Sequence record: OR621298
Source of the DNA: Escherichia phage vB_EcoD-Elw
Length of the DNA: 64,000 nucleotides
Direction: 5' to 3' (one strand)
Shown here: piece after piece, positions 1 to 64,000 of the stretch
How positions within the stretch are numbered: position 1 is the first letter of the stretch
Layout: the number at the start of each line of letters is the position of its first letter
The notes under the pieces: model-generated
What the model was told of the DNA's origin: nothing
Database searches by the model: none
The model's input: only the letters and a program-made list of their open reading frames with translations
Position numbers and translations under genes: made by a program

Positions 1-230
1 TACAAATATATTATACCAATATATACAGTAAAAAGCAACTACAATTTTAAATAAGCCTATGATATTGCATTTAAATAAAAAATTTGCTTGCTTTTAACGT
101 GAGATGTGTGATACTAGATAATCATTTTATATCGCGTGCACGAGTGCGTGATTATACAATTTTTAATAGAAATTGGCAAATAAAATTTTTTGACTCAGAT
201 CATGTTGCAGAACTTTATAGTAAAATATTG

Positions 231-259
231 TTGACATCCGCCCTCGAATGAGTTATAAT
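231..259 (+). promoter_or_regulatory. sigma70 promoter, TTGACA-17bp-TATAAT, upstream of nrdD
   Basis: TTGACA at 231-236 and TATAAT at 254-259 with 17-bp spacing; GGAG-type RBS before the ATG at 289. Confidence 0.75.
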
Positions 260-288
260 AGTAGTCTTAGTTAGAGAAGGAGAGTGTA

Positions 289-2163
289 ATGAATCGTAAT
301 GAAGAACTAAAATATAAAGAAATGCAGGCGTTAATTAGAAACTGCAAAGAGATTATCGAAGGGTCAGCGGATGAAGAGCTGCTGTTTAATAATGCCAATA
401 AACCCTCAGAACGTTTCCCTACACAGAGGGATATGCTTGCAGGTGAATTGAGTAAGTATCTGATTCTAGAAGAAATGCCAATTCAGATTCGAAATGCTCA
501 TATGATTGGGGATATTCATTTCCATGATGCTGATTATGCTGCATTAGGCATGACTAATTGTTGTCTGGTAGCTCTGGAAGATATGTTGAAGAATGGTATG
601 AAGGTTGGTAATGCTGAAATTAGCACTCCAAACTCTATCACTACTGCAGCGGCTATTACTGCTCAGATTATCACTCAAGTTAGCTCCCATCAGTATGGGG
701 GCACTTCCGTGGATCGCCTTGATGAAGTATTAGCTCCTTATGTTCGTAAATCCTATGACAAAAATCATGCGTTTGCAAAACGTTGGACTAAGGATGAAGC
801 CAAAGCATCAGTAATGGCTACGGAGATGACTGAAAAAGAAGTCTATGACGCTTGTCAGGGTTTAGAATATGAAATCAATACCATGTTCAACTCTAATGGT
901 CAGAGTCCATTTATTACCTTTGGTTTTGGTCTAGGAACTTCTTGGGAAGCACGTCTAGTACAGAAAGCAATATTGAAAGTACGCATGGATGGTTTAGGTA
1001 TCAATAAACGTACAGCTATCTTCCCGAAACTGGTATTTGTACTTCGTGATGGCGTAAATATGAAACCAGGGGATGTTAGTTATGACATCAAGAAGTTAGC
1101 TATGAAATGTACTGCTGAACGTATGTATCCAGATTATATCAGCTATGACAAGGTTGTAGAAGTTACTGGAGACTATAAAGTTTCTATGGGCTGCCGTTCA
1201 TTCCTAGCTGCTACAGAAGATGGTGAAACTGCTGGTCGTAATAACTTAGGTGTTGTTTCTGTAAACTTGCCTAGAATTGCTATCGAAGCTGAAGGAAATA
1301 TTGATCTATTCTTTGATTTGCTTGAGCTACGTGTGGATACAGCGTTAAAAGCATTGGAGTGGAGAGTTGATCGCTTAAAATACATCCAAGCTAAAGCTGC
1401 ACCCATCCTCTATATGTCAGGAGCCTTTGGGTTACGCTTGGAGCCTGATGAATATGTATTCGATCATTTCTATAACCGTGCTTCTGTATCTCTAGGATAT
1501 ATTGGTTGCCATGAAATGCTACAGTTCATGTTTGGCAAAGATGTAGATACAATGTCCGAGACCTGCATCAAGTTTGTTCAGCGTGTGCTGCAGTACATGC
1601 GAGATAGAGTCGATCAGAAGAAGGAGGAGACTAAGTTAGGTTATAGCCTGTATGCTACACCGTCGGAATCCCTATGCGATCGTTTTTGTCGTCTAGACCG
1701 TGAATATTTCCCGGAGCATGAAGATATTCTGTCCAAAGGATACTACACTAACTCTCACCACCTTGATGTGGAACGTAAAGTTGCTCCCAACGTGAAATTT
1801 GATTATGAATCTAACTTTACTCCGATTGCTTCTGGTGGGTGTATTTCCTATGTAGAACTACCGGATATGAAACGATTCCCAGATGCACTAGAATGGGTTA
1901 TTAATTATGCTGCTAGTAAAGTTCATTACTTCGGTATTAATACTCCGGTGGATTCTTGTGGTAAATGTGGATTCTTAGGTGAAACAGTAGCATCCGAAGA
2001 TGGGTTTAAGTGCCCTATCTGTGGTAATCATGACCCCGAAACTCTTGAAGTAACTCGTCGAGTTTGTGGGTATCTTGGAAATCCAGGTGCTCGTCCATTT
2101 AACCCAGGCAAACAGCATGAGGTTATGGGCAGAGTGAAACATCAGGATATTCGAGCTAAATAA
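289..2163 (+). CDS. nrdD: anaerobic ribonucleoside-triphosphate reductase (class III RNR)
   Basis: 624 aa; C-terminal glycyl-radical motif RVCGYLG and Zn-ribbon CGKCGF...CPICG. Confidence 0.85.
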   Translation: MNRNEELKYKEMQALIRNCKEIIEGSADEELLFNNANKPSERFPTQRDMLAGELSKYLILEEMPIQIRNAHMIGDIHFHDADYAALGMTNCCLVALEDMLKNGMKVGNAEISTPNSITTAAAITAQIITQVSSHQYGGTSVDRLDEVLAPYVRKSYDKNHAFAKRWTKDEAKASVMATEMTEKEVYDACQGLEYEINTMFNSNGQSPFITFGFGLGTSWEARLVQKAILKVRMDGLGINKRTAIFPKLVFVLRDGVNMKPGDVSYDIKKLAMKCTAERMYPDYISYDKVVEVTGDYKVSMGCRSFLAATEDGETAGRNNLGVVSVNLPRIAIEAEGNIDLFFDLLELRVDTALKALEWRVDRLKYIQAKAAPILYMSGAFGLRLEPDEYVFDHFYNRASVSLGYIGCHEMLQFMFGKDVDTMSETCIKFVQRVLQYMRDRVDQKKEETKLGYSLYATPSESLCDRFCRLDREYFPEHEDILSKGYYTNSHHLDVERKVAPNVKFDYESNFTPIASGGCISYVELPDMKRFPDALEWVINYAASKVHYFGINTPVDSCGKCGFLGETVASEDGFKCPICGNHDPETLEVTRRVCGYLGNPGARPFNPGKQHEVMGRVKHQDIRAK

Positions 2164-2170
2164 GCTAATC

Positions 2171-2203
2171 AGCCGGGTTGCTAGTCGACCTGGCTTTTAT
2201 TTT
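2171..2203 (+). terminator. rho-independent terminator after nrdD
   Basis: 8-bp stem agccgggt/acctggct (one G-U pair) followed by a T-tract. Confidence 0.6.
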
Positions 2204-2205
2204 AT

Positions 2206-2234
2206 TTGCTTTCAGCCAAAAATTTATATATAAT
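2206..2234 (+). promoter_or_regulatory. early sigma70 promoter with conserved leader
   Basis: TTGCTT 2206-2211 and TATAAT 2229-2234, 17-bp spacer; leader ataaatttgagaggag precedes the ATG. Confidence 0.7.
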
Positions 2235-2262
2235 AGATTTATAAATTTGAGAGGAGAAAGAT

Positions 2263-2643
2263 ATGGAATTAAAGCACTATATAGTTGAATCTACATGTGG
2301 TAGTTTCCATCTGGGTGTAGATGATGTTGCTGAGGCTGTCTTTGCTGCCACAGGTGATTACTCGCATATAGAGGGTGTTGGATACCCTACCATTATTGGC
2401 GATTGGGTGGGAACAAATCTAGATGTATCACCTTATAACCCATATTGCTTGTTTGATGAAGACAGAGATGAAGTAAAATGTAATCTTGAATTTGTGTATA
2501 ATAGAGTGTTAAAAGTATACCAACGTAGCCCCAATGGGTACGAAGATATTACTTGGAGTATTAAACAGTATCTTAAAGATGTGTACTCTAGTTTTTCTGA
2601 CGAAGACCTAGAAACAGTTGCAGTGGAGTTTAATAATGACTAA
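2263..2643 (+). CDS. hypothetical early protein
   Basis: 126-aa ORF directly behind a strong promoter and RBS. Confidence 0.55.
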   Translation: MELKHYIVESTCGSFHLGVDDVAEAVFAATGDYSHIEGVGYPTIIGDWVGTNLDVSPYNPYCLFDEDRDEVKCNLEFVYNRVLKVYQRSPNGYEDITWSIKQYLKDVYSSFSDEDLETVAVEFNND

Positions 2644-2842
2644 GAATGTGAAACACCTTAAATATCGCTTAATTTACAACGGACGTATGGAAACAGAAGA
2701 TCTGGCCCAGTTAGCTATTAATTCTAATGAGGTTACGGTGCGTGCGCTGGCAATTGAAAAGTTGCGTGCTTCTTATGAAAATCGTGTTATGGAACTAGAG
2801 GAGAAACTTTATGGCATTCTCGAAGCCGATGCTACCAGATAA
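2618..2842 (+). CDS. hypothetical small protein
   Basis: 74-aa ORF, start overlaps the upstream stop. Confidence 0.35.
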   Translation: MQWSLIMTKNVKHLKYRLIYNGRMETEDLAQLAINSNEVTVRALAIEKLRASYENRVMELEEKLYGILEADATR

Positions 2843-3032
2843 GGGTTTAAACTCCGCTTTGGAAAACGCATTAATGCAGCACTGGGAAACTGGCTATAAG
2901 GATGGTGTTGAATCCTGCGCTACTATGCTAGAAGTTATTGCTAATACCTTAATGGAGAAAGGCAATAAAGAATTAGCTGAGCTATTAGACAGTATTGGGC
3001 AAAACTTCAGAGAACAGGTGAAAAATGCGTAG
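2811..3032 (+). CDS. hypothetical small protein
   Basis: 73-aa ORF in a tightly packed operon. Confidence 0.35.
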   Translation: MAFSKPMLPDKGLNSALENALMQHWETGYKDGVESCATMLEVIANTLMEKGNKELAELLDSIGQNFREQVKNA

Positions 3033-3849
3033 ATTAATTATTATTAGCGGTGCAGGTTTGAGTGTTGAAAGTGGTGTACGAGCTTTTCGTACTGATACTG
3101 CTAGTGGTAAAGCACTGTGGGATGATTATGATCTAGAAGAAGTATGTAATATTCATGCCTTTCGTGGTAATTTTTATCATAAAACCCATATGTTTTACAA
3201 CAAGCGTCGTGAAGAGCTAAAAACTGTTGAACCTAACCTTGCGCATCTTCGTATTGGTGAGTGGTATAAACAATACCCAGGTCAAGTAGTAAACTTGACT
3301 ACCAATGTTGATGACCTTATTGAACGTGCTGGCGTTCCACATAGTGACATTCTGCACATTCACGGATATTTAAAAGAGGTTGTTGTAGCTGACAGCTACA
3401 ATAGTAGTAATAAACGAATTATTGATGTTGGGTATAACTCTATTGACCCAGATGATTATAAATGGGTTAAACCTAATGTAATCTTCTTTGGTGAGCATGC
3501 TCCAGCATATACAGAAATGTACAATGTTTTTGATGGTATTACCAGTCAAGATATGATCATTGTGGTTGGTTGCTCTAACCAAGTAATTAACTTCTACTGG
3601 GAATTATTTCCTGTTCTTAATTTGACTGCTGCCAAATTAATGGTAGTTAACTACTATGATAGTGCCCTAGCGACAGAGCCGGGCTACCAAGGTATGACTC
3701 GTAGTGAGATGTACCAGCTGGAAGAACGCGGTATCCCTTACTGGAGTAAAGGGGCTGTAGATGCCTTCAGTGACCCTGATTTTATTGCTCGTGTAGAAGC
3801 TCATCTAGAGGGTAGACCTTATATGCCGGGGAAACAAATATGTCCATAA
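3025..3849 (+). CDS. SIR2-like NAD-binding protein without a Zn-ribbon
   Basis: Sirtuin motifs ISGAGLSVESGVRAFR, TTNVDDL, IHGY, KPNVIFFGE, VVGCS; no CxxC...CxxC pair. Confidence 0.6.
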   Translation: MRRLIIISGAGLSVESGVRAFRTDTASGKALWDDYDLEEVCNIHAFRGNFYHKTHMFYNKRREELKTVEPNLAHLRIGEWYKQYPGQVVNLTTNVDDLIERAGVPHSDILHIHGYLKEVVVADSYNSSNKRIIDVGYNSIDPDDYKWVKPNVIFFGEHAPAYTEMYNVFDGITSQDMIIVVGCSNQVINFYWELFPVLNLTAAKLMVVNYYDSALATEPGYQGMTRSEMYQLEERGIPYWSKGAVDAFSDPDFIARVEAHLEGRPYMPGKQICP

Positions 3850-4022
3850 TTAAATCTGTGTATACACACCCTGATGATATATTTGTATGGGCGGACGGTA
3901 GTTGGTGTTATCGCTGTGAGTTGTGGGAAATGGACTATAAATCCGATGACTATGGTGTTATATATGTGGATACGGTTGAGTATGATACGTTCTTAGAAAG
4001 GAACAAAAATGGAAATAAGTAA
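3840..4022 (+). CDS. hypothetical small protein
   Basis: 60-aa ORF, coupled starts. Confidence 0.3.
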   Translation: MSIIKSVYTHPDDIFVWADGSWCYRCELWEMDYKSDDYGVIYVDTVEYDTFLERNKNGNK

Positions 4023-4515
4023 TACTCCAATTATTTTTCTAGACATTGATGGGGTGCTCAATTCGAGCATCTCCCACCATCATGCACCTGATGATGAAAA
4101 GATTTTCTTTGGAAGTGACTGGGTTTTCAAACCACTTCTCAAGGCTTTTCAGGACTTTATTCGTCCTTCTCCGATAATGATTGTTGGAGTATCCTCATGG
4201 TTCTCTGTCAGGAATGAGATGGAGAACGTTCAGATTATGACCGGATTAGGTCTTATCGATCGTTTTCTTGGTACAACGGATTTTACCGGGGGTGGATTAT
4301 CTAGGGGTAATTCTGTTCTTCGCTTCGTTGAAAAGCATAAGCTCAAACATTGGTGTGTGCTGGATGATGCCGGTGCTATGATGTATCAGTATCCAACGGT
4401 TATAGTCAATGGTAGAACAGGAATAAATCTTCAGGATTTAAAAGCTGTTAGCTATATGCTAGAATTTAGCCCAGATCTTGAAATGTGTAAATCCTTACAA
4501 CAATTTAAGGTGTAA
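4009..4515 (+). CDS. HAD-like phosphatase (putative)
   Basis: N-terminal IIFLDIDGVLNS (HAD motif I) and a later LDDAG motif. Confidence 0.45.
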   Translation: MEISNTPIIFLDIDGVLNSSISHHHAPDDEKIFFGSDWVFKPLLKAFQDFIRPSPIMIVGVSSWFSVRNEMENVQIMTGLGLIDRFLGTTDFTGGGLSRGNSVLRFVEKHKLKHWCVLDDAGAMMYQYPTVIVNGRTGINLQDLKAVSYMLEFSPDLEMCKSLQQFKV

Positions 4516-4517
4516 AT

Positions 4518-4946
4518 ATGTTCAATAATGTATTCTCTAAAGAAGCTAACCCAATTTTGGTTAACTTTTGGCGTACTCTCCCGGCTAGCCTGTATAATGA
4601 GGCTATTAACTCCTTGAAAATATGGTGTGAGAATAACGAAATCTCCTTTGCTTTTAAAGATGATATTGATGAGGCCCCCTGTATTGGTCTAGTTGTGCAG
4701 GTAGAGGAGGGTCTTGAAGAGATTGTGGGCTGGAAAGAGTTAGACGAAATGGGCTTAGTTTTTGCGTTAAATTATAAGCTGTTTATGCCTGCTAAGCATC
4801 GCCTAGTTGTTAACTATAAAACTAGTGAATCTCCTGGTTTTCAGGTTAATGAACGTTATGGTTGGTCTTACTCACCGGAAGAAGTAAATGATGGTATCCA
4901 AAAACTTCGTCGTTTTGGTTATCAAATTCCGGGTTTAACCGCCTAA
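4518..4946 (+). CDS. hypothetical protein, tandem paralogue A
   Basis: 142 aa; shares DEAPCIGLVV, ELDEMGLVFALNY and YQIPGLT motifs with the next ORF. Confidence 0.5.
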   Translation: MFNNVFSKEANPILVNFWRTLPASLYNEAINSLKIWCENNEISFAFKDDIDEAPCIGLVVQVEEGLEEIVGWKELDEMGLVFALNYKLFMPAKHRLVVNYKTSESPGFQVNERYGWSYSPEEVNDGIQKLRRFGYQIPGLTA

Positions 4947-4955
4947 GGGGGCATA

Positions 4956-5348
4956 ATGGAACAAGTATATTGGCGTCAGATTGATCCTAGTTTGGTGAAG
5001 CGTGCGGAGAAGCTGCTACAACGTTGGTTGGTGGTAAGACAAGTCTCCTTCACTTTTCCGGAGCAGCAAACGGATGATCCATGCATTGGCGTTTTCCTGT
5101 CTGGATATGCCGGGGAATGGGAATTGGATTGGAATGAATTGTCTGCTATGGGCTTGATTGTTGCCCTAAACTTCTCTATATTCCATCCACGTGGTTTGGC
5201 CATATGTCGTGTGCCTGATGACGGTTGTTCGCCCCATCTTTTACAGGTGGAAGATGATATTTGGGAGTACACTCCAGATATTCTCGCAGAAGCTAAAGAA
5301 CAATTAAATCGTGTTGGGATTTATGTTCCGGGCTTAAATGATGGATGA
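4956..5348 (+). CDS. hypothetical protein, tandem paralogue B
   Basis: 130 aa; DDPCIGVF, ELSAMGLIVALNF and IYVPGLN motifs parallel the preceding ORF. Confidence 0.5.
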   Translation: MEQVYWRQIDPSLVKRAEKLLQRWLVVRQVSFTFPEQQTDDPCIGVFLSGYAGEWELDWNELSAMGLIVALNFSIFHPRGLAICRVPDDGCSPHLLQVEDDIWEYTPDILAEAKEQLNRVGIYVPGLNDG

Positions 5349-5439
5349 TTTTTATTAGCTAAACTCTGATTACCGAGTCATTTTGGCTCGGTTTTATCCG
5401 TACTTAAGACCAATGATAGCACCATCCGGAAAATTTTAC

Positions 5440-5468
5440 TTGCATGATGCCCAAAATCTTGATATAAT
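5440..5468 (+). promoter_or_regulatory. early sigma70 promoter with conserved leader
   Basis: TTGCAT 5440-5445 and TATAAT 5463-5468, 17-bp spacer; leader tatttatattgaattgagag. Confidence 0.6.
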
Positions 5469-5965
5469 ATTTATATTGAATTGAGAGACATTAGTAAAAA
5501 TTGATTTTGCTAATTTTTCTTGTTTACAATCCGCGATACGGAACAGTTAGGCTGCCCCATTAAGGGTTGTTTTAACTATTACTAGTGTTTATATTGCATT
5601 AGTTAATCTTCAATTAAGTGATCTGTGTACCCTGAATTCGGAAAGGTAAATCCAAACCGTGCATATTTAGCTCGTTATATAGGCAGAGTTTTATATGGGG
5701 GTGCGAACGAAAAGAGCAGCGAATGGCGGCACGTACAGTAGTCACCTACCAATAGGATAGTGAGGACAAATAGAATCGGCTTAGCGGCCAATGACCTAGG
5801 TTCTATTCTGTATATGAGCGAAGAGAGCACAGCACTGAGATATGATAACTTATTCATATTGCTTGATGATAATTAATGTTTACGTAAATAGTAGTAATAG
5901 TTGTTCTATTCTTTCTGAATAGTCCTAAAGAAAAGATTTCGATTAACCAACACAGGAGTATTGTT

Positions 5966-8755
5966 GTGTTTTCTATTCTCCAAGGTCACGCCGGATTTTC
6001 TCGTGATTTAGCAACAGGTATTTGGCGAGAAATCAAAGCGGAAGATTATACCTTTGCCAAGCGATTCTCGAAAAAGCATCCAGAAGGTAAACCAGCTTCT
6101 ATGCCCTTCAAATTTGATGTAATAGAAGAGCATGACCCGCAAAGCCTTGCCGAAATGTTACCACTTATGAGACGTTTAACGTCTGACCCTCATATCGTTG
6201 CGGTACGAGGTCGATGTCTTGCACCTAAAAATAACGTGCGACGTAAGAAAGGTAACTTTAATGTATCTAATCCTAGTAATATTATTGCTATGGACGTGGA
6301 TGGTATCCTAGATACCGGTGGGTATGACAAGTTTAACCTTGTTGGTATGGCCCGCCACATTATTAAGATGTTGAATAGTATTAGTGAGGACATGTTCCCT
6401 CTTGATGCAGGCTTTATAGCTCATGCATCGTCTTCGGCTGGGCTTAAACCAGGTATCCGAATGCACTTAATGCTAGAATCTAACGTCAAGGTAACTCAGG
6501 GTCAGTTAAAGTTCTTATTTACATCTATCAACGATAGTAGTAAGCAAAAATTTGGTTTTGATATTGCCGACTTAGCTTATTATTCATCTGTCCAGCTCCA
6601 CTATTTTGCCGACCCCTTATTTAGTGATGGTATTGTTGATCCGTTTAAAGCGGAGAGTAAGCCACGTCTGGTGTATGTTAAAGGTTCGAAAGTAAATTTG
6701 CCCAATAATCTGGTTGACTATGAAACAACTAGAGGGGAGTTTAAGGAAGAGTTTTATTCTTTACTTGATCAAATTAAAGGCAAAAAGATCGCGTCTGATA
6801 AAGTAGAAGAAACCATCAGCGAATTGGAAGAAGCTGAGGATGGGGTGTACCTGCGTATTATCCCCAAACTATACCATAGAGCATTAGAGGATGGTGTTGA
6901 TTTTGCATGGCTAGAACGTGAGATTAAACCCGCTTTATCTGAATATATTGCAACTAAAGATAACAGTCGTAATATTCAAGATTACTTTAATAACGGTCGT
7001 AAGCAGGCTCTCAAAGCGTTTGTTAATAATTCTAAACGTGAGATTCCATTAAATCTGAAAGGTGTTCCGCTCAAGAAGTTAGAAGTGGATTCTCCACCAG
7101 AAGTTCCGTACCTGAAGATTAACATTGTGCCTCCAAAAGGCCATATAACATTTGTTAAGGCAAGTCTTGGTACTGGTAAAACTACGGCAGTAACTAAATG
7201 GCTGGACGCAGGTGTTCTTCCTGGCAACTTTTTAGCAGTTACAAATACTAGAGCACTGGTATCTTCAAACGCTAAGAAATTTAGCGCAGGACAATATGAT
7301 AAGTCTGTAGATATGCTCAACTTTAAACGTGGAGCTATTGATCGTATGTCCACAACTATTCACTCTTTGCATAAGTTCAAAAGTTTTATTGGTCAAATAG
7401 ATACCATTTTTATTGATGAATGTGATGCTGTAATGAATGATCTATTATTCGCACCTGTTGTTAAGCAACGTCGCGAATGTATTCAAGTTCTACGTGACAT
7501 CCTCATGACAGCTAAAACTGTAATTCTATCAGATGGTGATATTAGTGCCGAAACTATTGAAGCATATGGTTCTCTAATTGATTTTGATAAACCAGTAGCA
7601 TTTTATAATCATCACCGTAAGATGCTGTCAAAAGCTCATGCTTATGAGTTCCCGGATGAGTCCAGTATTTGGGTTGCACTTCAGACTTCTCTAGAGATGG
7701 GTGAGAAATCTATCCTAGTATCTGATTGTGGGCCGGATGAACTGAATGAGAAGGGCATGGCGTTGCGTCGTAATACGGGTGCATTAGTTAAGGAAATCCA
7801 CTCAAACTCTACGTCTGATGTAGATATTAGACGTATTCTGGATTACACAACTAATGAGCTAATTGACCAACAAATTGATTGCTTATTATGTAGTCCATCT
7901 GTAACGAGTGGTGTTGACTTTAACTATTTTGATAACGTATTCGTTATCACTAGAACTAGCAACCAAGCGCCAAACATGCGTTTCCAAGCAATCAGGCGCG
8001 ACCGTGGTGCTCAGAATATCTATTATTTTATTGATAAATCCACTAGTGGGTTCTCCGCAGGTTCTGAACAATATAATATTGATGAAGGTTGGCTGGAGTT
8101 AGCACAGCAATTATACGCACGTCGCAGAGAACTAGAATCTAGGAACTATACTAGTACTTTACGTTATTACTTGCTTGATCAGGGTGCAACTATTGATATT
8201 TTCAGCGAAAGCTGGGGAACTATTGAAGGTGCTGGTAAAGAATACACAGAAGAGCGAATCAAAGCTATCCTACATTCAACTCCGGATTACTGTGCACCAC
8301 GTCATGCGGATGCGTATGAGGCTAAACTACTTCTTGTTCGCTATTATCATCTTGAGTCTATTAAAGATGTAACAGTTGAGCATGTTGAACAATATATCAA
8401 AGATAAACCGAATGATCGAGCTGCATTCTTCCATAAGATGCACGAGATGTTCTGGGAAGATATTAAGAAGTGTTCAAATGTGACCATTAAACCATTCATA
8501 GAGGCTCTGAAAGGTAAGAAGAAAGACTTCTTCCTTAAAACAGGTCAGAGTGCTAACCCAAAATATGCTAGAATGTATCTTGGTATGATGGGTATTGGTA
8601 AGGATATGAACACTGAAAATATTGTAGACTGGTACAGAACCTATTGTAAAATCGAGTGTATGCCAATCCCATATAAGTTTATGACTGATGAGGAGAAACA
8701 TATGCATGATGAAGCAATGGCAGAGCTAGGTGCTAGAAATGACAGTGAAGAATAA
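5966..8755 (+). CDS. P-loop NTPase, putative helicase or replication-initiation ATPase
   Basis: 929 aa; Walker A SLGTGKTTAV and DEAD-like IFIDECD; GTG start with AGGAG RBS. Confidence 0.55.
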   Translation: MFSILQGHAGFSRDLATGIWREIKAEDYTFAKRFSKKHPEGKPASMPFKFDVIEEHDPQSLAEMLPLMRRLTSDPHIVAVRGRCLAPKNNVRRKKGNFNVSNPSNIIAMDVDGILDTGGYDKFNLVGMARHIIKMLNSISEDMFPLDAGFIAHASSSAGLKPGIRMHLMLESNVKVTQGQLKFLFTSINDSSKQKFGFDIADLAYYSSVQLHYFADPLFSDGIVDPFKAESKPRLVYVKGSKVNLPNNLVDYETTRGEFKEEFYSLLDQIKGKKIASDKVEETISELEEAEDGVYLRIIPKLYHRALEDGVDFAWLEREIKPALSEYIATKDNSRNIQDYFNNGRKQALKAFVNNSKREIPLNLKGVPLKKLEVDSPPEVPYLKINIVPPKGHITFVKASLGTGKTTAVTKWLDAGVLPGNFLAVTNTRALVSSNAKKFSAGQYDKSVDMLNFKRGAIDRMSTTIHSLHKFKSFIGQIDTIFIDECDAVMNDLLFAPVVKQRRECIQVLRDILMTAKTVILSDGDISAETIEAYGSLIDFDKPVAFYNHHRKMLSKAHAYEFPDESSIWVALQTSLEMGEKSILVSDCGPDELNEKGMALRRNTGALVKEIHSNSTSDVDIRRILDYTTNELIDQQIDCLLCSPSVTSGVDFNYFDNVFVITRTSNQAPNMRFQAIRRDRGAQNIYYFIDKSTSGFSAGSEQYNIDEGWLELAQQLYARRRELESRNYTSTLRYYLLDQGATIDIFSESWGTIEGAGKEYTEERIKAILHSTPDYCAPRHADAYEAKLLLVRYYHLESIKDVTVEHVEQYIKDKPNDRAAFFHKMHEMFWEDIKKCSNVTIKPFIEALKGKKKDFFLKTGQSANPKYARMYLGMMGIGKDMNTENIVDWYRTYCKIECMPIPYKFMTDEEKHMHDEAMAELGARNDSEE

Positions 8756-8972
8756 AAAATGGGAAACAAGGAAGTTCCCAGTAAAAGAACGTAAAGTTCC
8801 TGTTTATGATACTTCGGAAAAGCTATGTAGGGTGGTACCACGTAGATTAGCTGGTATCCCTAACATATCCGAGTGGTTACTTAAACAACGGAAAACAAAC
8901 GTGTCTCTTCGCATCGGCTTTGAATTAGATAAAGTCTATGCTGAACTTGCTTCTTTGCTCAAGGAATCGTAA
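8730..8972 (+). CDS. hypothetical small basic protein
   Basis: 80-aa ORF overlapping the preceding stop. Confidence 0.3.
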   Translation: MLEMTVKNKKWETRKFPVKERKVPVYDTSEKLCRVVPRRLAGIPNISEWLLKQRKTNVSLRIGFELDKVYAELASLLKES

Positions 8973-8980
8973 AAATTTAT

Positions 8981-9009
8981 TTGCTTTCAGGAAAAATTTT
9001 CTGTATAAT
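8981..9009 (+). promoter_or_regulatory. early sigma70 promoter with conserved leader
   Basis: TTGCTT 8981-8986 and TATAAT 9004-9009, 17-bp spacer; leader ataaatttgagagaggag. Confidence 0.7.
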
Positions 9010-9040
9010 AGATTCATAAATTTGAGAGAGGAGTTTAAAT

Positions 9041-9745
9041 ATGGCCGGTTCTCGCAGAAAGAAACATATCCATGAAATCCCGGATGAAGTCTTTAAAAAA
9101 GTTATAGAGCATCTGGAGAACGGTGGTACTAAGAAAGCAGCTTGTGAGATGCTCGGCGTATCATCCAATCCAACTATGGAAAGGATGATTGAAGAGTGGC
9201 AAGACCGCCAGATTCAAGTTGCCGAAATGAAGAAAAAGAAACGTGGCACACTCATTGAAGGTATTGAGTTGGCCAACGTTATTGAACAGTATTTATCTGG
9301 TGATTCTTTTGAAGAGATTGCCGATCGTAATTATCGCTCTGTAGCAATGGTTAAATCTGTTCTGGAACGCTATGGTGCTCTGCTTCGTTTGAACGATATT
9401 GTAGACCCGTTGAATCCTCCTATTATTCCTGATGATGCTGTAGCAGAAGAATTTGAAGTTGGTGAGCTTGTTTGGGTTCCTGGATACCAGTGTATCGGTG
9501 AAATCAAAAAAGCAATGGATAATCCTGTTGGTTGCTACCGTGTATGGCTTCTATCGGAAGGCAAACAACAGAACGTTCATTATATGAATTATGAGCTGGC
9601 TTCTGTTAAACACCTGGAAAAGTTAGGAGTTGATGTAAAATCTCTGGGGTATAAATGGACTCGGGAAGAAGTCATTACGTTGATTAACGAAGCTGTTAAG
9701 GCCGCCTTGAAACTTGATAAAGAAAAAGGAAAACGCCGTGAGTAG
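9041..9745 (+). CDS. putative HTH DNA-binding early protein
   Basis: 234 aa; N-terminal HTH-like segment GGTKKAACEMLGVSSNPTMERM. Confidence 0.45.
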   Translation: MAGSRRKKHIHEIPDEVFKKVIEHLENGGTKKAACEMLGVSSNPTMERMIEEWQDRQIQVAEMKKKKRGTLIEGIELANVIEQYLSGDSFEEIADRNYRSVAMVKSVLERYGALLRLNDIVDPLNPPIIPDDAVAEEFEVGELVWVPGYQCIGEIKKAMDNPVGCYRVWLLSEGKQQNVHYMNYELASVKHLEKLGVDVKSLGYKWTREEVITLINEAVKAALKLDKEKGKRRE

Positions 9746-9989
9746 ACTAACTGATTTACTTAAAGATGGGGAAGTAAAAACACTATATCGTAGAAGCTGG
9801 GGTAACGATAATAACGGCTTAGTATTACTAACTTTAGATGCTGACTCGGATGTAGCTACTCAGCATACCTGGGTAGCCGGTAACTATCCATATAGCGAGG
9901 TTGTTTCATTAACAGTATGCGAAGCTATTGCAGACGATTGGGAGGTTGCCAGCATCGAGGATATGCTCGCTGTTGGCCTGGTGGAGTAA
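9714..9989 (+). CDS. hypothetical protein
   Basis: 91-aa ORF. Confidence 0.4.
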   Translation: MIKKKENAVSRLTDLLKDGEVKTLYRRSWGNDNNGLVLLTLDADSDVATQHTWVAGNYPYSEVVSLTVCEAIADDWEVASIEDMLAVGLVE

Positions 9990-10006
9990 CTACTTAAAAA
10001 TTTCAG

Positions 10007-10035
10007 TTGCTTAATCCTATAATTCTTGATATAAT
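10007..10035 (+). promoter_or_regulatory. early sigma70 promoter
   Basis: TTGCTT 10007-10012 and TATAAT 10030-10035, 17-bp spacer. Confidence 0.6.
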
Positions 10036-10092
10036 ATTCTCATAGTTTGAAAGAACTATTCTGTTTAATTCTTAATTAAGGAAATATAAAAT

Positions 10093-10503
10093 ATGACTAC
10101 TCCAACTCAGTGGACTGATGAACTGTTCGAAAAAATGTCTTCCGAATACGTTGCTCGTATGGAGCAATTCCCAGAGGATGAACGTCCTGGTGTTAGCATG
10201 GAAATTGTTAGCGAAATTGCCCAGGAAAATGGTGTAACTCCGAACGGTTTTCGTATGAAGCTAACTAAAGCAGGTTTGTACATCAAGAAAGCTGCTGGCT
10301 CTGCTTCTAAATCTAGTGCATCTACTGGAGAAAAAGCTTCTGGTGGTTCTCGCACTTCTAAAGCTAAAGCTCATGCCGACCTTCGTTCCGCATTCTCTGA
10401 TGCTGGCCTAGCACCAGATTTTCTGGATGATGCAATTATTGACAAACTGACCGGTAAAGCGGCTGCTCATCTGGCAGAAGCAATCCGAGCTATCACTAAG
10501 TAA
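10093..10503 (+). CDS. hypothetical Ala/Ser-rich early protein
   Basis: 136 aa; host-optimal codons suggest high expression. Confidence 0.5.
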   Translation: MTTPTQWTDELFEKMSSEYVARMEQFPEDERPGVSMEIVSEIAQENGVTPNGFRMKLTKAGLYIKKAAGSASKSSASTGEKASGGSRTSKAKAHADLRSAFSDAGLAPDFLDDAIIDKLTGKAAAHLAEAIRAITK

Positions 10504-10540
10504 TTTTTAGATAAATCCACCAACAAAAGGAACTATAGCT

Positions 10541-10837
10541 ATGACTAAAGCTGAAATTATTGCACAGTGCGAAAAATTTGGTGAGTTTTATCTTCATTAC
10601 GAGAAACTTCGTCAGAAAGGAACCACGTACCTTCAGGGTACGATGGAATTTGATCCAGCCCAAGATAAATATCTGGCTGAGCGTATTAAACGTGAACGTA
10701 TTCGTAAAGCGAAAGATGATGAAATTCTTGTCTTCTCTCGTACTAATGATAGTTTCCGTTTTATTCCTGTCGAGAAAGTCCGTCGTGTGACTAGCCTCCA
10801 ATCAGAGTTAGATCGTGCTTCTCCAGTAGGCCGATAA
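10541..10837 (+). CDS. hypothetical protein
   Basis: 98-aa ORF with an AAGGA RBS. Confidence 0.5.
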   Translation: MTKAEIIAQCEKFGEFYLHYEKLRQKGTTYLQGTMEFDPAQDKYLAERIKRERIRKAKDDEILVFSRTNDSFRFIPVEKVRRVTSLQSELDRASPVGR

Positions 10838-10847
10838 GAAACCAATT

Positions 10848-10870
10848 AGCCCCTATATGGGGCTTTTTGT
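10848..10870 (+). terminator. rho-independent terminator
   Basis: agcccc-tatat-ggggct hairpin followed by ttttt. Confidence 0.7.
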
Positions 10871-10887
10871 GTATTTGGGATATGTAA

Positions 10888-11196
10888 ATGAGCGAACAGG
10901 TAAATCAAAACTATGAAGGACACGTTGATGACCAGTCCATCATACTTTGGGAGAAGGAGGGGGAACAAGTAAGATTAACAGTATCTGAATTTCGTGGGAA
11001 TCTATACATGGGTATTCGTTACTGGCTTCTTGATATTAATGATGAATGGTTTCCAACGAAATCTGGCTTCTCTTTTCCTTACACCCTAGAAACAACATCA
11101 CAGCTTTTCTATGCGTTTACACAGATTCTTAGCGAATCTGAGGTTTTACATGAAGTACAGAAACGAGCTGAAGAACTCAAAGCCAAGAATGCCTAG
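10888..11196 (+). CDS. hypothetical protein
   Basis: 102-aa ORF. Confidence 0.5.
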   Translation: MSEQVNQNYEGHVDDQSIILWEKEGEQVRLTVSEFRGNLYMGIRYWLLDINDEWFPTKSGFSFPYTLETTSQLFYAFTQILSESEVLHEVQKRAEELKAKNA

Positions 11197-11212
11197 TTCT
11201 TGGCTTTTTCTT
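11180..11212 (+). terminator. rho-independent terminator
   Basis: 10-bp stem aagccaagaa/ttcttggctt followed by a T-tract; the stop codon sits in the loop. Confidence 0.7.
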
Positions 11213-11223
11213 TATAAATGTAT

Positions 11224-11252
11224 TTGCTTTCAACTCAGTTTTGTTATATAAT
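11224..11252 (+). promoter_or_regulatory. early sigma70 promoter with conserved leader
   Basis: TTGCTT 11224-11229 and TATAAT 11247-11252, 17-bp spacer; leader tatttatataaattgataag. Confidence 0.7.
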
Positions 11253-11281
11253 ATTTATATAAATTGATAAGAGGATCAATT

Positions 11282-11470
11282 ATGAAAGTAACACTTCCAA
11301 AAATTCAAGCAAAGTTAAATCTAGTATCGAATGCTAGAAATAACTATCTAGATAACTTTGGTGGAATCAACGATAAAGCGTACAAAGATGCGTGGTTGAA
11401 AGAAGCACAAGAGTTAGCCGATCTCATTGCTCAGTATAATAAAGAACTACAGGTAGAAATGAATGACTAA
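11282..11470 (+). CDS. hypothetical small protein
   Basis: ATG at 11282 with AGAGGA RBS; the ORF track begins at an upstream TTG. Confidence 0.45.
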   Translation: MKVTLPKIQAKLNLVSNARNNYLDNFGGINDKAYKDAWLKEAQELADLIAQYNKELQVEMND

Positions 11471-12434
11471 TGTAAAAGACTTTATTAAACGTTGCCAAGA
11501 AGCATATTATCAAGGTATGTCTTTAATCTCTGATGAGGAGTATGATTGCCTGGTAAAACGCTTCCCACTAGAAGAAGAGATCGGGCCTAAGGGCGATATT
11601 CCACATCTGTATCGTATGTATTCTTTACAGAAAGTTTATTATAATCGTGGAGATAAACCCCCATTTAACCCATTAGGTCAGGTAGAAACTGACAAGTTAG
11701 ATGGTTGTGCGATTTCTCTACTATATATTAATGGCGAATTTGTTCAAGCACTAACTCGTGGTAATGGTATTCTAGGGAATGATGTCACAAGCAACGTAAG
11801 ATTGCTGAACATTCCTAAAAAGATTTCCCAAAAAGTACCTACTCAAATCACTGGTGAAGTTCTAATTACAAAAGAAGTAGAAAATAAACGTAACTTTGCC
11901 TCTGGTGCTATTAACCTAAAAGATAGTGATGCTTTCGTACAACGTATCGGGGAAGGTGGTTTAATCTTCGTTGCATACGGTATCCAGTGTTCTGCTGAAT
12001 CTGTAGGTATTACAGAATCATATTTAAAAGATATGCTTTGGCTAGAGAATGAAGACTTCTTAACAGTTGTTAATGTGCGTTCCTTCTTTAGATGGATTCC
12101 GACGGACGGTAAAGTTGTTCGTATTAATGACAACAACAAATTCTTCCGAGAAGGCTGGACTAATAAATTCCCTCGCGGGGCGTTCGCTATTAAAGAGGAT
12201 GAAGAAGGAGAGATTACAACTCTTACTAAAGTTGAATGGCAGGTAGGGGCTTCTGGTAAAGTAACTCCAGTTGGTTATTTCGAACCGGTAATTATTGATG
12301 ATGCTACAATTGTTAAAGCGACTCTTAATAACGTTGATTATATTAACTCTCTCGATCTAGAGATCGGTTGCCAGATTCGAGTGATTCGTGCTGGTGGTGT
12401 AATCCCGTGCATAGTAGAGCGAGTATACTATTAA
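11463..12434 (+). CDS. NAD-dependent DNA ligase, N-terminal adenylation subunit (split ligase)
   Basis: 323 aa; KxDG adenylation motif in TDKLDGCAISLLY; a separate ORF carries the C-terminal ligase domains. Confidence 0.6.
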   Translation: MTNVKDFIKRCQEAYYQGMSLISDEEYDCLVKRFPLEEEIGPKGDIPHLYRMYSLQKVYYNRGDKPPFNPLGQVETDKLDGCAISLLYINGEFVQALTRGNGILGNDVTSNVRLLNIPKKISQKVPTQITGEVLITKEVENKRNFASGAINLKDSDAFVQRIGEGGLIFVAYGIQCSAESVGITESYLKDMLWLENEDFLTVVNVRSFFRWIPTDGKVVRINDNNKFFREGWTNKFPRGAFAIKEDEEGEITTLTKVEWQVGASGKVTPVGYFEPVIIDDATIVKATLNNVDYINSLDLEIGCQIRVIRAGGVIPCIVERVYY

Positions 12435-12484
12435 TACATAACCCTTTGCTACCCATCTACCATATAGGAATTATAAAGTGGTTA

Positions 12485-12513
12485 TTGACATTTTCGCCGC
12501 TTAGGTATATACT
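12485..12513 (+). promoter_or_regulatory. sigma70 promoter in the ligase intergenic region
   Basis: TTGACA 12485-12490 and TATACT 12508-12513, 17-bp spacer. Confidence 0.5.
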
Positions 12514-12577
12514 ATTATCATTCAGTTGAGGGATAGAAAGTTATGGCGAGGGTAAGCAAAGTTAGTTAAAATTGTAG

Positions 12578-12606
12578 TTGCTAAATGCTTAAATACTTGC
12601 TATAAT
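12578..12606 (+). promoter_or_regulatory. early sigma70 promoter with conserved leader
   Basis: TTGCTA 12578-12583 and TGcTATAAT ending at 12606; leader tatttatataaattgataag. Confidence 0.65.
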
Positions 12607-12636
12607 ATTTATATAAATTGATAAGGAAGAAATTTG

Positions 12637-13416
12637 ATGAAAATCGAAATTCCAACACAATGTCCCTCTTGTGGTTCTAAGCTAGATCTTGTCAACGGAC
12701 AATTATTCTGTCGTAATAAGTCCAACTGTCCAGCGCAATCAAGCAAGTTAATTGAGAACTTCTGTTCAAAAATGAAGTTAAAGGGCTTTGGCCCAAAAAC
12801 TATTGAGAAGCTGGAGCTGACGAAGATTTCAGAACTATTTTACCTAACCGAAGAAGATTTGGTTAGAGCCGTGGGTAGCAAGGTTGCCGCTAAGTTAATT
12901 AGCGAATTAAATACTAAAGTTCGCGGAGACATTGACTTTGGTTCAGTTCTCGGTTCTTTAGGAATCCCTCTAATTGGAGAGGTTGCAGCAAAGAAATTAT
13001 CCCAAAATTGCACTAGCTTTCACGATGTGAAGGCTGACGGCAAGGCTGGAGAAAATTACAAAGCCTGGCTAAATTCCCCACAAGGCAAGGATGTTATTAA
13101 ACTACCGTGGAAATTTTCAACTGGTATTAAGGGCACTAAAGCTGACGTCATCATTACAGATGAATTAGTTGCCCAGCCAAATGGAATCGCGGTATGTATT
13201 ACCGGATCTTTGCAAGATTTTGCAAATCGAACGGATGCAACAAACTATTTAGAAGGTCTAGGATATACGGTTAAGAAATCCGTTACCAAAGACGTCAAAT
13301 ACCTAATCTGTGAGGATGAATCAAAACGTTCTTCCTCATCTTATAAGAAAGCCGAAACGAATGGGATAGAAATCCTGTCGATTAAAGAACTATTGGAGAA
13401 AAATAATAATGTCTAA
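12637..13416 (+). CDS. NAD-dependent DNA ligase, C-terminal subunit (Zn-finger/HhH/BRCT-like)
   Basis: Cys4 cluster CPSCGSK...CRNKSNCPAQ near the N-terminus; ATG at 12637 with AAGGAAG RBS. Confidence 0.55.
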   Translation: MKIEIPTQCPSCGSKLDLVNGQLFCRNKSNCPAQSSKLIENFCSKMKLKGFGPKTIEKLELTKISELFYLTEEDLVRAVGSKVAAKLISELNTKVRGDIDFGSVLGSLGIPLIGEVAAKKLSQNCTSFHDVKADGKAGENYKAWLNSPQGKDVIKLPWKFSTGIKGTKADVIITDELVAQPNGIAVCITGSLQDFANRTDATNYLEGLGYTVKKSVTKDVKYLICEDESKRSSSSYKKAETNGIEILSIKELLEKNNNV

Positions 13417-14176
13417 ACTGAACTGGAACGTAGAAGGTGTAACCGAGTCTCTGAAAGCAAAAGCCACTGCTCTGGGTGTTTCTGTAATCTCTCAAGAACA
13501 GGTAGCTGCTATCGCTGCTGAACTGGCTGCTGAAACTGGCAAAGATGTTACTGCTCGCTCTGTTGGCTCTAAACTGCGTAAAGAAGGTTTTGAAGTACAG
13601 AAAGCTAACGAAGTACAGAAATCCCCGTGGACTCCTGAGCAGGAAGCTGAACTGGTTGATTTCCTGAACGCTCATGCTGGTCAGTATACCTATGCTGAAA
13701 TCGCTGCTGCTGTAGCTGGTGGTCAGTTCGGTGCTAAGCAGGTACAGGGTAAGATCCTGAGTCTGGAAATGACCGCTTCTGTTAAACCAACTGAAAAAGC
13801 TGCTGCTGTTCGTTCCTTTACTCCGGATGAAGAAACTGATTTTGTTAATCAGGTTGTTGCTGGTGCTACTATTGAAGCTATCGCTGCTCACTTCGGCCGC
13901 AATATCAAGCAGATCCGTGGTAAAGCTCTGAGCCTGCTTCGTGAAGGTCGTATTGCTGCTATGCCGGTACAGGAAACTTCAAGTGCTAAAACTCGTGAAG
14001 ATCTGTTAGAAGGTCTGGATCTGGTTAACATGACTGTTGCTGAGATCGCTGAGAAAACCGGTAAGTCTGAGCGTGGTGTTAAATCTATGCTGTCTCGTCG
14101 TGGTCTGGTTGCTAAGGACTATGATGGTGCCGCTAAGCGTGCTAAACTGGATGCAAAAGCTGCGGCTGCTGAATAA
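13409..14176 (+). CDS. abundant early protein with four tandem HTH-like repeats
   Basis: 255 aa; repeated E(I/A)A...G(K/R)...(V/I)(K/R)...LS motifs; strongly host-optimal codons. Confidence 0.5.
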   Translation: MSKLNWNVEGVTESLKAKATALGVSVISQEQVAAIAAELAAETGKDVTARSVGSKLRKEGFEVQKANEVQKSPWTPEQEAELVDFLNAHAGQYTYAEIAAAVAGGQFGAKQVQGKILSLEMTASVKPTEKAAAVRSFTPDEETDFVNQVVAGATIEAIAAHFGRNIKQIRGKALSLLREGRIAAMPVQETSSAKTREDLLEGLDLVNMTVAEIAEKTGKSERGVKSMLSRRGLVAKDYDGAAKRAKLDAKAAAAE

Positions 14177-14195
14177 TCTGGTAAATTAAACCTAA

Positions 14196-14226
14196 GGGGA
14201 GGGGGCTATGCTCCTTCCCCTTTTTG
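14196..14226 (+). terminator. rho-independent terminator
   Basis: ggggaggggg-ctatg-ctccttcccc stem (with G-U pairs) followed by ttttt. Confidence 0.65.
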
Positions 14227-14258
14227 CATTTAGAAGGCACGAAAGCGTGCAAAGGAGA

Positions 14259-15731
14259 ATGACCTTGTTTAACGTGCAAGCTGTAGTGTTGAAGATGCTT
14301 CTAGCTTCCGAACAGAAGCAAATAGCATTGGAAACATTCTCAAAACTGCATAAAGATCATTTTAATGACGCTTTCTCCTCAATTTACCAAGCCGTCCAGA
14401 ATTATTATAAAAAATATAACACAATGCCGTCCATTGACGCACTTATGCTTGAAGCTAATAGGAACGCCCGCCTTTCTCAAGCTCTAGTCGTCTTAGCTAA
14501 CACTCAAATTCCAGAAGTGAGCATGGAACAGGCACTTGAAGTCCTAGAAGCCGAATATACACAGGATTTATTCCTGAAGCTTCTAGAAACAGACGTGCTT
14601 CAAGATTTAACAATGCTGGATCAGGGAGAAATTCTCAACCGAGTTGCCTCCCTTCACTTAAAATTAGAAGAGAAAGTAACGAATACTGGAAAAGTATTCA
14701 ACGCAGATAACATGCGTATTTTCCAGAGAGAAGAAGATACCAAACTGAACTTAATCGCTCTTGGTATTTGTAATGAGTTCGACGCTCAAATTGGTTTAGC
14801 TCGCACAGAAACGTTACTGCTTGGTGGTTGGCGTGGTACTGGTAAATCCATTATCTGTTCAAACATACAGGTTCAGCAATATTTGAATGGAGATATTGCT
14901 CCATACTTCTCAATTGAGATGAAAGAACACGAAGTATTTAGACGTAATCTAGCCATGTTAGCTGGTGTATCAGCACTAGCAATGCGTAATAATACTCTAG
15001 AAGGTGCAGCTCTGTTGAGATTAGCCAGAACTAGAGCCAGAATGTTTAATGGTGGTGAAGAGCTTTTTGATAACTTCGTTAAACAGTACACGATGGCTAA
15101 GATGAGTGATTTCTACGATATGGAGAGTAAGCTAATAGAGGGATATGAACTACATACTCCTATGATTATCGTTTATGACCCTGAACTGTCCATTACAACA
15201 GTTGACGTAGAATTAAATAAATTAGTTGCTAGATATGGTGATAAAGTTACAGTAGCTTTACTGGACTATATTAACCAAACCCGACTTCCAGATTCTAAAA
15301 CCATTGATATGTATGACTGGAAAGAACAGATGGTTGTTAGCTCGTCTTTCAAATCTATCTGCCAGAAACATAACGTGGCTGGTGTAGCTCCTTACCAGAT
15401 CGATCAAGATGGTAGAACACGTATGTCAAAGGGGATTCTTGATTCCGCAGACATGGCTGCTAATCTTAATGCTGCAAAAGCTGATAATGGTCAAGGTGCT
15501 ATTATGTTTGACTTCGTTAAGACTCGTTCTTCTGATAGCGTGAAGTTTATGCCTAAGATGAACTGGGAAACTCTGCGAATGGATAATACAACTAACCTAG
15601 CAATGGAAGATATATCTCAAATGGAAGCTGAGTTCGTTATCCCTATTGAGAAGGATAAGCCGGCTCAACCTAAACGTGCTAAGAAAGACAAAACTGAAAA
15701 TTTAACAGGTGAACAGGCCAGCGATATATGA
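14259..15731 (+). CDS. DnaB-like replicative helicase (RecA-fold ATPase)
   Basis: Walker A GGWRGTGKS; start moved to the ATG at 14259 (AAAGGAGA RBS) because the track start lies inside the terminator. Confidence 0.55.
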   Translation: MTLFNVQAVVLKMLLASEQKQIALETFSKLHKDHFNDAFSSIYQAVQNYYKKYNTMPSIDALMLEANRNARLSQALVVLANTQIPEVSMEQALEVLEAEYTQDLFLKLLETDVLQDLTMLDQGEILNRVASLHLKLEEKVTNTGKVFNADNMRIFQREEDTKLNLIALGICNEFDAQIGLARTETLLLGGWRGTGKSIICSNIQVQQYLNGDIAPYFSIEMKEHEVFRRNLAMLAGVSALAMRNNTLEGAALLRLARTRARMFNGGEELFDNFVKQYTMAKMSDFYDMESKLIEGYELHTPMIIVYDPELSITTVDVELNKLVARYGDKVTVALLDYINQTRLPDSKTIDMYDWKEQMVVSSSFKSICQKHNVAGVAPYQIDQDGRTRMSKGILDSADMAANLNAAKADNGQGAIMFDFVKTRSSDSVKFMPKMNWETLRMDNTTNLAMEDISQMEAEFVIPIEKDKPAQPKRAKKDKTENLTGEQASDI

Positions 15732-16618
15732 GTAGAATAACAGAACTACTTGATCTGAAAGGCATTGAATATAAAGACACAGGTGGGGACATCCTCATCT
15801 GTTGTCTCAATCCAGATCATGACGATAAACACCCAAGTTTGCGTATTGATCCTGAAACAGGTATTATGCACTGCTTGAGTTGTGGCTTCGGTAAAGGTAT
15901 ACCGAGCATTTACCATTATTTTAATGAGACTCAGTACCGACAGTCTCCAAGACTATCACAGGTACGTAAAAAGATTTCAGAGATTAGGAATGGATCAACG
16001 AATCTTGCAATTCCTGAATCTGCTTACCTTTTCGAAGGTGATTTCCGAGGTATAAGTTCTAAGACCTTGAAGAAATATTTTGCTTTCCAACACCAAGCAG
16101 ACTGGGAAGGCAGAATTGTATTCCCAATCACAGATGCTGTTGGACGCAATATCCTATTTTTGGGTCGTTCTATAAACAGTTCTGCCCCTCCTAAATACTT
16201 AGTAAAACCAAAACAAGTTTCACCGCCAATTTTTCCTGTACGATATAATACTCCAGTTCTTATTCTAGTTGAAGGCATCTTTGATATGCTGAACCTAGAG
16301 GATAATGGTATAGACTATGCTTCTTGCTGCTTTGGTACACATCAGTTTACTTCGGATAACATTGCAGATAAGTTCAGTCCTTATATTATTGCTGGGGTAA
16401 AAGTTGTTGTTATCTTACTAGATAATGATGCTTCTGGTAATAAAGCTGCACAAGCATTGGCTAAGCTAATTCGTACAAAAACGCGTTTAACACCTGTAGT
16501 TGCTAACTTCCTCCTGCCTGAAGGCAAAGATCCAGGTGATTTAAACAAAGATGAAATTGATATGTTAGCAAAACGTATTGAAATTTTAGTTGCTGAATCG
16601 CTTAAAGATTTGGTATAA
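15728..16618 (+). CDS. DNA primase (DnaG-like, Zn-finger plus TOPRIM)
   Basis: CHC2-type Zn finger CCLNPDHDDKHPS...HCLSCGFGKG; TOPRIM-like VEGIFDMLNLED and LLDNDASG. Confidence 0.7.
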   Translation: MSRITELLDLKGIEYKDTGGDILICCLNPDHDDKHPSLRIDPETGIMHCLSCGFGKGIPSIYHYFNETQYRQSPRLSQVRKKISEIRNGSTNLAIPESAYLFEGDFRGISSKTLKKYFAFQHQADWEGRIVFPITDAVGRNILFLGRSINSSAPPKYLVKPKQVSPPIFPVRYNTPVLILVEGIFDMLNLEDNGIDYASCCFGTHQFTSDNIADKFSPYIIAGVKVVVILLDNDASGNKAAQALAKLIRTKTRLTPVVANFLLPEGKDPGDLNKDEIDMLAKRIEILVAESLKDLV

Positions 16619-16680
16619 TATATTGGTAAGTTAGAGAAGAAACACTGAAGTTATACTTACTTACCAAGAGGAGATTAAAT

Positions 16681-19248
16681 TTGAAAATCGCAGTAGTTGA
16701 TAAAGCTCTAAACAACACTCGTTATGATAAACATTTCCAGCTATACGGCGAGGAAGTTGATGTATTCCATATGTGTAACGAGAAGTTATCTGGTCGTTTG
16801 CTTAAAAAGCACATTACTATTGGAACACCAGAAAACCCATTTGATCCGAATGATTATGATTTTGTTATACTAGTAGGTGCTGAACCTTTCCTGTACTTCG
16901 CAGGTAAGAAAGGCATTGGTGACTATACTGGTAAACGTGTAGAGTATAATGGATATGCTAACTGGATTGCGAGTATCAGCCCAGCCCAGTTACACTTTAA
17001 GCCTGAAATGAAACCAGTCTTTGATGCAACAGTAGAGAATATCCACGATATTATCAATGGTCGTGAGAAGATTGCAAAAGCTGGTGATTACCGTCCTATT
17101 ACTAACCCTGACGAGGCGGAAGAATATATCAAGATGGTGTATAATATGGTTATCGGACCTGTAGCATTCGACTCCGAAACCTCAGCACTATACTGTCGAG
17201 ATGGTTATCTGCTTGGCGTTTCTATGTCTCACCAAGAGTATCAGGGTGTATATATCGATTCTGATTGTCTCACAGAGGTTGCAGTATATTATCTCCAGAA
17301 AATTCTGGATAGTGAAAACCACACTATTGTTTTTCACAACTTGAAGTTTGATATGCACTTTTATAAGTACCATCTGGGACTTACTTTTGATAAAGCACAT
17401 AAAGAACGCAGGCTCCATGATACTATGTTGCAGCATTATGTTCTAGATGAGCGTCGTGGTACTCATGGCTTGAAATCTCTAGCAATGAAGTATACCGATA
17501 TGGGCGACTATGACTTTGAACTAGATAAGTTCAAGGATGATTACTGCAAAGCACATAAAATCAAGAAAGAAGATTTCACATATGATTTAATTCCGTTTGA
17601 TATTATGTGGCCTTACGCTGCAAAAGATACAGATGCTACCATACGTTTGCACAACTTCTTCTTACCAAAAATTGAGAAGAATGAAAAACTTTGCAGTCTG
17701 TATTATGATGTTCTAATGCCTGGTTGTGTATTTCTCCAGCGTGTTGAGGATCGTGGTGTACCTATTTCTATTGATCGTTTAAAAGAAGCTCAGTACCAGT
17801 TAACTCATAATCTGAATAAAGCTCGTGAGAAGCTGTATACTTATCCAGAAGTCGTTCAGCTAGAGAAAGATCAGAACGAAGCGTTTAACCCAAACTCTGT
17901 TAAGCAGCTACGTGTTCTTCTGTTTGATTATGTTGGCTTAACCCCAACAGGTAAATTGACGGATACTGGAGCAGACTCTACAGATGCAGAAGCTCTGAAC
18001 GAATTGTCTACGCAGCATCCAATTGCTAAGACTCTACTAGAGATTCGTAAGCTGACTAAGCTGATCTCTACTTACGTTGAGAAGATTCTTCTGAGCATTG
18101 ATGCTGATGGTTGCATTCGTACTGGCTTCCACGAACACATGACTACTTCTGGTCGTCTGAGTTCTTCTGGTAAACTGAACCTGCAACAGTTACCTCGTGA
18201 TGAATCTATTATCAAGGGTTGTGTGGTTGCACCACCTGGATACCGTGTAATCGCATGGGACTTAACAACTGCGGAAGTTTATTATGCTGCTGTTCTATCT
18301 GGTGATAGAAATATGCAACAGGTATTTATCAACATGAGAAATGAACCTGATAAATACCCTGACTTCCACTCTAACATCGCACACATGGTATTTAAGCTCC
18401 AATGCGAACCTCGTGATGTTAAAAAGTTATTCCCAGCTCTGCGTCAAGCAGCTAAAGCAATCACCTTTGGTATTCTGTATGGTTCTGGCCCAGCTAAAGT
18501 AGCTCATTCTGTTAACGAAGCTCTTCTGGAACAGGCTGCTAAGACAGGCGAACCGTTTGTAGAGTGTACTGTTGCAGATGCTAAAGAGTACATTGAAACT
18601 TACTTCGGTCAGTTCCCGCAGCTTAAGCGTTGGATTGATAAGTGCCACGATCAGATCAAGAATCATGGATTTATCTATAGTCACTTTGGTCGTAAACGTC
18701 GTCTGCATAATATCCACTCCGAAGACCGTGGTGTTCAGGGTGAAGAAATCCGTTCTGGATTTAACGCAATCATTCAGTCTGCTTCTTCTGATAGCCTCCT
18801 TTTAGGTGCGGTAGATGCAGATAATGAGATCATTTCTCTTGGCCTAGAACAAGAGATGAAGATTGTTATGCTGGTTCATGACTCCGTAGTTGCTATTGTT
18901 CGTGAGGATTTGATCGACCAATACAATGAAATCCTGATTCGTAATATTCAGAAAGACCGTGGTATCAGTATCCCTGGCTGTCCGATTGGTATTGATTCTG
19001 ATTCTGAGGCTGGAGGTTCTCGTGACTACTCCTGTGGTAAGATGAAGAAACAGCATCCATCAATCGCTTGTATTGATGATGATGAATATACTCGTTATGT
19101 CAAGGGTGTATTACTTGATGCAGAGTTCGAGTATAAGAAACTAGCTGCAATGGATAAAGAGCATCCAGATCATAGCAAGTACAAGGATGATAAGTTTATT
19201 GCTGTATGTAAAGATCTGGATAACGTGAAAAGGATTCTCGGTGCTTAA
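16681..19248 (+). CDS. family A DNA polymerase with 3'-5' exonuclease domain
   Basis: 855 aa; exo motif FDSETSALY; TTG start with AGAGGAGAT RBS; size matches the T5 polymerase as recalled. Confidence 0.85.
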   Translation: MKIAVVDKALNNTRYDKHFQLYGEEVDVFHMCNEKLSGRLLKKHITIGTPENPFDPNDYDFVILVGAEPFLYFAGKKGIGDYTGKRVEYNGYANWIASISPAQLHFKPEMKPVFDATVENIHDIINGREKIAKAGDYRPITNPDEAEEYIKMVYNMVIGPVAFDSETSALYCRDGYLLGVSMSHQEYQGVYIDSDCLTEVAVYYLQKILDSENHTIVFHNLKFDMHFYKYHLGLTFDKAHKERRLHDTMLQHYVLDERRGTHGLKSLAMKYTDMGDYDFELDKFKDDYCKAHKIKKEDFTYDLIPFDIMWPYAAKDTDATIRLHNFFLPKIEKNEKLCSLYYDVLMPGCVFLQRVEDRGVPISIDRLKEAQYQLTHNLNKAREKLYTYPEVVQLEKDQNEAFNPNSVKQLRVLLFDYVGLTPTGKLTDTGADSTDAEALNELSTQHPIAKTLLEIRKLTKLISTYVEKILLSIDADGCIRTGFHEHMTTSGRLSSSGKLNLQQLPRDESIIKGCVVAPPGYRVIAWDLTTAEVYYAAVLSGDRNMQQVFINMRNEPDKYPDFHSNIAHMVFKLQCEPRDVKKLFPALRQAAKAITFGILYGSGPAKVAHSVNEALLEQAAKTGEPFVECTVADAKEYIETYFGQFPQLKRWIDKCHDQIKNHGFIYSHFGRKRRLHNIHSEDRGVQGEEIRSGFNAIIQSASSDSLLLGAVDADNEIISLGLEQEMKIVMLVHDSVVAIVREDLIDQYNEILIRNIQKDRGISIPGCPIGIDSDSEAGGSRDYSCGKMKKQHPSIACIDDDEYTRYVKGVLLDAEFEYKKLAAMDKEHPDHSKYKDDKFIAVCKDLDNVKRILGA

Positions 19249-19738
19249 TTTCAAATTGCCCGTCTATGCGTTACGGGCATTTGTATCAATTGAGCAAGAA
19301 GGTGATTATTCCGTAATTACAACAAGATATAATAAATATGTGCTAGATAACAGGAAGTTGCCTGGCACGTTTTCTCAACGTAGGCTTATTCTATTTGAGA
19401 AACGGAAAGAATTACCATACAAGCTCTATCCTATTAGGGGTAGAATATCAATGTTGTCTCAATTAGTGGGGTCAAAGCGTAACCAATTTATAGATTCTGA
19501 TGGAAATCTTATTAATTGGAAGAAAACTACGTTCTATGATGTTGTCACCTCTAAAGTTTTGCATTCAGCTAGAATTTATAATGGAAAATACCAATGCTAT
19601 GTGGCTAAAGTTCCATATCCATTTGTATTATCCTATGTTCCAGCTTATATAAGCTATATTCTGGTAAATAATAGCCCTGTTATTTATCAAGTCCATCAAG
19701 AGGAGCCTGAAATTCCTAGACTTAGAATAAAATTATGA
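19241..19738 (+). CDS. hypothetical protein (start uncertain)
   Basis: 165-aa ORF from a GTG that overlaps a terminator hairpin; the true start may be the internal ATG near 19451. Confidence 0.35.
   Translation: MLNFKLPVYALRAFVSIEQEGDYSVITTRYNKYVLDNRKLPGTFSQRRLILFEKRKELPYKLYPIRGRISMLSQLVGSKRNQFIDSDGNLINWKKTTFYDVVTSKVLHSARIYNGKYQCYVAKVPYPFVLSYVPAYISYILVNNSPVIYQVHQEEPEIPRLRIKL
19257..19285 (+). terminator. rho-independent terminator after the polymerase gene
   Basis: tgcccgt-ctatgcgtt-acgggca hairpin followed by tttgtatcaatt. Confidence 0.5.
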
Positions 19739-21087
19739 AAGTTGTTATATCTAATAAAGCCTATTTCAAGCCCGATGATGAACTTTGGGATTATTGTAGT
19801 AAGCAAACCACTTATCACATAGAGACAATGACTAGTAAATACCCTATTATGTACAAGAATAGTGGTGTTGTTGCCAAAGAGATTAAGTGGATTCCTATTA
19901 CGCGTCTGGACTTACTAGATGCTAAAGGAGTAAAATACGAATTAGTAGATAAACGCACATTAGCTCCGGTAGCTATACCAGAACCTAAGTTCAAGCTGCG
20001 TGAAGAAGATCAGCTTCCAATATATGAAGAATGTGACGATACCTGTATTATTAATGGTAAACCTGGATTTGGTAAAACTATCCTAGCCCTTGCACTTGCG
20101 TATAAATTTGGCCAGAAAACTTTGGTAATCTGTACAAATACATCTATTCGTGAGATGTGGGCAGCAGAAGTTCGTAAATGGTTTGGGTTTGAACCAGGCA
20201 TAATAGGTTCTGGGAAATATAACATTGATCCACCAATTGTGGTCAGTAATATTCAAACAGTGAATAAACATGCGAATAATCTTTCTAAAGTATTCGGTAC
20301 TGTTATAGTTGATGAAGTTCACCATTGTGTAGCTACAACTTTCACTAACTTCCTAGAAATATCCTGTGCTCGCTATAAAATTGGACTATCCGGCACATTA
20401 AAACGGAAAGACGGTCTACAAGTTATGTTCAAAGATTTCTTTGGATATAAGATATTTAGTCCGCCGGTTAATAATACTGTTGCACCTACAATCCATAGGT
20501 ACTCCGTACCTGTTGAGTTATCAGGAAACCAAAACGTACCATGGGCATTACGTGCTAACGATGTGTATAATCATCCTGAATATCGAGAAACTATTATAAA
20601 CCTAGCACATTTATATGTGAATATGGGGCATAAAGTACTCATTGTAAGTGATAGAACAGAGTTAATCCAAACAGTACTAGAAGCTCTTGCACAGCGTGGT
20701 GTTACAACATATGAAATTATAGGGGCAACCCACTTGGATGACCGATTAAAAATTCAAGAAGATATAGCAAAAGGTGGTCCTTGTGTACTTGCAGCAGCTC
20801 AAAGTATCTTCTCTGAAGGTATTTCCCTTAATGAGCTATCTTGTTTAATAATGGGAAGCCTCATTAATAATGAATCTCTCATTGAACAGCTTGCAGGCCG
20901 TGTTCAACGTATTGTCGATGGTAAACTCGACCCTATTGTTGTAGATCTAATTATGAAAGGTGGTACTGGGCTAAGACAGGCTTCTGGGCGTATGGCAGTA
21001 TATCGTAATAACGGGTGGAAAACTATTACCATGACTCCTGAGAAAGCAGTTCAATTAGCTAAAATTGCATTTGGCAATAGCTCATAA
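19735..21087 (+). CDS. D10: SF2 DNA helicase (D10-like)
   Basis: 450 aa; Walker A GKPGFGKT and DExH-like VDEVHH; sits right after the polymerase as in T5. Confidence 0.7.
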   Translation: MKVVISNKAYFKPDDELWDYCSKQTTYHIETMTSKYPIMYKNSGVVAKEIKWIPITRLDLLDAKGVKYELVDKRTLAPVAIPEPKFKLREEDQLPIYEECDDTCIINGKPGFGKTILALALAYKFGQKTLVICTNTSIREMWAAEVRKWFGFEPGIIGSGKYNIDPPIVVSNIQTVNKHANNLSKVFGTVIVDEVHHCVATTFTNFLEISCARYKIGLSGTLKRKDGLQVMFKDFFGYKIFSPPVNNTVAPTIHRYSVPVELSGNQNVPWALRANDVYNHPEYRETIINLAHLYVNMGHKVLIVSDRTELIQTVLEALAQRGVTTYEIIGATHLDDRLKIQEDIAKGGPCVLAAAQSIFSEGISLNELSCLIMGSLINNESLIEQLAGRVQRIVDGKLDPIVVDLIMKGGTGLRQASGRMAVYRNNGWKTITMTPEKAVQLAKIAFGNSS

Positions 21088-21099
21088 ATGATGTATAAT
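21071..21099 (+). promoter_or_regulatory. early sigma70 promoter with conserved leader, no adjacent ORF
   Basis: TTGGCA 21071-21076 and TATAAT 21094-21099, 17-bp spacer; leader tatatacataaatttgagagag. Confidence 0.6.
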
Positions 21100-21170
21100 A
21101 TATACATAAATTTGAGAGAGAAAGTTTCGGATTGATAAGAAAGTCCGAAGCAGAAAAATAAAAATTTTAG

Positions 21171-21200
21171 TTGCTAAATTCTCTCGAAATCTAGTATAAT
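21171..21200 (+). promoter_or_regulatory. early sigma70 promoter with conserved leader
   Basis: TTGCTA 21171-21176 and TATAAT 21195-21200, 18-bp spacer; leader tatatacataaattcgaggag. Confidence 0.6.
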
Positions 21201-21307
21201 ATATACATAAATTCGAGGAGAAAACAAAAATTAAATTCTTCGATTATGAAAAGCTATACTTACTAGCTAGAGGAAATTCCGACCTAATTATTAAGCTATT
21301 CAAAAGA

Positions 21308-21592
21308 ATGCTTACAGAGCCTGATGCTCATCAATTATTGGTCGGTTCCTCATTCATTTTGAATGAATCAACAATAGTTGATAATCCAAATAAATTGTCT
21401 AATAGACAACTGGCAGAATATCTAGGAATTTTAAGTCTACGAAATTATGCCGAATACAAGTTTACAAACGATCCTAGTTTGGACATACAATATGTTCCAG
21501 TATGGATACCACGTTTAGTAATCGACACTAACCCACTAATCGCAATTAACAAATCGAAATTAATCTTTAAAGAGGAAATAAAATATGGCTAA
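21308..21592 (+). CDS. hypothetical protein
   Basis: 94-aa ORF with a weak RBS. Confidence 0.35.
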   Translation: MLTEPDAHQLLVGSSFILNESTIVDNPNKLSNRQLAEYLGILSLRNYAEYKFTNDPSLDIQYVPVWIPRLVIDTNPLIAINKSKLIFKEEIKYG

Positions 21593-22355
21593 GTCTTGGG
21601 GCGAAACTACTGGCGGTTCTAACGATAAAATCGAATTCCTGAAGTTCAACAACGGTATCACTCGTGTTCGTATCGTTTCTGGTGTTCTTCCACGTTATGT
21701 CTATTGGCTGACTAATAAAGAGGGTAGCGTAGCTCCTTTCGAATGTCTTCGTTTCAACCGTGACAAAGAGAGCTTTGTTCGTGGTAAAGCCGATCCGGTT
21801 CATGAGATGGGCTTCTTTGAGAAAGAGCTGGATAAAGACGGTAATCGTGTTCCGCTGAAACCGAAGAAAAACTATATCGCTTTTGTTATTGACCGTTCTG
21901 ATAACAAGCTGAAAGTAATGGAAGTCAAGGCTACTATTCTGAAAGGCATCCAGTCTATCATGAAGCAGTTGAACCTGGCAACTCCGTTTGATATTGATAT
22001 TTCTATCGAGAAAAAAGGTAAAGGTTTCGATACTGAGTATGATGTACAGCAGATTGCTGCTATGCAGTTCCAGATTAAGCTGCAAGATCCTAACAGTGCG
22101 GAATCTAAGCAATATGCTGCGGATGTAGATCTGATCGGTGAAGCTATGTGTGATGAAGATGGTGACATCATTAAGTTCGAAAAAGTTCCTTCTCTGGAAC
22201 AAACCTATCCGGTTCCTACCTATGAAGAGCAGAAAGAAGCAATTCAAGCCTTCATGGAAGGTCGTGAGAATAAAGATGATGCCAAATCTGGTAACAGCAA
22301 TGCTGGTTCCCAGAAAGGTATTGACCAAGAAGCTGCAAGCGATCTGGACGACTAA
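21585..22355 (+). CDS. putative ssDNA-binding protein (acidic C-terminal tail)
   Basis: 256 aa; acidic tail ending ...EAASDLDD; host-optimal codons. Confidence 0.4.
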   Translation: MAKSWGETTGGSNDKIEFLKFNNGITRVRIVSGVLPRYVYWLTNKEGSVAPFECLRFNRDKESFVRGKADPVHEMGFFEKELDKDGNRVPLKPKKNYIAFVIDRSDNKLKVMEVKATILKGIQSIMKQLNLATPFDIDISIEKKGKGFDTEYDVQQIAAMQFQIKLQDPNSAESKQYAADVDLIGEAMCDEDGDIIKFEKVPSLEQTYPVPTYEEQKEAIQAFMEGRENKDDAKSGNSNAGSQKGIDQEAASDLDD

Positions 22356-22362
22356 TAAATAG

Positions 22363-22386
22363 AGGGGCTTCGGCCCCTTTCTTTTT
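22363..22386 (+). terminator. rho-independent terminator
   Basis: aggggc-ttcg-gcccct hairpin followed by ttcttttt. Confidence 0.7.
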
Positions 22387-22391
22387 AACCA

Positions 22392-23369
22392 ATGAGAATA
22401 TTATTTAGTGCTGATCATCATATCAAACTAGGACAAGATAAAGTTCCAAAGGAATGGCAGAAGCGTCGCTTCCTGATGCTAGGAGAACGGTTAAATGATA
22501 TATTCCATAATCATAACTGTGATCTTCATATTGCTGGTGGTGATATACTTGATGTTGCCGACCCGTCGTCAGAAGAAATAGAACTGCTTGAACAGTTCAT
22601 GTCAAGACTTGACCATCCAGGCAAAATCTTTACTGGAAATCATGAAATGTTAACTAAAACCATTTCATGTCTATATCATTATGCGGGGGTTATTAATAAA
22701 GTAACGAGTGGTAAGTGGGAAGTAATTACCAAACCATATCGTTCCCCTGAATTTGATATTGTTCCATATGATGAGATCCATAAATCCAAATGGAAACCAT
22801 CTGAATCAAAACTATGTTTCACACATGTTCGTGGTGAAATCCCTCCACATGTAAAACCAGAAATTGATCTAACTAAGTACAACTGTTATGATACTGTAAT
22901 TGCTGGCGATTTACATTCTTATACTAATAGCCAGACTATCGGATCTACTAGACTTCTCTACCCAGGATCCCCATTAACTACATCGTTCCATAGAGAACGC
23001 ACAAAAGGTACAAATGGTTGCTTTATCATTGATACCGACACATTAAAAGTAGAATGGATTGAACTAGGTGATTTACCACAACTGATTCGTAAAACAATCG
23101 GAGCTGGTGAAGAGATGGAACCTAGTGATTATGATCGTGTAGTCTATGAAGTTACTGGTGACGTTGTTCAATTAAAGTCTATCAAAGACTCTGATTTATT
23201 AGATAAGAAGATTAATCATCGAGTCACTAAAGACGCTAAGTTAAATCTTGTTGATCTTGATATGTTAGGTGAACTTGAACTTTACTTCCGTGAAGTCGAG
23301 AAGCTATCTCAAGGCGACATTGATAGAATCTTGGCTAGAGCTGCGAAATATGTCAAAGATTACAATTAA
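22392..23369 (+). CDS. SbcD/Mre11-like metallophosphoesterase nuclease (D12-like)
   Basis: N-terminal RILFSADHH, then GDILD and GNHE motifs. Confidence 0.7.
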   Translation: MRILFSADHHIKLGQDKVPKEWQKRRFLMLGERLNDIFHNHNCDLHIAGGDILDVADPSSEEIELLEQFMSRLDHPGKIFTGNHEMLTKTISCLYHYAGVINKVTSGKWEVITKPYRSPEFDIVPYDEIHKSKWKPSESKLCFTHVRGEIPPHVKPEIDLTKYNCYDTVIAGDLHSYTNSQTIGSTRLLYPGSPLTTSFHRERTKGTNGCFIIDTDTLKVEWIELGDLPQLIRKTIGAGEEMEPSDYDRVVYEVTGDVVQLKSIKDSDLLDKKINHRVTKDAKLNLVDLDMLGELELYFREVEKLSQGDIDRILARAAKYVKDYN

Positions 23370-25188
23370 GACACTAAAATTTAGTAACGTTATGTCTTAT
23401 GGTAAGGACATCGTAATTCATTTCGATAAGAATCCAGTTACTCAACTAATTGGTGGCAATGGACTAGGGAAATCCACCATCGCTACGGTTATTGAAGAAC
23501 TATTTTATAATAAGAACTCACGCGGCATTAAGAAGGATGCTCTGTTCTCTTGGTCTTCTCCGAAGAAAGAGTATGATATGCACGCTTACTTCTCGAAAGA
23601 TGAAGATGAGTACGAACTGCATAAAGTAGTTAAGTCAACTGCTAAAGTAACCCTTATTAAGAATGGAGAAGATATTAGTGGACACACGGCAACCCAAACA
23701 TACAAGATGATTGAAGAAATTATGGGTGGTGACTTCCAAACATTCACCAAACTGATTTATCAATCGGTGGGTTCCAATCTAGATTTTCTAAAAGCAACGG
23801 ATGCAACACGTAAGGCTTTTCTGGTTAACTTGTTCAATCAAGAACAGTATAAAGAAATGTCAGAAACTATTAAGGCTGACCGTAAAGAAATAGCAAATAC
23901 CTTAAATAATTTGCAGGGCCAGATGGCTGTAATTACGAAAATCCTTAATGGGAAAAATAATCTAGGTACTTTGCAGGAACCTGTAGAAGTACCGGAGTTT
24001 GATGAAGAGCCATTAGCACAAGAACTTACTGAATCGAAAATTAAGGCGGCATTAGCCAAGTCTCAAGAGGCTAATATTACTAAATTGCGTAATTTGGACA
24101 AAGCTGTACAAGTTGCTGAACAATCTTTCGAGCCTTTCAAAAATTTACCCGCGCCCACTGACCAAAATGAAGAGATCTCAAGTGTTACGCGTGACCTAAC
24201 GATTGTGACCTCACGTGCGGGCGAAGTTAAGAAACGTTATCAGAAGTTCAAGCAAGAGGCTTCAAATACTGAATGTCCTACCTGTGGTACTCATCTGGAT
24301 ACAACTGCTGCGCAAAAAGCAATGGATATGGCTAGAATAGAATATGACCCTCTGTTCAAAGAGAAGCAATCTCTTGAAGCTAAGCTAGAACAGTTGAAGA
24401 AAGAACAACTTGAGTACGTTGCATATACTAGAGCAAAGGATGCTTTGGATAAGGCAGTAGCAGCTAGAGACGAATTCAAAAATTCAATGAGTGATACTTC
24501 TTTTGAAGAACTCAATGTGCAAAACCTACAGGTGCAAATCCGACAATTAGAACAGGAAATAGCTGATGGCCGTTCTAAGGTTGCAATTGCCAAAGAGCAT
24601 AATGCAAATGTTGAATTAGCCAATGCAAAATATAAAGCGAAACTAGAACAGATTGAGAAAGCTGAGGCAGAAATGTCTGAGATTACTTCTAAACTGGATG
24701 AGGTATCAGAAGCTGTTGCTGATCTCGATATTCTGATCGCTGCATTAAAGAATCTAGTAGGATATAAACTAGAGCATAGTGTGAAAGTATTTGAAGAGCT
24801 TATCAATAAATATCTTTCCATTATGACTGGCGGTAAGTTCGCACTTGGATTTGAACTTGATGAAACAAAATTACAAGTAGTAATTTTCAATGATGGAAAC
24901 CGTACCAGTATGGAGAACTGCTCTACTGGTCAGCAAAGTCGAATCAACCTAGCAACCCTGTTAGCTATTCGAATGCTACTAACATCTATTAGTAAAGTTA
25001 ATATTAATCTTCTATTCCTTGATGAAGTAATTAGCTTTATTGATACTAAAGGACTTGACACTCTTGTTGAACTATTAAATGAGGAAGAAAGTCTAAACTC
25101 TATCATTGTTTCTCATGGGCATACGCATCCTTTAGCTCATAAGATTACTGTCAAAAAAGATGCAGAAGGATTTTCCTACTTAGAATAA
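23350..25188 (+). CDS. SbcC/Rad50-like ATPase (D13-like)
   Basis: Walker A GGNGLGKST, long coiled-coil with central CPTCG hook, C-terminal LLFLDE; start placed at ATG 23350. Confidence 0.7.
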   Translation: MSKITIKTLKFSNVMSYGKDIVIHFDKNPVTQLIGGNGLGKSTIATVIEELFYNKNSRGIKKDALFSWSSPKKEYDMHAYFSKDEDEYELHKVVKSTAKVTLIKNGEDISGHTATQTYKMIEEIMGGDFQTFTKLIYQSVGSNLDFLKATDATRKAFLVNLFNQEQYKEMSETIKADRKEIANTLNNLQGQMAVITKILNGKNNLGTLQEPVEVPEFDEEPLAQELTESKIKAALAKSQEANITKLRNLDKAVQVAEQSFEPFKNLPAPTDQNEEISSVTRDLTIVTSRAGEVKKRYQKFKQEASNTECPTCGTHLDTTAAQKAMDMARIEYDPLFKEKQSLEAKLEQLKKEQLEYVAYTRAKDALDKAVAARDEFKNSMSDTSFEELNVQNLQVQIRQLEQEIADGRSKVAIAKEHNANVELANAKYKAKLEQIEKAEAEMSEITSKLDEVSEAVADLDILIAALKNLVGYKLEHSVKVFEELINKYLSIMTGGKFALGFELDETKLQVVIFNDGNRTSMENCSTGQQSRINLATLLAIRMLLTSISKVNINLLFLDEVISFIDTKGLDTLVELLNEEESLNSIIVSHGHTHPLAHKITVKKDAEGFSYLE

Positions 25189-25191
25189 AAC

Positions 25192-25674
25192 ATGGCTGTA
25201 GATAGTAGAGAGAAGGGTAAACGTGGAGAATATCAAGTAAGAGATATTTTACGCGAACGTACAGGTCTTGAGTGGGAACGTGTTCCAGGCTCTGGTGCTT
25301 TTGGCCAGAGCCATGGACTGAAGGGCGACATCTACCTTCCACCACAAAGCGGACACATTAGTAAATACTGCTTCGAGGTTAAGTGGTATAAAGATGATAA
25401 TATATCAAGTAATTTATTTAATGTTGGTGAATCCACTCTAGAGAAGTGGTGGCAGCAGTGCTCACGTGAAGGTGAGCAGATGAACTCCAAGCCTGCATTA
25501 ATATTCAAAAAAGACAGAGGACAGTGGTTAATAGCTTTGGATAGCTCAGACCCGATGGTTGACAACTTAATGAGTCGTACCCATATGGTGTTAAATAAGA
25601 AAGACATGGAAATCGTAATTGGTTTATTTGAGCCGTGGCTACATCATGCATCTGTTGAGGACTTAATTAAATAA
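25192..25674 (+). CDS. putative Holliday-junction resolvase-like PD-(D/E)xK nuclease (D14 position)
   Basis: 160 aa; GKRGEY...SG...GDIY...FEVK pattern resembling Hjc/RecU-type resolvases. Confidence 0.4.
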   Translation: MAVDSREKGKRGEYQVRDILRERTGLEWERVPGSGAFGQSHGLKGDIYLPPQSGHISKYCFEVKWYKDDNISSNLFNVGESTLEKWWQQCSREGEQMNSKPALIFKKDRGQWLIALDSSDPMVDNLMSRTHMVLNKKDMEIVIGLFEPWLHHASVEDLIK

Positions 25675-26549
25675 TGAGTAAATCCTGGGGAAAATTTATT
25701 GAAGAAGAGGAAGCTGAAATGGCTTCCCGTCGTAACCTAATGATTGTCGATGGAACTAACTTAGGCTTTCGCTTCAAACATAATAATAGTAAAAAACCAT
25801 TTGCCTCAAGTTATGTTTCCACTATTCAATCTCTTGCAAAATCTTATTCTGCTAGAACTACAATAGTTTTAGGAGATAAGGGGAAGTCTGTATTCCGCTT
25901 AGAACATCTCCCCGAGTATAAAGGGAACCGAGATGAGAAATACTCGCAGCGTACGGAAGAGGAGAAAGCGCTAGATGAGCAGTTCTTCGAGTATTTGAGA
26001 GATGCTTTCGAATTATGTGAAACTACATTCCCAACTTTCACCATTCGTGGTGTAGAAGCAGATGATATGGCGGCTTATATTGTTAAACTCATTGGGCATC
26101 TATATGATCATGTTTGGTTAATCTCTACAGACGGTGACTGGGATACTTTACTAACAGATAAAGTTTCTCGCTTCTCTTTCACAACACGTCGTGAATATCA
26201 TCTTCGTGATATGTATGAGCATCATAATGTTGACGATGTAGAGCAGTTCATCTCTCTAAAGGCAATTATGGGTGATTTAGGGGATAATATCCGAGGTGTT
26301 GAAGGTATTGGGGCAAAACGCGGATATAATATTATTCGTGAATTTGGTAACGTTCTGGATATTATTGATCAGCTTCCACTGCCTGGAAAACAGAAATATA
26401 TACAGAATTTAAATGCTTCGGAAGAATTGCTTTATCGAAACCTAATTCTGGTTGATTTACCTACCTACTGTGTGGATGCTATTGCTGCTGTAGGTCAAGA
26501 CGTATTAGATAAGTTTACAAAAGATATTTTGGAGATTGCAGAACAATGA
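25674..26549 (+). CDS. D15: flap endonuclease / 5'-3' exonuclease (D15-like)
   Basis: 291 aa; FEN-family acidic motifs (IVDGTNL, EADD, STDGD); position after SbcCD as in T5. Confidence 0.75.
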   Translation: MSKSWGKFIEEEEAEMASRRNLMIVDGTNLGFRFKHNNSKKPFASSYVSTIQSLAKSYSARTTIVLGDKGKSVFRLEHLPEYKGNRDEKYSQRTEEEKALDEQFFEYLRDAFELCETTFPTFTIRGVEADDMAAYIVKLIGHLYDHVWLISTDGDWDTLLTDKVSRFSFTTRREYHLRDMYEHHNVDDVEQFISLKAIMGDLGDNIRGVEGIGAKRGYNIIREFGNVLDIIDQLPLPGKQKYIQNLNASEELLYRNLILVDLPTYCVDAIAAVGQDVLDKFTKDILEIAEQ

Positions 26550-26992
26550 TTAAAATTAAATTAACTCATCCAGATTGTATGCCTAAGATCGGTTCCGAAG
26601 ATGCCGCAGGTATGGATCTGCGAGCATTCTTTGGTACTAACCCTGCTGCAGATTTACGTGCTATTGCACCAGGCAAATCCTTAATGATTGACACCGGTGT
26701 CGCGGTGGAAATTCCGCGAGGCTGGTTCGGTTTGGTAGTTCCACGTAGTTCTTTAGGTAAACGCCATCTGATGATTGCAAATACCGCAGGGGTGATCGAC
26801 TCAGACTATCGTGGGACTATTAAGATGAACCTGTTCAACTACGGTTCTGAAATTCAAACTCTGGAGAATTTTGAAAGACTTTGTCAGCTAGTAGTAGTAC
26901 CACACTACTCAACTCATAATTTTGAAATCGTTGACGAATTAGGGGAGACTGATCGTGGGGAAGGCGGATTTGGAAGTTCGGGAAGCAAATAA
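26546..26992 (+). CDS. dut: dUTPase
   Basis: 148 aa; dUTPase motifs AAGMDL, RSSLG, GVIDSDYRG and C-terminal GGFGSSG. Confidence 0.85.
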   Translation: MIKIKLTHPDCMPKIGSEDAAGMDLRAFFGTNPAADLRAIAPGKSLMIDTGVAVEIPRGWFGLVVPRSSLGKRHLMIANTAGVIDSDYRGTIKMNLFNYGSEIQTLENFERLCQLVVVPHYSTHNFEIVDELGETDRGEGGFGSSGSK

Positions 26993-27218
26993 TTTTACTG
27001 ATCCTAATATGATCGGTGTTGATACTAGTATGTCAACTTATCAGATTAAAACTGCTGAACCAGAAACGTTGGTGCTAAAAACAGATAAAGAAGGTAATGT
27101 TACTTTCTGGGACCCTGAAGGTTTTGTAGAGCTTTGTACTAATACGGATAATGAGCAGTTAAAATTACTACTAACTATTTATAATCTTGGTGTTATAGAA
27201 GGTTGTAGAAGCAAGTAA
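26955..27218 (+). CDS. hypothetical small protein
   Basis: 87-aa ORF from a GTG with AGGGGA RBS, overlapping the dUTPase 3' end. Confidence 0.35.
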   Translation: MGKADLEVREANNFTDPNMIGVDTSMSTYQIKTAEPETLVLKTDKEGNVTFWDPEGFVELCTNTDNEQLKLLLTIYNLGVIEGCRSK

Positions 27219-27226
27219 TAGAAAAA

Positions 27227-27258
27227 CCCCGGTGGACAAAATCCACCGGGGTTTCTTT
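27227..27258. terminator. bidirectional rho-independent terminator between early and late modules
   Basis: ccccggtgga-caaaat-tccaccgggg stem with A-tract upstream and T-tract downstream, between convergent genes. Confidence 0.8.
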
Positions 27259-27274
27259 GTACTATGTATATGTA

Positions 27275-30043
27275 CTATGAGTTATCTGGCTTAATAAGCT
27301 CGCTAACAAGTTTCTTCAGTTCGGTTAATTCTTGCTCAAGTTTGTTAACTTTATCAGCTTGATAACGAAATGCGCAAGCTAGATCTGCCATAATGACGTT
27401 GTTATCAAGCGCTAATGTGTCATCCGCTTTGTCAACAACAATTTGACGATCTACATACTCTTCACCCTCATCGTTAACACCTATAACATCTGCAAAGATG
27501 TCCCCGCCAGGAATTAATTTTACATATTCCGGATCTATTTTTAGCAGGTCTTGGGCTATTAAGCCGAACCGCTGAATGTCGCTGCCGTTGTATTTAAACA
27601 TTGTTGGCAGCCACTGCATAACTCGGTCATAGCTTTCTTTTCCGTCCGTATAGATGATATCATGTTTTAAGTCTCTGTCAGAGGAAGCAGCCTTTTGAAA
27701 AACGTAGTTACCAGTGGAGGACCATGTTGTTATATCATTTGACGCTGGTTGAAACTGGAAGTTGCAGAAAAACTCACCATCGCCACGAAGCCTTAACGAG
27801 CAAAAAGGCCAATTATTATTACCTTGTGCAATAAGACCCCATGTTGCGCGAAGTGGATATCCACCAGTGGATTGTGTACCCCATGAAAGGCCAGGTGCCC
27901 ATCCACCATCATTGTTAGGAATAATCTCGCCCCAAACAAGAGCATTACCCCAATAGTTAGGATCATCCCATCCCATTTGTTTGGTTTTGCCAGTGTATTG
28001 AGCAGAATGCGTTCTGCCGTCAGGGTAAAACTTGTGCATATAGGACTGTATCCCTGCTTGATACAACTCTATTCCAAAAGATTCAACGTGTGTGTCGCCT
28101 CTTCTGATTAAACCAGCGATAGCGTAATCGTCATACCAGTTGTAACGACTTACACCAGTCCATGTGTTTATTGGTGGATTCATGATTGAAAATAGTTGTG
28201 ACGCATTGCGTTCATTCCCATCTGCATAAATACCAGCCCCAGGAGCTAAGGAAATACTTTTCGCTCCTGAAAAAGTACCATTTTCATTAAACTGATAATA
28301 CTGTGATGCCCCATTATGAAATACGCCTATTGTATGCTTTCCTACGCCTACTTGAGTCTCAAAATAAGACTGAGAAGAACCAATATCTTCGCCTTGTGTA
28401 TTCTTTAATTTTGAATGATATATACCTGCATTTGCAGTAGTTGCATTTTCCGTTTCGTTTTCAACATTAAGACTTAGGAACTTTGGTGCATGTTTCTCAC
28501 CAAGCCCTATATTATTTCTGATACCATTCGCATCCTTAGCACCTGTACCACCAAATTGAATACCTAGTGGTATCCATTGATTGGTTGTAGCATCATAAAC
28601 GCCCCAATGATCCCCCTCATCTGGAATGGTTAGATACTTGTTTTTATTTGGAGAATATAAAACTGTTTCCCCAGAATTCTGAAACAGCCTATCAACTCCT
28701 AAATTATATCTAGCACCTTCAGGAGTATCTGCTCCTGTACCACCAGCCGCAGTTGATAATGGAAGAGTTTCCCATGATATTCCGTCACCTTTTGTATCTC
28801 TCTGAAGTACAATAAGACCATCATCTCTAATAACAAATCTATATAATCTATTATGTGAGTATAGAAAAGTATGAACCCCATCTTGTACAAGTGAGTCTAT
28901 AAGGAGTGTCTGACGAGAAGCATTGATATTTGACAGATCTGAGAGATTATTTTCTTTTAGTAACGATTTACTAATGATACCTTCAGCTTTTCCAGCAGCC
29001 ACTTCTGCGCGTCCGGCATCTGTAAATGCACTTTGTGCGCTACCAGCAGCATTGCCAGCTTGTTGTCCTGCTTCGATAGCGCTATTACTTGCTTGTGCAG
29101 CTGAAGCAGCAGCAGCATCTTTTAGCACTGTAGTTTCTGTTACTGCGCTATCTTTAATACTCTGTGTATCTATTTTTAATTGCTCAACATCAGATTTTAA
29201 AGCCGTTGTTTCACTTATAGTGCTGTCTTTAATTAGTTGAGTATCTGTTTTTAATTGCTCAACATCTGATTTTAAGCCTTGAATAGTAGTTACTGATTGG
29301 CTAGCTGAGGCTGCGGAATGGGCTGCATTAGTCTCACTAGTTTTTGCATTAGTCTCACTAGTTTTAGCATTTGTTTCACTAGTTTTAGCATTTGTTTCCG
29401 AGGTTTTTGCAGCAGATGCTGATGCGCCGGCTTGTGCAGAGAATATCTCCGCCTCATCTCTATAACCTTTAGAATCCGAAGCAGAAGCAGCAGCATTAGT
29501 TTCACTAGATTTTGCCTTATCTTCACTAGCTTTTGCTGCAATAGCAGAAGCAGCAGCATTAGTTTCACTAGATTTTGCCTTATCTTCACTAGCTTTTGCA
29601 TTAGTCTCACTAGTTTTTGCATTAGTCTCACTAGTTTTAGCATTTGTTTCACTAGCCTTTGCCTTATCTTCACTAGTTTTTGCGTTAGTTTCTGATACTT
29701 TAGCTGCTGCGGCTGATTCTGCAGATCTATCAGCTGATGCAGCAGATTGAGTAGCAGATGTAGCGGACTGAGCGGCAGAGGCTTCAGAAGCTCCAGCAGA
29801 AATAGCAGCTTCCTGTTCAGAGTTCTTAGCGTTAAGCTCCGAGGTTTTAGCCGCTATCTCAGAATCTTTTGCAGCAGCAGCAGACTTAGCTGCTGCCTCA
29901 ATAGAAGATACTAATTCACTTGCAGTAATAGAGCTAATAGAATTACCTAGAGTTACTGTATATCTAGGAAACTTACTAGCAGTAGCTTTAGTATCATCAA
30001 TATTTAATATTTGTTGTACAATAATTTTAGTAGTTACTGCCAT
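27275..30043 (-). CDS. ltf: L-shaped tail fibre with C-terminal intramolecular chaperone domain
   Basis: 922 aa; N-terminal Ala/Ser-rich TSETNAK repeats; C-terminal chaperone-like segment DRDLKHDIIYTDGKESYDRVMQWLP...GLIAQDL. Confidence 0.7.
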   Translation of the reverse strand: MAVTTKIIVQQILNIDDTKATASKFPRYTVTLGNSISSITASELVSSIEAAAKSAAAAKDSEIAAKTSELNAKNSEQEAAISAGASEASAAQSATSATQSAASADRSAESAAAAKVSETNAKTSEDKAKASETNAKTSETNAKTSETNAKASEDKAKSSETNAAASAIAAKASEDKAKSSETNAAASASDSKGYRDEAEIFSAQAGASASAAKTSETNAKTSETNAKTSETNAKTSETNAAHSAASASQSVTTIQGLKSDVEQLKTDTQLIKDSTISETTALKSDVEQLKIDTQSIKDSAVTETTVLKDAAAASAAQASNSAIEAGQQAGNAAGSAQSAFTDAGRAEVAAGKAEGIISKSLLKENNLSDLSNINASRQTLLIDSLVQDGVHTFLYSHNRLYRFVIRDDGLIVLQRDTKGDGISWETLPLSTAAGGTGADTPEGARYNLGVDRLFQNSGETVLYSPNKNKYLTIPDEGDHWGVYDATTNQWIPLGIQFGGTGAKDANGIRNNIGLGEKHAPKFLSLNVENETENATTANAGIYHSKLKNTQGEDIGSSQSYFETQVGVGKHTIGVFHNGASQYYQFNENGTFSGAKSISLAPGAGIYADGNERNASQLFSIMNPPINTWTGVSRYNWYDDYAIAGLIRRGDTHVESFGIELYQAGIQSYMHKFYPDGRTHSAQYTGKTKQMGWDDPNYWGNALVWGEIIPNNDGGWAPGLSWGTQSTGGYPLRATWGLIAQGNNNWPFCSLRLRGDGEFFCNFQFQPASNDITTWSSTGNYVFQKAASSDRDLKHDIIYTDGKESYDRVMQWLPTMFKYNGSDIQRFGLIAQDLLKIDPEYVKLIPGGDIFADVIGVNDEGEEYVDRQIVVDKADDTLALDNNVIMADLACAFRYQADKVNKLEQELTELKKLVSELIKPDNS
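29290..29700. repeat. tandem in-frame repeats inside the tail-fibre gene
   Basis: Repeated ~24-nt units (tttgcattagtctcactagtttt variants) encoding (K/A)(T/S)SETNAK. Confidence 0.8.
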
Positions 30044-30465
30044 TATTTAGTTACCCCATCACTGATAAATACTTTACCCTCCATTATACGAAAGGAGCTA
30101 ATTGCAGATCCTATAACATCTCTAGTCATAATTATATCATAGTATCCTGCGAATCGCTGACGAGGGTTATATTTATCTCTATCTTTAGATGCTTTAGCCC
30201 CTATATTTTCCACAGATTCTACTGGCAAACTTATAGCTACAGCCCCTTGAGCAGCATCAATAATTTTAGTAGTAAAAGATGCCAATATCTCCGCATTCTC
30301 ATCTAGACTATTTTTTACAGTACCTCTTAGAGAATATCCAGTTAAGTTAACTGGGGTATCTGTAGACGGGTAAGTACTATCATCAACGTCTAAAAACTGC
30401 ATCATTAAACCATATGGTACATTTTCGTCTATTACTAAGTCTATAACTCTATTTTCAGTACTCAT
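30043..30465 (-). CDS. tail tip collar protein (p132-like)
   Basis: 140 aa; position between fibre and pb4-like gene matches T5 order as recalled. Confidence 0.5.
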
Positions 30466-30468
30466 TAT

Positions 30469-32541
30469 TTACCTTATATGAATATACCCGTTTTGCAGGT
30501 CTATCTTCATTCTGTAATAGGCTTCCGGATTATCAGATAATGCAGCGTTTCTATCATAAATAACGTTAACACCGATCTGAGATAAGAAGGCATTATTTGC
30601 TACAATCTTACTGGCAGTTACCGTACCGTTAACTATCATATCACCATGCAGTACCATTGCTGGATTAATCCAACCGGAACCATTCCATTGACGAGTAAAC
30701 GCAGATTGCGGAGCATTACTATTAAACTCAGTCAATACGTCATATCTAACTGGTGGGCTACCAAAGTTATTCTGGAAGAAGGTATTAGCTTGCCCATCAT
30801 CCCAACCACCAAGACCTGGAATACCTAAGGAATACATGCCAGGACCTCTTTGCCCATCTGCACCGATAGTACCTTCAGTACCACTCCATTGAACTACATC
30901 AGACCAGCTAGTACCCGCAAGTAGCTTATTAGTTACTGGATCAAGCGTGCCTGTAGTCACATAGATATTTTGAGTCATATCTGTGCGATTAGGTGGGGTT
31001 TTAGACCAACCAGGAGGTGGATAATCTTGTTCTAGTGGTTTTGCTGGAAGTGCAGTTGCTAGCTTATAAACAAATACTGTTTGCTTGCCCTGTATACCTG
31101 TTTGGATATCTACATCGCCATTTGGTGTTCCAATTACTACACCACTAGAAATACGCAGAGTAGTACCATCATAACGAATCCATTGTGTAGCGTTACCAAT
31201 GTCTAATTTAGCTTTGGCAGAGGTATTATCCATACCCATCCAAATACCAGAGTTATTATCACCCCAAGATTTACCTTGAGTGTAAATTGCTGGGTTATCC
31301 TTACCAGATAAGTTGGTCATTATAAAATTCGCAGCGTTAATATCTCTAGTAATTACTTTACCATCAACGTTAACAACACGGTTTATAGGATCAAAAGAAA
31401 TAGGTGCTTTTCCCTCTTCATCTAGCAGACCAATGTTAATAGCCCCAGTAGCTGCGTCGATTAAGAATGTCTGTCTCCATATTTCTCCATCTTTCATGCT
31501 GCCCTTAATAAAGGCATAGTTAACATCAATACCCGTCTCATTGACAAAGCTGTTGTCTAGAGGGGTATCTTCATTTAATATAAATGTTACAGGAGCTGAT
31601 TCTGTTATATCTTGTTTATTTGGTCCCCAGGCAATTGACGAAACCTTAAAGGTATGTTCAACTTTCCACGGGAATGATATAATCGTTGCAGCTCTAGCAG
31701 CACCAACGTTTATCTTTTGAGCTTTAGTCCAGCCAGTCTTAGCGTATTCTTCAGAATTTATATAAGTAACCAAGAACTCACGAACATTAGCACCAGCTCC
31801 GCGTTCCCAATCCCACTCAATTCTAACATCATAGCGTTCTTTACCATCAGCAATTCGTGCAGCTTTAAAAACAATATTGATAGGTGCAGTAGGAGGAACA
31901 AAATTATAAGCTACTGTTAAAATATTAGGGAATTCATAGTACCCAGAGGAATCAACTGTAACACCATCAGGCATAGTTACTTGACCGGATATTCTGATCT
32001 TATAATCTCCGATAGGAACTCCACCAAATTTAATAGTAGAACCTAAAGCCCCCATGTAATACTTAGTCCAAGGACTGTCTTCAGTAGCTGTACTTTTTAA
32101 CTCAATAGTACAATAGCTCGCTTCACCAGTTGTTTCTACGACAACTATCGGTGCACCTACCCCAACATCCACAGGTTCTGATTCAGATCTTGCTGCAACA
32201 ATTGTTGGCTTCTCTTTTGTCTTAAAGTTGGTTTCATTAGATAGATTGATACCAATTTTAGCCTCTAGTAATTCAGAATCTATAATAGAATCATAAAAAG
32301 CCCCTTGAATCTCGTAAGAGGTTGAAGGGGTTAGATTATTAATCATTACGAAAAAAGTATCTATACCGGTATAATCACGTCTATCTATACTTTCTCCCCT
32401 CTTTAACCAAAAAGATCTACCAATAACATCATAGTCAGTATATATAGAGTGCTGGACATACGCCATTGTATATCCAGTCATTATACTATTTAAGACCATT
32501 TTGGCTGGTGCATTATTCGAAATCATTAAATGGATGCCCAC
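30469..32541 (-). CDS. central straight fibre / baseplate protein (pb4-like)
   Basis: 690 aa; synteny and size. Confidence 0.55.
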   Translation of the reverse strand: MGIHLMISNNAPAKMVLNSIMTGYTMAYVQHSIYTDYDVIGRSFWLKRGESIDRRDYTGIDTFFVMINNLTPSTSYEIQGAFYDSIIDSELLEAKIGINLSNETNFKTKEKPTIVAARSESEPVDVGVGAPIVVVETTGEASYCTIELKSTATEDSPWTKYYMGALGSTIKFGGVPIGDYKIRISGQVTMPDGVTVDSSGYYEFPNILTVAYNFVPPTAPINIVFKAARIADGKERYDVRIEWDWERGAGANVREFLVTYINSEEYAKTGWTKAQKINVGAARAATIISFPWKVEHTFKVSSIAWGPNKQDITESAPVTFILNEDTPLDNSFVNETGIDVNYAFIKGSMKDGEIWRQTFLIDAATGAINIGLLDEEGKAPISFDPINRVVNVDGKVITRDINAANFIMTNLSGKDNPAIYTQGKSWGDNNSGIWMGMDNTSAKAKLDIGNATQWIRYDGTTLRISSGVVIGTPNGDVDIQTGIQGKQTVFVYKLATALPAKPLEQDYPPPGWSKTPPNRTDMTQNIYVTTGTLDPVTNKLLAGTSWSDVVQWSGTEGTIGADGQRGPGMYSLGIPGLGGWDDGQANTFFQNNFGSPPVRYDVLTEFNSNAPQSAFTRQWNGSGWINPAMVLHGDMIVNGTVTASKIVANNAFLSQIGVNVIYDRNAALSDNPEAYYRMKIDLQNGYIHIR

Positions 32542-35375
32542 TCCACAGACTGTTCTCCATCATCTCCTTCTGCTCTAATACGAAAATATAGTTTTCTATT
32601 GATTCCTAGAGCATCACTATTATGAAGAGCAAAATCTGCCTTATTATACATTAATAAATAGTCATAAGTATACTGATTTTCAATACGTACACTTCTTAGC
32701 ATTCTATTCTGGGAATCATAGATTTCCAGAGTATAGAATATACTTTCTATTATATCTTCTTCGGGTATCCTATCCCAAGCTAGTTTTACATCTGGGCCTA
32801 CAAATTCAGTTACATCCCCAGAAGCCGTATTAGTTACCCTAAAATTAGATACTACGCTTAGGTTTTTAGCAGAGTTAAGTTCTATAGATAATGTTACTGG
32901 AGAGCTTCTTCTACCGTTTATATCCACAGCCCTTATTTCAAATATTGCTAAACCTGCGGGCTCTCCAATTATCTCTTGTATCATGCGTTCATTGGGATTT
33001 GTTTCTAGTTGCTGCACAATATAAGGTTCAGCATGACCGGAATGCACGATAGAGTAATAAACTACGTTATTAGTTAAGCTTGGAAGCCAAGATAACTCAC
33101 CATTTTTTCCTATAGAACCAACTAAACCACCTGGTGTCGGGGTATATTTAAAATCTCTAGGAGGAAGAACGTTGTTACTAATATCTGGTATATCATTACC
33201 ACTATTATCTACTTGATCAGAGTTGATAAATACATCTTCCCCATATTCCTGTAGAGTAACATTTATCTTTCCTTCTCTAGAGTTTTCTACTTCATCTACT
33301 AAAAAGTACTTCTTATCCCATCCGTAACGGTCGTATGTAAATGCAATAGCATCGTTAGGCTCAATACCAATGAATTGATATGGTAAAGAAAATGAGAGGG
33401 TTCTAGAATACCTAGATTTCTTAAGTTCTCTGTCTGCAAAACTTCTAGCAGTATAGTAGTTAGTTATATTTGCAAAAGATAATTGTAATTTTTTGTCTAA
33501 ATTTTTATCTTGTTCTTTATATTTAGAGTTGTAAAAGGTAATAGAGTTAGTTTTCCAGCTAAGAGCTGGGTCTACGATGGATGCTTGAACTGAGTTGAAT
33601 TTATTTCTACCAGTAGTATCTGATAGCTCTAAATCACCATAAGTATCCAGAAAATTAATCTCTAATGGAGTATTAGAATATTTTTCTACAGTAATCCTAT
33701 ATTGACCAGATAAGTTGTTAATAGCCCCACCGTAGGACTCTAGCAAACCTTGCACGTTTTTAAATACTGATTCAGACGTATCTAGAATAGTATTCATTTG
33801 TACTATTTGTCTATTTTCTGCTAATGGATCAGTCCACCCAACATATCTCCAGTATGGCTGCCAGGATACTTGGTAAGATTCATCTATAATATCTAAAATA
33901 GCTGCTTCCTGTATTAATTGCTGAAGGGGGAACTGATCAATGGTAATATTAGCGCCATATCTATCAGAGGTTAAGTAATCAAGTGTTTGCCAAATACCAT
34001 TTAAACTAGTACTATTAGCAGTTACTCTACCATCAGAATGATAGACTTTTACTTTTTTACCTTGAATTTCAGCACTAACTTCAGGAATCTCAGTCCTATT
34101 TTCATTAATAGTGAAACGCACCACTGCGTATGCAGTATCTAGTAGTTTATACCTAGCATCCCAGTACTCCGGTCCATTGCCATTCATATTCTGAAGGTAG
34201 AACCCACGTTCTTTAGCTATATCTACTAGTACTTCAGAAGCCGTTTGGTCAGGTTTTCCATGATACGTCCAAATCCTTATATCACCATTACCATCATTAT
34301 ACTTATATTCCTGACCATGCACAGAAGGACTACTAGAAGATATTCCTGATGCTATTCTTTGCATGGTGTCTCCGGCTACTTTTTTAACACCGAAACAGGT
34401 TCTAGCAGAGCTATCATTAGAGTCCATACAAATCATAGGGTTATCCCCAAAGGAAAAGTCAAGAAAACCGTCTATCTCTCCTTCAGCAAAAGCATATACT
34501 ACGTAAACTATATTAGGATTGTGTAATTCCGTATCCGCAAAAATAGGTATTCCAGGTATTTTCTGTACACCATAAACTACTGGTAGATACTTAGCAGCAA
34601 GGTTAAAGTCTATATCTACTTCTTTAGTAACAGTCTCGTAATACTTTTTAAGACTATAACTTCTAGATAGTCCAAATAGCTTTTTCTTAGACTTTAGCTT
34701 GTATCTTTCTTCCTGTACCTGATACTTTGCTAGAATAGAGATACTTTTATTGGCATGAAAGAAACCGTAGTCTTCTTGGTACTCAAGTCTTTTAGCCCCG
34801 TTAGATGGAAGTAATTGTCCTGCTACAACTTCAAGCCCTCTATGAGAAGCATCATCAGTAAATCTACCATTAACCCTATCAAAATCATAGAATTGGTTAG
34901 AACAATTCCAAGTAATTGTGGAGGTTCCAACTCCCGAAGTGCTAATATTATCCTTAATACCCCCACCAGTAATTCTACCTCTAAAGTATAATAAAGGCCC
35001 ATTTGTGTCTGGGTCTACAGGTAAAATAGAACCATCTTCTGTAATAATTGCTTGGTGAATTGATACTAATCTATCTAAAAAAGACACACCATTCTGCACT
35101 AATTTCAGTACTTCATCATGCGCTGTACCTGTAATAGTAAAAGATAGGCTGCCAATAGATAAATCTCTATTTTGTTTATGTGTGCTAATAGACTTAACTT
35201 TACCGGCCTGGTACAAAATACCATTATATAGTACATCTCTAAAATAGTCAGTTAAGTAAATAAAAGCAGTACTAGTACCAGTAGAGCCGGGTAATTCTAG
35301 AGAAATTAGACTAGCAGTTTTTATTCTGCTATTATTTTTTAAGTAGTTTCTAGCACTATCTAATATTTTTTTCAT
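32526..35375 (-). CDS. baseplate hub protein (pb3-like)
   Basis: 949 aa; synteny and size. Confidence 0.6.
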   Translation of the reverse strand: MKKILDSARNYLKNNSRIKTASLISLELPGSTGTSTAFIYLTDYFRDVLYNGILYQAGKVKSISTHKQNRDLSIGSLSFTITGTAHDEVLKLVQNGVSFLDRLVSIHQAIITEDGSILPVDPDTNGPLLYFRGRITGGGIKDNISTSGVGTSTITWNCSNQFYDFDRVNGRFTDDASHRGLEVVAGQLLPSNGAKRLEYQEDYGFFHANKSISILAKYQVQEERYKLKSKKKLFGLSRSYSLKKYYETVTKEVDIDFNLAAKYLPVVYGVQKIPGIPIFADTELHNPNIVYVVYAFAEGEIDGFLDFSFGDNPMICMDSNDSSARTCFGVKKVAGDTMQRIASGISSSSPSVHGQEYKYNDGNGDIRIWTYHGKPDQTASEVLVDIAKERGFYLQNMNGNGPEYWDARYKLLDTAYAVVRFTINENRTEIPEVSAEIQGKKVKVYHSDGRVTANSTSLNGIWQTLDYLTSDRYGANITIDQFPLQQLIQEAAILDIIDESYQVSWQPYWRYVGWTDPLAENRQIVQMNTILDTSESVFKNVQGLLESYGGAINNLSGQYRITVEKYSNTPLEINFLDTYGDLELSDTTGRNKFNSVQASIVDPALSWKTNSITFYNSKYKEQDKNLDKKLQLSFANITNYYTARSFADRELKKSRYSRTLSFSLPYQFIGIEPNDAIAFTYDRYGWDKKYFLVDEVENSREGKINVTLQEYGEDVFINSDQVDNSGNDIPDISNNVLPPRDFKYTPTPGGLVGSIGKNGELSWLPSLTNNVVYYSIVHSGHAEPYIVQQLETNPNERMIQEIIGEPAGLAIFEIRAVDINGRRSSPVTLSIELNSAKNLSVVSNFRVTNTASGDVTEFVGPDVKLAWDRIPEEDIIESIFYTLEIYDSQNRMLRSVRIENQYTYDYLLMYNKADFALHNSDALGINRKLYFRIRAEGDDGEQSVEWASI

Positions 35376-35986
35376 AGACTTTCCCGTAAATTTAATGAGA
35401 TGTTGGAGTATGTTCCGTTATTATTTAGTGTAGATCCAAAAGCATCACCATTCATGAGTTTTGTTCTAAATAGTATTCCATTAAATACTGGCTTCTCCGC
35501 TCCAGTAGTAGTTATAAATAAATCAGGGTATAAGTTTATAGACCATGTATTACCTGATTTGTTAAATGATGTTATTTTATATACTTTTGGGTGGTTAGAC
35601 AGCTTAAATAGATCCCCCGGTTTTGGAGTACCTGTAAGAAGTCCTTTTGTATCCATAGTTATATTAGAACCCTTCTGTCCAGCAGGTATATTTACTAGAC
35701 TAGTATTACCTCTAACTCTAAAAGCTTCGTATTGGGGTAATATAACATCTATATAACCACCAGTCCTTTTGTATTCTAGAATAAAAGCATCTAGAACACT
35801 ATATTCATCTGGAAATAATTCTGGATAAGAAATATTTATACCCCAGTATTGAGCAGATACCTTAACTTCGTTAACTTTACCATTTGGTAACTCATCACGA
35901 ATTACTGGGTCATTATCAATCAGGTTAACACTTTCGAATCCTAAGCCTGAAAGTTCTGGATTCGTGTATGGGTCTGGTAATCTCAT
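35372..35986 (-). CDS. distal tail protein (pb9-like)
   Basis: 204 aa; immediately downstream of the tape measure gene. Confidence 0.55.
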   Translation of the reverse strand: MRLPDPYTNPELSGLGFESVNLIDNDPVIRDELPNGKVNEVKVSAQYWGINISYPELFPDEYSVLDAFILEYKRTGGYIDVILPQYEAFRVRGNTSLVNIPAGQKGSNITMDTKGLLTGTPKPGDLFKLSNHPKVYKITSFNKSGNTWSINLYPDLFITTTGAEKPVFNGILFRTKLMNGDAFGSTLNNNGTYSNISLNLRESL

Positions 35987-36065
35987 AGTTAATTTCTCCT
36001 CTTTAATAACAATATTATAATAGTATTAGAAAATTTTATCAAGAAATTTTTATTTTTCCATAAAG

Positions 36066-36092
36066 AAAAGGAGGACTCAAAGTCCTCCTCCA
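36066..36092 (-). terminator. rho-independent terminator downstream of the tape measure gene
   Basis: ggaggact/agtcctcc stem; on the minus strand it is followed by a U-tract. Confidence 0.6.
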
Positions 36093-36095
36093 GTT

Positions 36096-39000
36096 TTAAG
36101 AATTTCCTAATGTTTTCAGACTAGCACCGTTCTCATTCAGAGCTAATTCTACTGCGTCTCTTAGAGCACCACTATTACTAGAAGCAAACTCTCTAAAACT
36201 TGCAGCATCCATAGCACTAATATTCAAGATGATAGGTCTTCCTGAAGTTGAGTTAGATGAGGTTTTTAGCTCATCATTAGGCGTAGCTTTCATAGGAACC
36301 ATAGGGGTAACTACTTCTGTACCATGCTCACCCATTTGATAGCTAACCCCAGGGTACATATTACCACCCTCAGCACGAGGAACGAAAGAGTTAGCACCGC
36401 CTATGCCTTTATCACCACGGATATAAGATAATTCACCAGCATTAGCAGACATAGACACATCTATATTCTTCTGACGCTCTCCTAAGGTTAGGTAACTAGT
36501 TGTATCCGCTCCAGAATCAGCAATACTTGACATACCAGATGCAGAAGATGCTTGTGCTAATGCCAATGCACCCGCTAAACCTGCCGCAACCATTAGTGGA
36601 ATAGAGAACGGATATGGAACAGCGGTGGCTGCCTGCATTACAGCTACTGCAGTTTGGATGATAATCTGCTTCTTAGCTGCGTCTTGTTGAATCTTCAGCT
36701 TTTCAGCTTCCAACTTCTTCAACTTAGCTTTAGATGCTTCTGATTTACCATCACGTTTCTGCTCTGCTGCAATAGCCTGATCAATTGCACTAACCTGCTG
36801 GTTGGTACTATACTGTATCATAGAAGATACGGTTTGCATACCAGAAGCAATCAGGGAAGTAGTATCTAAAGACCCCTGGGAGAACTGGATCATGGCATTA
36901 GTTAGATTACCCATACTTTGAGCCACAGCGGTTGCTTCAGAGTTTAGCTCAGATAATTTAGAGATTGCCTGGTCATAAGAAGCCATTCTATTTTGCATAT
37001 CAGCAAAATCTTTATCTTCTCCAGATAGTCCAGTTGTAGGAGTATATACAGCACCTACAGAAGATCCAACAGAAGCTTGCATCTCCGCATTTCTCTGTGC
37101 CCTTAAACCTGCTAGTTGTGCCCTAGTTTCAGCTATCTTTTTATTATACTCCGCTTGTGCCGCAGCATTACCTAATGTTTTCTGCTTTAAGTCTTCATAT
37201 AATTTTAGCTGTTCCTGTAAGCGCTCCGCATTTCCCATTAATGGTTTAGTAGTAAATTGTCTTTGCTGTTCTTCCTCTCTACCAGCAGCCATTGAAGCAA
37301 TCTGATCTTGGCGGAATTTCCAGATTTCACGTTCAATTTGGGCTTGAGCACGTCTAGACTGTTCCGCCTCCTTCTGTTTATCAGCTTGTTTTGTATACCA
37401 TTCGTACTTCTCTTTTTCAATGGTCAATTCAAGATTTAACTGTGCTAGACGATACTGAGTATCTGTCATAGTACGGTTATTTAAGAGAGCTATCTCACGA
37501 TCTACACCCAGGATTTTATCTGTATAATCCTTAACCTTCTTCTGGGCCTCCATACCCTGATTGGTAAGTTTAAGTTTCTCCAGCTGAATTTTTTCAATTT
37601 CTTTCTCAACAGCTTTATTTCCCTGGTTTGTTTGAAGAACACGGCGTAAAGCAGCTTCTTGCTCTTCTAACTGTTGGAGTTCTAAACGCCTACCGGCTTC
37701 CTGTGCTTTTTCTTTATCCTTAGTTTGGTTATATACATCAGCTATCTTCTGTTGAACTGCTAACTGATTTTTAGTTTCATTACCAGTTAGTTTAACATAC
37801 TCAGATAGAGCCTGAGATGCAGTTTTCATTTCAGACAGGGTGTTATAACCCAGATTAAGGTTTTTAACATATTCATCAGCACTCTTACCAGTACCTAGAG
37901 ATAGAGATTCTATGTTTTTTATAGCATCTGCTAAAGTAGCACTAGTTTTAGCAGCAGTATCTGTATTCTGAGCAACGTTCTGTATGTCATTAGCTAAGTC
38001 ACTAGCCGTTTTCTTAGTCTGATTGTACGCTTTCTGCTGCTCAGTTAGTCCTTTTAATACAGTAGAGTTAAAATCGTATACAGCATCAGGATCAGTAGTA
38101 TCTCTCTGTAGATTAATTTGCTTCTGAAACTCTGGACTAGCCTTTGCAGCAGCGGCCCCAGCAGCTTGATACGCTGATTTCCAAGCATTGAGATTCTCTG
38201 TAGAATCCTCTACTTCCTTACCAAGTCTAGTTACTTGTAGACCCATAGCTGCAGTTTCTGCTACAAATTGCTTATTGGCCTCCGAAGCACCTGCTGCTGC
38301 AAGACCAACAGGAATACCTTCACCAACTTGACGTATAGCTAATTTTGTATAGAAATCTGCTTGTTCCATTCGTTTATCGAACTCAGATTTTAGCTTATTA
38401 CGCTTATCAAGAGATTCCTTATACATATCTAGAGCTTTATTATACCCTTCTTCAGAAGCGGCTAAACTTAAAGCAACAGCACCAACGTTGGTAGGATCTA
38501 TCTGTCTATTAGTTTTTTCTTGAGCTCTAGCTGCTTCAGCAGATACAGAAGCCTGAGAAGTATAAAATACTGTGTTGATAGCATCAATTACGGGCCCTAA
38601 GTATTTAGCAGCAGCCTGCTGAATCTTTCTCAGTGCGGCATCAGCATTAGCGGCAAATTGCTCCCACGGAGTAGCACGTAAAACTTCATCTAAGTAGCCA
38701 AAACGTTTAGTAGACTCTGCTATAACAGCATTAGCATACGCCTGCTGTTTCTGGAAAGTAGTAAGGCTGTTAATATTATATGTTATACCTGTGTTTGCAG
38801 CATTTAACTGCTTAACGTAATCAGCATAAGCATCATTAAGACGAATAGTAACACCAAGTTCATCCAGAAGTTCGATTTCTTGTTTAGATACACCCTTAAT
38901 TACACGGTTAAGTGCATCAGTCATATCAACGCCAAGAACAGCAGCAGCACGACGAGCTACTAAACCAAATTTATTAAGTTGTTCGGCGTCAAATCCATAA

Positions 39001-39776
39001 GCGGACGCTGAGGATGCTTGCCTCATAGCTTCTTCAAAAGAGATTGCATAGCCAGCTGCCTCTTGTAGTGATCTAGCAAGGGACTGAACAGGAGTACCTG
39101 TCTGAGTACCTACTATAACACCAAATTTTTCTAGACGATTTAGCTGATCACCTAGTTTAAGTTGTTCAAATGCTGATTGCAAAACGAAGATGTTGGAAGC
39201 AAGAGCTGCGTACATAATAGGTAGACTACCACCGATCTTAGCCATTGCCGCAAAATCACGAGTTGCACCACGTGCTGAACCAGAAGTATTACCAATAGCT
39301 CTAGAAGCTCTACCAGCGGCACCAGCAGTATCATTAAAACCCCTAGCTGTGCCACCTAATGCTCTATTAGTATCATATAATCTATCCTGGACTTTTTCTG
39401 TTGCAGCTGCAACATCATTACCCATTGTTTTAACAGATCTAGAAACTCCATCGAATCCAATTTCTAGTTTATCTGTTACTTCAATAAGCTGGATAGCCAG
39501 GTAGTCTAGCTTATCACCAATACCATCAATGGATTTAGTGATACCAGCCATACCCCTACTAGCTTGCATTTTAGTAAGACTTTTCGCTGCTCTATCTGCT
39601 GCCCTCTCAATGGAATAAAGAGTTCTGGGCATTTTACCTAACTGCTCATTTGTCAGTTCGGAAGCAGCAGCAGCATTTTCCAACGCATCAGATACGTTTT
39701 CAATAGACTTTGCAGTACGAGTTGCCCCCTTCTGTTTAACGTCTATTAGTAATTCTCGTATTAGCTTATCAGTCAT
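36096..39776 (-). CDS. tail tape measure protein (pb2-like)
   Basis: 1226 aa; long Ala/Gln-rich coiled-coil; largest ORF in the tail module. Confidence 0.8.
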   Translation of the reverse strand: MTDKLIRELLIDVKQKGATRTAKSIENVSDALENAAAASELTNEQLGKMPRTLYSIERAADRAAKSLTKMQASRGMAGITKSIDGIGDKLDYLAIQLIEVTDKLEIGFDGVSRSVKTMGNDVAAATEKVQDRLYDTNRALGGTARGFNDTAGAAGRASRAIGNTSGSARGATRDFAAMAKIGGSLPIMYAALASNIFVLQSAFEQLKLGDQLNRLEKFGVIVGTQTGTPVQSLARSLQEAAGYAISFEEAMRQASSASAYGFDAEQLNKFGLVARRAAAVLGVDMTDALNRVIKGVSKQEIELLDELGVTIRLNDAYADYVKQLNAANTGITYNINSLTTFQKQQAYANAVIAESTKRFGYLDEVLRATPWEQFAANADAALRKIQQAAAKYLGPVIDAINTVFYTSQASVSAEAARAQEKTNRQIDPTNVGAVALSLAASEEGYNKALDMYKESLDKRNKLKSEFDKRMEQADFYTKLAIRQVGEGIPVGLAAAGASEANKQFVAETAAMGLQVTRLGKEVEDSTENLNAWKSAYQAAGAAAAKASPEFQKQINLQRDTTDPDAVYDFNSTVLKGLTEQQKAYNQTKKTASDLANDIQNVAQNTDTAAKTSATLADAIKNIESLSLGTGKSADEYVKNLNLGYNTLSEMKTASQALSEYVKLTGNETKNQLAVQQKIADVYNQTKDKEKAQEAGRRLELQQLEEQEAALRRVLQTNQGNKAVEKEIEKIQLEKLKLTNQGMEAQKKVKDYTDKILGVDREIALLNNRTMTDTQYRLAQLNLELTIEKEKYEWYTKQADKQKEAEQSRRAQAQIEREIWKFRQDQIASMAAGREEEQQRQFTTKPLMGNAERLQEQLKLYEDLKQKTLGNAAAQAEYNKKIAETRAQLAGLRAQRNAEMQASVGSSVGAVYTPTTGLSGEDKDFADMQNRMASYDQAISKLSELNSEATAVAQSMGNLTNAMIQFSQGSLDTTSLIASGMQTVSSMIQYSTNQQVSAIDQAIAAEQKRDGKSEASKAKLKKLEAEKLKIQQDAAKKQIIIQTAVAVMQAATAVPYPFSIPLMVAAGLAGALALAQASSASGMSSIADSGADTTSYLTLGERQKNIDVSMSANAGELSYIRGDKGIGGANSFVPRAEGGNMYPGVSYQMGEHGTEVVTPMVPMKATPNDELKTSSNSTSGRPIILNISAMDAASFREFASSNSGALRDAVELALNENGASLKTLGNS

Positions 39777-39778
39777 GT

Positions 39779-39799
39779 TTTATTTTTCCCAATAAAAAA
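39779..39799 (-). promoter_or_regulatory. conserved 21-nt element (copy 1) just upstream of the tape measure start
   Basis: Minus-strand TTTTTTATTGGGAAAAATAAA, identical to the copy at 44795-44815, preceded by a GC hairpin. Confidence 0.5.
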
Positions 39800-39824
39800 G
39801 GCTCTGGGCAAATCACCCAGAGCC
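39787..39824 (-). terminator. terminator-like hairpin immediately upstream of the tape measure gene
   Basis: ggctctgg/ccagagcc stem followed (minus strand) by cttttttatt. Confidence 0.55.
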
Positions 39825-39859
39825 AAGCCTCATCGTGGAACGCCCATTGGAGGAAACTT

Positions 39860-40228
39860 TTACCGTGCACGAGATCTAGCATGTGGCTTAACGTTAGGAA
39901 TCCTTCCGTTTTGCGGTTTATGCTTCTCAGCACGTTTACGTGCAGCATCTACAGCTTTAGCATCAAATATATTGATAATGTGTAGAACAAATTCTTTCTC
40001 TATAGGATCAGTAATCCCATAAATATCAAATAAAACACCTAGAGCAGCCTTATCTTTACCTATAAAGATAGGAAAGTCACCTGGTATGAAGCAGTCAATT
40101 AGACTGTTATAAATATTCATACTAGTAGCTACAATAGGTGGAAAGTCTTCAAGTTCAACAGGCATGGCCTTAGGATCAGGCTCTATACCCATTGATTCAC
40201 AAAGTATTAAATATTGTTGTTTAGTCAT
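39860..40228 (-). CDS. putative tail assembly chaperone (downstream ORF of pair)
   Basis: 122 aa; directly upstream of the tape measure gene; no clear SD; its frame is open upstream into the preceding ORF. Confidence 0.45.
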   Translation of the reverse strand: MTKQQYLILCESMGIEPDPKAMPVELEDFPPIVATSMNIYNSLIDCFIPGDFPIFIGKDKAALGVLFDIYGITDPIEKEFVLHIINIFDAKAVDAARKRAEKHKPQNGRIPNVKPHARSRAR

Positions 40229-40289
40229 TTTAGATGCTGAGCTTTTAATACACTTATCTGCAAAATCAGCAATAGCATCTAGGAGTTCT

Positions 40290-40709
40290 TTACGCTTTTG
40301 GGCTACGAAAAGTGTCTAAGTGGAACACTGTCTGGTTGATCCAAGAATCAAACGCAGCAGAGTTCTGCATGAGCATTACAGCATTATCGCGGCTAAAAGG
40401 AACTTCAGTAGCAGGATCAGCATCTGTTTCAATCAGCATCAGTTTTTCAACGTCACCTACAGTCAAACCGGTCCAACCTTTAATAGCTGCGTCAACGAAG
40501 GCTTCAATGAACTTATCATCATCCTGTACCTGAATCAAAGTACCATTAACCCATTCATCGCGTTTAGCAGAAGAAATAACACGTTTAGAGGTAGCACGAG
40601 ACATATAGTTAAGTTCTAATTTAAAGTTCGGCATACCTGGGTAGGAAAGAGTAATAGTACGAGTATCAAGAGTAATATCTTTTAAATTAATCATTTTTAA
40701 TTTCTCCAA
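40290..40709 (-). CDS. putative tail assembly chaperone (upstream ORF of pair)
   Basis: 139 aa; position between tail tube module and tape measure. Confidence 0.45.
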   Translation of the reverse strand: MEKLKMINLKDITLDTRTITLSYPGMPNFKLELNYMSRATSKRVISSAKRDEWVNGTLIQVQDDDKFIEAFVDAAIKGWTGLTVGDVEKLMLIETDADPATEVPFSRDNAVMLMQNSAAFDSWINQTVFHLDTFRSPKA

Positions 40710-41589
40710 AGAAATCTATTCTCACTGGGTCTGAAGAAGCAGTAGGTATAATATCCCACTCAACTCTATACACATCTGAGAAATCTAGGCGTTTTGTAAT
40801 ACGTGCTGAAGGAAAATCTATAGAAATATTATTATTTCTTATATTTAAAGGTACATCTGTCTCCGGTTCGATATTGTAAACCATATCTCCTGCAAAACGT
40901 TTTAAGTAATATAGAGAAATGGTTGCCGAAGCATTCATTTCATTTACATAAGCTCTTTTATTATTATAAATTTTATTTATATCAAAAACACTCTTATCCT
41001 CTCTCCAGGAGCACTGCTGTTGGAAAGATAAAGAGGCAGAAATAAGACCGGGTAAGATGCTGCCATTAGTAGAAGCTATTACTGGGCTGTAAGACATTAC
41101 TTCACCCTGTATAATAGAAGCTGCTTCTCTATAGGTAGATACTTCTGAGAATTTCCCAGACTCAATACCAACATTAAGAATTGGTATGTTCTTATCTAAA
41201 GAAAAATCTACCGTAGATACATAACAGTTTTCAAAATATGCACAGTTATTATCTTTATTTACTATATAGATATTGAACATAATAGGTTCAATATTACTAC
41301 TATATAGTGGGAGTAAGAAAGTATTACCTTTTCTATCAAAACCTAACCATTCAAAGAAGTTAGCCTCTGTAAGAGTATTACTGAAATTTATTGCTAGAGA
41401 GATAGAAGAGGGGGTTTGAGCATTTATAATAGAGTCTGCATAGTTAGTTCTACGATGAACAGTCCTACGAAGAGTCTTGAATTCCTCGTATGAAGTCTGT
41501 ATATCATAGTTTGATAGGGCATCAAAATGAAATGCCCTACCATCATACTCAACTATAACTTTTGACTCTCGCATTAGAGAGTAGTACAT
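40687..41589 (-). CDS. baseplate tube protein (p140-like)
   Basis: 300 aa; synteny and size. Confidence 0.45.
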   Translation of the reverse strand: MYYSLMRESKVIVEYDGRAFHFDALSNYDIQTSYEEFKTLRRTVHRRTNYADSIINAQTPSSISLAINFSNTLTEANFFEWLGFDRKGNTFLLPLYSSNIEPIMFNIYIVNKDNNCAYFENCYVSTVDFSLDKNIPILNVGIESGKFSEVSTYREAASIIQGEVMSYSPVIASTNGSILPGLISASLSFQQQCSWREDKSVFDINKIYNNKRAYVNEMNASATISLYYLKRFAGDMVYNIEPETDVPLNIRNNNISIDFPSARITKRLDFSDVYRVEWDIIPTASSDPVRIDFFGEIKND

Positions 41590-41593
41590 TTAT

Positions 41594-43000
41594 TTAACCA
41601 CCAGCACTAACTGTGATAGTTTTAGTACCTTCTACACCAGAACCATCTTTAGCTACAGCCTTCACAGTAACTGCACCAGTTTTAGAGGCATCAGCTGTTA
41701 ATAACCCAGATTCTGCATCAATTGTAGCTGCGTTACCACTAGAAATAGACCAAGTTACAGCCTTATTAGTAGCTTCTGAAGGTGTTACCTCAACAGACAT
41801 CTGTAAAGTATTACTATTTGTTACAGAAACAGCCTCACCTGCCGACTTAACTGTAATGGATTTAACGGGAACTGGAGGAGTTTTAGCACCATCCCCCGTA
41901 GCAATCAGATTAGCCACAGTAGTTTTTGTATACTTGTTAGAAAATCCAAGATAACCTTCGTCACCAGTATCCAAATCAGTAGGAATAGCTTTAAACTCTA
42001 CTGAAGTACCAAGTACATCATCAGTCTCAATAGTAGGGATATTAACGTGCGCCTGTTTAGCAACTAACACAGCTGCCGGACGTTCCTCGTCATATTCTCC
42101 ACCCAAAATAAGTGCGATTTCAAAACGGTTAACTACCTTAAGGGTTTTAATCAGATCTTTGTACAGTTCCATAGAACCAAGAGACTTATCATTAAGGTAA
42201 GCTGTCAAAGAACCCGTTAACTCAAACGCACCCGTAAATGAGCCGATTGGAATATTTACACGTGACATAATATTCGGGGTTAGGTACGTGATGTTGTTAT
42301 TAATGGTAAAAGTACCACCAGTAATAGGAATATCATATGCCTTATCAGAATCCATATCCTTAATTTTTAGGATAGTTAACTTGTTCTTAATGTAAGAACT
42401 CTGAATAGTCATATAAGTTTCATCATCAATGCCTAATGCATCAGGGTCAAATGGTTGGCTATCTAACGGAATGAGCTGATTACCGTTACCAGACCAAGTT
42501 ACACGACCAATATCTTCAATATCAACGTTAACTTCTGCCTGGTTGATCTGGCAAGAGTCAATGTAACTCCACGCATTGTCAGTTAGAATGTAAATATGCA
42601 GCATAGCCAGTTCGTGATATGCGTTATCTTTGAAGTTAACCATGAAGTTAGTAGCATTATTATGTGCTCCAGTATCTCCATCAAGGTTAATAGCTTTACC
42701 ACTAGAAAGTGCATGCCATAACATATAGTCAGGAACAATTTGTTTGCTAGTAGTTTTATCCATGTATGGCAGGATATAGGTGGAGAAGCTCCACTCAGCT
42801 GCATTCAAGGAATCGTTAAAACGTTTAGAACCACGAGTAGGACGCGGACCAGCTTCGTTAACAGTAATATCTGTTGAGTTACTGTCCTGACCCCAAGAAA
42901 TATCATCCTGAACTAGAATCTCTTGCGTGTTGGTCTTATCGTGACCAGTCTTAACCGTAGACACGAAGATTCGAGTATTACGTAATAGTTGTAAAGACAT
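41594..43000 (-). CDS. tail tube protein with C-terminal Ig-like domain (pb6-like)
   Basis: 468 aa; C-terminal Ig-like stretch VKSITVKSAGEAVSV...KTITVSAGG. Confidence 0.7.
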   Translation of the reverse strand: MSLQLLRNTRIFVSTVKTGHDKTNTQEILVQDDISWGQDSNSTDITVNEAGPRPTRGSKRFNDSLNAAEWSFSTYILPYMDKTTSKQIVPDYMLWHALSSGKAINLDGDTGAHNNATNFMVNFKDNAYHELAMLHIYILTDNAWSYIDSCQINQAEVNVDIEDIGRVTWSGNGNQLIPLDSQPFDPDALGIDDETYMTIQSSYIKNKLTILKIKDMDSDKAYDIPITGGTFTINNNITYLTPNIMSRVNIPIGSFTGAFELTGSLTAYLNDKSLGSMELYKDLIKTLKVVNRFEIALILGGEYDEERPAAVLVAKQAHVNIPTIETDDVLGTSVEFKAIPTDLDTGDEGYLGFSNKYTKTTVANLIATGDGAKTPPVPVKSITVKSAGEAVSVTNSNTLQMSVEVTPSEATNKAVTWSISSGNAATIDAESGLLTADASKTGAVTVKAVAKDGSGVEGTKTITVSAGG

Positions 43001-43026
43001 TTAATTATTTTCTCCTAATCTGTAAC

Positions 43027-43512
43027 TTATCTGCGAAGTGACCTACGTGGAGGCTGATACCTCACTGTTACATTTATTTCTGCTAAACCATATGGGGCCA
43101 GTAGACCCTCATCTGTACTAACTGATGTAATGCTCATATCAGTCGCCTCACATGGGAAGGTCGATCCATTAGGTTTACTAACAGTATATTCTAAATTTCC
43201 ACCTGTGTCAATAACGGTTTTTATATCCGCTACGAGTTTTTCAAGTTGCTCTTGAATGTCTGTTTTCTCTTTATCATACACCAGGATAGGAAGTTCTAAA
43301 AACATCCACTGTTGACCTGAGGGAAGATACTGCCCAGTTTCAGTTCCGATATGAACTGCAACATAAGGAAACTCTCGTATCTCCTCAAACTTATAAGTTT
43401 GACGTGAGACGTTTCCATACAAGTTATTAAAATATTCATCTGGTTGAGAGCCATCCATTTGTTTGGCTATTCGATCAACCAGAGCTTGTGCTATACTTGT
43501 TCTGTGATCCAT
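43027..43512 (-). CDS. tail terminator protein (p142-like)
   Basis: 161 aa; synteny and size. Confidence 0.5.
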   Translation of the reverse strand: MDHRTSIAQALVDRIAKQMDGSQPDEYFNNLYGNVSRQTYKFEEIREFPYVAVHIGTETGQYLPSGQQWMFLELPILVYDKEKTDIQEQLEKLVADIKTVIDTGGNLEYTVSKPNGSTFPCEATDMSITSVSTDEGLLAPYGLAEINVTVRYQPPRRSLRR

Positions 43513-43515
43513 TTA

Positions 43516-44283
43516 TTAGGTTCCTTGATTAACCTTAATTTTGTATCTGGAGTGAATTAAGTCTCTTGCAGCTTTAGCTATCGCCTCTCCAATTAGTCTT
43601 TGAGGGTTTCTAGCACCTGGGTAGGGTCGTAGTGACAATCTTCGATATGTAGATACTGCAGGATTAAATACTGAATATGGACGTACCATATAATTATATG
43701 TAACGTTTAATTCCGGAGCACCTTTGCTAGTTCCAGCATCTCTAAGCATAACATCTTTAACTTTTAGAGAGTTTGCAAAACGACCTGTTCTAAATTTAAG
43801 TGGAGCTCCTGCTTTTTTCATATCCTTTATTAAGTATTCTTTAGCAACCAACTCCAGAATAACCTTCATATTACTATTTGATACAAAACGACCAGAAGCA
43901 CCTGTTACTGCACCAGAATATCCATCTTCTACGTCTCTAGGATCCCCAAAGTTTACTTGAACTCTACCAGTAGAACGTTTTTTACCTACAGCAGATTTTT
44001 TACCAGCGGTTGCTTGTATTAAATTCTCTAGAGCACCTAAATCTCCTGTTAGATCTAAGCTAGAAGAAACTGCTTTTAGAATAGAAGCGGTCCTAACATT
44101 AAGGAGATCTTGGGATACAGGTTTTGAGAATTTAAAAGATACCTGAGCAACAGTACCATCTCTAGTAGGATCTTTCAGTCCTGTTTCAACAGAATATACA
44201 ACAGTATTCTTATTGTTCTCGGAACGCCCAACATTATCTAGCTGCTCCTTAATAATTTGTGTAGCTAAATCAGAAAGAGACAT
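43516..44283 (-). CDS. tail completion protein (p143-like)
   Basis: 255 aa; synteny and size. Confidence 0.5.
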   Translation of the reverse strand: MSLSDLATQIIKEQLDNVGRSENNKNTVVYSVETGLKDPTRDGTVAQVSFKFSKPVSQDLLNVRTASILKAVSSSLDLTGDLGALENLIQATAGKKSAVGKKRSTGRVQVNFGDPRDVEDGYSGAVTGASGRFVSNSNMKVILELVAKEYLIKDMKKAGAPLKFRTGRFANSLKVKDVMLRDAGTSKGAPELNVTYNYMVRPYSVFNPAVSTYRRLSLRPYPGARNPQRLIGEAIAKAARDLIHSRYKIKVNQGT

Positions 44284-44795
44284 TATACTCTCCTGTAAAC
44301 TTCAATAATAGTACGAATATGCTCTGGAATACCAGACTTAGTATTATTAAAAGTAACTGTTTCTCCGCCAATTGTTTTAGCTTGACGGTAATCCTGTTTA
44401 TGCCAATGATCTACTAGCATACATGCTGCAAGTTTGAGATCCTCAGGTATTGGATTAAATCCACCTTGTGTGTATTCTACATCCATATAACCTTCTGGGG
44501 GATTAAATTTAAGAAGTATAACCCCATCAGAATACAACTTATATTGTTCTGGATCTATCTCCTTGTCGTTAATAGTCATTTTGGTTACTGAAGTAGCCGA
44601 GGGAGAACTTAAGAAGTATTTTTTACGAGTAGGTTTTGTATTGATTAACTGGTCTACCGCATCAGCATCATCCATACCTAAAAGGCTAGTAATCAGCGCA
44701 TTGGCAGCAGTAATCATCATCTCTACTCCAGATTCTAGTTCAGGTCGTTTTAACCCACCATATAATCTATAGTCTTCAGCTGTGATTATTTGCAT
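44283..44795 (-). CDS. head completion protein (p144-like)
   Basis: 170 aa; synteny and size. Confidence 0.5.
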   Translation of the reverse strand: MQIITAEDYRLYGGLKRPELESGVEMMITAANALITSLLGMDDADAVDQLINTKPTRKKYFLSSPSATSVTKMTINDKEIDPEQYKLYSDGVILLKFNPPEGYMDVEYTQGGFNPIPEDLKLAACMLVDHWHKQDYRQAKTIGGETVTFNNTKSGIPEHIRTIIEVYRRV

Positions 44796-44815
44796 TTATT
44801 TTTCCCAATAAAAAA
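44795..44815 (-). promoter_or_regulatory. conserved 21-nt element (copy 2) overlapping the p144-like start codon
   Basis: Minus-strand TTTTTTATTGGGAAAAATAAA, identical to the copy at 39779-39799. Confidence 0.5.
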
Positions 44816-44833
44816 GGAGAGCCGAAGCTCTCC
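44808..44833 (-). terminator. rho-independent terminator downstream of the major capsid gene
   Basis: ggagagc-cgaa-gctctcc hairpin followed (minus strand) by a U-tract. Confidence 0.7.
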
Positions 44834-44854
44834 TTATCGGCTGAAAAGCCTGTA

Positions 44855-46231
44855 TTAAGATGCAGCGTAAGCACCAGATACAACGCCATTTGCAAAGTAA
44901 CGTTGCAGGTTAACACGCTGAGTAACGTAGTATGCGTCACGCTGTTTACCAGCTTGGCGCTCACGTTCAACAGTAACAGCACGCTGGCGTGGCATTACGA
45001 AGTTATCTTTATAAACAATAACTGCGAACTCTGCGGAAGTAGCTTTAGCTGGGAAGTACTCAGAAACTACAACCGGCAGACCATAAATACGACCAACCTG
45101 ACCCTGCAGTTTAACAGCATCATTACCAACTTGGGCAACATCCTGCCATTCTTCATCTTCCAGCAGATCATAGTAAGCATCCATAGATACAATCAGTACC
45201 AGTTTGCTCAGTTTCAGACCATGACGGCCCAGTTTACGACGCAATTTAGAGATAGTTTTAGCAGTTACCAGTACGGAACCATCAGCTTTAGCTTCAGTAA
45301 TAACTTTAGCACTATCTTCACTAGCAAGAGTCAGCAGACCTTTCGGTTTACCGGAACCATCACCAGTCATGAAGGCTTCTTCAATAGAAACAGCGTGTGC
45401 TTCGATCAGACGCTTACGAAGCAGTGGCAGCAGGGAGAAGATTGCATCTTCTTCAGTTTCATCAGTAATGAAGGACTTAGCAGCCAGTTTGTAAGTACTG
45501 AAGTGGATTTCTTTAAGAGCACCTTTAACTTCATCACCAGTAGTTGCATCAGTACCATAAGTAGAAGCAGCAACCCAAGTAGCTTTACCAGCATCCGGTT
45601 CAACCAGCATAGTAAGAATCTTACTGGACATCGGCAGTTCTTCGAACAGTGCGCCAACTACAAGCTCTTTCTGCAGGTCACGGATAATACGCTGAGAGAA
45701 AATAGTTTCATAGCTTTCACTAGAAACTTCTACAGAAGAAGACTGATTCACTGCTTTCAGGTGTTTTTGACCGTGTTCGGTCTCGAATACGCCCTTTTCC
45801 ATTACATAAGATAACAGAACCAGTTTTTCAACTTCATCTTCAAAGTTTTCCTGAGTACCGTATAGTGCTTTAGCAACACTATCACCAACGAAGGAACGAC
45901 CTTCACGAGCTGTCAGCAGAGATTTAATTTCATCCTGAAGACCAACAATAGTTTCCTGTTGTTTTTCTACAGTTTGTGCAAACAGTTCTGCGCTCTTCTT
46001 AGATTTCTCATCCAGAGACTTAACCAGATCCAGAGCCTCTTCCAGACGCTTACGATCTTCGCCAACTGCTTTAGAAACCAGGTCATTCATACGAGCCAGT
46101 TCTTTTTCTTCCTGCTCTTTACGCATACGTTCAGCTTCCTGAGCTTTCTGAGCAGCGGTCAGACCTTCCAGAGATTTAGCCAGATCACCCAGACCAAGTT
46201 CTTCTTTCAGCTTATTAATATCAATAGTCAT
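44855..46231 (-). CDS. major capsid protein (pb8-like, HK97 fold)
   Basis: 458 aa; host-optimal codons; position after protease and decoration genes. Confidence 0.8.
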   Translation of the reverse strand: MTIDINKLKEELGLGDLAKSLEGLTAAQKAQEAERMRKEQEEKELARMNDLVSKAVGEDRKRLEEALDLVKSLDEKSKKSAELFAQTVEKQQETIVGLQDEIKSLLTAREGRSFVGDSVAKALYGTQENFEDEVEKLVLLSYVMEKGVFETEHGQKHLKAVNQSSSVEVSSESYETIFSQRIIRDLQKELVVGALFEELPMSSKILTMLVEPDAGKATWVAASTYGTDATTGDEVKGALKEIHFSTYKLAAKSFITDETEEDAIFSLLPLLRKRLIEAHAVSIEEAFMTGDGSGKPKGLLTLASEDSAKVITEAKADGSVLVTAKTISKLRRKLGRHGLKLSKLVLIVSMDAYYDLLEDEEWQDVAQVGNDAVKLQGQVGRIYGLPVVVSEYFPAKATSAEFAVIVYKDNFVMPRQRAVTVERERQAGKQRDAYYVTQRVNLQRYFANGVVSGAYAAS

Positions 46232-46248
46232 TTTTAAATAATTCTCCG

Positions 46249-46881
46249 TTATTCTTTAACGTAGCCTAAAGCTATCGCAAGTTTTTCTAGTTCAGAAAGA
46301 TTACGTTCTTGAGCTGGGACAGCTTTAGAACTTATTGCAGTAAAAGATTTACGCCATTCAGTATAATCATGACCATTCATGCTCTTAGCGAGATTGAACG
46401 TTGAGTCCTGATTACAAGGTACAGAAACTACCGAAACTTCGTATAGTTCTAAATCTTTAATAATAAATATATCAGTAGCTTCATCCCACTCTGCATCTAG
46501 GCAGCGGAATCCGATACTAAAAGTTTTCAGTACACCGTTTTTAATTAGTGAAAAGATAGCCGGGTCAGAACTTTCATAGATCTCGCATTCGATTTCGAGA
46601 CCCATTTCAGTAGGGTTAAGATCAATACACTTACCGATTGGACGACGATGATCGTGTCCGAAAAGAATAATCGGGTTTTTCATATAGTTAGTAAGTGCAT
46701 TAGATGTTTTCCACGCAGAAGCCGGAATTACATCACCAGCGCGATCTTTACTAATTGTATTAGCGAATCCACGGATTTTTACAACGCCCTCTTTGGATTC
46801 GCTATCAATAGATTTAATATAAGCATCTAAATGAACGGGTGCTGATTTTAACTTGTTATAGTCAATAGCAGCTTGTGTCAT
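46249..46881 (-). CDS. prohead protease (pb11-like)
   Basis: 210 aa; immediately upstream of the capsid gene. Confidence 0.65.
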   Translation of the reverse strand: MTQAAIDYNKLKSAPVHLDAYIKSIDSESKEGVVKIRGFANTISKDRAGDVIPASAWKTSNALTNYMKNPIILFGHDHRRPIGKCIDLNPTEMGLEIECEIYESSDPAIFSLIKNGVLKTFSIGFRCLDAEWDEATDIFIIKDLELYEVSVVSVPCNQDSTFNLAKSMNGHDYTEWRKSFTAISSKAVPAQERNLSELEKLAIALGYVKE

Positions 46882-46884
46882 TTA

Positions 46885-47379
46885 TTAGCCTCCAGGAACA
46901 GTAGGATTAACTGTCACAGCACATGCAGTAGAATCCTTACTTACTTGCTTACTATCTGTTACAGTTACTTTATAAGAGCCGGCATCCTCTGCTGCTGCTG
47001 TAGGCTTAGTATAGGTAGCTCCTGAAGCTTCCGGAATAGGAGAACCATCTTTAGTCCATGCATAAGTATATGGACTAGTACCACCAGTTGCAGTAACAGA
47101 AAGTGTTAATGCTGCTCCCTCTTCAACTGACATGCTCGCAGTTAAATCTTTAGAAAGAGTTAATGGTGGAGCCGGTGGAGCAGGAGGAACTGCTTTACCA
47201 TAAGCCTCTACAAATTTCTTCCATACTTTACGGTTAGTATGCGCAGATGAAAGCCCTAGTTCTCTACGCAGAAAAGCATAGCTAGGAACATATTTATGCG
47301 CAGCAACCGTAGCAAAGAAGATATGAGATTCTGGTAGTTTTTCACCAAAAATGGTCTTTAGACCATTATAATCAATCAT
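46885..47379 (-). CDS. capsid decoration protein with Ig-like domain (pb10-like)
   Basis: 164 aa; Ig-like segment SVTATGGTSPYTYAWTKDGSPIPEASGATYTKP. Confidence 0.65.
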   Translation of the reverse strand: MIDYNGLKTIFGEKLPESHIFFATVAAHKYVPSYAFLRRELGLSSAHTNRKVWKKFVEAYGKAVPPAPPAPPLTLSKDLTASMSVEEGAALTLSVTATGGTSPYTYAWTKDGSPIPEASGATYTKPTAAAEDAGSYKVTVTDSKQVSKDSTACAVTVNPTVPGG

Positions 47380-48593
47380 TCTTTATCTCCCTCGGTGGAA
47401 CCTTGAGGTCTACCACCTTCTTGACCAGATACACCTGTTGCAGAACCAGCAACGTTAGCAGGAATACGAATCCTATCCATCTGCTCATCATCTAAAGGTT
47501 CAAGGTTCAGCTCTAAACGAGCTTCGTTACCAGTCATAATACCATTATTAACCAATGAGGTTAAATGTTTAGCCTCAGCTTCTTTATCTGGTGTTAATGC
47601 AGCTACCTCCTTAGTATTAGGAGTAATCTTATAACCAAAAAAGAAAGTAAGAGAACTAGTCAGTTTGTTCAGCATAGGAATGATAGTCATATAATAGAAC
47701 AATTCGATGTTTGGTCGAATATTCGCGTTATTACCACCATCAAGCAGTACTTGCGGAACTCCAAAGGCTAGACAAATAGATTTATTAAATCCTTCGATGT
47801 CTTCCTTAAAGTCTAGATCTTTAAAAGAGGATATTTGGGAGTACGGTTTAGCTTTCATACCACCATCTAGAATCAGGACAGAAGACTGACCAGTACTAGG
47901 ATTATAATCGAGTTGTAATTCTTCTTGTTTACGCTCACGCAATTTCTTGTTCAGGATTTCATCCGTTTCAAGAATAAGACCAATCACGGTTCCGTTATCG
48001 AGGAATTTCTCTTTAAAGTTAAGCATCTTAGAACGCTTCTCAAGAGAATCAATAACAGTAGCAACACGAGATTGTCCAGAAATTTGAGAATTTGTGCCAC
48101 ACACGTAACTGTTATCCTTTATAAAGATAATCTCATCTACGCGATAGTCTATCTGATTATTAAATATAAATTTTTTGATAAACTTATTGGCATCTGCCTC
48201 GACCTGCATAAGAGCAGCCGGGACGTGGTAAAGCGATGTGCCATCCCAATAGATGTATGCACAACCTTCAAAAAGTAGGTCAGTGACTACAAGTCTACGG
48301 AATGTGCTTATATCCATGAATGGATTAGGTCGTACATTTAAGAGAGTGTCTAGAGTCTTTGTTTTGACGCCATTAGCGTACGTAACAATATTATATTTAT
48401 CTCCGACAGTATAAGAACACTCCGCCGCACTATCTATAACCATATTAGCAGTTCTATTGAGAATCTCAATTTTACTGTAGGCTTGTCCAGTGGTAAAAGG
48501 CTTACGGTTAGTGCGATGACTAACTGGTTCCATGTCTCTTATAATACGTTGACCCGGATTTAGCTTTTCAGTAATCCAGCTTTTAAAACCCAT
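47376..48593 (-). CDS. portal protein (pb7-like)
   Basis: 405 aa; sits between terminase and head genes. Confidence 0.7.
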   Translation of the reverse strand: MGFKSWITEKLNPGQRIIRDMEPVSHRTNRKPFTTGQAYSKIEILNRTANMVIDSAAECSYTVGDKYNIVTYANGVKTKTLDTLLNVRPNPFMDISTFRRLVVTDLLFEGCAYIYWDGTSLYHVPAALMQVEADANKFIKKFIFNNQIDYRVDEIIFIKDNSYVCGTNSQISGQSRVATVIDSLEKRSKMLNFKEKFLDNGTVIGLILETDEILNKKLRERKQEELQLDYNPSTGQSSVLILDGGMKAKPYSQISSFKDLDFKEDIEGFNKSICLAFGVPQVLLDGGNNANIRPNIELFYYMTIIPMLNKLTSSLTFFFGYKITPNTKEVAALTPDKEAEAKHLTSLVNNGIMTGNEARLELNLEPLDDEQMDRIRIPANVAGSATGVSGQEGGRPQGSTEGDKE

Positions 48594-49030
48594 TATAAGA
48601 ACCTTGCGAATCCTGATTTTGTTTCAGTCTTGACTTGTGTCTTTTCTTGAGGATTCTGTAATTTGTCTTTCTGCTTTTGAACCCACACTTTTTGCTTATT
48701 AGCAGAAAATAAAGGAGGTTCTTTTGTGTAAACCTTATGTAATAATTGGTGATGGTGTACACAGAGGGTAACAGTGTCTTCTACTAGCTCATGCCTATAT
48801 CGATCATAGAATGCCGTCCTATTTGAAAGGACTGTTTCTTCGTCAGTGAAATCCAATTGGAGTTCTTTAGCAAATTTTTTAACTAGTAGAGACACCGTAT
48901 GGTAATGATGAAGCTCTAATTCTTCAGCACAACCGCAGATAGCACATTGAGAGTCTTTTTTATATTGACTTTTTATTCCGTCTCTCATAAGGGATATAGC
49001 ATCGCGTTTATATTTTATATTGCTTGCCAT
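48593..49030 (-). CDS. HNH-like zinc-binding endonuclease-family protein
   Basis: CAICGC...ELHHYH...CVHHHQLLH motifs; start placed at the internal ATG with GAGGAG RBS. Confidence 0.45.
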   Translation of the reverse strand: MASNIKYKRDAISLMRDGIKSQYKKDSQCAICGCAEELELHHYHTVSLLVKKFAKELQLDFTDEETVLSNRTAFYDRYRHELVEDTVTLCVHHHQLLHKVYTKEPPLFSANKQKVWVQKQKDKLQNPQEKTQVKTETKSGFARFL

Positions 49031-49144
49031 AGTGTTCTCCTCAACTGTATGAATATAGTATACATAATCGTATCGAATTTGTAAAGGGGATTTTAAAATA
49101 CAGGAATGGGATACCAACTGAGTAGTATCCCATCCTATACTTAT

Positions 49145-50461
49145 TTATTTACCACGGGAAATAGAATAAATTCCATAGCGGAGCGCATCACAAAGGTGAG
49201 AGTTAGCATCATGACGTGGTTTTTCACGTGATAATTTCTCTTCACCTTCTTGGAAGTCCCACTTGTAATTCTGCAATGCATGAATTAAGGAGGAACATGA
49301 GGCATTTACAATAATCTTGCCCTGTTGGAACAGTGCTTGCAGGCATGCTAGGCCATCTAGGACAGATTTTTTAGCTGGAGCTGAGGCAATTTCATGCTCA
49401 TAAGCTAAGTCCTGGCGGAACTGAGCTGCTGCAGAGTCAACAAAAATACGATCAACTTTATAACGATCTATACAGTGCTGAATATAAGCAGCATGCTGAG
49501 CTGTAGTTTTCTCCGCCTGCTGGTACTCTTCTAATACATAGTAAGTATCCGTATCGTAATGATATTTAATAGTAAGAACTGCTGTAGGATCACGATAACC
49601 AACGTCAATACCAAGCAACGTTTCGAATGCTTCATCATCTTTAAAGAAGTGACGCATACCTTTGAGATCTTTAACATGATCGATAGCATTAAAGGTATCA
49701 AATATCTGTCCTTCGAATACAGAGAAGTCAGCTTCGTATTCTTGGCGGAAGTAGTTTTTACTAACCGTACGGCGTGCCTCCTCAATGTCATTCAAATCAG
49801 CACGTGGGTTATCACGATATGTACCATGAATAGACACCCAGTTAGGTAACGTATCATCGAATCCGTAGGCGTAAAACTCTTTAAACCAGTTACCTCCGCG
49901 AGGGGTGGAAATAAATAGAGCCTTAGAATTAGGCTTATCTAGGGTAGGACGCAGCTGAACCCTGAAGGCATCACCACCCACATCGGAAATTGCCGCCTCG
50001 TCAAAGATGATAAAATCATATGAACGTCCAACCGCGGAGTCAGCCTGAGCCGCGGAAGCTAGTTTAAATAGAGAACCATTAGCTAACTCAATCTCTTTAT
50101 CTTTAGCGTTTTCACGTTCGGTTTGTAGGCCGTACTTCTTAATAAGACCACGAATCTGAGACCATCCGATATTAGCTAGTGAATAGTTAGGGGCAACTAC
50201 TAGTACCTTCACATTAGGTTCCAGCAATTTTAGGAACCCAAGTGTATACGCTATAAAAGATTTACCTACACGGCGTGATACACATGCCGTTACAAAACGA
50301 TGTCTAGGGTCTTCTAGGGCATTGATAATTGCTATTTGAGGGCCATTAGGTGTGATACCCTCTTGTGCTAGTATTCCGGAAACGGGTAAACGAAAGAAAC
50401 GCTTATCTATTCCGAAATCAATAACATCTACTGTATTAACATAGGGTCTTGATACTTCCAT
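49145..50461 (-). CDS. terminase large subunit
   Basis: 438 aa; P-loop-like VSRRVGKS in the N-terminal half; synteny. Confidence 0.75.
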   Translation of the reverse strand: MEVSRPYVNTVDVIDFGIDKRFFRLPVSGILAQEGITPNGPQIAIINALEDPRHRFVTACVSRRVGKSFIAYTLGFLKLLEPNVKVLVVAPNYSLANIGWSQIRGLIKKYGLQTERENAKDKEIELANGSLFKLASAAQADSAVGRSYDFIIFDEAAISDVGGDAFRVQLRPTLDKPNSKALFISTPRGGNWFKEFYAYGFDDTLPNWVSIHGTYRDNPRADLNDIEEARRTVSKNYFRQEYEADFSVFEGQIFDTFNAIDHVKDLKGMRHFFKDDEAFETLLGIDVGYRDPTAVLTIKYHYDTDTYYVLEEYQQAEKTTAQHAAYIQHCIDRYKVDRIFVDSAAAQFRQDLAYEHEIASAPAKKSVLDGLACLQALFQQGKIIVNASCSSLIHALQNYKWDFQEGEEKLSREKPRHDANSHLCDALRYGIYSISRGK

Positions 50462-50943
50462 TACTTCTTACCTCCAGTAGCTAGGGAAGTAATTAAATCC
50501 ATGTAGTTTTGATCCCCGGCTCCAGCAATAATGTTATTCTGGATATTAGTCTGATTAGCAGGAGCTCGGACGGCAGCTTTAGCTTTTTCTAACTCCACCA
50601 TCATCTTCATTTCTTCCATCTTCATTTTGTGTGCTTTCCAGAGAATATCCATAATATCCTGGTCAGAACCCATGCCAGTTTCTTCTAGTTCCTCCAGCTT
50701 ACGCTTAATAACTTCATCCAGAACACCAAATAAACGATCCCTATTACGGAAACCACTCTCCATAAAAATATCATTTAAGTAGTTCTTAACCTCACTACGA
50801 TTCATAATATCTCGGAAAGCAATTTCGGACATTCCAAGACTACGTGCGGCAGAAGGCACATCGCTGCCGCACTGTAAATAAGCTTCAATTACATCCATCC
50901 CTTCAGGGGACATAAGATCTGGTACTAATACATCATTTGCCAT
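50461..50943 (-). CDS. putative terminase small subunit
   Basis: 160 aa; upstream of and coupled to the large-subunit gene; AGGAGG RBS. Confidence 0.45.
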
Positions 50944-50953
50944 ATTTCCTCCT

Positions 50954-52876
50954 TTAGGTAAGGCGTTGAATTATAAGTTTAATATTTGGTAAGCATGCTT
51001 TCATGCCAATTATATTGCTCATAGAGGATTCTAACCAAATAGAGATATTATTATTTCCATCATTTCTCATATAGTATGTTAGAGTATAGTAACCCGTTTG
51101 ACCTACGGATCCTGGCAACCCAGATACCCAGTACGGAGTTGGAGTATACCCAGCAGCCTGTAATTTACAAGCATTTACTACAGTACCTTTAATAGTAAAA
51201 AATGGTACATATTCTCCTGCAGGTAGGGACAATATTTGGTGAAGTTTTTTATCAATAGTATTGCCACCCATTCTAAACCTACTATCGCCATATTCAGCGC
51301 CTTTAGATAGCATTTCCGTAGGATTAAAGCAGCCAATACCTCCTGCAGACAACCATGTGTCATCTAGGAACTCCATAGTACATACAATTGCACCATTTCT
51401 ACTACTATTAAGATCTAGTCCCACGGTACCAACATGCACGGAACCATTACCCTGAAATACTATGTTACCAGATAGTACAGTACTTCCGCTACCACCTAGA
51501 AGTCTTAAAGGTAGAAGATTTTCACTCCAAACGTCCCCATAATTACTCCCTATTTTTGGAGGATTACTAGAAACATACCAAGATGCTGAAGGTAAAAAGT
51601 TATAAATACTAACTACATTAGTATTTAAACCACCAACGTTACCACCCTTAATACTTGGTGCGTTATTGCTTTCTGTGGTTGGTAGTCCAAATGTTGCTAT
51701 GCCAGAGATCCCAGTAGAGGGGCCACCCATACTCAAGTTACACCCAACATCACGAAAATCAGCTCTGCTCCCTACATTAAAGTTTTTCTCAACAAAGTTG
51801 ATAAACTTCCAAGATGTATTATTAACGTTAATACCTTTAATAATAAATTCAGTGGGGCTTAATTTTATATCATTACCTGTAAATAATCCAGCATCAATAC
51901 TATAACCTGAACCATTATACACTAAGTTAGTAACATACCAGGTAATTTTAGATGGATAAATACCGAGGTGCTCACTATATATACCTATGGGCCCATTAGC
52001 AGCATCATTCGGATCACCCATACTTTCCCAATACGCATAGTTAGTGGGATCAGCACGTGCGAAACCTACAGAGTACTTAGGAGCCGAGGGATTGCTAGGA
52101 TTAGACATAAAGTTAAGAGCCCCTGAACTCGACGCCCCATGTACAGCTCCAGCAGTGGTGTAGTTGGGCCCTTCCATACCATAAAGAACTCTATTACAAG
52201 ACCTACCACGAACATATATGGCGTTAAATCCAAAGTTTCTAGCTCCGGGATGCCTAACGTAGTCGCTAGGGATAGTTAGAGTTCCTGAATCCGGCACTAC
52301 ATATCCTGAACCATCCCAGGCAGACTTATAAAGAGCGGCACCCCCTAAATACATTGCACTAGATGCAAACCCTCTACGCCCACTAAAGGCGCCAAACATA
52401 TGCTGACATCCAGTACCGTCTCTTAATTTCTGGGGGATCGTACCGCTAGTACCACTATTAAAATAGCCTACATCAAGAGATAGATCAGCACTAGCTGTTA
52501 TTTGTGTTTTTAAACCACCTTGAGACATGACCTGCGGATTTATAATTCCATACGCTTTAGCTCCTACCCCCATAGACATGCCAGATAGCATATGTCTAGA
52601 GCCATCTGAGAACTCAATCTCTGTCAGCACAACCCTATTAGGATCATTATTATGTAACTGGGTAATTCTGCTAGGCATATCAGACCAGTAGTAATCTCCA
52701 GCACCTTGATCTAGCCTCAACCCTGTGGAGTGAGTTTCTGTTATGATAACATGGGGCATATCTGAATGGAATATGGTCTGAGAGTCAGGATTAATATGTT
52801 GATTAGTATCTCCGCCACTACCCCTGCGTAGAGAGAGTATAGATTTGTTATTTAGCTTGCCAGCGAAAAAACTCAT
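50954..52876 (-). CDS. oad: receptor-binding tail protein (pb5-like)
   Basis: 640 aa; Gly/Ser/Asn-rich beta-type sequence; last late gene, beside an llp-like lipoprotein gene as in T5. Confidence 0.7.
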
Positions 52877-52895
52877 AAGTTCTCCAAAAATTTAA

Positions 52896-52924
52896 TTGCT
52901 TATGTTGCTATAATTCTGTATAAT
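52896..52924 (+). promoter_or_regulatory. sigma70 promoter for the llp-like gene
   Basis: TTGCTT 52896-52901 and TATAAT 52919-52924, 17-bp spacer; leader ataaattaaacagaggag. Confidence 0.65.
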
Positions 52925-52955
52925 AGTATTATAAATTAAACAGAGGAGAATGTAA

Positions 52956-53189
52956 ATGAAAAAATTATTTTTAGCTATGGCAGTGGTACTTCTTTCGGCT
53001 TGCTCTACTTTTGGGCCTAAAGATATTAAATGTGAGGCCTACTATGTACAAGATCATGTGAAATATAAGGCTAATGTTTTTGATAGAAAAGGGGATATGT
53101 TCCTGGTGGCACCAATCATGGCCTATGGATCTTTCTGGGCTCCAGTAAGCTACTTTACCGAGGGGAATACATGTGAAGGAGTTTTCTGA
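52956..53189 (+). CDS. llp: lipoprotein Llp-like (receptor-blocking superinfection exclusion)
   Basis: 77 aa; lipobox LLSAC; convergent with the receptor-binding gene. Confidence 0.75.
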   Translation: MKKLFLAMAVVLLSACSTFGPKDIKCEAYYVQDHVKYKANVFDRKGDMFLVAPIMAYGSFWAPVSYFTEGNTCEGVF

Positions 53190-53301
53190 GGAGAATCCCT
53201 CCCATAAACCCATGCCACTTAGGGTGGATCCTAGGTCAAAACTAGTTCACAATGCAATTGAGGTCATTCAGAACACCATATAAGATAAAATGTTATGACT
53301 T

Positions 53302-53487
53302 GTGCAATTGCTAGAATATTCCAAATACCACATTTACGGGAGTATGAAAGACATGTCAAACGGCAACAAAAGAAAGAACAGACGTGGAGAAGTGTACGAT
53401 AGCTGGATTAATAGCTTTGGGTTCGGAACTATTCTATTCTTTATTTTCGTAGGTTTTTGGTTAGCAGCTATGGCGGGGTGGATCTAA
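53302..53487 (+). CDS. small membrane protein (start uncertain)
   Basis: 61 aa with a C-terminal hydrophobic helix; internal ATG at 53344 is an alternative start. Confidence 0.4.
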   Translation: MQLLEYSKYHIYGSMKDMSNGNKRKNRRGEVYDSWINSFGFGTILFFIFVGFWLAAMAGWI

Positions 53488-53594
53488 TGGACTGGGTAAT
53501 TATTGCACTACTGGGGATTGTGATTATTGGGCAATGTATCTTAGATAATCACTTAGCTAGAATCGAAACCTTACTATCGGAGAAACGTAAATGA
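53487..53594 (+). CDS. small membrane protein, 35 aa (not in ORF track)
   Basis: ATG 53487 overlaps the upstream TAA; encodes MDWVIIALLGIVIIGQCILDNHLARIETLLSEKRK. Confidence 0.35.
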   Translation: MDWVIIALLGIVIIGQCILDNHLARIETLLSEKRK

Positions 53595-53785
53595 TGGAAG
53601 TGGCAATTACACTAATGGTAATATTAGTCTGGGCAGTTTTCATTATTTATTACACCGTGTACGTTCGCCTAAAAACGCTAGAAGCTCAAGTGAAGCAACA
53701 GCAATTTGCTATAGAAAAACTATCAGAATTGCAACGTTGTGATAGTACCCGTATTCTGCAAATTGGGAGGGAATTAGATGTTTAG
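53591..53785 (+). CDS. small membrane protein
   Basis: 64 aa; N-terminal TM helix; ATGA overlap with the upstream stop. Confidence 0.4.
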   Translation: MMEVAITLMVILVWAVFIIYYTVYVRLKTLEAQVKQQQFAIEKLSELQRCDSTRILQIGRELDV

Positions 53786-54023
53786 TATTGTAATTGCTTT
53801 TATTATCGGGATACTCGCGGGGGTTTTCGGGACAACTGCGGCAATCAACAAGCATCGTAAATATATTGCGGGAGTGACGCGGGAGATTGCGGAAAGGGAG
53901 CGGAAGTTTGACGAGAAACGTGCGGAGTTTGAGCGAGAATGGTCGGATGGATCTCGGGCGTCGCGGAAGAGATTTCGTGAGTTTAGACCTGAACATCTGT
54001 TTGATGACCCTTCTATGCGCTAA
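53778..54023 (+). CDS. small membrane protein with charged C-terminus
   Basis: 81 aa; N-terminal TM helix and Arg/Glu-rich tail; may straddle a terminal-repeat boundary. Confidence 0.35.
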   Translation: MFSIVIAFIIGILAGVFGTTAAINKHRKYIAGVTREIAERERKFDEKRAEFEREWSDGSRASRKRFREFRPEHLFDDPSMR

Positions 54024-54174
54024 TTTGACTTTTGCCAAATTTCATAAGATTACACATGGAGGTGTGTCCACTGGCTGGCTAGATGAGAATGAGTCTCATT
54101 ACCGCCCGGTACTTAGCAGGCTAATAGTCACGGCATGTTATCATTACACACCGTGACTATTTCAACTTTAATTA

Positions 54175-54909
54175 TTACGCAACTTTTAATTTCTCAATAT
54201 ATTGTTGCGGGCTGCAACTATATTCTGCGCGTTCTTCCTCGGTCATACTTTCCCAACATAATTGCAGGCGGTCGGCTAGGAACTGATAATCATTATCATC
54301 CTCAAGAGATTCATCAATAAAGGTTTCACCTATCAATGTAACCCCAATCGATAGAATATCGTTAACGGCTTGCGCGTCCAGCGTTTTAAATCCGTATGAT
54401 GCCGCCGCTGATAGCACGCCTTTATGATCATCAATCATCGTGAAATCAGCGTTCGGATATAATTGTTTAAATAACTCAAAGTAATGGCTTTTATAAATAG
54501 CGTCTTTGCTGTGGTATATCTCGCTAACTTTATCAGCCTCAAAATATTTGTGTAGTGTATCGCGGGAAAATACACGGATATTACTATCCCCACGCCCTCG
54601 CAATCCTTGTTTGCGCAAATAATAATAATCCGACTTGCTCATTAGTCGAGCGGTGCAAATAATGTTTAACGTGTTAACGTCATTCATACATTGGCGCATA
54701 TATGTAACAAGGGGCAATAGTGTATCTTGCATTATTAAATCATGTTTGCAGGCTTCATTTTTATACTTATTTAAATCTAAATTGCCCTCGCTATCAAAGC
54801 AAGGCGCTACGCGATGGAAAGAATTAATGATAGTGCCGTCCAGATCCCAAATCATGACGCGGGAAATATGCGGGAAATTACGGGTAATATTCGTTTTAAC
54901 TTGATTCAT
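54175..54909 (-). CDS. dmp: HAD-family 5'-deoxyribonucleotidase (dmp-like)
   Basis: 244 aa; HAD motif I WDLDGTII and C-terminal MIDDHKG; first gene of the pre-early block. Confidence 0.7.
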   Translation of the reverse strand: MNQVKTNITRNFPHISRVMIWDLDGTIINSFHRVAPCFDSEGNLDLNKYKNEACKHDLIMQDTLLPLVTYMRQCMNDVNTLNIICTARLMSKSDYYYLRKQGLRGRGDSNIRVFSRDTLHKYFEADKVSEIYHSKDAIYKSHYFELFKQLYPNADFTMIDDHKGVLSAAASYGFKTLDAQAVNDILSIGVTLIGETFIDESLEDDNDYQFLADRLQLCWESMTEEERAEYSCSPQQYIEKLKVA

Positions 54910-54989
54910 TTTGTTACGTTCTCCATTTAAGGGATTAGATTAATTCAGCATTACCCGCTATTTATAAGCGGGTAATAATAAATTAACTA

Positions 54990-55382
54990 TTAAAGACCAT
55001 ACGCCAACGCATCAGCAATAAAACTAATATCTTCACCAGATACACCGGAACGAATGCCCGCGCAGGTATATACCTTTGCGCTGGTCAATTGATCATCGAG
55101 GCAAGCGGGGCAAGGCGCGACAACTGCAAAGGCTAGGCCGGATTTTACGGCGTCGATGATAATCGTTTCTTGTTTCACAGTGTCAACATAAACACCTTTT
55201 GCTTTAATATGGCTAGTTAGTTTACCTTGCGTATAGGCAAAGGTAGTAACCTGCAAAGCGTCGTTAAAGTCCAATAGCTCATCAATAACGTGCCCCGCCT
55301 CGACGTGGTAACGTTCACCATTAGAATAAACCAGAACAATGGAAGATTGAGCGCGATCGAATGGGATATTTTGCTTTTTCAT
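54990..55382 (-). CDS. hypothetical pre-early protein
   Basis: 130-aa ORF. Confidence 0.45.
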   Translation of the reverse strand: MKKQNIPFDRAQSSIVLVYSNGERYHVEAGHVIDELLDFNDALQVTTFAYTQGKLTSHIKAKGVYVDTVKQETIIIDAVKSGLAFAVVAPCPACLDDQLTSAKVYTCAGIRSGVSGEDISFIADALAYGL

Positions 55383-55422
55383 ATTTATAAAACTCCAATT
55401 AATTTAATAAAGGGTATTTAAT

Positions 55423-55680
55423 TTACTTGATAATAATCTGCATTTGATACGGCGTTAATTCACCATTTACGGGTAAATTATTATCGCTTAGCCACTCATA
55501 AAAAGCGTCATCATCGTCAAAAGGGATAATATCATTATCACGATAATCGACCGTAATAATCCCATCCGTATTAGTTTTGGCGGCTAGGATAGGCCCGAAG
55601 CTGTAAACTTTATCGGATTCCATTTCATCCGGTGAAATAAATGCTTTTTCGTCCAGCGTTTTGGGTAATGTAACTTTCAT
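55423..55680 (-). CDS. hypothetical acidic pre-early protein
   Basis: 85-aa ORF. Confidence 0.45.
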   Translation of the reverse strand: MKVTLPKTLDEKAFISPDEMESDKVYSFGPILAAKTNTDGIITVDYRDNDIIPFDDDDAFYEWLSDNNLPVNGELTPYQMQIIIK

Positions 55681-55736
55681 TCTAATTTAGCTCCTATAAT
55701 AGCGGCTATATTTCAAGCCGCTAGGGTATTAATTAT

Positions 55737-57401
55737 TTACGCAAAAAATTTACCGTTCTTAAAATCGATCAAAGTACGCTGACCATTTGCATAGGTAATT
55801 AAATGCGTTTGTGTCCAGCTTGACGCGCCAACGTTGTAACCCATGTCCAGACTACCAGCCACGCCAGCGGTATATACCCCGCCGTAAATGCTGGCGGTAT
55901 GAGTGTGCCCCGTGTTTAATTTGCCCAATTTCTTAAACTGTTTCGGATTGCCACGGCTGCCGTTTATGCCATTGTGACCGTGTACGCCGCATTCAATGCC
56001 TGCAATTTTAAATGATTGGTCAGTCGTTAGGAAAATGGCGTTAAACTCGCAACCTGCAACCTTACGCAGCGCATAATCTAGCACGTTGAAAGTATCGTCT
56101 TTTTCTGCAATAGCTCCGTAAATCGCGGCATTCAGGCGGTGATATAGTTCCGCGTTCGCTGGGTCGTCTTTAATGTTAGCATTACGATCATCAAGCCAAC
56201 GGGATAGCGCCAAATCGTGATTCGATTCAACAATGATTGTTTGCGAGAAATCGCGCTCCATTGATTCCAGTACGCGCCCCGTATCGATGAGATCATCCAG
56301 AACTTTATCACGTCCGGCGGCGTATTGTTTTGCTAGGAATACACCCGAAGCGCGGTTGTGATGGTTGCGTGATGTAAAATCGTGAACGTCATGGATAAAC
56401 TGATATTTTGGTTTAAGAATATCAAGCAAGCTATTTTCGCCAGCCCATGACGCAATGGCACAATCATCATCAAGTTTTTCGGCGTGTATGTCGCCATATT
56501 GCAAGCCTAAAACATGCCCCGATGTTTCATAGCATCCGGCGGGAGTAGCGCAAACATTCAGATCATAAAACACCCCGCTTTCGTCCATTGTTTCAAGCTG
56601 GCGAACAAAAAACTCACCGTCTTCGTCGAACTCAACAATCAGCGCACCGAAGTTATGCAGTGCTTCCGCTTTCTGTCCTGCTTTCTGCTGGATGTAATTT
56701 TTAAGCGTTGCCGTGCCAGTTGAATACATGCGGCGCACTACTTCACCTTTTAAAGCTGGCACGCTTTCGGCGGTGATTTTAGCGTGACCAATTGCCAGAC
56801 CTTCCAGATTAAGCGCGGTTGCAGTTTCAGCGAATCCAGAAAGCGGATAATCTGCGGTGGGCAAAACATTAATTTCAGCCATGAAAGCAAAACGGCGATT
56901 ATTCAAAAACACGTTTTTGCTGCAAATATATTTATCGAACGCGGAATCATATTTTATTCCATCCGCGCCCTCGCCATTTTGGAATCCGTTTTTATTATAA
57001 ATATACTTGCTAACCAGCAAATCAGCGCCGATATATTTAGCAAATTGCTCCAGTGAGGCTAAAAAGTTTTTATGCGGGAACGTATTATTCTGAATCGATG
57101 TAATAATAAAGCGTTTGCCTTGTTTTACTTCCCAGCTTTCCACCGTGCTAGAAACAATCCCCGCCGCTTCTGGGCGCTCATCGTTTTTAATGGCTTTTGC
57201 TACTTTCGCCGCTTTCGGTTTCGCTGGTTTATTTGCTTCCAGCCAATCACAAATAGCGGTGGAATGTTTTGGAGTATCGTAAACCGCTTTTGATATATCG
57301 TCACAAACTTCCAATTTAGTGGCGCGCAGGCGTTTACCGTAGAAATTAAAGTCAGCGGCCATTTTCAGGATAACGGTTTGTTTTTCTGCGGAAATAATCA
57401 T
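55737..57401 (-). CDS. A1: A1-like pre-early protein, metallophosphoesterase-fold nuclease
   Basis: 554 aa; calcineurin-like motifs GDIH, ESNHD, HGH, GHTH; size close to the 556 aa I recall for T5 A1. Confidence 0.7.
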   Translation of the reverse strand: MIISAEKQTVILKMAADFNFYGKRLRATKLEVCDDISKAVYDTPKHSTAICDWLEANKPAKPKAAKVAKAIKNDERPEAAGIVSSTVESWEVKQGKRFIITSIQNNTFPHKNFLASLEQFAKYIGADLLVSKYIYNKNGFQNGEGADGIKYDSAFDKYICSKNVFLNNRRFAFMAEINVLPTADYPLSGFAETATALNLEGLAIGHAKITAESVPALKGEVVRRMYSTGTATLKNYIQQKAGQKAEALHNFGALIVEFDEDGEFFVRQLETMDESGVFYDLNVCATPAGCYETSGHVLGLQYGDIHAEKLDDDCAIASWAGENSLLDILKPKYQFIHDVHDFTSRNHHNRASGVFLAKQYAAGRDKVLDDLIDTGRVLESMERDFSQTIIVESNHDLALSRWLDDRNANIKDDPANAELYHRLNAAIYGAIAEKDDTFNVLDYALRKVAGCEFNAIFLTTDQSFKIAGIECGVHGHNGINGSRGNPKQFKKLGKLNTGHTHTASIYGGVYTAGVAGSLDMGYNVGASSWTQTHLITYANGQRTLIDFKNGKFFA

Positions 57402-57442
57402 AGTAATAAAACTCCATTAAAGGGATTAAAAAACGTTTGTTA

Positions 57443-57486
57443 TTGGCAAATATTGCCAAATATAACGCCTATTATTTGAGGCGTTA
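57443..57486. promoter_or_regulatory. two palindromes upstream of the A1-like gene
   Basis: ttggcaa-ata-ttgccaa (57443-57459) and taacgcct-8nt-aggcgtta (57463-57486). Confidence 0.4.
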
Positions 57487-57498
57487 TAATTTGCAACA

Positions 57499-57744
57499 TT
57501 AATTTAAAGGCATAAGGCTAGAACTAACACCACAAACAACGGCGGCAATAAAACAAATCAGACCTAAACGCTTTGCTAACTTAGATTTACGTTTAAAATA
57601 ATATGAATCTAAATCATTTTGAAAATAAGCGAATAGTAATGAGGCCGCCATAATAAATAAGCCTAGAATTAAGGATTCAGTAGGGTAAAAGATCATTTTA
57701 ATAACTCCAGTCAAAGGGAAATTATAGTGGGGAATATTCCCCAC
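57499..57744 (-). CDS. small two-helix membrane protein
   Basis: 81 aa with two hydrophobic segments. Confidence 0.45.
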   Translation of the reverse strand: MGNIPHYNFPLTGVIKMIFYPTESLILGLFIMAASLLFAYFQNDLDSYYFKRKSKLAKRLGLICFIAAVVCGVSSSLMPLN

Positions 57745-57753
57745 TAATTAAAT

Positions 57754-58170
57754 TTATTCGCCTGCGGCTTGTTTCACTTCATCGGCAACGCCTAACAGTT
57801 GCGCCACGGCGTCCAGCGTTTCCAGTTTTGCGCTTTCCAGTGATGCCAGATCGTCGGCGTCTTTGATAATGCCGGAATCGATAGCGTGTTTTGCAATAAC
57901 GCGCACATAATGCGCTTTGCGGATTGAGCTACCGCCGCCAACTTTGCGCGGCTTATCGCTTTTCTGATACGCTTTTGCGCTGGTCAATTTTGAGCGAACG
58001 GACACGGGGGAGGCCGCGCCAACTGCTTTTGCAATCTCTTTCAGGCCGTCGCTATTTGCGAAATCTAAACCGTTTTCATTAATTAACTGCTGGTACATGG
58101 TAACAGCTTTTTGGGTGTTTTCTTCATTCCATGCAAATTTTGCGGATTTTTCGGTTTTAACGTTAGCCAT
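57754..58170 (-). CDS. A2-like pre-early protein (putative)
   Basis: 138 aa; position directly upstream of A1; assignment by synteny only. Confidence 0.4.
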   Translation of the reverse strand: MANVKTEKSAKFAWNEENTQKAVTMYQQLINENGLDFANSDGLKEIAKAVGAASPVSVRSKLTSAKAYQKSDKPRKVGGGSSIRKAHYVRVIAKHAIDSGIIKDADDLASLESAKLETLDAVAQLLGVADEVKQAAGE

Positions 58171-58269
58171 GATTGTAGCTCCTATTAGTTTAATTTAAGG
58201 GATAAGATTAACATAATGTTAATCGTTATATCCCCCGAACTACTAGGGGGATATAAAGTTAACACTAAA

Positions 58270-58521
58270 TTATAAAACAGCTTCCCATTTTTCGTTACGC
58301 TGGACAACCTTTACAACGTCGCCGGATTTAACGCGAACGCTAAAAACGGTTTTGCCGTTGTTACTCCGTTCCGTTTCAGCGTATACCGCGTCGATTGTAT
58401 CGAACGGCATAAGCGCCGCGCCTTTAATGCGTTCGGCCTTTCCGGTTAATTCATCCGTTTTAGTAACGAAAGGAATAAAAACGGATTGACCAACTTTCGG
58501 CGCGGTAATAACGTTTTGCAT
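58270..58521 (-). CDS. hypothetical pre-early protein
   Basis: 83-aa ORF with AGGAG RBS. Confidence 0.45.
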   Translation of the reverse strand: MQNVITAPKVGQSVFIPFVTKTDELTGKAERIKGAALMPFDTIDAVYAETERSNNGKTVFSVRVKSGDVVKVVQRNEKWEAVL

Positions 58522-58556
58522 AATATAAACTCCTAGTTATTTGGGGATTGTTCCGC

Positions 58557-58586
58557 ATTACCTGCTAGAAAGTAACAGCAGGTAAT
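58557..58586. promoter_or_regulatory. palindrome upstream of the 83-aa ORF
   Basis: attacctgct-agaaagtaac-agcaggtaat, perfect 10-bp arms, no U-tract. Confidence 0.4.
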
Positions 58587-58719
58587 AAGTAACAATCCGC
58601 TCGCCAATATAATCAATTTAAAGAACTCCACGCAGGCCGCTATATCCCAGTTAGGGGGCGGGGCACATTATGGTAAGTGCCGACCGTCAAATTTTATCAA
58701 GTTATCGCTCTTATCGAAC

Positions 58720-58744
58720 TGGGTACATCTTAAAGCCTATCGGC
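58720..58744. repeat. 25-bp perfect inverted repeat, copy A
   Basis: tgggtacatcttaaagcctatcggc; exact reverse complement of 58988-59012. Confidence 0.85.
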
Positions 58745-58751
58745 TAGGGTG

Positions 58752-58955
58752 TCAAACAATTTTTTGCAGTTTTTTATGATTTTCTTTTAAGTCAATCATA
58801 ATATTACGCCAGATCATTTCCAGACCTTGCTGGCGGCCTTTCTTGTACTGCTTAAATCGATATTTTACCGATCTTTGCGCTACTGTCAACAAATTTTTTG
58901 TTTTGCTGTCCAGTGCCTTGCTAGGTTTACCAGTGATCAATAAAGTTTGTTTCAT
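58752..58955 (-). CDS. small basic protein enclosed by the 25-bp inverted repeats
   Basis: 67 aa, Lys/Arg-rich; ATGA-type overlap with the upstream ORF. Confidence 0.4.
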   Translation of the reverse strand: MKQTLLITGKPSKALDSKTKNLLTVAQRSVKYRFKQYKKGRQQGLEMIWRNIMIDLKENHKKLQKIV

Positions 58956-59242
58956 ATCGTCGATTCCTTATAATGTATAAGTTTACCGCCGATAGGCTTT
59001 AAGATGTACCCAATTTTTAAAGAGCGCGGCGGTAAACTTCCCGCCGTGTAGTTCGTCATTGCCGCCCTACGAGATAAATAATAGGGGATTCCCGAAAATG
59101 GCGCAACCTTATTTTTGTAAAGAAATGTAAAGACAAACGCCACCGGACACCATGCGGCGACCGGGGCGCGGCGCATTAAAATTAAAAGAAACGGGCGCGC
59201 GAATACCATAAAACCCAGCAGGTTGGCAAGTAATTTTTTCAT
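58952..59242 (-). CDS. hypothetical protein with N-terminal hydrophobic segment (doubtful)
   Basis: 96-aa ORF; weak RBS; its coding sequence contains inverted-repeat copy B. Confidence 0.3.
   Translation of the reverse strand: MKKLLANLLGFMVFARPFLLILMRRAPVAAWCPVAFVFTFLYKNKVAPFSGIPYYLSRRAAMTNYTAGSLPPRSLKIGYILKPIGGKLIHYKESTI
58988..59012. repeat. 25-bp perfect inverted repeat, copy B, with nested local stem
   Basis: gccgataggctttaagatgtaccca; flanked by gtttaccgcc (58981-58990) and ggcggtaaac (59028-59037). Confidence 0.85.
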
Positions 59243-59411
59243 TTATATTTGCCTTGCCCTACTTGACAAAACTTAAAAAGCTCGTGGTAGCGATAAACGA
59301 GGGTAGGCAATGCAATGGCATGGCTAAAACTTTCATCGCGTTCTAGGGCGTTTTAGGCGCATTCTAGCCTTGTTGATAACTTATCCCCAAAAGCAAAAAT
59401 GAAATTTTCCT

Positions 59412-59448
59412 AGTTATCCACTTGACTTTTATTTTCCAGTGGATAACT
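59412..59448. promoter_or_regulatory. inverted pair of DnaA-box-like sites
   Basis: agttatccac-17bp-gtggataact; each half is TTATCCACt, one mismatch from the consensus TTATCCACA. Confidence 0.5.
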
Positions 59449-59594
59449 ACTTATTTTATGAAATAAATTAATTGACTTTTATTTGTTAGTATGCATCGGA
59501 AGAATAGCAGACTAATAATTACTAGAATAATAATCATGCTGGTGGATTGTAACGGCCTAAACTATCAGCAGACTATTAATCACGAAAAATCTCG

Positions 59595-59625
59595 TTAGCT
59601 AACTAACTATTTCATGATGTATAAT
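59595..59625 (+). promoter_or_regulatory. candidate sigma70 promoter with early-type leader
   Basis: TATAAT at 59620-59625 followed by atacatataaatt, as in the early promoters; -35 weak. Confidence 0.35.
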
Positions 59626-59741
59626 ATACATATAAATTAATGAGAAATAATAATTATAATAAATAATAACTACAGTAAATAATAACTATAAGAAACTATC
59701 GGCCTAAGTGAGAACCACTATCATTTAAGTTATACACAAAG

Positions 59742-59811
59742 TTATCCACAGCACTTTTTGACTTTACACGATAGGCGGCGATATAAGGACTTTTACACAG
59801 ACTTATCCACA
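59742..59811 (+). promoter_or_regulatory. two consensus DnaA boxes bracketing a candidate promoter
   Basis: TTATCCACA at 59742-59750 and 59803-59811; TTGACT 59758-59763 and TATAAG 59782-59787 lie between them. Confidence 0.5.
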
Positions 59812-60104
59812 GGTTATTCCACTGTATAAATATACAGGGTAAAAAGGTAGTGTTAACAACTGCAATCAATTTTAAGCGGCTTAAATCGCATTCTAACGAG
59901 CTAAACGCTGCGGGGTAATATTAAAGTAAAGCCTTAATGCGTCACCCTGGTGGCTTCGCCGTGGTTTGCTCTTTATTGCACCGCTGCGCGGTTAGCATAA
60001 AAATAGGCGCTAGGCAAGGAAAATAAAAAGGTAAAATAATATTTGCCTATGCTAGAAATTTACCTTTATCATTCACTCACCGATTAACGAGGGAGGCCGA
60101 ACAA

Positions 60105-61115
60105 ATGAGGCTTTATAAACCTGATAATGCCACCGTTTTAAAAGGTGCATTGCGCAACCTGCTGGATGGTAGCAAGTCAACCAGCATTAAACATTTTATT
60201 AACAAGATTGAAACTATTCATCAAAACTTTTTTGATGATTATGACGCTTATGATATGGATAGTTTTCTACCCTTATATAGACAAGGGGCAACGCTAGTTT
60301 TATATAATCGGGATTGCCATATCTTTACAGGCAGGGGAGCGGGGCCGGATACCGATTTTATTGTTGCGCAGGGTAATAATATTGTTGCGTATCATAGCAA
60401 TTCAGGCCGTCAATCATTTAATATAAATAGTTTTGAGCTTATTGGACTTGATCTGATAAATGGACTTTCTAGCATTGAGGGATTTTTAGATGTTATCTGG
60501 AAGTATTTACCCGCTGGATGGCATAAGCCGGATAACGACGGATCTCAATATACCGGTATAATGGCTTTTGATGGCGACGGTAATTTTTTGTTACCACGGG
60601 AGCTATACCCATATATTTATGATGGGGATATAGAAAGCGCTGGTTTTTCTTTCTGGAAAGATGAAGATCAGATTATTGACAGCGTAGAAAACCATGCTGT
60701 AAATTCTAACACTCAAAGCGTTAACACTCAAACTACTGAAAACAAAGGAAAAAACACTATGACCAAGATTGCTAACATCGTTGCCGCTAATAAATCCGCC
60801 GTTGTAAATGCTGCAAAACTGGAAGCGGGTAAAATTGCACTGACTCAAATTACGAAAGTAGCGGCTAAAAAAGCACCGTTTATGATTAAAGGTTATATTG
60901 ATACACCTATCGGTCGAGTAGTGATTGCCAACCTGCTGGGCGTAGCGGTTGACCAGTACGCCACAAGTAACCAAAAGGCGAAAGCGGTGGCAGGTGCAGC
61001 TATGGAAGCGGCTATGTTAGAAATGGTGCAAAGTTTTAACATCGCTGAGATGATTGATGAAATGGTAAAAGGTATTGATATTTCTACTTTTACCACTAGC
61101 ACCGAAAGCGAGTAA
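60105..61115 (+). CDS. hypothetical pre-early protein
   Basis: 336 aa; first gene of the rightward cassette; GGGAGG RBS. Confidence 0.55.
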   Translation: MRLYKPDNATVLKGALRNLLDGSKSTSIKHFINKIETIHQNFFDDYDAYDMDSFLPLYRQGATLVLYNRDCHIFTGRGAGPDTDFIVAQGNNIVAYHSNSGRQSFNINSFELIGLDLINGLSSIEGFLDVIWKYLPAGWHKPDNDGSQYTGIMAFDGDGNFLLPRELYPYIYDGDIESAGFSFWKDEDQIIDSVENHAVNSNTQSVNTQTTENKGKNTMTKIANIVAANKSAVVNAAKLEAGKIALTQITKVAAKKAPFMIKGYIDTPIGRVVIANLLGVAVDQYATSNQKAKAVAGAAMEAAMLEMVQSFNIAEMIDEMVKGIDISTFTTSTESE

Positions 61116-61180
61116 TAATATTAAGCGGGGATTGTTACCCCGCTTTACTATTCCCTTGTTAACTAATAGGAGGCTAATAA

Positions 61181-61675
61181 ATGGCTGATGAAAAATATGG
61201 CTTCTCACTGGGAGAAGTGAGCACGGCAAAACATGATATGATCATTTTGGTCGATTGTCATACTGGCTATTGCGGGGAAGGGAACACCGAGGAATATTTT
61301 GTTCCTGCTGGTACGGATCTGGACGCTTTCGCTCAGGAAATGGCTATTGATAATGCTTCTCGTTTTGGTAGCGATGGTTACGAAGACGAAGAAACTGGCG
61401 AATGGTATGAAAATGAAAACGTATATGCAAGCCTTTATCATTATCAATTAAGTAAATCCGGCACATATGTAAACGGCGGCGATCCTATTAATTCCGTCAT
61501 GAGATTAATTATTAAATATGGCGGCGTCGAGATAGTTGGTAACAAAGCGGTAATATACGCAAATCGATTAAAACAGCTTGTTTATATTCCTGATAGTACC
61601 CGATGGGATGAATATGCTGTTTTGCATGACGAATTGAAACGATGTTTCAATATTGAATCCTTACAAGTAGTCTAA
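61181..61675 (+). CDS. hypothetical strongly acidic pre-early protein
   Basis: 164 aa, about 29 Asp+Glu versus 11 Lys+Arg; AGGAGG RBS. Confidence 0.55.
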   Translation: MADEKYGFSLGEVSTAKHDMIILVDCHTGYCGEGNTEEYFVPAGTDLDAFAQEMAIDNASRFGSDGYEDEETGEWYENENVYASLYHYQLSKSGTYVNGGDPINSVMRLIIKYGGVEIVGNKAVIYANRLKQLVYIPDSTRWDEYAVLHDELKRCFNIESLQVV

Positions 61676-61780
61676 TGTAAAGTTTTGTAAAGGTCGCCTT
61701 TTATGGTGGCCTTTTTTGTTATAATGCCTTTACACCGTTTGAGGACGGTTGAAAATTTTCCCAAAAATTGGAGGCTTAAA

Positions 61781-62011
61781 ATGGTTGCTTATTCTTCTGC
61801 TAGTCATCTGTTCACCGCTCAAGGCTGGGTATCTAACCGCGTTATTATTCACGAAATGGTGCAAGAATATGGCATTGCTAAAACATACAATACCATTCAG
61901 GCGCTTTATGATAATGATCAAATCGATCAGCAAACGGCGGGCTTTTTGCTGGATACCCTGAAAGCAGAACATTGCACCAAAAAACAAGCGGCTAAAATTG
62001 TTTTAATGTAA
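61781..62011 (+). CDS. hypothetical small protein
   Basis: ATG at 61781 with GGAGG RBS; the ORF track starts further upstream. Confidence 0.45.
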   Translation: MVAYSSASHLFTAQGWVSNRVIIHEMVQEYGIAKTYNTIQALYDNDQIDQQTAGFLLDTLKAEHCTKKQAAKIVLM

Positions 62012-62052
62012 TTAATAACGGGGCGTTATTTTCGCCCCACTAACTAGGGGGA

Positions 62053-62208
62053 ATGAAAATGGTTATTTTTCGAGCTATTTTAGCGGGTATCTTGGGCGCT
62101 ATTTTATCGTTGTTTGCAATAGCTTTCGGCGTTCACGCGGTTATTATTGGCGCGGGTATCGCTGCATTTTCTTATCTGCTGGGCTGCATGACTAGTAAAG
62201 GAGAATAA
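62053..62208 (+). CDS. small hydrophobic membrane protein, 51 aa (not in ORF track)
   Basis: ATG 62053; MKMVIFRAILAGILGAILSLFAIAFGVHAVIIGAGIAAFSYLLGCMTSKGE. Confidence 0.4.
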   Translation: MKMVIFRAILAGILGAILSLFAIAFGVHAVIIGAGIAAFSYLLGCMTSKGE

Positions 62209-62210
62209 AA

Positions 62211-62423
62211 ATGATCCGCAATGTTTCCCTTGCCCGTTCGAAAGGCTTTAAGCTGGTGGATGTTAACACGTTCGAGCGTGAAGATTGTAAAATCGAATAT
62301 GTAGCACGTAATAAGAATGCCTTTCGTGTTACAGAAAAGAAATTTGACAAGCGCGGCAACGTGATCGCTGAAACGGTTAAACACTTTGCCACCTTTTACG
62401 CTGCGTTTCGTGGGGTGTTATAA
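62211..62423 (+). CDS. hypothetical small protein
   Basis: 70 aa; AAAGGAGAA RBS. Confidence 0.5.
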   Translation: MIRNVSLARSKGFKLVDVNTFEREDCKIEYVARNKNAFRVTEKKFDKRGNVIAETVKHFATFYAAFRGVL

Positions 62424-62424
62424 A

Positions 62425-62769
62425 ATGGTTATTTATGAGGGCAACCGCTTTGTTGCTAATTGCCGCCCTGCATTGCTAGCAAATTACTTAAATCAGCTTT
62501 CACCAGCTTATAAGGGCGTTATTAATATTTATGAAGGCAAGGCGCATTATAAAATCAATGCGGTCGTTGCCCGTGAACTAGCGTTTCAATTTTTGACCTT
62601 TGCATCTTGTGACGTTCAGGTCATGGGTGAAGCGTTAATTGCAGAAAATGAAGATGATTTTATTAATATTTTTCGCAAGATATGCACCGAGCGCCTGATA
62701 ATGAAAGGCGCTTATATTCAATCCACTGCGGATAGTATTGAAACAGCGTTTCGAAAGGTGGCGCAATGA
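62425..62769 (+). CDS. hypothetical protein
   Basis: Start placed at ATG 62425, just after the upstream stop. Confidence 0.45.
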   Translation: MVIYEGNRFVANCRPALLANYLNQLSPAYKGVINIYEGKAHYKINAVVARELAFQFLTFASCDVQVMGEALIAENEDDFINIFRKICTERLIMKGAYIQSTADSIETAFRKVAQ

Positions 62770-62969
62770 GCAATAAAATTGTTGTAACCAAAATCAGTAC
62801 AATGGTTGATGTTTTTTACGTGCCCGATACGCCGGAAAACCGGCAAGCGGTCGAGCGTGGCGAGTATGATAAAGTGATTTATGATCACGATGGTTATTAT
62901 CAGCATTTGGTCGATTCCTATGGGGAAGAGGAAAAGATCACGCATCAATTACCGGAGGATGGTTTATGA
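62766..62969 (+). CDS. hypothetical small acidic protein
   Basis: 67 aa; overlapping start and stop. Confidence 0.45.
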   Translation: MSNKIVVTKISTMVDVFYVPDTPENRQAVERGEYDKVIYDHDGYYQHLVDSYGEEEKITHQLPEDGL

Positions 62970-63221
62970 AACGATGGTTTAATCACTGGTATAAGCGGTT
63001 TTTAGTACGCCGTCGCAAATCTAGACATCAAGATGAGTGGCGGGAGTGGGCAAAGCGTAACGGTTGCCCGCTACTCTGAGAACGACGGGGATTAGCTCCC
63101 CGTTTTTCCATGCCTCCAGTTAAATACCCCCTTGTTTTAGTATCCCCACCAAAATTAAACGCGTTAGAATGCGATCTAGGACGTTTTAGCGGTATATTAG
63201 AATTATTCACTACATAGGAAT

Positions 63222-63332
63222 ACTGTATATTTATACAGTAGGATAAGCTGTGGATAAGTCTGTTAATAACGCCTCAAAATGGCTAGGATTCTGTCAAGTC
63301 AAATCGTGCTGTTAATAAGTCTGTGGATAACT
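63222..63332. promoter_or_regulatory. DnaA boxes (inverted orientation) and palindrome
   Basis: TGTGGATAA at 63249-63257 and 63322-63330; palindrome actgtata-tt-tatacagt at 63222-63239. Confidence 0.55.
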
Positions 63333-63344
63333 TAAATAATAGTG

Positions 63345-63506
63345 TTTCTCACTTCCATTCTTAAATGCAAATCATTATCATTCGCATTTCACTTTCTAAA
63401 TGAGAATCATTTCACTTCTTGAATAGTTCTCATTTCACTTTTTAAATGCGAATTATTATCATTCTCATTTCGCTTTTTAAATGATTCTTATTATCATTCG
63501 CATTCA
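63345..63506. repeat. five degenerate ~30-bp direct repeats
   Basis: Units of form tt(t/c)tTAAATG(c/a)gAAT(t/c)ATTATCATTCGCATTTCAC, imperfect, no unique spacers. Confidence 0.7.
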
Positions 63507-63509
63507 GGC

Positions 63510-63536
63510 GCGCAGGGCAATTGCCCTGCGCTTTTG
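63510..63536 (+). terminator. GC-rich palindrome with T-tract
   Basis: gcgcagggc-aatt-gccctgcgc followed by tttt. Confidence 0.45.
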
Positions 63537-63757
63537 TGCAAATCCGACATTGCTCCACGGGTGTTACGTGCGGGCGTGTATGTGCGAATCCGACAATTTT
63601 TGGTAGTGTGCAAATCCGACCCGAAAAATTTTTATAGTGTGCAAATCCGACAATGAATTTTCCCAAAAACTCCAGCAATCCGATGCTGCGCATCAATCCT
63701 GTGGAATTAGCTAGAATATGTGCAAATCCGACATGGGTTTATTTGTGCGAATCCGAC
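63536..63757. repeat. six direct 13-bp iterons GTGC(A/G)AATCCGAC
   Basis: Copies at 63536, 63582, 63608, 63639, 63720 and 63745, same orientation; degenerate copy near 63674. Confidence 0.75.
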
Positions 63758-64000
63758 AAGATTTTTGTGACTTTGATTGGAGGGTGTGTGATTGTATGGG
63801 TTTGAGGAGAAGATGAGAGAGCGAGAAAAATTTGAGGGAACTGTGAGAGGGGCGCAGGATTGGTGCGGAGCACCTGATTTGCGGGGATTTTGGGGAAGAG
63901 TTGAGATAATTTGGGAAGATTTGGGATAGGTGCAGATAAAGTAAAATTTTATTAGCAAAACGAGGCAAAATAGCTTGACAAGTGAAAATTTCTGTGGCTC

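Follow-up and report, generated by a model that had tools for sequence, protein, structure and literature searches.

A classical-type sirtuin without zinc ligands in a T5-like phage, with lysine deacylation as its tentatively preferred activity

The stretch of DNA analysed here, hereafter the window, comprises 64,000 nucleotides of Escherichia phage vB_EcoD-Elw (sequence record OR621298), a T5-like phage (Tequintavirus), and carries on the + strand at positions 3025-3849 an open reading frame (ATG at 3025, TAA at 3847-3849) for a sirtuin of 274 amino acids, the orthologue of T5.102. A Shine-Dalgarno sequence, AGGTG, can be read at 3016-3020 (+), 4 nt 5' of the ATG, and the gene shares 8 nt with the ORF before it and 10 nt with the ORF after it; because the sirtuin ATG lies inside the end of the upstream ORF, the translation of both is probably coupled. 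The operon that contains the gene is tightly packed. At its head stand three small overlapping ORFs of 126, 74 and 73 amino acids (2263-3032, +) with no assigned function, just upstream of which the T5 annotation places a promoter, and its upstream limit is a terminator-like hairpin 3' of nrdD (2171-2195, +) for which the T5 record has an annotated terminator at the corresponding place behind nrdD. The sirtuin gene is followed by a 60-amino-acid ORF with no assigned function (3840-4022, +; phrog_5116), which overlaps both of its neighbours, by a gene for a HAD-superfamily phosphatase of the Pfam family HAD_SAK_2, the 'Swiss Army Knife RNA repair' HAD (4009-4515, +; Pfam 4e-20), by a gene for a DUF7415 protein orthologous to T5.106 (4518-4946, +; Pfam 1.1e-35) and by that of its paralogue, the T5.107 orthologue (4956-5348, +), with which the operon ends. 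A promoter scan of the operon returned 12 sites, no excess over the 11.9 expected from shuffled sequence, and we therefore set the operon boundaries by the T5 annotation and the hairpin at 2171-2195. The operon belongs to a DNA-metabolism region whose timing we infer to be early. An NAD-dependent DNA ligase is encoded further along the window as a split gene (11463-12434 and 12634-13416), which bears out the remark of an earlier note, made from the sequence alone, that this lytic phage also carries such a ligase.

The SIR2 family match of the ORF, which the same note had pointed out, is far beyond chance, since Pfam SIR2 (PF02146) is matched with an E value of 6.9e-25 and 88.5 bits (cut-off 24) over 178 of the 180 profile positions (1-178); PHROG 2162 is matched with an E value of 1.4e-121. 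Among the NCBIfam models the top matches are of the CobB type, at scores that miss the equivalog cut-offs for CobB (90 versus 320 bits for prot_deacyl_CobB, and 100 versus 243 for PRK00481.1-3). The top PDB sequence match is E. coli CobB (1.4e-17), and E. coli CobB, Sir2Af1/Af2, SIRT5 and Sir2Tm head both the PDB sequence matches and the Foldseek matches. The AlphaFold2 model of the protein (pLDDT 90.2, pTM 0.88) displays the two-domain fold of sirtuins, i.e., a Rossmann domain and a small domain. We are highly confident that the T5.102-type protein is a classical-type sirtuin whose catalytic residues are intact. As a gene it is already known: T5.102 is listed as 'putative Sir2-like protein' in the T5 record AY543070, the DNA of the sirtuin gene is 93-96% identical to that of T5-like phages, in a match under which T5.102 falls, and sirtuin homologues are present in 1008 of 50,697 phage records (~2%). 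No experiments on a T5-type sirtuin were found in the literature, and T5 offers a tractable model for settling the function of phage sirtuins.

All the sirtuin motifs quoted in the earlier note were located in the protein, namely GAGLSVESGVRAFR at residue 9, TTNVDDL at residue 92, HG at residue 113, PNVIFFGE at residue 150 and VVGCS at residue 180. The Rossmann NAD-binding motif, from G9-A-G-L-S13 to F21-R22 (3049-3090, +), marks the start of the cosubstrate loop; G9, A10, G11, S13, F21 and R22 are invariant in 77 homologues, and residues 23-29 constitute the sole internal stretch of low pLDDT in the AlphaFold2 model. The 'TQNID' motif is represented by T92-T-N-V-D-D97 (3298-3315, +), with Thr replacing Gln and with N94, V95 and D96 invariant, and the catalytic His113 (3361-3363, +), aligned to H147 of CobB, is conserved in all 141 family representatives. 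The possibility that the protein belongs to a different Rossmann family, or that its catalytic His or Asn is substituted, was not borne out, given the PF02146 match and the presence of H113 and N94. The segment P150-N-V-I-F-F-G-E157 (3472-3495, +) supplies the pocket residues V152 and F155 and includes the FGE motif (F155-G-E157), also invariant. In CobB, the active-site and acyl-pocket residues comprise A76, Y92, R95, I131 and V187 (10.1101/723684), and desuccinylation requires Y92 and R95 while de-2-hydroxyisobutyrylation requires R95 (PMC6636992). A HMMER alignment to CobB maps A76, Y92, R95, I131, V187 and F190 to C41, Y58, R61, V95, V152 and F155, respectively, the acyl-pocket residues C41, Y58 and R61 being encoded at 3145-3207 (+). 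These six residues, as well as H113, N94 and D96, do not vary in 77 phage homologues, and the CobB-mapped set of C41, Y58, R61, V95, V152, H113 and F155 is also invariant in 121 phage homologues. Hence the Tyr-x-x-Arg pair and the small residue of a class III acyl pocket are found as Y58/R61 and C41, whose counterparts in SIRT5 we take to be Y102, R105 and A86.

The earlier note had also described the protein as lacking the Zn-ribbon, a description that holds for the zinc ligands but not for the module itself. The sirtuin contains just three cysteines, C41, C183 and C273, and no CxxC, and the small-domain insert that is the counterpart of the zinc module (residues 115-149; 3367-3471, +) includes neither Cys nor His. 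Opposite the zinc-ligand columns stand V121, N129 and a gap, the Cys4 structural zinc site is absent, and a CxxC occurs in 0 of 120 close homologues. The module is retained nonetheless, with 35 residues between HG and PNVIFFGE, a length similar to that in zinc-binding relatives (median 37), and with three strands predicted by AlphaFold2 (114-122, 131-134 and 147-152; block-mean pLDDT 90-96). On this model, the small domain is apparently still there as a metal-free three-stranded sheet and the zinc-binding cysteines alone have been lost, which makes the T5-type sirtuin a natural case of a small domain apparently folding without structural zinc. Among the relatives that contain zinc, the nearest are sirtuins encoded on bacterial chromosomes (Helicobacter, Verrucomicrobiota, Malacoplasma), and they have the same pocket residues. 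As judged from sequence comparison, the cysteines were lost late, inside a clade whose members are in other respects ordinary short sirtuins of bacteria, and the T5-type sirtuin is derived from short bacterial sirtuins that are CobB-like (class III-like). The Lactobacillus sirtuin Sir2La, considered as a zinc-less precedent, is not used here for want of confirmation.

The absence of zinc ligands had been reported in 2016 for the sirtuins of KVP40-like phages, in a paper that lists T5 as a carrier of a homologue (PMC5107563). These Sir2/CobB proteins of Vibrio phages (phiSt2, phiGrn1) resemble the window protein in being phage sirtuins with a conserved catalytic His, at ~36-41% identity, but they belong to a different family of phages, T4-like myoviruses with NAD salvage genes. 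With CobB (PDB 1S5P, 6RXJ), human SIRT5 and Sir2Af1 the phage sirtuin has in common GAGxS, FR, N-x-D, HG, FGE, Y-x-x-R and a small residue at the A76 position. It differs from CobB and the class III enzymes in its ~25% identity, below the curated CobB thresholds, in the loss of the four zinc cysteines, in Thr for Gln in TQNID and V-I-N for V-Y-P, in a C-terminal extra of ~60 residues, and in its origin, a lytic-phage operon that also encodes a HAD phosphatase.

As to the biological activity, we tentatively prefer NAD-dependent lysine deacylation, to which we assign a probability somewhat short of even. Host-protein modification, one of the roles envisaged in the earlier note, is in this form the leading idea. 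The invariant C41, Y58 and R61, counterparts of A76, Y92 and R95 of CobB, suggest that the enzyme favours acyl groups that are acidic or short and polar (succinyl, malonyl, 2-hydroxyisobutyryl), in addition to acetyl. According to the mechanism that the conserved residues point to, NAD+ would be taken up in the Rossmann cleft (G9-S13, F21-R22, N94 and D96) and an acyl-lysine would be admitted through the hydrophobic tunnel formed by V95, V152, F155 and H113; the acyl carbonyl oxygen would then displace nicotinamide from C1', H113 would activate the ribose hydroxyl, and free lysine and O-acyl-ADP-ribose would be released. The putative targets are host or phage proteins in early infection, and a possible role of the neighbouring HAD, and of Nudix or cREC elsewhere among phages, is to remove the ADP-ribose-derived product. 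If true, this would mean that a lytic phage rewrites host lysine acylation early in infection. The bacterial relatives have these pocket residues too, which may therefore be scaffold inherited from an ancestor and no proof of what the enzyme acts on now. Several observations speak against a deacylase, such as the gene neighbourhoods (HAD_SAK_2; RNA ligase, cREC, kinase and metallophosphatase; Nudix), which point elsewhere, the bit scores far under the curated CobB cut-offs, the Gln-to-Thr change in TQNID and the V-I-N that stands in the phage sirtuin in place of V219-Y220-P221, the substrate-binding strand of CobB.

The main rival to a lysine deacylase is a Tpt1/KptA-like RNA-repair enzyme that removes RNA 2'-phosphates with NAD+, which we regard as possible although rather unlikely. 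An RNA-repair role was predicted for a phage sirtuin clade whose T5-like example is Tequintavirus SP15 (Iyer, Burroughs, Anantharaman, Aravind 2022, PMC9503650), and the published proposal covers exactly the clade of the T5-type sirtuin: the window protein is a member of that clade (Escherichia phages SP15 and V5, Proteus phage Mydo, Serratia phage BF) and does not differ from it structurally, its identity is 61% to Mydo gp165 and 56% to the sirtuin of Vequintavirus navn, and SP15 shares its genus, Tequintavirus, with the closest relatives of the window. ADP-ribose would be transferred from NAD+ onto the RNA 2'-phosphate left by a tRNA-cutting defence nuclease, a His113-aided attack of the ribose 2''-OH would yield ADP-ribose 1'',2''-cyclic phosphate and a clean 2'-OH, and the part of HAD_SAK_2 (elsewhere cREC, Nudix or metallophosphatase) would be either to make the RNA end ready or to break down the ADP-ribose product. 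Tpt1 and sirtuins follow parallel two-step chemistry, so the retained catalytic His would fit such a scheme. What Tpt1/KptA and the phage sirtuin share is the proposed chemistry only (NAD-dependent, with a substrate oxygen displacing nicotinamide and a 2''-OH attack); since the Tpt1/KptA fold is unrelated (ADP-ribosyltransferase superfamily) and sequence or structural similarity is absent, the phage protein would be an analogue at most. RNA-repair-type sirtuin neighbourhoods were re-derived independently in the present analysis. In the window, the HAD_SAK_2 gene and the sirtuin gene are one to two genes apart, an arrangement like configuration 3 of the published clade, whereas HAD_SAK_2 stands upstream of the sirtuin gene in a 92-kb contig and in Erwinia phage KEY, so the adjacency outlasts a change of gene order. 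The family is present in 498 phage records and is a recurrent sirtuin neighbour in T5-like phages, and other Demerecviridae show the pairing in two gene orders. Genes for RNA_lig_T4_1, cREC_REC, an AAA_33 kinase and Metallophos adjoin sirtuins of 56-61% identity in Mydo, navn and a 153-kb uncultured phage, these neighbourhoods being those of Vequintavirinae-like phages, and the order in jumbo phage PBECO4 is SIR2, Nudt16-like Nudix, cREC. The T5-type operon differs from the other configurations of the clade, however, in being without RNA ligase, cREC and kinase, and a tblastn search of the 64-kb window gave no homologue of RNA ligase, cREC, polynucleotide kinase-like protein or metallophosphatase, so that parts of the T5-type pathway would be missing, at any rate from the window. 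In one T5-like lineage (L009) the DUF7415 genes follow the sirtuin gene and the HAD is missing, and the sirtuin gene of Vibrio phage nt-1 is adjacent to neither HAD_SAK_2 nor another recognisable RNA-repair gene. The lysine tunnel, narrow and hydrophobic, and the acidic-acyl pair Y58/R61, both invariant, also argue against an RNA substrate, as does the strong and uniform acidity of the sirtuin clade (median pI 5.2, net charge -12), which is atypical for an RNA-binding enzyme. Moreover, the functions of HAD_SAK_2 and cREC are predictions themselves, and the crowding of nucleic-acid enzymes in early phage regions weakens the neighbourhood argument. A far-reaching form of this idea, put forward in 2022 from comparative genomics and in our view rather unlikely, is that the zinc-free T5-type sirtuin is not a protein deacylase but the first RNA-acting sirtuin, healing with HAD_SAK_2 and NAD+ the tRNAs cut by host anticodon-nuclease defences, be it by stripping 2'-phosphates or otherwise; it would then be a sirtuin-fold analogue of Tpt1/KptA. 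If a Tpt1-like activity were true, sirtuin chemistry would reach as far as RNA, and phages would have one more means of counter-defence against tRNA-cleaving systems.

That the enzyme mono-ADP-ribosylates a protein of host or phage, or nucleic acid, with the reaction halting after nicotinamide release in the manner of SirTM, appears improbable. Sirtuin chemistry permits it, the Gln-to-Thr change and the V-I-N strand indicate some remodelling near the ribose, and the jumbo-phage homologue is adjoined by a Nudt16-like Nudix, a family that can trim ADP-ribose adducts. Nevertheless, His113 is invariant and no macrodomain was seen among the neighbours examined. In SirTM, Gln replaces the catalytic His and the partner is a macrodomain (PMC4518038), and we reject membership of the SirTM class because the phage sirtuin retains that His and is without such a partner. 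Still more improbable, and in our opinion to be given very little weight, is an NADase-like SIR2 protein with a role in manipulating host NAD pools or in countering NAD depletion by defence systems, even if NAD binding without zinc ligands is a trait of many defence SIR2 domains and NAD salvage genes lie near the sirtuin gene in some related phages (in Mydo, NAMPT and PRPP synthetase at ~5 kb). The earlier note had placed the protein closer to the defence NADases than to classical deacetylases, and the analysis points the other way. The defence SIR2 proteins (ThsA, DSR2, SIR2-HerA, SIR2-STAND/Avs5) do share with the phage sirtuin a Rossmann NAD-binding core and the absence of a Cys4 zinc site, but they belong to another Pfam family, they always come with sensor or oligomerising domains, either in the same chain or as partners, and they are NADases, not deacylases. 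The profile search found PF02146 alone, with no SIR2_2 or PADLOC defence model at E <= 1, and Foldseek favoured CobB, Sir2Af1/Af2, SIRT5 and Sir2Tm, the defence SIR2 structures being no closer. The phage protein is single-domain, no defence-type sensor or partner (SLOG, HerA, pAgo, STAND) is fused or adjacent to it, its neighbours being the HAD phosphatase, the DUF7415 proteins and small ORFs, and its zinc-free state arose inside an ordinary sirtuin lineage. A role in countering NAD-depleting defences, likewise suggested in the earlier note, is unsupported because a sirtuin consumes NAD; such consumption cannot restore NAD, and the phage's own ligase needs it.

Distant relatives of the sirtuin show domain fusions with a second SIR2 domain, WG repeats or RHS repeats, which are uninformative on function. 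The 'second Sir2-like protein' annotated in navn turned out to be a homologue of MazG-like pyrophosphohydrolases rather than a sirtuin.

The 274-aa ORF at 3025-3849 on the plus strand starts with an ATG that is preceded on the same strand, at a distance of 4 nt, by a ribosome-binding site read from the sequence as AGGTG; its start overlaps the preceding ORF by 8 nt, and the following ORF begins 10 nt before its stop. The sirtuin motifs quoted in the earlier note were all found in this ORF, with GAGLSVESGVRAFR at residue 9 of the product, TTNVDDL at residue 92, HG at residue 113, PNVIFFGE at residue 150 and VVGCS at residue 180. Pfam SIR2 (PF02146) matched with an E value of 6.9e-25 and 88.5 bits (cut-off 24) over 178 of its 180 profile positions, and PHROG 2162 'Sir2' matched at 1.4e-121, scores that place the predicted protein in the sirtuin family far beyond chance. 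Over window positions 2000-6000, identity to T5-like phages (Tequintavirus, Demerecviridae), T5 itself included, is 93-96%; the T5 record AY543070 lists the orthologue, T5.102, as 'putative Sir2-like protein', and a second T5 record, AY587007, names the same gene 'cobb: putative transferase'. Homologues were found by translated search in 1008 of 50,697 phage records, the top match being Phage NBEco001 (99.6% identity), with identities of 48-99% in T5-likes, 56-64% in Vequintavirinae and Mydovirus, ~52% in 145-155-kb Escherichia phages such as nieznany, ~36-41% in KVP40-like Vibrio phages and ~37-41% in jumbo phages. Given the annotated T5 orthologue and these homologues, the gene is therefore not new, and its product is a phage sirtuin already annotated and already discussed.

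The protein had been likened to the SIR2 domains of bacterial defence effectors, a resemblance that neither profiles nor structures bore out. Pfam SIR2 matched and SIR2_2 did not, none of the PADLOC defence models for SIR2 matched, and the top NCBIfam matches were CobB-type deacylase models, all far under their cut-offs (90-100 bits vs 243-320). By sequence, the best PDB match was E. coli CobB (1.4e-17), followed by Sir2Af2, Sir2Af1, SIRT5 and Sir2Tm. When the AF2 model was searched with Foldseek, the top 50 matches were CobB, Sir2Af, SIRT5 or Sir2Tm throughout, plus one SIRT2, with CobB at 4.4e-18 and a TM score of 0.84 normalised to CobB length. The comparison table gave 21.0 for Sir2Af1, 19.2 for PfSir2A, 17.2-17.7 for SIRT1, SIRT4, SIRT2, Hst2 and yeast Sir2, 14.6 for SirTM, 13.9 for SIRT6 and also for PsSIR2 (cryo-EM entry 8w9l), which we take to be a defence SIR2, 12.2 for each of the defence proteins ThsA and HerA-Sir2, and 9.5-9.7 for the Avs5-type defence SIR2. 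A defence-type identity was ruled out by the Pfam, PADLOC, NCBIfam, PDB and Foldseek results, and the window protein belongs to the classical sirtuins and is related to CobB, from which it has diverged, without being a CobB orthologue.

The earlier note was wrong in this interpretation and right in the underlying observation: C41, C183 and C273 make up the three cysteines of the protein, and CxxC is absent from it and from all 120 close homologues. Residues 115-149, between HG and PNVIFFGE, include neither Cys nor His, and in the alignment the four zinc-ligand columns fall on V121, N129 and a gap. The statement that the Zn module is missing holds for the ligands and fails for the module itself, since the segment has a normal length (35 residues; the median for cysteine-rich relatives is 37) and was modelled by AF2 with a block-mean pLDDT of 90-96 and three predicted strands (114-122, 131-134 and 147-152), the arrangement expected of a sirtuin zinc module. 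The model points to a module that is retained and has lost its zinc ligands. When 1.84 billion cluster representatives were scanned in full with HMMER, 2981 relatives passed E <= 1e-3, and 767 of them E <= 1e-10; the zinc-module tally was taken from the best 141 full-length ones. The nearest 20 were cysteine-poor in 18 cases and had Thr at position 93 in 16, and ranks 71-100 had the full CxxC...CxxC in 27 of 30 and the usual Gln in 24 of 30; both sets share a '(V/I)GY' module motif. The cysteine-rich relatives nearest to the window protein are sirtuins from bacterial chromosomes (Helicobacter, Verrucomicrobiota, Malacoplasma), some of them on megabase contigs. This gradient and the bacterial origin of the cysteine-rich relatives indicate that the T5-type sirtuin descended from ordinary short bacterial sirtuins, with ligand loss as a later event. 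A missing zinc ligand was already reported for KVP40-like Vibrio phage sirtuins in 2016, in a paper that also lists T5 as carrying a sirtuin homologue (PMC5107563). Among the relatives, the metagenomic protein P0146 (521 aa) has two tandem SIR2 domains, and fusions to WG or RHS repeats occur in others.

Active-site residues were equated by HMMER alignment to E. coli CobB, whose numbering was checked against mutant names in PDB titles and two papers. C41, Y58, R61, V95, H113, V152 and F155 correspond to CobB A76, Y92, R95, I131, H147, V187 and F190, respectively, and are invariant in 77 and in 121 phage homologues; H113 and N94 occur in all 141 family representatives. Five of the CobB residues (A76, Y92, R95, I131 and V187) were those randomised to alter acyl specificity (10.1101/723684), and CobB desuccinylation needs Y92 and R95, de-2-hydroxyisobutyrylation R95 (PMC6636992). 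In contrast to CobB, the Gln of TQNID is replaced by Thr, and the V219-Y220-P221 strand by V187-I188-N189, a strand whose Tyr is mostly missing in bacterial relatives too. The pocket Cys C41 (window 3145-3147) is also the majority residue in zinc-containing bacterial relatives (72/89). The invariant C41 at the CobB A76 position is a conserved pocket cysteine and not phage-specific.

In T5 the sirtuin operon lies in a DNA-metabolism region that is presumably early-expressed. According to the T5 annotation, a promoter downstream of the nrdD terminator opens the operon, a terminator-like hairpin at window 2171-2195 matching that terminator, and a second terminator, ahead of the origin-binding-protein gene, closes it. 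Every gene of the window operon abuts or overlaps the next: three small ORFs 5' of the sirtuin (2263-3032), then the sirtuin itself and an ORF of 60 aa, followed by a HAD phosphatase (4009-4515; Pfam HAD_SAK_2, 'HAD domain in Swiss Army Knife RNA repair proteins', 4e-20) and two DUF7415 paralogues (4518-4946 and 4956-5348). Gene content around the sirtuin varies, the 73-aa ORF immediately upstream of it at 2811-3032 (phrog_5827) being a 55-nt gap in T5 AY543070, and the window (3849-4009) lacking the T5.103 ORF that separates the sirtuin gene from the HAD gene in T5. The window does encode the NAD-dependent DNA ligase mentioned in the earlier note, split into ORFs for the adenylation and OB domains (11463-12434) and the HhH and BRCT domains (12634-13416), the same ligA/ligB arrangement as in T5.

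In Erwinia phage KEY and a 92-kb contig (Demerecviridae) the HAD gene lies upstream of the sirtuin, and the adjacency therefore survives rearrangement; in one Demerecviridae lineage DUF7415 genes accompany the sirtuin and HAD is absent. The Vequintavirinae-like phages Mydo and navn and a 153-kb uncultured phage have sirtuins 56-61% identical to that of the window, accompanied by an Rnl1-type RNA ligase, a cREC protein, an AAA_33 kinase and a metallophosphatase, and then an ATP-dependent DNA ligase. Jumbo phage PBECO4 has the order sirtuin, Nudt16-like Nudix, cREC, and no recognisable sirtuin partner was seen in Vibrio phage nt-1. Mydo also carries the NAD salvage genes for nicotinamide phosphoribosyltransferase and PRPP synthetase (positions 1-1133 of locus L002), which run on the strand opposite to its sirtuin at a distance of about 5 kb and may link phage NAD supply to an NAD-consuming sirtuin.

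The window protein combines a predicted classical sirtuin fold, strictly conserved catalytic and acyl-pocket residues, zinc-ligand loss and an operon shared with a HAD phosphatase; its substrate we infer. We tentatively favour a lysine deacylase, which would agree with the intact lysine tunnel and Y-x-x-R pair and with descent from bacterial deacylase-type sirtuins. The phage clade is also acidic (median pI 5.2 and net charge -12 vs 6.0 and -5 in bacterial relatives), which is unusual for an RNA-binding enzyme and argues slightly for a deacylase. This clade has been proposed to act like Tpt1/KptA on RNA 2'-phosphates by Iyer, Burroughs, Anantharaman and Aravind (PMC9503650), whose three gene-neighbourhood configurations are those of T5-like, Vequintavirinae-like and jumbo phages, the T5-like example being SP15, a Tequintavirus. 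Across no fewer than three unrelated groups of phages, predicted RNA-end-processing genes do recur by the sirtuin, in two gene orders among T5-likes, and Tpt1 works in two chemical steps that have counterparts in sirtuin chemistry, which makes the kept His113 fit the deacylase and RNA readings alike. However, the neighbour functions are themselves predictions, and HAD, Nudix and cREC might just as well handle the ADP-ribose-derived product that any sirtuin would release. Moreover, homologues of the RNA ligase, cREC, kinase and metallophosphatase are missing from the 64-kb window, and the T5-type RNA-repair module would therefore be incomplete, as far as the window goes. We rate a Tpt1-like activity on RNA as less likely than a deacylase but as its main rival.

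ADP-ribosylating sirtuins of the SirTM type have Gln for the catalytic His and a macrodomain as partner (PMC4518038); neither trait applies to the window protein, and the SirTM class was rejected. We regard an ADP-ribosyltransferase as improbable, and a role as NADase or in anti-defence, put forward in the earlier note, as very improbable indeed; a share of the probability stays unassigned. No experimental study of the window protein was found in the searchable literature, where most subscription journals go uncovered; the residual interest lies in the role of phage sirtuins, for which T5 would allow a direct test.

Several records carry doubtful labels. Residues 77-168 of the HAD_SAK_2 phosphatase match phrog_18062, labelled 'Sir2 (NAD-dependent deacetylase)', at 6e-58, and because this label sits on the HAD gene, PHROG-based RefSeq annotations of T5-likes list 'Sir2' twice; it looks like a propagated mislabel. 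The 'putative Sir2-like protein' navn_52 (6777-7490 of the navn locus, L003) had no SIR2 Pfam match and is 35% identical to the MazG-like 'nucleotide pyrophosphohydrolase' of Mydo, a mis-annotation beside the true sirtuin. The 2.7-kb record OR847503.1 ('Listeria phage LM 4-11-1') holds a sirtuin 98.5% identical to that of the window, and MG065647.1 and MG065650.1 ('Campylobacter phage D#' and 'B15') carry sirtuin genes too and resemble the Vequintavirinae and 150-kb Escherichia phage matches in sirtuin identity and record size; all three are probably mislabelled or contaminant records.

Follow-up and report, generated by a model that had tools for sequence, protein, structure and literature searches.

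Among the described systems closest to the locus studied here are the T4 gene 32 pseudoknot leader, the T4 gene 43 operator hairpin and the RegA sites, which are structured 5' leaders or operators of 20-100 nt on the mRNAs of replication proteins; T4 gp32, gp43 and RegA control dose on their own leaders. A second group is formed by ColE1 RNA II, T7 phi1.1A/B and T4 oriF/oriG, in which a strong, possibly tandem promoter fires into an A/T-rich region beside replication functions. The ColE1 RNA II transcript is about 550 nt long and primes or not according to its fold, and we know of no requirement for an elaborate conserved fold in the T4 and T7 origin transcripts. At HSV-1 oriS, the hairpin form termed OriS* is single-stranded DNA bound by UL9. 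GOLLD and ROOL, finally, are phage-borne RNAs of several hundred nt with multi-domain folds supported by covariation, according to a published description (PMC12286853).

The present locus lies in a 64,000-nt stretch of DNA, the window, from Escherichia phage vB_EcoD-Elw (record OR621298), a T5-like phage with 97% identity to T5 at 58.9-59.6 kb. T5 belongs to the seven classical T phages and, to our knowledge, its replication origin and the control of its initiator helicase are undefined at the sequence level. Comparison of related phages indicates that positions 5536-5930 of the + strand specify a previously unannotated RNA of about 390 nt with a conserved multi-helix fold, in which helix P1 closes two domains, and we are highly confident that this is a real, selected RNA structure on that strand. 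The element resembles GOLLD and ROOL in the respects given above, but it is smaller, restricted to the Demerecviridae, always upstream of one gene and not near tRNA clusters, and it matches no Rfam model even at E values up to 10. Most large structured RNAs, GOLLD and ROOL among them, come from poorly tractable sources; the element described here adds a further class of large structured RNA, and does so from a model system that can be cultivated and has genetics.

The gap in which the element is found (5349-5965) separates a DUF7415 gene, with its stop at 5348, from the GTG start of D2/obp at 5966, and consists of a terminator, a strong early promoter and about 490 nt without genes. The intrinsic terminator (5373-5397, + strand; CCGAGTC...GGCTCGG and a T-run) closes the upstream operon and is annotated as rho-independent in two T5 records (3074-3098 in L001/L002, coordinates mapped). 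An earlier note on this DNA had placed a near-consensus promoter at 5440-5468, and a promoter is indeed present at those positions on the + strand, with the -35 hexamer TTGCAT at 5440-5445, a 17-nt spacer and the extended -10 TGATATAAT at 5460-5468. It coincides with the 'putative early promoter T5P32' of two independent T5 records, is nearly invariant in an alignment of 8 phages, and has a TG-extended -10 (TGnTATAAT) and an A/T-rich element upstream; a simple promoter scanner missed this early sigma-70 promoter because the -35 matches just 3/6. The predicted start of transcription is near 5473-5475, so that the leader would be about 490 nt long. The same note had seen no convincing ORF in these 490 nt before the GTG at 5966, and this holds, since the ORF list for both strands of 5348-5966 contains none longer than 60 aa. 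The few ORFs of 38-60 aa mostly have GTG or TTG starts and none is conserved; the 60-aa minus-strand ORF of the window is shortened to 38 aa in Epseptimavirus. A short conserved ORF, which the note had named as evidence against an RNA, was not found, as lineage-to-lineage comparison gave no shared ORF and the longest ORF of each lineage has its own strand, place and sequence.

A gap free of annotation is present upstream of D2 in every Demerecviridae genus examined, 590-730 nt in length and 1590 nt in an Aeromonas phage, and it keeps the orientation of D2 in all of them despite differing upstream neighbours. Its retention across genera exceeds chance. None of the deposited records looked at annotates an RNA feature at this locus; the stretch is blank or filled with small ORFs, which are spurious, and the element merits annotation as an RNA feature. 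Literature available in full text describes neither an RNA nor a mapped origin here.

At least nine helices of the RNA covary. A single isometric architecture, comprising the closing helix P1 followed by P2, P3 and P5-P10, is seen in Tequinta-, Epseptima-, Sugarland-, Myuna- and Hongcheonvirus, and a pseudoknot probably forms part of it. Between these five genera the sequences are largely unalignable; the folded shape is kept, not the sequence. The folded core (5573-5903, + strand) is closed by P1 (5573-5584 with 5892-5903), which is recognised as inverted repeat I1 and by covariation, and by its A/U-rich extension P1b (5586-5613 with 5863-5890). P1 exists in 5 distinct complementary versions in 7 lineages, one of its pairs being variously A-U, G-U and G-C. 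The core interior (about 5585-5890) comes in two sequence-unrelated versions among T5-like phages, A and B, of which the Elw window carries A. Within it, P2 pairs CUGUGU (5623-5628) with GCACAG (5827-5832) and is found in four covarying versions (CUGUGU/GCACAG, CUGCGU/GCGCAG, CUACAC/GUGUAG and CUAGAA/UUCUAG). The 5' domain (5630-5727, + strand) contains the equivalents of P3, P4, P5 and P6, and there are 4-5 complementary versions each of P3, P5 and P6. A predicted pseudoknot, PK1, probably joins the P5 loop to the 3' half of the P8 loop, and its candidate pairings change between lineages (UUAAGG:CCUUAA/G, GAGG:CCUC, CAUGU:ACAUG, UAGG:CCUA). No part of the structure is less certain than the fold of this 5' domain in the A version carried by the window.

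The central domain (5733-5813, + strand) is formed by P7 (5733-5738 with 5808-5813), which encloses the hairpins P7a (5741-5767) and P8 (5769-5777 with 5799-5807). Between T5-type phages and Epseptimavirus compensatory changes are seen in P7 (A-U to C-G), in P7a (U-A to C-G) and at two pairs of P8, and across lineages there are 7 versions of P7 and 6 of P8. Hairpin P9 (5839-5860 on the + strand; 5839-5845 with 5854-5860) has 7 stem versions and a compensatory A-U to G-C change between A and A'; its loop is a conserved RGUUGCCAY in the B-type, Klebsiella, My1 and DU_PP_V sequences and UAACUUAU in the A version of the window. On the same strand the 3' hairpin P10 (5906-5911 with 5917-5922) and a conserved tail, GUCCUAAAGAAA, together occupy 5906-5930 and are the probable 3' edge of the element. 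Hairpins at the P10 position have other sequences in other lineages (CUAUC/GAUAG, CUUUCC/GGAAAG). P10 is not a terminator because no T-run follows it, and a scanner found no + strand terminator there. Upstream of the core, the motif AUACGGAACAGUUAGGCUGCCCC (5536-5558, + strand) is kept as ATAC[GA]GAACAGTNNGGCTGC in the five genera named above and has no demonstrated pairing partner. Candidate tertiary contacts for this motif, for the GAGAAGUG element and for the P9 loop (for example UUGCUAA with the P8 loop) are found, none of them in all lineages. A resemblance of the segments GAGAAGUG and GCUUAGCGGCG to parts of 5S rRNA was also considered and is not supported, as the scans gave no match to any Rfam family.

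In an RNAalifold analysis of 11 divergent homologues, the consensus comprises 85 pairs in 16 helices, and 45 of these pairs have compensatory changes on both sides. In 500 shuffles the mean number of compensatory pairs was 19.3 +/- 3.1 and the paired fraction 78.5%, against 89.3% observed; not one shuffle reached the observed value for compensatory pairs, for paired fraction or for covariation score. When the partners were slid by 1-3 columns, pairing fell from 89.3% to 40-45% and compensatory pairs fell from 45 to 14-17. The same program gave 128 pairs for 17 A-type sequences, with almost no broken cells and with 6 compensatory pairs, so that the A-type set has independent changes of this kind. 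In a table made by hand, every pair of 10 helices is compatible in 7 lineages, each helix has 4-7 versions and the offsets from the 5' motif are equal. The + strand, which has the polarity of the promoter at 5440-5468, is strongly favoured. Its consensus fold has 85 pairs at -36.7 kcal/mol with a covariance term of 4.95, against 46 pairs, -24.8 kcal/mol and 1.19 on the - strand, and a single sequence reaches a minimum free energy of -105.5 kcal/mol (z -2.2) when folded as the + strand, compared with -83.5 (z -1.3) as the - strand. Predicted + strand helices hold 172 G.U and 18 A.C cells, a count that is biased in that the prediction itself permits G.U. Two generic marks of a conserved structured RNA, compensatory pairs and a defined strand matching the promoter, are thus found together, and the earlier proposal of a structured RNA or regulatory leader is supported by the covariation across relatives that its author had suggested looking for (45/85 pairs).

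The tRNA and covariance-model scans that had been suggested in addition gave no known family. ARAGORN found no tRNA or tmRNA gene in the whole 64-kb window, in agreement with the absence of a cloverleaf by eye, and no Rfam 15 family matched the window at gathering thresholds, a set that takes in riboswitches, leaders, ribozymes, RNase P, 6S, group I/II introns, GOLLD and ROOL. With E values up to 10 and lax filters, the window gap, 8 homologous loci and the DU_PP_V and L048 gaps gave only scattered sub-threshold matches (13-34 bits against gathering thresholds of 34-114), none of which recurred between homologues. The element of about 390 nt, which matches no catalogued family, represents a new family of RNAs, found in one of the classical model phages.

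An invariant part of the element is the P8 loop, GGCUUAGCGGCC (5778-5789, + strand), with the octamer CUUAGCGG at 5780-5787. The loop GCUUAGCGG is identical in seven lineages, all phages of enterobacterial hosts (Tequinta-, Epseptima-, Sugarland-, Myuna-, Hongcheon- and Priunavirus and the Proteus-like clade L048/L049), and indeed in every lineage where the hairpin was found; the octamer is also present in both hairpins taken from Aeromonas phage TS3. In an automated scan the P8 hairpins upstream of D2 have 4-9 contiguous pairs, with 8-9 in T5-type and Klebsiella phages and only 4 in My1 and L048, and occurrences of UUAGCGG elsewhere in the window have 2-5. No P8-type hairpin was found in Vibrio phages, and within the window further copies of the P8 loop and of the 5' motif, or sequences antisense to them, are no more frequent than chance. 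An nhmmer profile of the alignment of B-type, Klebsiella, DU_PP_V and My1 sequences detects the A version (E about 1e-20) and misses the Providencia, Proteus-like, Vibrio and Aeromonas regions; the case for homology of the distant regions is therefore made by just the P8-type hairpin and position, and we regard the homology of the Proteus-like, Vibrio and Aeromonas-type regions to the T5 RNA as only partly shown or unproven. MAFFT gave no register of the P8 hairpins usable for a small covariance model. In no case was the RNA found apart from D2. When IMG/VR and metagenomes were scanned for its motifs, they returned only T5-like contigs and a number of matches consistent with the few expected by chance; the three non-T5-like IMG/VR matches sit inside long ORFs, and five metagenome matches are not recognised by the sequence HMM.

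D2/obp (5966-8755, + strand) encodes a 929-aa UL9-like SF2 helicase, or 'replication origin binding protein' (Pfam Herpes_ori_bp; PHROG 3712), and is the sole neighbour always linked to the RNA. We infer, tentatively and at a little under even likelihood, that the element is a cis-acting regulatory leader of D2, which is our preferred reading. Between the element and the gene (5931-5965, + strand) the alignment shows a variable linker (5931-5949) followed by the conserved D2 ribosome-binding region CCAACACAGGAGUAUUGUU, with AGGAG at 5954-5958. The scanner found no + strand terminator between RNA and D2 in the window, and with none before D2 in T5-type phages the RNA is necessarily the 5' leader of the D2 mRNA; no terminator-like stem with a T-run was seen by eye in this interval in Klebsiella, My1 or DU_PP_V. 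The Proteus-like L048 has a 12/12 consensus promoter after the non-coding region and ahead of D2, Vibrio phage 70E34-6 has terminator-like hairpins before D2, and two Aeromonas-type loci have a long stem followed by a T-run, read by eye and not reported by the scanner. The D2 mRNA therefore need not carry the element in those lineages, a point against the leader reading.

As a regulatory leader, the folded RNA would be recognised by an early protein through the invariant P8 loop. The obvious candidate would be D2 itself, because it is a UL9-like helicase binding nucleic-acid structures; the T5 protein has been purified and studied biochemically (PMC3632103). Binding may set the amount of D2 through translation from the weak GTG, through mRNA stability or through processing, and the initiator would in this way be held at a controlled dose. 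The N-terminal domain of D2 has no Pfam or PDB sequence match; a homologue search gave 2 fragments only, and a single-sequence AlphaFold model was unusable (pLDDT 39.5). Like the T4 operators, the element is a structured 5' leader of a replication-protein mRNA and offers a hairpin or pseudoknot as candidate protein site; its transcript is early, and the weak start codon is suggestive of dosage control. It differs from them in its length and in having at least nine helices, it has no sequence or covariance-model similarity to them, and its ribosome-binding site was not found to be occluded in any conserved way. The RNA pairs with the D2 ribosome-binding site nowhere in a manner conserved beyond the T5 group, a pairing of 5533-5539 with 5956-5962 being confined to that group and absent from Klebsiella, My1 and DU_PP_V. 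A family-wide RNA in front of an initiator gene is a concrete, mutable handle on the T5 origin and on the control of D2. In its size, about 390 nt with a pseudoknot, the element far exceeds known translational operators, and this counts against a leader role.

The RNA may also be an origin transcript, the promoter or promoters at 5440-5530 firing into the primary T5 origin and the RNA serving as pre-primer, R-loop RNA or loading platform for D2; we consider this possible but on the unlikely side. D2 is the origin-binding-protein homologue of the family and its proposed initiator, and origins usually adjoin the initiator gene. An A/T-rich segment (25% GC at 5850-5949) lies downstream of two tandem promoter-like sites, and the adjacency to D2 persists where transcription seems uncoupled, which fits a cis element linked through the DNA better than it fits a translational leader. 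On the 121.75-kb T5 genome the locus falls at 48.5-48.9%, and mapping placed T5 origins 'near the centre' (bioRxiv 10.1101/866236). However, the position of the T5 origin was never mapped to sequence, the A/T-rich segment itself belongs to the covarying P1/P1b, there is no evidence here of an RNA-DNA hybrid, and one recent study, which counts against an origin at this place, argues for mainly unidirectional T5 replication from a genome end (PMC10055335). Nor were iterons, DnaA boxes or conserved direct repeats found: the direct repeats are short, in 2-3 copies, and neither the B version nor other genera conserve them. The only repeat that could be taken for an iteron signature, GTTCTATTCT in three copies, is confined to the A version and was rejected. 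The locus has the promoter arrangement of ColE1, T7 and T4 origins, but it has no identified hybrid-forming G/C stretch and no homology to them. The more specific proposal, to which we give a low probability, is a primary T5-like origin acting through the RNA, in which the early transcript, with a conserved tertiary fold, would stay on its template as pre-primer or R-loop, or present the invariant GCUUAGCGG hairpin, and recruit D2 to open the duplex. If true, a virulent tailed phage would have an RNA origin that depends on structure, and the whole virus family would have conserved it.

Rather unlikely, too, is a free-standing ncRNA that is cut from the leader, or separately terminated in some lineages, and acts in trans on host or phage partners as a protein sponge, RNP scaffold, anti-defence decoy or ribozyme, with its adjacency to D2 a matter of conserved synteny. 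The size, multi-domain fold, probable pseudoknot and invariant loops are more like those of large 'ornate' RNAs than of leaders, T5-like phages have exchanged the interior as a module with the P8 loop unchanged, and in distant lineages a promoter precedes the non-coding region and a terminator or second promoter follows it before D2. Against a trans-acting RNA are the constant position beside D2, the restriction of motif matches in viral and metagenome scans to T5-like contigs, the lack of a terminator-like stem with a T-run before D2, by the scanner in the window and by eye in the other T5-type, Klebsiella, My1 and DU_PP_V phages, and the lack of a complementary target in the window.

We think it very improbable that the element acts at the DNA level only, with inverted repeats that are protein sites or extruded origin hairpins and an RNA without a role. 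D2 is a UL9 homologue, as noted in PMC3632103, and P8, a hairpin with an invariant recognition-like 8-mer and covarying arms, would on its own fit a DNA hairpin site of the OriS* kind. The covariation, however, reaches the long-range helices P1, P2 and P7, which span 75-330 nt and are nested as in an RNA fold, and the strand asymmetry is strong, with many G.U and few A.C; covariation and strand bias thus indicate an RNA fold far beyond one hairpin, and the strong promoter immediately ahead of the element reads in the same direction. That the gap holds unannotated small protein genes or a decayed gene is hardly credible and was rejected: a few GenBank records place short hypothetical proteins in it and ORFs of 38-60 aa exist in the window, but no ORF is kept in position, frame or sequence between lineages, most candidates have GTG or TTG starts, no translatable similarity links the A and B versions, and the substitution pattern is that of base pairing, not of codon periodicity.

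The part of the transcript ahead of the element (5473-5535, + strand) is an unstructured 5' leader with the T5 early-leader consensus (TTGAGAGA), in which the scanner reported a second promoter-like site, TTGATT-18-TACAAT, at 5501-5530. In the alignment, insertions are tolerated solely in this leader, ahead of the folded core. They are found at 5513/5514, as 97 nt in NR01 and as an expansion of a T/C-run in KKP_3822, and their site is therefore placed outside the core. For engineered T5-like therapeutic phages the region is not a neutral insertion site, except at leader position 5513/5514.

The stretch under study matches 58.9-59.6 kb of Escherichia phage T5 at 97% identity and Salmonella phage MET_P1_100_107 at 99.9%. 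Its intergenic region (window 5349-5965) lies between the DUF7415 gene, a T5.107 homologue (4956-5348), and D2/obp (5966-8755), which has a GTG start and encodes a UL9-like SF2 helicase of 929 aa that has been biochemically characterised and proposed as the replication initiator (PMC3632103). Two adjacent DUF7415 paralogues are present (4518-4946 and 4956-5348), with two family-matching stretches in each. Our analysis indicates that the intergenic region holds a genuine, family-wide structured RNA (5536-5930, + strand), without match in Rfam 15, the public records we looked at or the searchable open-access literature, neither of the latter two having an RNA at the D2-upstream locus. We rate it as a new RNA family. 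It sits in a classical model phage, adjoining a replication-initiator helicase gene, and its mechanism is directly testable.

In two independent T5 records the only annotations in the region are a rho-independent terminator (window 5373-5397) and the early promoter T5P32 (about 5424-5493), with nothing further up to obp. The early promoter that an earlier note had placed at 5440-5468 is present (TTGCAT-17-TGATATAAT), with an extended -10 and an A/T-rich tract upstream; a simple promoter scanner misses it because the -35 matches at only 3/6 positions. The scanner does give a second, weaker promoter-like site (TTGATT-18-TACAAT, 5501-5530), 60 nt downstream of the main early promoter, invariant within the T5 group and absent from the Klebsiella phages. 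The tandem arrangement of the two recalls the T7 primary origin. With the start taken near 5474, the leader to the D2 GTG is ~490 nt long and, as the note had observed, lacks a convincing ORF: those in the gap reach at most 60 aa, most starting with GTG or TTG, and comparison between lineages found none in common. Nor did ARAGORN find a tRNA or tmRNA in the window, agreeing with the cloverleaf search made by eye. A covariance-model scan of the window against Rfam 15 gave nothing at gathering level, and at E up to 10 no match recurred among the homologous regions tested. Upstream of the NR01 copy, the terminator/promoter region (L007, 543-630) weakly matches MicF (33.8 bits, gathering level 79; E 0.21), most likely by chance.

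A tblastn search with the D2 N-terminus matched 905 phage records, from which D2 neighbourhoods of distinct genera were taken. In every one fetched, D2 is immediately preceded, in the same orientation, by a gap with no annotation or a dubious one: 598 nt in Klebsiella Sugarlandvirus, 590 nt in Pectobacterium My1 (Myunavirus), 600 nt in DU_PP_V (Hongcheonvirus), about 710 nt in Providencia PSTCR5 / PR1 (Priunavirus), 820 nt in a Proteus-like IMG/VR phage, 712 and 728 nt in Vibrio Brizo and 70E34-6, and 1590 nt in Aeromonas TS3. Genes further upstream differ from phage to phage among the genera compared. Motif scans of IMG/VR and a metagenome collection returned T5-like contigs only, apart from a few matches consistent with chance; those from IMG/VR that are not T5-like fall within long ORFs.

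The fold is supported by covariation. For 17 distinct sequences of the A version, to which the window belongs, RNAalifold predicted 128 pairs; between T5-type and Epseptimavirus sequences six pairs are changed on both sides and still paired (in helices P2, P7, P7a and P9, and two in P8), while the other variable paired columns mostly exchange Watson-Crick and G.U pairs, with very few broken cells. In a plain MAFFT alignment of 11 divergent sequences (B-type T5-like phages, two Klebsiella phages, My1 and DU_PP_V) it predicted 16 helices with 85 pairs, of which 45 show compensatory changes. None of 500 shuffles reached the observed values for cells paired (89.3% versus 78.5 +/- 0.7%), compensatory pairs (45 versus 19.3 +/- 3.1) or covariation score (0.366 versus 0.193), and sliding the partners by 1-3 columns left 40-45% of cells paired and 14-17 compensatory pairs. 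In a hand-curated table, ten helical elements (P1, P2, P3, P5-P10 and the loop-loop pairing PK1) are fully pair-compatible in 7/7 lineage representatives, each in 4-7 sequence versions. P2 occurs as CUGUGU/GCACAG, CUGCGU/GCGCAG, CUACAC/GUGUAG and CUAGAA/UUCUAG; P7, for example, as GUACAG/CUGUAU, GUCCAG/CUGGAU, CCUCAAU/AUUGAGG and GCAAC/GUUGU; and P8, again for example, as AAUAGAAUC/GGUUCUAUU, GCAAAUCU/GGAUUUGU, CCACA/UGUGG and AUACG/CGUAU. The elements keep a near-constant distance from a conserved 5' motif; in all seven, for example, P2 lies at +80..89 and +280..293.

The + strand of the window folds at -105.5 kcal/mol (z = -2.2) and the - strand at -83.5 (z = -1.3); for the B-type + strand z = -3.0. 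Consensus folding of the same alignments gave 85 versus 46 pairs, -36.7 versus -24.8 kcal/mol and a covariance term of 4.95 versus 1.19 on the + and - strands. This two-strand comparison is the fair test, since the count of 172 G.U and 18 A.C cells, taken in helices predicted on the + strand, is biased by that prediction. The strand preference, nested helices spanning 75-330 nt and the co-oriented strong promoter point to a folded RNA and disfavour DNA hairpins. The note's suspicion of a structured RNA was right.

The 5' motif, AUAC(G/A)GAACAGUNNGGCUGC (window 5536-5558), is single-stranded. The P8 loop, CUUAGCGG, is identical in 11/11 hairpins compared, from seven lineages of enterobacterial-host phages and from Aeromonas phage TS3, with a different closing stem in each; elsewhere in the window UUAGCGG has stems of only 2-5 pairs. 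The B-type, Klebsiella, My1 and DU_PP_V sequences also have single-stranded GAGAAGUG, after hairpin P6, and the P9 loop RGUUGCCAY. Conservation at the 3' end extends through hairpin P10 and GUCCUAAAGAAA (about 5930), followed by a variable linker of roughly 15-20 nt and the conserved D2 ribosome-binding region. Upstream of the 5' motif, position 5513/5514 has received natural insertions, a T/C run in KKP_3822 and 97 nt in NR01 and its relatives. This leader is an insertion hot spot (also L007 about 745-840, L006 and L005 1-700); Kenya-type phages carry a 97-nt insert as in NR01, the KKP_3822 run is long, and in Shivani an HNH homing-endonuclease gene has been inserted upstream, along with a duplicated promoter leader.

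Among T5-like phages the RNA occurs in two versions. The non-coding query matched 441 records. In 274 of these the alignment covers 80% or more of the query; they have the A version, including T5, the window and Epseptimavirus (about 94%). Most others align through their flanks alone (coverage 37-43% in the rows listed), yet have the same total length; in this B version unrelated sequence replaces roughly 5585-5890, the islands GGCTTAGCGGCC, TAGTTAAT and GATCT and the entire 3' tail being identical. The two sides of an inverted repeat (5574-5591 / 5885-5902) change together, from AACTATTAC...GTAATAGTT in the window to AACTGTTAC...GTAATAGTT in T5 (G.U) and AACTGTTAC...GTAACAGTT in the B version, which first suggested an RNA helix. 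Because GAGAAGUG and RGUUGCCAY are replaced in the A version, this is the more derived one. Its 5' domain, at 5630-5727, is where the modelled fold is least secure. A direct repeat, GTTCTATTCT, occurs three times, at 5800-5809 (P8 3' strand), 5903-5912 (P10) and 5970-5979 (D2 codons 2-5); being confined to the A version, it is probably a consequence of the fold, not an iteron.

In the window a scanner found no + strand terminator between the RNA and D2, so in vB_EcoD-Elw the D2 mRNA physically carries the RNA as its leader. The RNA's existence, strand, fold and linkage to D2 are shown; its function is inferred. We tentatively favour a cis-acting leader, in which binding of a factor to the invariant P8 loop would be coupled to D2 synthesis. 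In its favour, every lineage with secure homology seems to transcribe the RNA together with D2, the D2 start is a weak GTG, and in other phages structured leaders mediate autoregulation of replication proteins. However, the RNA has no conserved pairing with the D2 ribosome-binding site, the element is unusually large, and distant lineages seem able to transcribe D2 apart from the non-coding region, with a 12/12 promoter just before D2 in the Proteus-like phage, terminator-like sites in Vibrio 70E34-6 and, seen in the sequence, a long stem and T-run at two Aeromonas-type loci. These same facts keep alive an origin or pre-primer RNA, which we consider possible but unlikely; so do the region's constant position beside the initiator gene and its central location in the genome, where T5 origins have been mapped (bioRxiv 10.1101/866236). 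A processed trans-acting RNA, the third option, seems rather improbable.

The Proteus-like phage (L048; D2 63% identical) has two perfect 12/12 sigma-70 promoters (1205-1233 and 1935-1964) bracketing a ~700-nt non-coding region with a P8-type hairpin (CCUUAGCGGG loop) and a second, similar GCCUUAGCCG site. Aeromonas TS3 has a 1.6-kb non-coding region before D2 (L015 19-1608) containing two hairpins with UUAGCGG loops, and a related IMG/VR phage has a similarly long one (L059, about 900-1800). Both end in the long stem and T-run, and they have covarying internal stems in common (CUAGUG/CACUAG versus CCAGUG/CACUGG); these regions may represent the RNA in expanded or duplicated form.

For the D2 N-terminal domain (window 5966-6600; residues 105-210), Pfam and PDB sequence searches gave no match, and a single-sequence AlphaFold model was unusable (pLDDT 39.5). 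Across seven genera D110-x-D112, S155/S157/G159...G163-I-R-x-H167 and D202 are invariant, a pattern which we take to resemble the DxD / sGxGxH / hD signature of archaeo-eukaryotic primase (PrimPol) domains.

Follow-up and report, generated by a model that had tools for sequence, protein, structure and literature searches.

The two-gene NAD-dependent DNA ligase (ligA/ligB) of T5-like phages has already been described, and for a relative its structure is known. The T5 genome paper (Wang et al., 2005, Virology 332:45, cited in PMC1684257 and PMC3632103) already included the split ligase of T5. The solved enzyme is that of phage PR1, which belongs to a different genus of the family; it was released on 2026-01-14 as 'PR1 phage heterodimeric DNA ligase in complex with 21-mer nicked DNA' (PDB 9hu3 and 9i5i) and has one chain of 339 residues and one of 248, the halves being assembled on nicked DNA. 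The two-polypeptide layout is the defining difference of the T5-type ligase subfamily, whereas bacterial LigA (E. coli 2owo; T. filiformis 1dgs and 1v9p) is a single chain of about 670 aa. LigN-deltaC, the Ia-adenylation-OB fragment of another NAD+ ligase, self-adenylates but cannot ligate (PMC1684257), which explains the need for a second chain.

The window analysed here, a stretch of 64,000 nucleotides of Escherichia phage vB_EcoD-Elw (OR621298), comes from a T5-like phage of the Demerecviridae. Comparison with T5 (ligA, T5.116, AAU05253; ligB, T5.117, AAU05254) showed that the genes, their order, the 202-bp gap, the promoters P-K28b and P-K28a and the downstream D5 gene were all equal to those of the window (Table 1), and the DNA of the ligase locus was 97–98% identical to that of the closest T5-like genomes. 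T5 had no counterpart of the 62-aa ORF of the window, and its promoter abuts ligA; otherwise, only point differences were found. The PR1 ligase had the same domain division, and its chains A and B were each 56% identical over their full length to the products of the window; PR1 LigA carried a few small insertions, and PR1 LigB was 11 residues shorter in the HhH–BRCT linker. The locus was thus read as a heterodimeric NAD+-dependent DNA ligase typical of T5-like phages, derived from an ancestral single-chain LigA-type gene cut exactly where the OB fold is linked to the Zn finger (probability about 0.93).

Table 1. Positions of the features of the ligase locus in the window
Feature	Position	Strand	Description	Basis
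Promoter of the ligA transcription unit	11224–11252	+	TTGCTT-17-TATAAT, T5 early class	pattern match
25-nt segment (-10 box and initial transcribed region)	11247–11271	+	TATAATATTTATATAAATTGATAAG; identical copy at 12601–12625, before ligB	
Small upstream ORF	11282–11470	+	62 aa from ATG 11282; 68 aa from TTG 11264	
ligA	11463–12434	+	323 aa; short domain Ia, nucleotidyltransferase (adenylation) domain, OB fold	Pfam, PDB match; = T5.116 ligA
Variable part of spacer	12435–12469	+	slot of inserted genes in relatives	nucleotide diversity
Promoter P-K28b core	12485–12513	+	TTGACA-17-TATACT	11/12 consensus match; T5 RefSeq feature
Promoter P-K28a core	12578–12606	+	TTGCTA-17-TATAAT, TG-extended	10/12 consensus match; T5 RefSeq feature
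Shine-Dalgarno of ligB	12623–12629	+	AAGGAAG, 7 nt before ATG 12637	read from sequence
ligB	12637–13416	+	259 aa; C4 zinc finger, HhH domain, BRCT domain	Pfam, PDB match; = T5.117 ligB
D5-type DNA-binding protein gene	13409–14176	+	start overlaps ligB stop	= T5.118 D5
Terminator-like hairpin, end of ligB-D5 unit	14194–14222	+	13 pairs, 8 G-C, T tail	

The initial annotation, made from the letters alone, had placed an adenylation half with a KxDG motif in the first ORF and a Zn-finger/HhH/BRCT half in the second, and the domain searches assigned ligase domains to both. In the ligA product, Pfam detected the adenylation domain (DNA_ligase_aden, PF01653, E 1.3e-23), with the match beginning at residue 47, and the OB domain (DNA_ligase_OB, PF03120, E 4e-22, residues 252–321). 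The KxDG motif was K78-L-D-G (nt 11694–11705). Alignment with E. coli LigA paired K78/D80/G81 with K115/D117/G118, R99 with R136, E132 with E173, D215-G216 with D285-G286, and K244 with K314, while R220 stood where E. coli LigA has K290. The lysine of KxDG and motifs III, IV, and V were therefore all present, and these residues were invariant across 7 genera. The ligA product matched PDB 9hu3_A (E 1.9e-102) and could be aligned to E. coli and T. filiformis LigA as far as about residue 389–392.

The start of ligB was set at ATG 12637 rather than at TTG 12634 of the mechanical ORF, because the solved homologue and all annotated relatives begin with MKI. In its product, BRCT (PF00533, E 8.9e-8) scored 32.7 bits against a curated cutoff of 21.3, and HhH was sub-threshold in Pfam (HHH_2, 24.5 bits; gathering cutoff 27). 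C9, C12, C25, and C31 aligned with the zinc cysteines C408, C411, C426, and C432 of E. coli LigA and were invariant among relatives. The ligB product matched PDB 9hu3_B (E 1.2e-80) and aligned with residues 402–666 of E. coli LigA. An AlphaFold model of LigB (pLDDT 86.8) matched 9hu3_B and the C-terminal half of LigA, and was superposed on that half of E. coli LigA 2owo with a Foldseek E of 4.7e-7. The pair of the window and single-chain bacterial LigA thus have the same domain order (Ia-NTase-OB-Zn-HhH-BRCT) and share the catalytic lysine, the motif residues and the four zinc cysteines; however, the chain of the phage enzyme is interrupted at the OB/Zn linker, and the enzyme totals 582 aa (about 90 shorter), with domain Ia and the NTase domain both reduced in length and only 25–27% identity to the bacterial enzyme.

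In domain Ia of E. coli LigA, the NMN-binding residues Y22, H23, D32, Y35, and D36 give specificity for NAD+. Domain Ia of the phage LigA was short and lay outside the Pfam match; it read A-Y15-Y16 ... S-D24-E-E-Y27-D28, compared with RYY...SDAEYD in T. filiformis, a stretch that is below significance when taken alone. Y15, Y27, and D28 were invariant in the T5-type family, and D24 was replaced by N in some members. Family membership and the motif AYY...SDEEYD make NAD+ the likely cofactor of the LigA/LigB pair, as had been proposed, and the depositors of 9hu3 named that homologue 'DNA ligase (NAD(+))'. The initial annotation had also tied the ligase to a SIR2-like gene through this cofactor. 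A SIR2-family ORF is found at 3025–3849, 7.6 kb upstream of the ligase locus in a separate transcription unit, and both use NAD, but nothing was found that shows a functional link between them.

Gene layout among relatives, which had been suggested as a check, was compared in 80 related viral loci fetched from IMG/VR. In 75 of the 80, the ligA match was at least 41% identical, and 72 of these 75 had both halves. Together with 7 phage records, this gave 79 loci with both halves and ligA identity of at least 41%, and the break point was identical in all of them. It fell between the OB fold and the Zn finger, in their linker; in the window, LigA stops near E. coli residue 392 and LigB begins near residue 400. 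The window carried the T5-type signature: LigA ended in ...GG[VI]IPxIV..., LigB started with MKIxIPTxCPxCG, the genes were adjacent on the same strand, and ligB was preceded by promoters of its own and followed by D5. No fused relative was found within the family; the fused genes that turned up either had 31% identity or less (L082) or belonged to jumbo phages. The best 120 LigB homologues were all 190–263 aa, far below the length of a fused ligase; 118 of them were 247–263 aa, and the other two were truncated entries of 214 and 190 aa.

Nucleotide diversity at codon positions 1, 2, and 3 was 0.031, 0.014, and 0.156 in ligA and 0.029, 0.011, and 0.092 in ligB, a pattern that clearly indicates purifying selection on both genes. 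A decaying pseudogene pair, in which the ligase gene is broken and the host LigA does the work, might be imagined from the facts that bacterial LigA is typically one chain, that E. coli has an NAD+ ligase of its own and that stop codons occur in every frame of the spacer. However, third-position diversity was 8–11 times second-position diversity in the two halves, the catalytic and zinc-binding residues were all invariant, and the break point was kept in hundreds of phage genomes whose hosts are Escherichia, Salmonella, Klebsiella, Proteus, Providencia, Vibrio, and Aeromonas. In addition, ligB had its own ribosome-binding site, ATG and promoters, and the structure of the homologous pair shows an active-site complex with nicked DNA. 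The probability of a broken gene is next to nil, conservation having effectively refuted it.

Members of the LigA family carry all domains on one polypeptide, whereas the ligase of the window was divided between two ORFs that differ in frame and lie 202 bp from each other. This spacer (12435–12636) was equal in length in T5 and nearly all close relatives. It contained 7, 5, and 6 stop codons across the three frames, and ligB lay in the +1 frame relative to ligA. Phages are known for ways of making one product from a divided gene, such as the bypass in T4 gene 60 and the group I introns of T4 and T5-like phages. A fused polypeptide could in principle be made here by translational bypass or frameshift, by RNA splicing of an intron or by protein splicing, and the P-K28b leader RNA of the window forms a strong hairpin that folds unusually well (z = -3.7). 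Against this, each frame had 5–7 stops and the frame of ligB differed from that of ligA, no intron or other family of Rfam was matched in 11000–13800, and no intein-like sequence was seen, both proteins aligning with LigA end to end with nothing extra. The gap of relatives ranged from 58 bp to 3.8 kb and held ordinary genes in some of them, and the solved homologue has two chains. Fusion is therefore exceedingly improbable.

A spacer of about 200 bp with two promoters had been noticed initially, and its sites coincided with features named 'promoter P-K 28b' and 'promoter P-K 28a' in the T5 RefSeq annotation, from which the names P-K28b and P-K28a were taken. The P-K28b feature of T5 (66366–66440) corresponded to 12465–12539 of the window, and the P-K28a feature (66459–66533) to 12558–12632. 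A sigma-70 consensus scan of the whole 3.5-kb region gave 9 sites versus 8.9 expected from shuffles, and since there was no enrichment, the scan by itself proves nothing; P-K28b and P-K28a were its two top scores, both on the coding strand. The P-K28b core was kept in Sugarland, Pectobacterium-type, Providencia-type, Proteus, and Aeromonas phages. P-K28a showed zero diversity among 28 T5-like loci, and an equivalent promoter lay ahead of ligB in every lineage examined. Nucleotide diversity was 0.048 in the variable part of the spacer versus 0.004 in the remainder. The promoter block (12470–12636) was 20–35 times less variable than the synonymous sites of the flanking genes and less variable than even their second codon positions, making it the most conserved part of the locus.

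Other elements of the spacer were also considered. RNAalifold on seven genera gave no consensus pairs in the P-K28b leader, and the individual leader folds of relatives had z values of -0.5 to -2.1, none significant. The Rfam search of 11000–13800 (E ≤ 1) returned a chance miRNA match inside ligB alone, and no intron or structured-RNA family. A mini-ORF (MARVSKVS, 12543–12569, behind a GAGGGA box) was rejected as a coding element; its peptide was not kept in other genera, and the few substitutions within T5-like phages were all non-synonymous. In several genera, a hairpin overlapped or abutted the -35 box of P-K28a.

Some relatives carried cargo genes in the ligA–ligB gap (GIY-YIG, NADAR, and DprA-like); in L029 and L039, the GIY-YIG and NADAR genes were inserted at the position of the variable part of the spacer. 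Other phages also have genes in pieces: in Aeromonas phage Aeh1, nrdA is split by a homing-endonuclease gene, and in T4 the topoisomerase subunits gp39 and gp60 are another case. As with ligA/ligB, two adjacent genes there encode what is usually a single-chain enzyme, and their products reassemble; the gap can hold a mobile endonuclease gene, as does the gap of the T5-like locus L029 with its GIY-YIG gene. Unlike those cases, the ligase split is fixed in a whole phage family, and the gap of the window holds promoters and no endonuclease.

Upstream, T5 RefSeq marks a 'promoter' feature immediately before ligA, and this feature contained a sequence identical to the ligA promoter of the window. 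A terminator-like hairpin (11179–11207) precedes the ligA promoter. The 25-nt segment had only two copies in the 64 kb at up to 3 mismatches, with 0 expected by chance. As a family-wide device it was rejected: it was present in T5-like phages including T5 and was not found in Sugarland, Proteus, Providencia, Vibrio, or Aeromonas relatives. The stop of the small upstream ORF overlapped the ligA start by 8 nt; the ORF had no Pfam match, and the annotation of Klebsiella phage KPP2018 lists it as a hypothetical protein. Downstream, the order ligB-D5 was found in all annotated relatives, and the overlap of the D5 start with the ligB stop points to co-transcription of D5 from the spacer promoters.

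In the proposed transcript structure, a TTGCT-class early promoter would transcribe the small ORF and ligA, with no terminator after ligA, and the tandem early promoters P-K28b and P-K28a would yield further transcripts covering ligB and D5, whose translation is coupled to that of ligB, and ending at the downstream terminator. With two extra promoters for ligB, LigA and LigB need not be made in equal amounts. The two extra promoters are not explained by a simple obligate 1:1 complex.

It could also be supposed that the two products act independently, LigA as a minimal stand-alone ligase of the Chlorella-virus NTase-OB type and LigB as a BRCT/HhH scaffold or DNA-binding factor tied to D5. Consistent with this, strong promoters of its own transcribe ligB with D5 and not strictly with ligA, up to 3.8 kb of unrelated genes separate the two genes in relatives, and expression is not necessarily stoichiometric. 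In E. coli LigA, domain deletions have shown that the zinc finger and HhH domains are required for nick joining, which counts against independent action. Furthermore, ligA and ligB co-occurred wherever both could be scored, PDB 9hu3 is explicitly a heterodimer on DNA, and the Ia-NTase-OB fragment of LigN self-adenylates without ligating (PMC1684257). Independent action is accordingly judged very unlikely.

The preferred reading, a heterodimeric ligase, agrees with the initial proposal that a functional enzyme must assemble from two chains, which the structure of the PR1 homologue supports. In the likely mechanism, LigA (Ia, adenylation, OB) would react with NAD+ to form a covalent AMP adduct on K78, and LigB (Zn finger, HhH, BRCT) would provide the DNA-binding half. 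The two would associate non-covalently around a nick, and AMP transfer and sealing would be carried out by both chains, for lagging-strand joining and for repair of the nicks typical of T5-type genomes. At 56% identity, the pair of the window would be expected to assemble and ligate as the PR1 enzyme does.

The low variability of the promoter block, the shared 25-nt segment, the P-K28b leader hairpin and the hairpin at the -35 box of P-K28a suggested a further, rather doubtful reading of the junction. It may be a fixed 'cargo slot plus tandem promoter block', an undescribed functional module, and the split could persist because it lets the dose or timing of LigB and D5 differ from that of LigA. 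Further control might come from an RNA or operator element in the spacer, and the split might, purely hypothetically, have originated by insertion of a mobile endonuclease.

The raw-sequence reading correctly caught a real and unusual enzyme architecture. The division of a ligase at an interdomain linker, with reassembly from two chains, is relevant to enzyme engineering, and the split architecture bears on how T5-type phages handle nicked genomes. Three comparative facts are added here: the break point does not vary across the whole family, accessory genes insert into the gap, and no part of the locus is more conserved than the promoter block. They may help, to a modest extent, in understanding T5 gene expression or the evolution of 'genes in pieces'.

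The ORF scan and Pfam search showed that the NAD-dependent DNA ligase of vB_EcoD-Elw is encoded by two ORFs on the same strand, ligA (ORF1) and ligB (ORF2). ORF1 matched two Pfam domains of NAD-dependent DNA ligases, the adenylation domain (E 1.3e-23) and the OB fold (E 4e-22); in ORF2, BRCT was over the curated cutoff and HhH slightly under it. Alignment to solved bacterial LigA structures placed K78-L-D-G on K115-x-D-G of E. coli LigA, and E132, D215-G216 and K244 of ORF1 on E173, D285-G286 and K314. The ORF1 C-terminus fell at about E. coli residue 392 and the ORF2 N-terminus at about residue 400, and C9, C12, C25 and C31 of ORF2 corresponded to the zinc cysteines C408, C411, C426 and C432. 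Judged from these positions, the ligase is cut cleanly in the linker between OB fold and zinc finger, with all domains present. A short domain Ia at the ORF1 N-terminus (motif AYY...SDEEYD) aligned with the NMN-binding residues of LigA; this stretch alone was below significance and lay outside the Pfam match. The division into an adenylation half and a zinc-finger/HhH/BRCT half, proposed in the initial annotation, was borne out, including the ligase domains of the second ORF on which it depended.

Features of the split ligase locus, its neighbourhood and related loci
Feature	Position	Strand	Remark
SIR2-family ORF	3025-3849		E 6.9e-25; matches T5.102
DUF7415 proteins	4518-4946, 4956-5348		3' of T5.105 counterpart
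Terminator-like hairpin	11179-11207		upstream of ligA-unit promoter
ligA-unit promoter	11224-11252		TTGCTT-17-TATAAT; pattern match; 3' of hairpin
62-aa ORF	11282-11470		no Pfam match; between promoter and ligA
ORF1 (ligA)	11463-12434	+	323 aa; Pfam matches
P-K 28b (T5 RefSeq, mapped)	12465-12539		contains TTGACA-17-TATACT at 12485-12513
P-K 28a (T5 RefSeq, mapped)	12558-12632		contains TTGCTA-17-TATAAT at 12578-12606
ORF2 (ligB)	12637-13416	+	starts with ATG; Pfam BRCT, HhH
D5 homologue start	13409		ATG; overlaps ligB stop (TAA 13414-13416)
Strong terminator	14194-14222		3' of D5 homologue
Gap gene, L029 (T5-like)	5950-6606		GIY-YIG endonuclease
Gap gene, L039 (Proteus-type)	5953-6609		NADAR-domain protein
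Gap gene, Vibrio phage Gary and kin (L004)	1386-2344		DprA-like protein
Gap genes, L075/L076 (metagenomic)	L075 5918-9750		T5orf172 proteins and several enzymes, about 3.8 kb

ORF2 started at ATG 12637, not at TTG 12634, with AAGGAAG upstream at 12623-12629; the spacer, put at 200 bp before, is therefore 202 bp long. It held 5-7 stop codons per frame, and the reading frame of ligB was +1 to that of ligA, which rules out simple read-through. A pseudogene pair was excluded by the diversity at codon positions 1/2/3 among 28 T5-like loci, 0.031/0.014/0.156 in ligA and 0.029/0.011/0.092 in ligB, a pattern indicating purifying selection on both genes.

Six further genera of the family (phage records) and 80 IMG/VR loci were compared by locating both halves in each. 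Identity in the ligA match was 41% or higher for 75 IMG/VR loci, and both halves were seen in 72 of them; with seven loci from phage records, this gave 79 scorable loci. In all 79 the halves were separate genes with the same break point, LigA ending in ...GG[VI]IPxIV... and LigB starting with MKIxIPTxCPxCG. Fused genes were confined to jumbo phages and to distant relatives with an identity of no more than 31% (L082). The best 120 database homologues of LigB were all too short for a fused ligase (118 were 247-263 aa long; the other two, of 214 and 190 aa, were truncated entries). The window locus was 97.8% identical to phage NBEco001. It matched 447 phage records, and almost all of these were T5-like phages of Salmonella and Escherichia. 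In Salmonella phage rokbiter (NC_048868.1, 50889-51689), the ligB match was 801 nt vs 777 nt and overlay an annotated 'repeat_region' feature; it may reflect a repeat that has expanded in frame within the linker joining HhH and BRCT.

In a marine metagenomic clade the two genes were 58 bp apart. Several lineages, T5-like phages and Sugarland among them, had a gap of 107-202 bp; it measured 344 bp in PM135, a Proteus phage, and 437-1374 bp in Vibrio phages, while two metagenomic contigs had 3.8 kb. The larger gaps held ordinary genes, and in relatives the gap serves accessory genes as a landing site. Because the inserted gene of L029 and L039 sits between the ligA stop and a retained promoter block, the locus can be described as ligA, a variable slot, tandem promoters and ligB.

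The split ligase is already known. A 2013 paper placed ligA (AAU05253) and ligB (AAU05254) in the map of the T5 replication region, and in the genome note for phage Stitch (2015) the A and B subunits were described as needed to seal T5-type genome nicks. PDB entries 9hu3 and 9i5i contain a chain A of 339 aa, 'DNA ligase (NAD(+))', matching ORF1 at E 1.9e-102, and a chain B of 248 aa, 'DNA ligase subunit B', matching ORF2 at E 1.2e-80, each 56% identical to the window proteins; 9hu3_B was also the best structural match to the ORF2 model (pLDDT 86.8). Entry 9hu3, released 2026-01-14, is titled 'PR1 phage heterodimeric DNA ligase in complex with 21-mer nicked DNA containing phage nick sequence'. 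The earlier expectation that a functional ligase assembles from two chains is realised in this structure, and by analogy the window pair, whose domain content, break point and conservation were established here, would also assemble and depend on NAD+. By homology with LigA, the phage LigA would take AMP from NAD+ onto K78, a step supported by the archaeal LigN Ia-NTase-OB fragment, which self-adenylates and joins no DNA (PMC1684257). LigB would supply the domains that hold the DNA (zinc finger, HhH, BRCT), and both chains would jointly clamp the nick, in the manner of the PR1 structure, before it is sealed.

The shared NAD cofactor had also been taken to tie the ligase to a SIR2-like gene. The cofactor is indeed common, but the SIR2-family ORF lies 7.6 kb from the ligase genes in another transcription unit, and a shared cofactor is no evidence of a functional tie. 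The T5 RefSeq names T5.105 'Sir2 (NAD-dependent deacetylase)'; its window counterpart (4009-4515) matched Pfam HAD_SAK_2, the HAD domain of Swiss-Army-Knife RNA repair proteins (E 4e-20), not SIR2, and the true SIR2-family ORF is the one at 3025-3849.

The two promoters reported in the spacer agreed with the T5 RefSeq, in which ligA (T5.116) and ligB (T5.117) are separated by 202 bp carrying 'promoter P-K 28b' and 'promoter P-K 28a'; both consensus-scan sites were exactly those inside the mapped T5 features. The scan of the whole region gave no enrichment over shuffled sequence, so the promoters rest on position, conservation and T5 annotation, not on the scan. Among the 28 T5-like loci, diversity was 0.048 over the initial 35 nt of the spacer. 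In the promoter block (12470-12636) it was 0.004, below second codon positions (0.011-0.014) and compared with 0.09-0.16 at third positions, and no other part of the locus was as conserved; P-K28a showed zero variation. Most of this conservation can be explained by the size of T5 promoters, annotated as 75-bp units that begin in A/T-rich upstream sequence and extend into transcribed sequence; the two units leave only about 18 nt uncovered. Tandem promoters with 86-96 nt between -35 boxes were kept in Sugarland, L038 (Pectobacterium-type), L042 (Providencia-type) and PM135. In the Aeromonas locus the first promoter alone passed the scan, and a second, weaker one was read by eye.

RNA from P-K28b was predicted to fold (12520-12620) as a hairpin, long and imperfect (-26.1 kcal/mol, z = -3.7), in which the segment between the promoters pairs with the -10/spacer region of P-K28a. 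In PM135 (L003 2410-2450) a perfect 10-bp inverted repeat, CTTAGCAAGT-N13-ACTTGCTAAG, overlaps the -35 box of the second promoter, as does an 8-bp one in Sugarland (L002 2408-2450). Neither consensus structure nor covariation was found for the hairpin among the relatives examined; it could act in processing or stabilising the RNA, or serve as an operator. Between the promoters, a mini-ORF (12543-12569, ATG GCG AGG GTA AGC AAA GTT AGT TAA, MARVSKVS) follows a GAGGGA box; L042 has a different one, MADKPDGNE, in the same place, and the peptide was not conserved across the relatives compared.

A 25-nt stretch, TATAATATTTATATAAATTGATAAG, comprising the -10 box and about the first 19 transcribed nt, was identical at the ligA-unit promoter (11247-11271) and P-K28a (12601-12625), with no further copy in the 64-kb window. 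Nearly the same sequence lies upstream of ligA in T5, and other genera are without it; through this repeat, the mRNAs of the two subunits could be made equal in initiation or in their 5' UTR. Promoters of the T5 early class, TTGCT-N17-19-TATAAT, were strongly enriched in the window (9 found vs 0.42 expected), for example at 2206, 8981, 10007, 11224, 12578, 16590, 21171 and 52896; the site at 8981-9009 is at the position of the T5 RefSeq feature P-N 25.

The unit runs in the order hairpin, promoter, 62-aa ORF, ligA, P-K28b, P-K28a, ligB, D5 homologue and terminator, and the hairpin scan of the region found no terminator between ligA and the spacer promoters. The stop of the 62-aa ORF overlaps the ligA start (ATGAATGACTAA); this ORF is present in most close relatives and missing from T5 itself, whose promoter abuts ligA. 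The ligB stop overlaps the D5 start, implying that translation of LigB and of the DNA-binding protein D5 is coupled. Since ligB and the D5 homologue run on to the terminator, the spacer promoters serve D5 too, and this may chiefly account for how strong they are. It also means that the amounts of LigA and LigB need not be equal.
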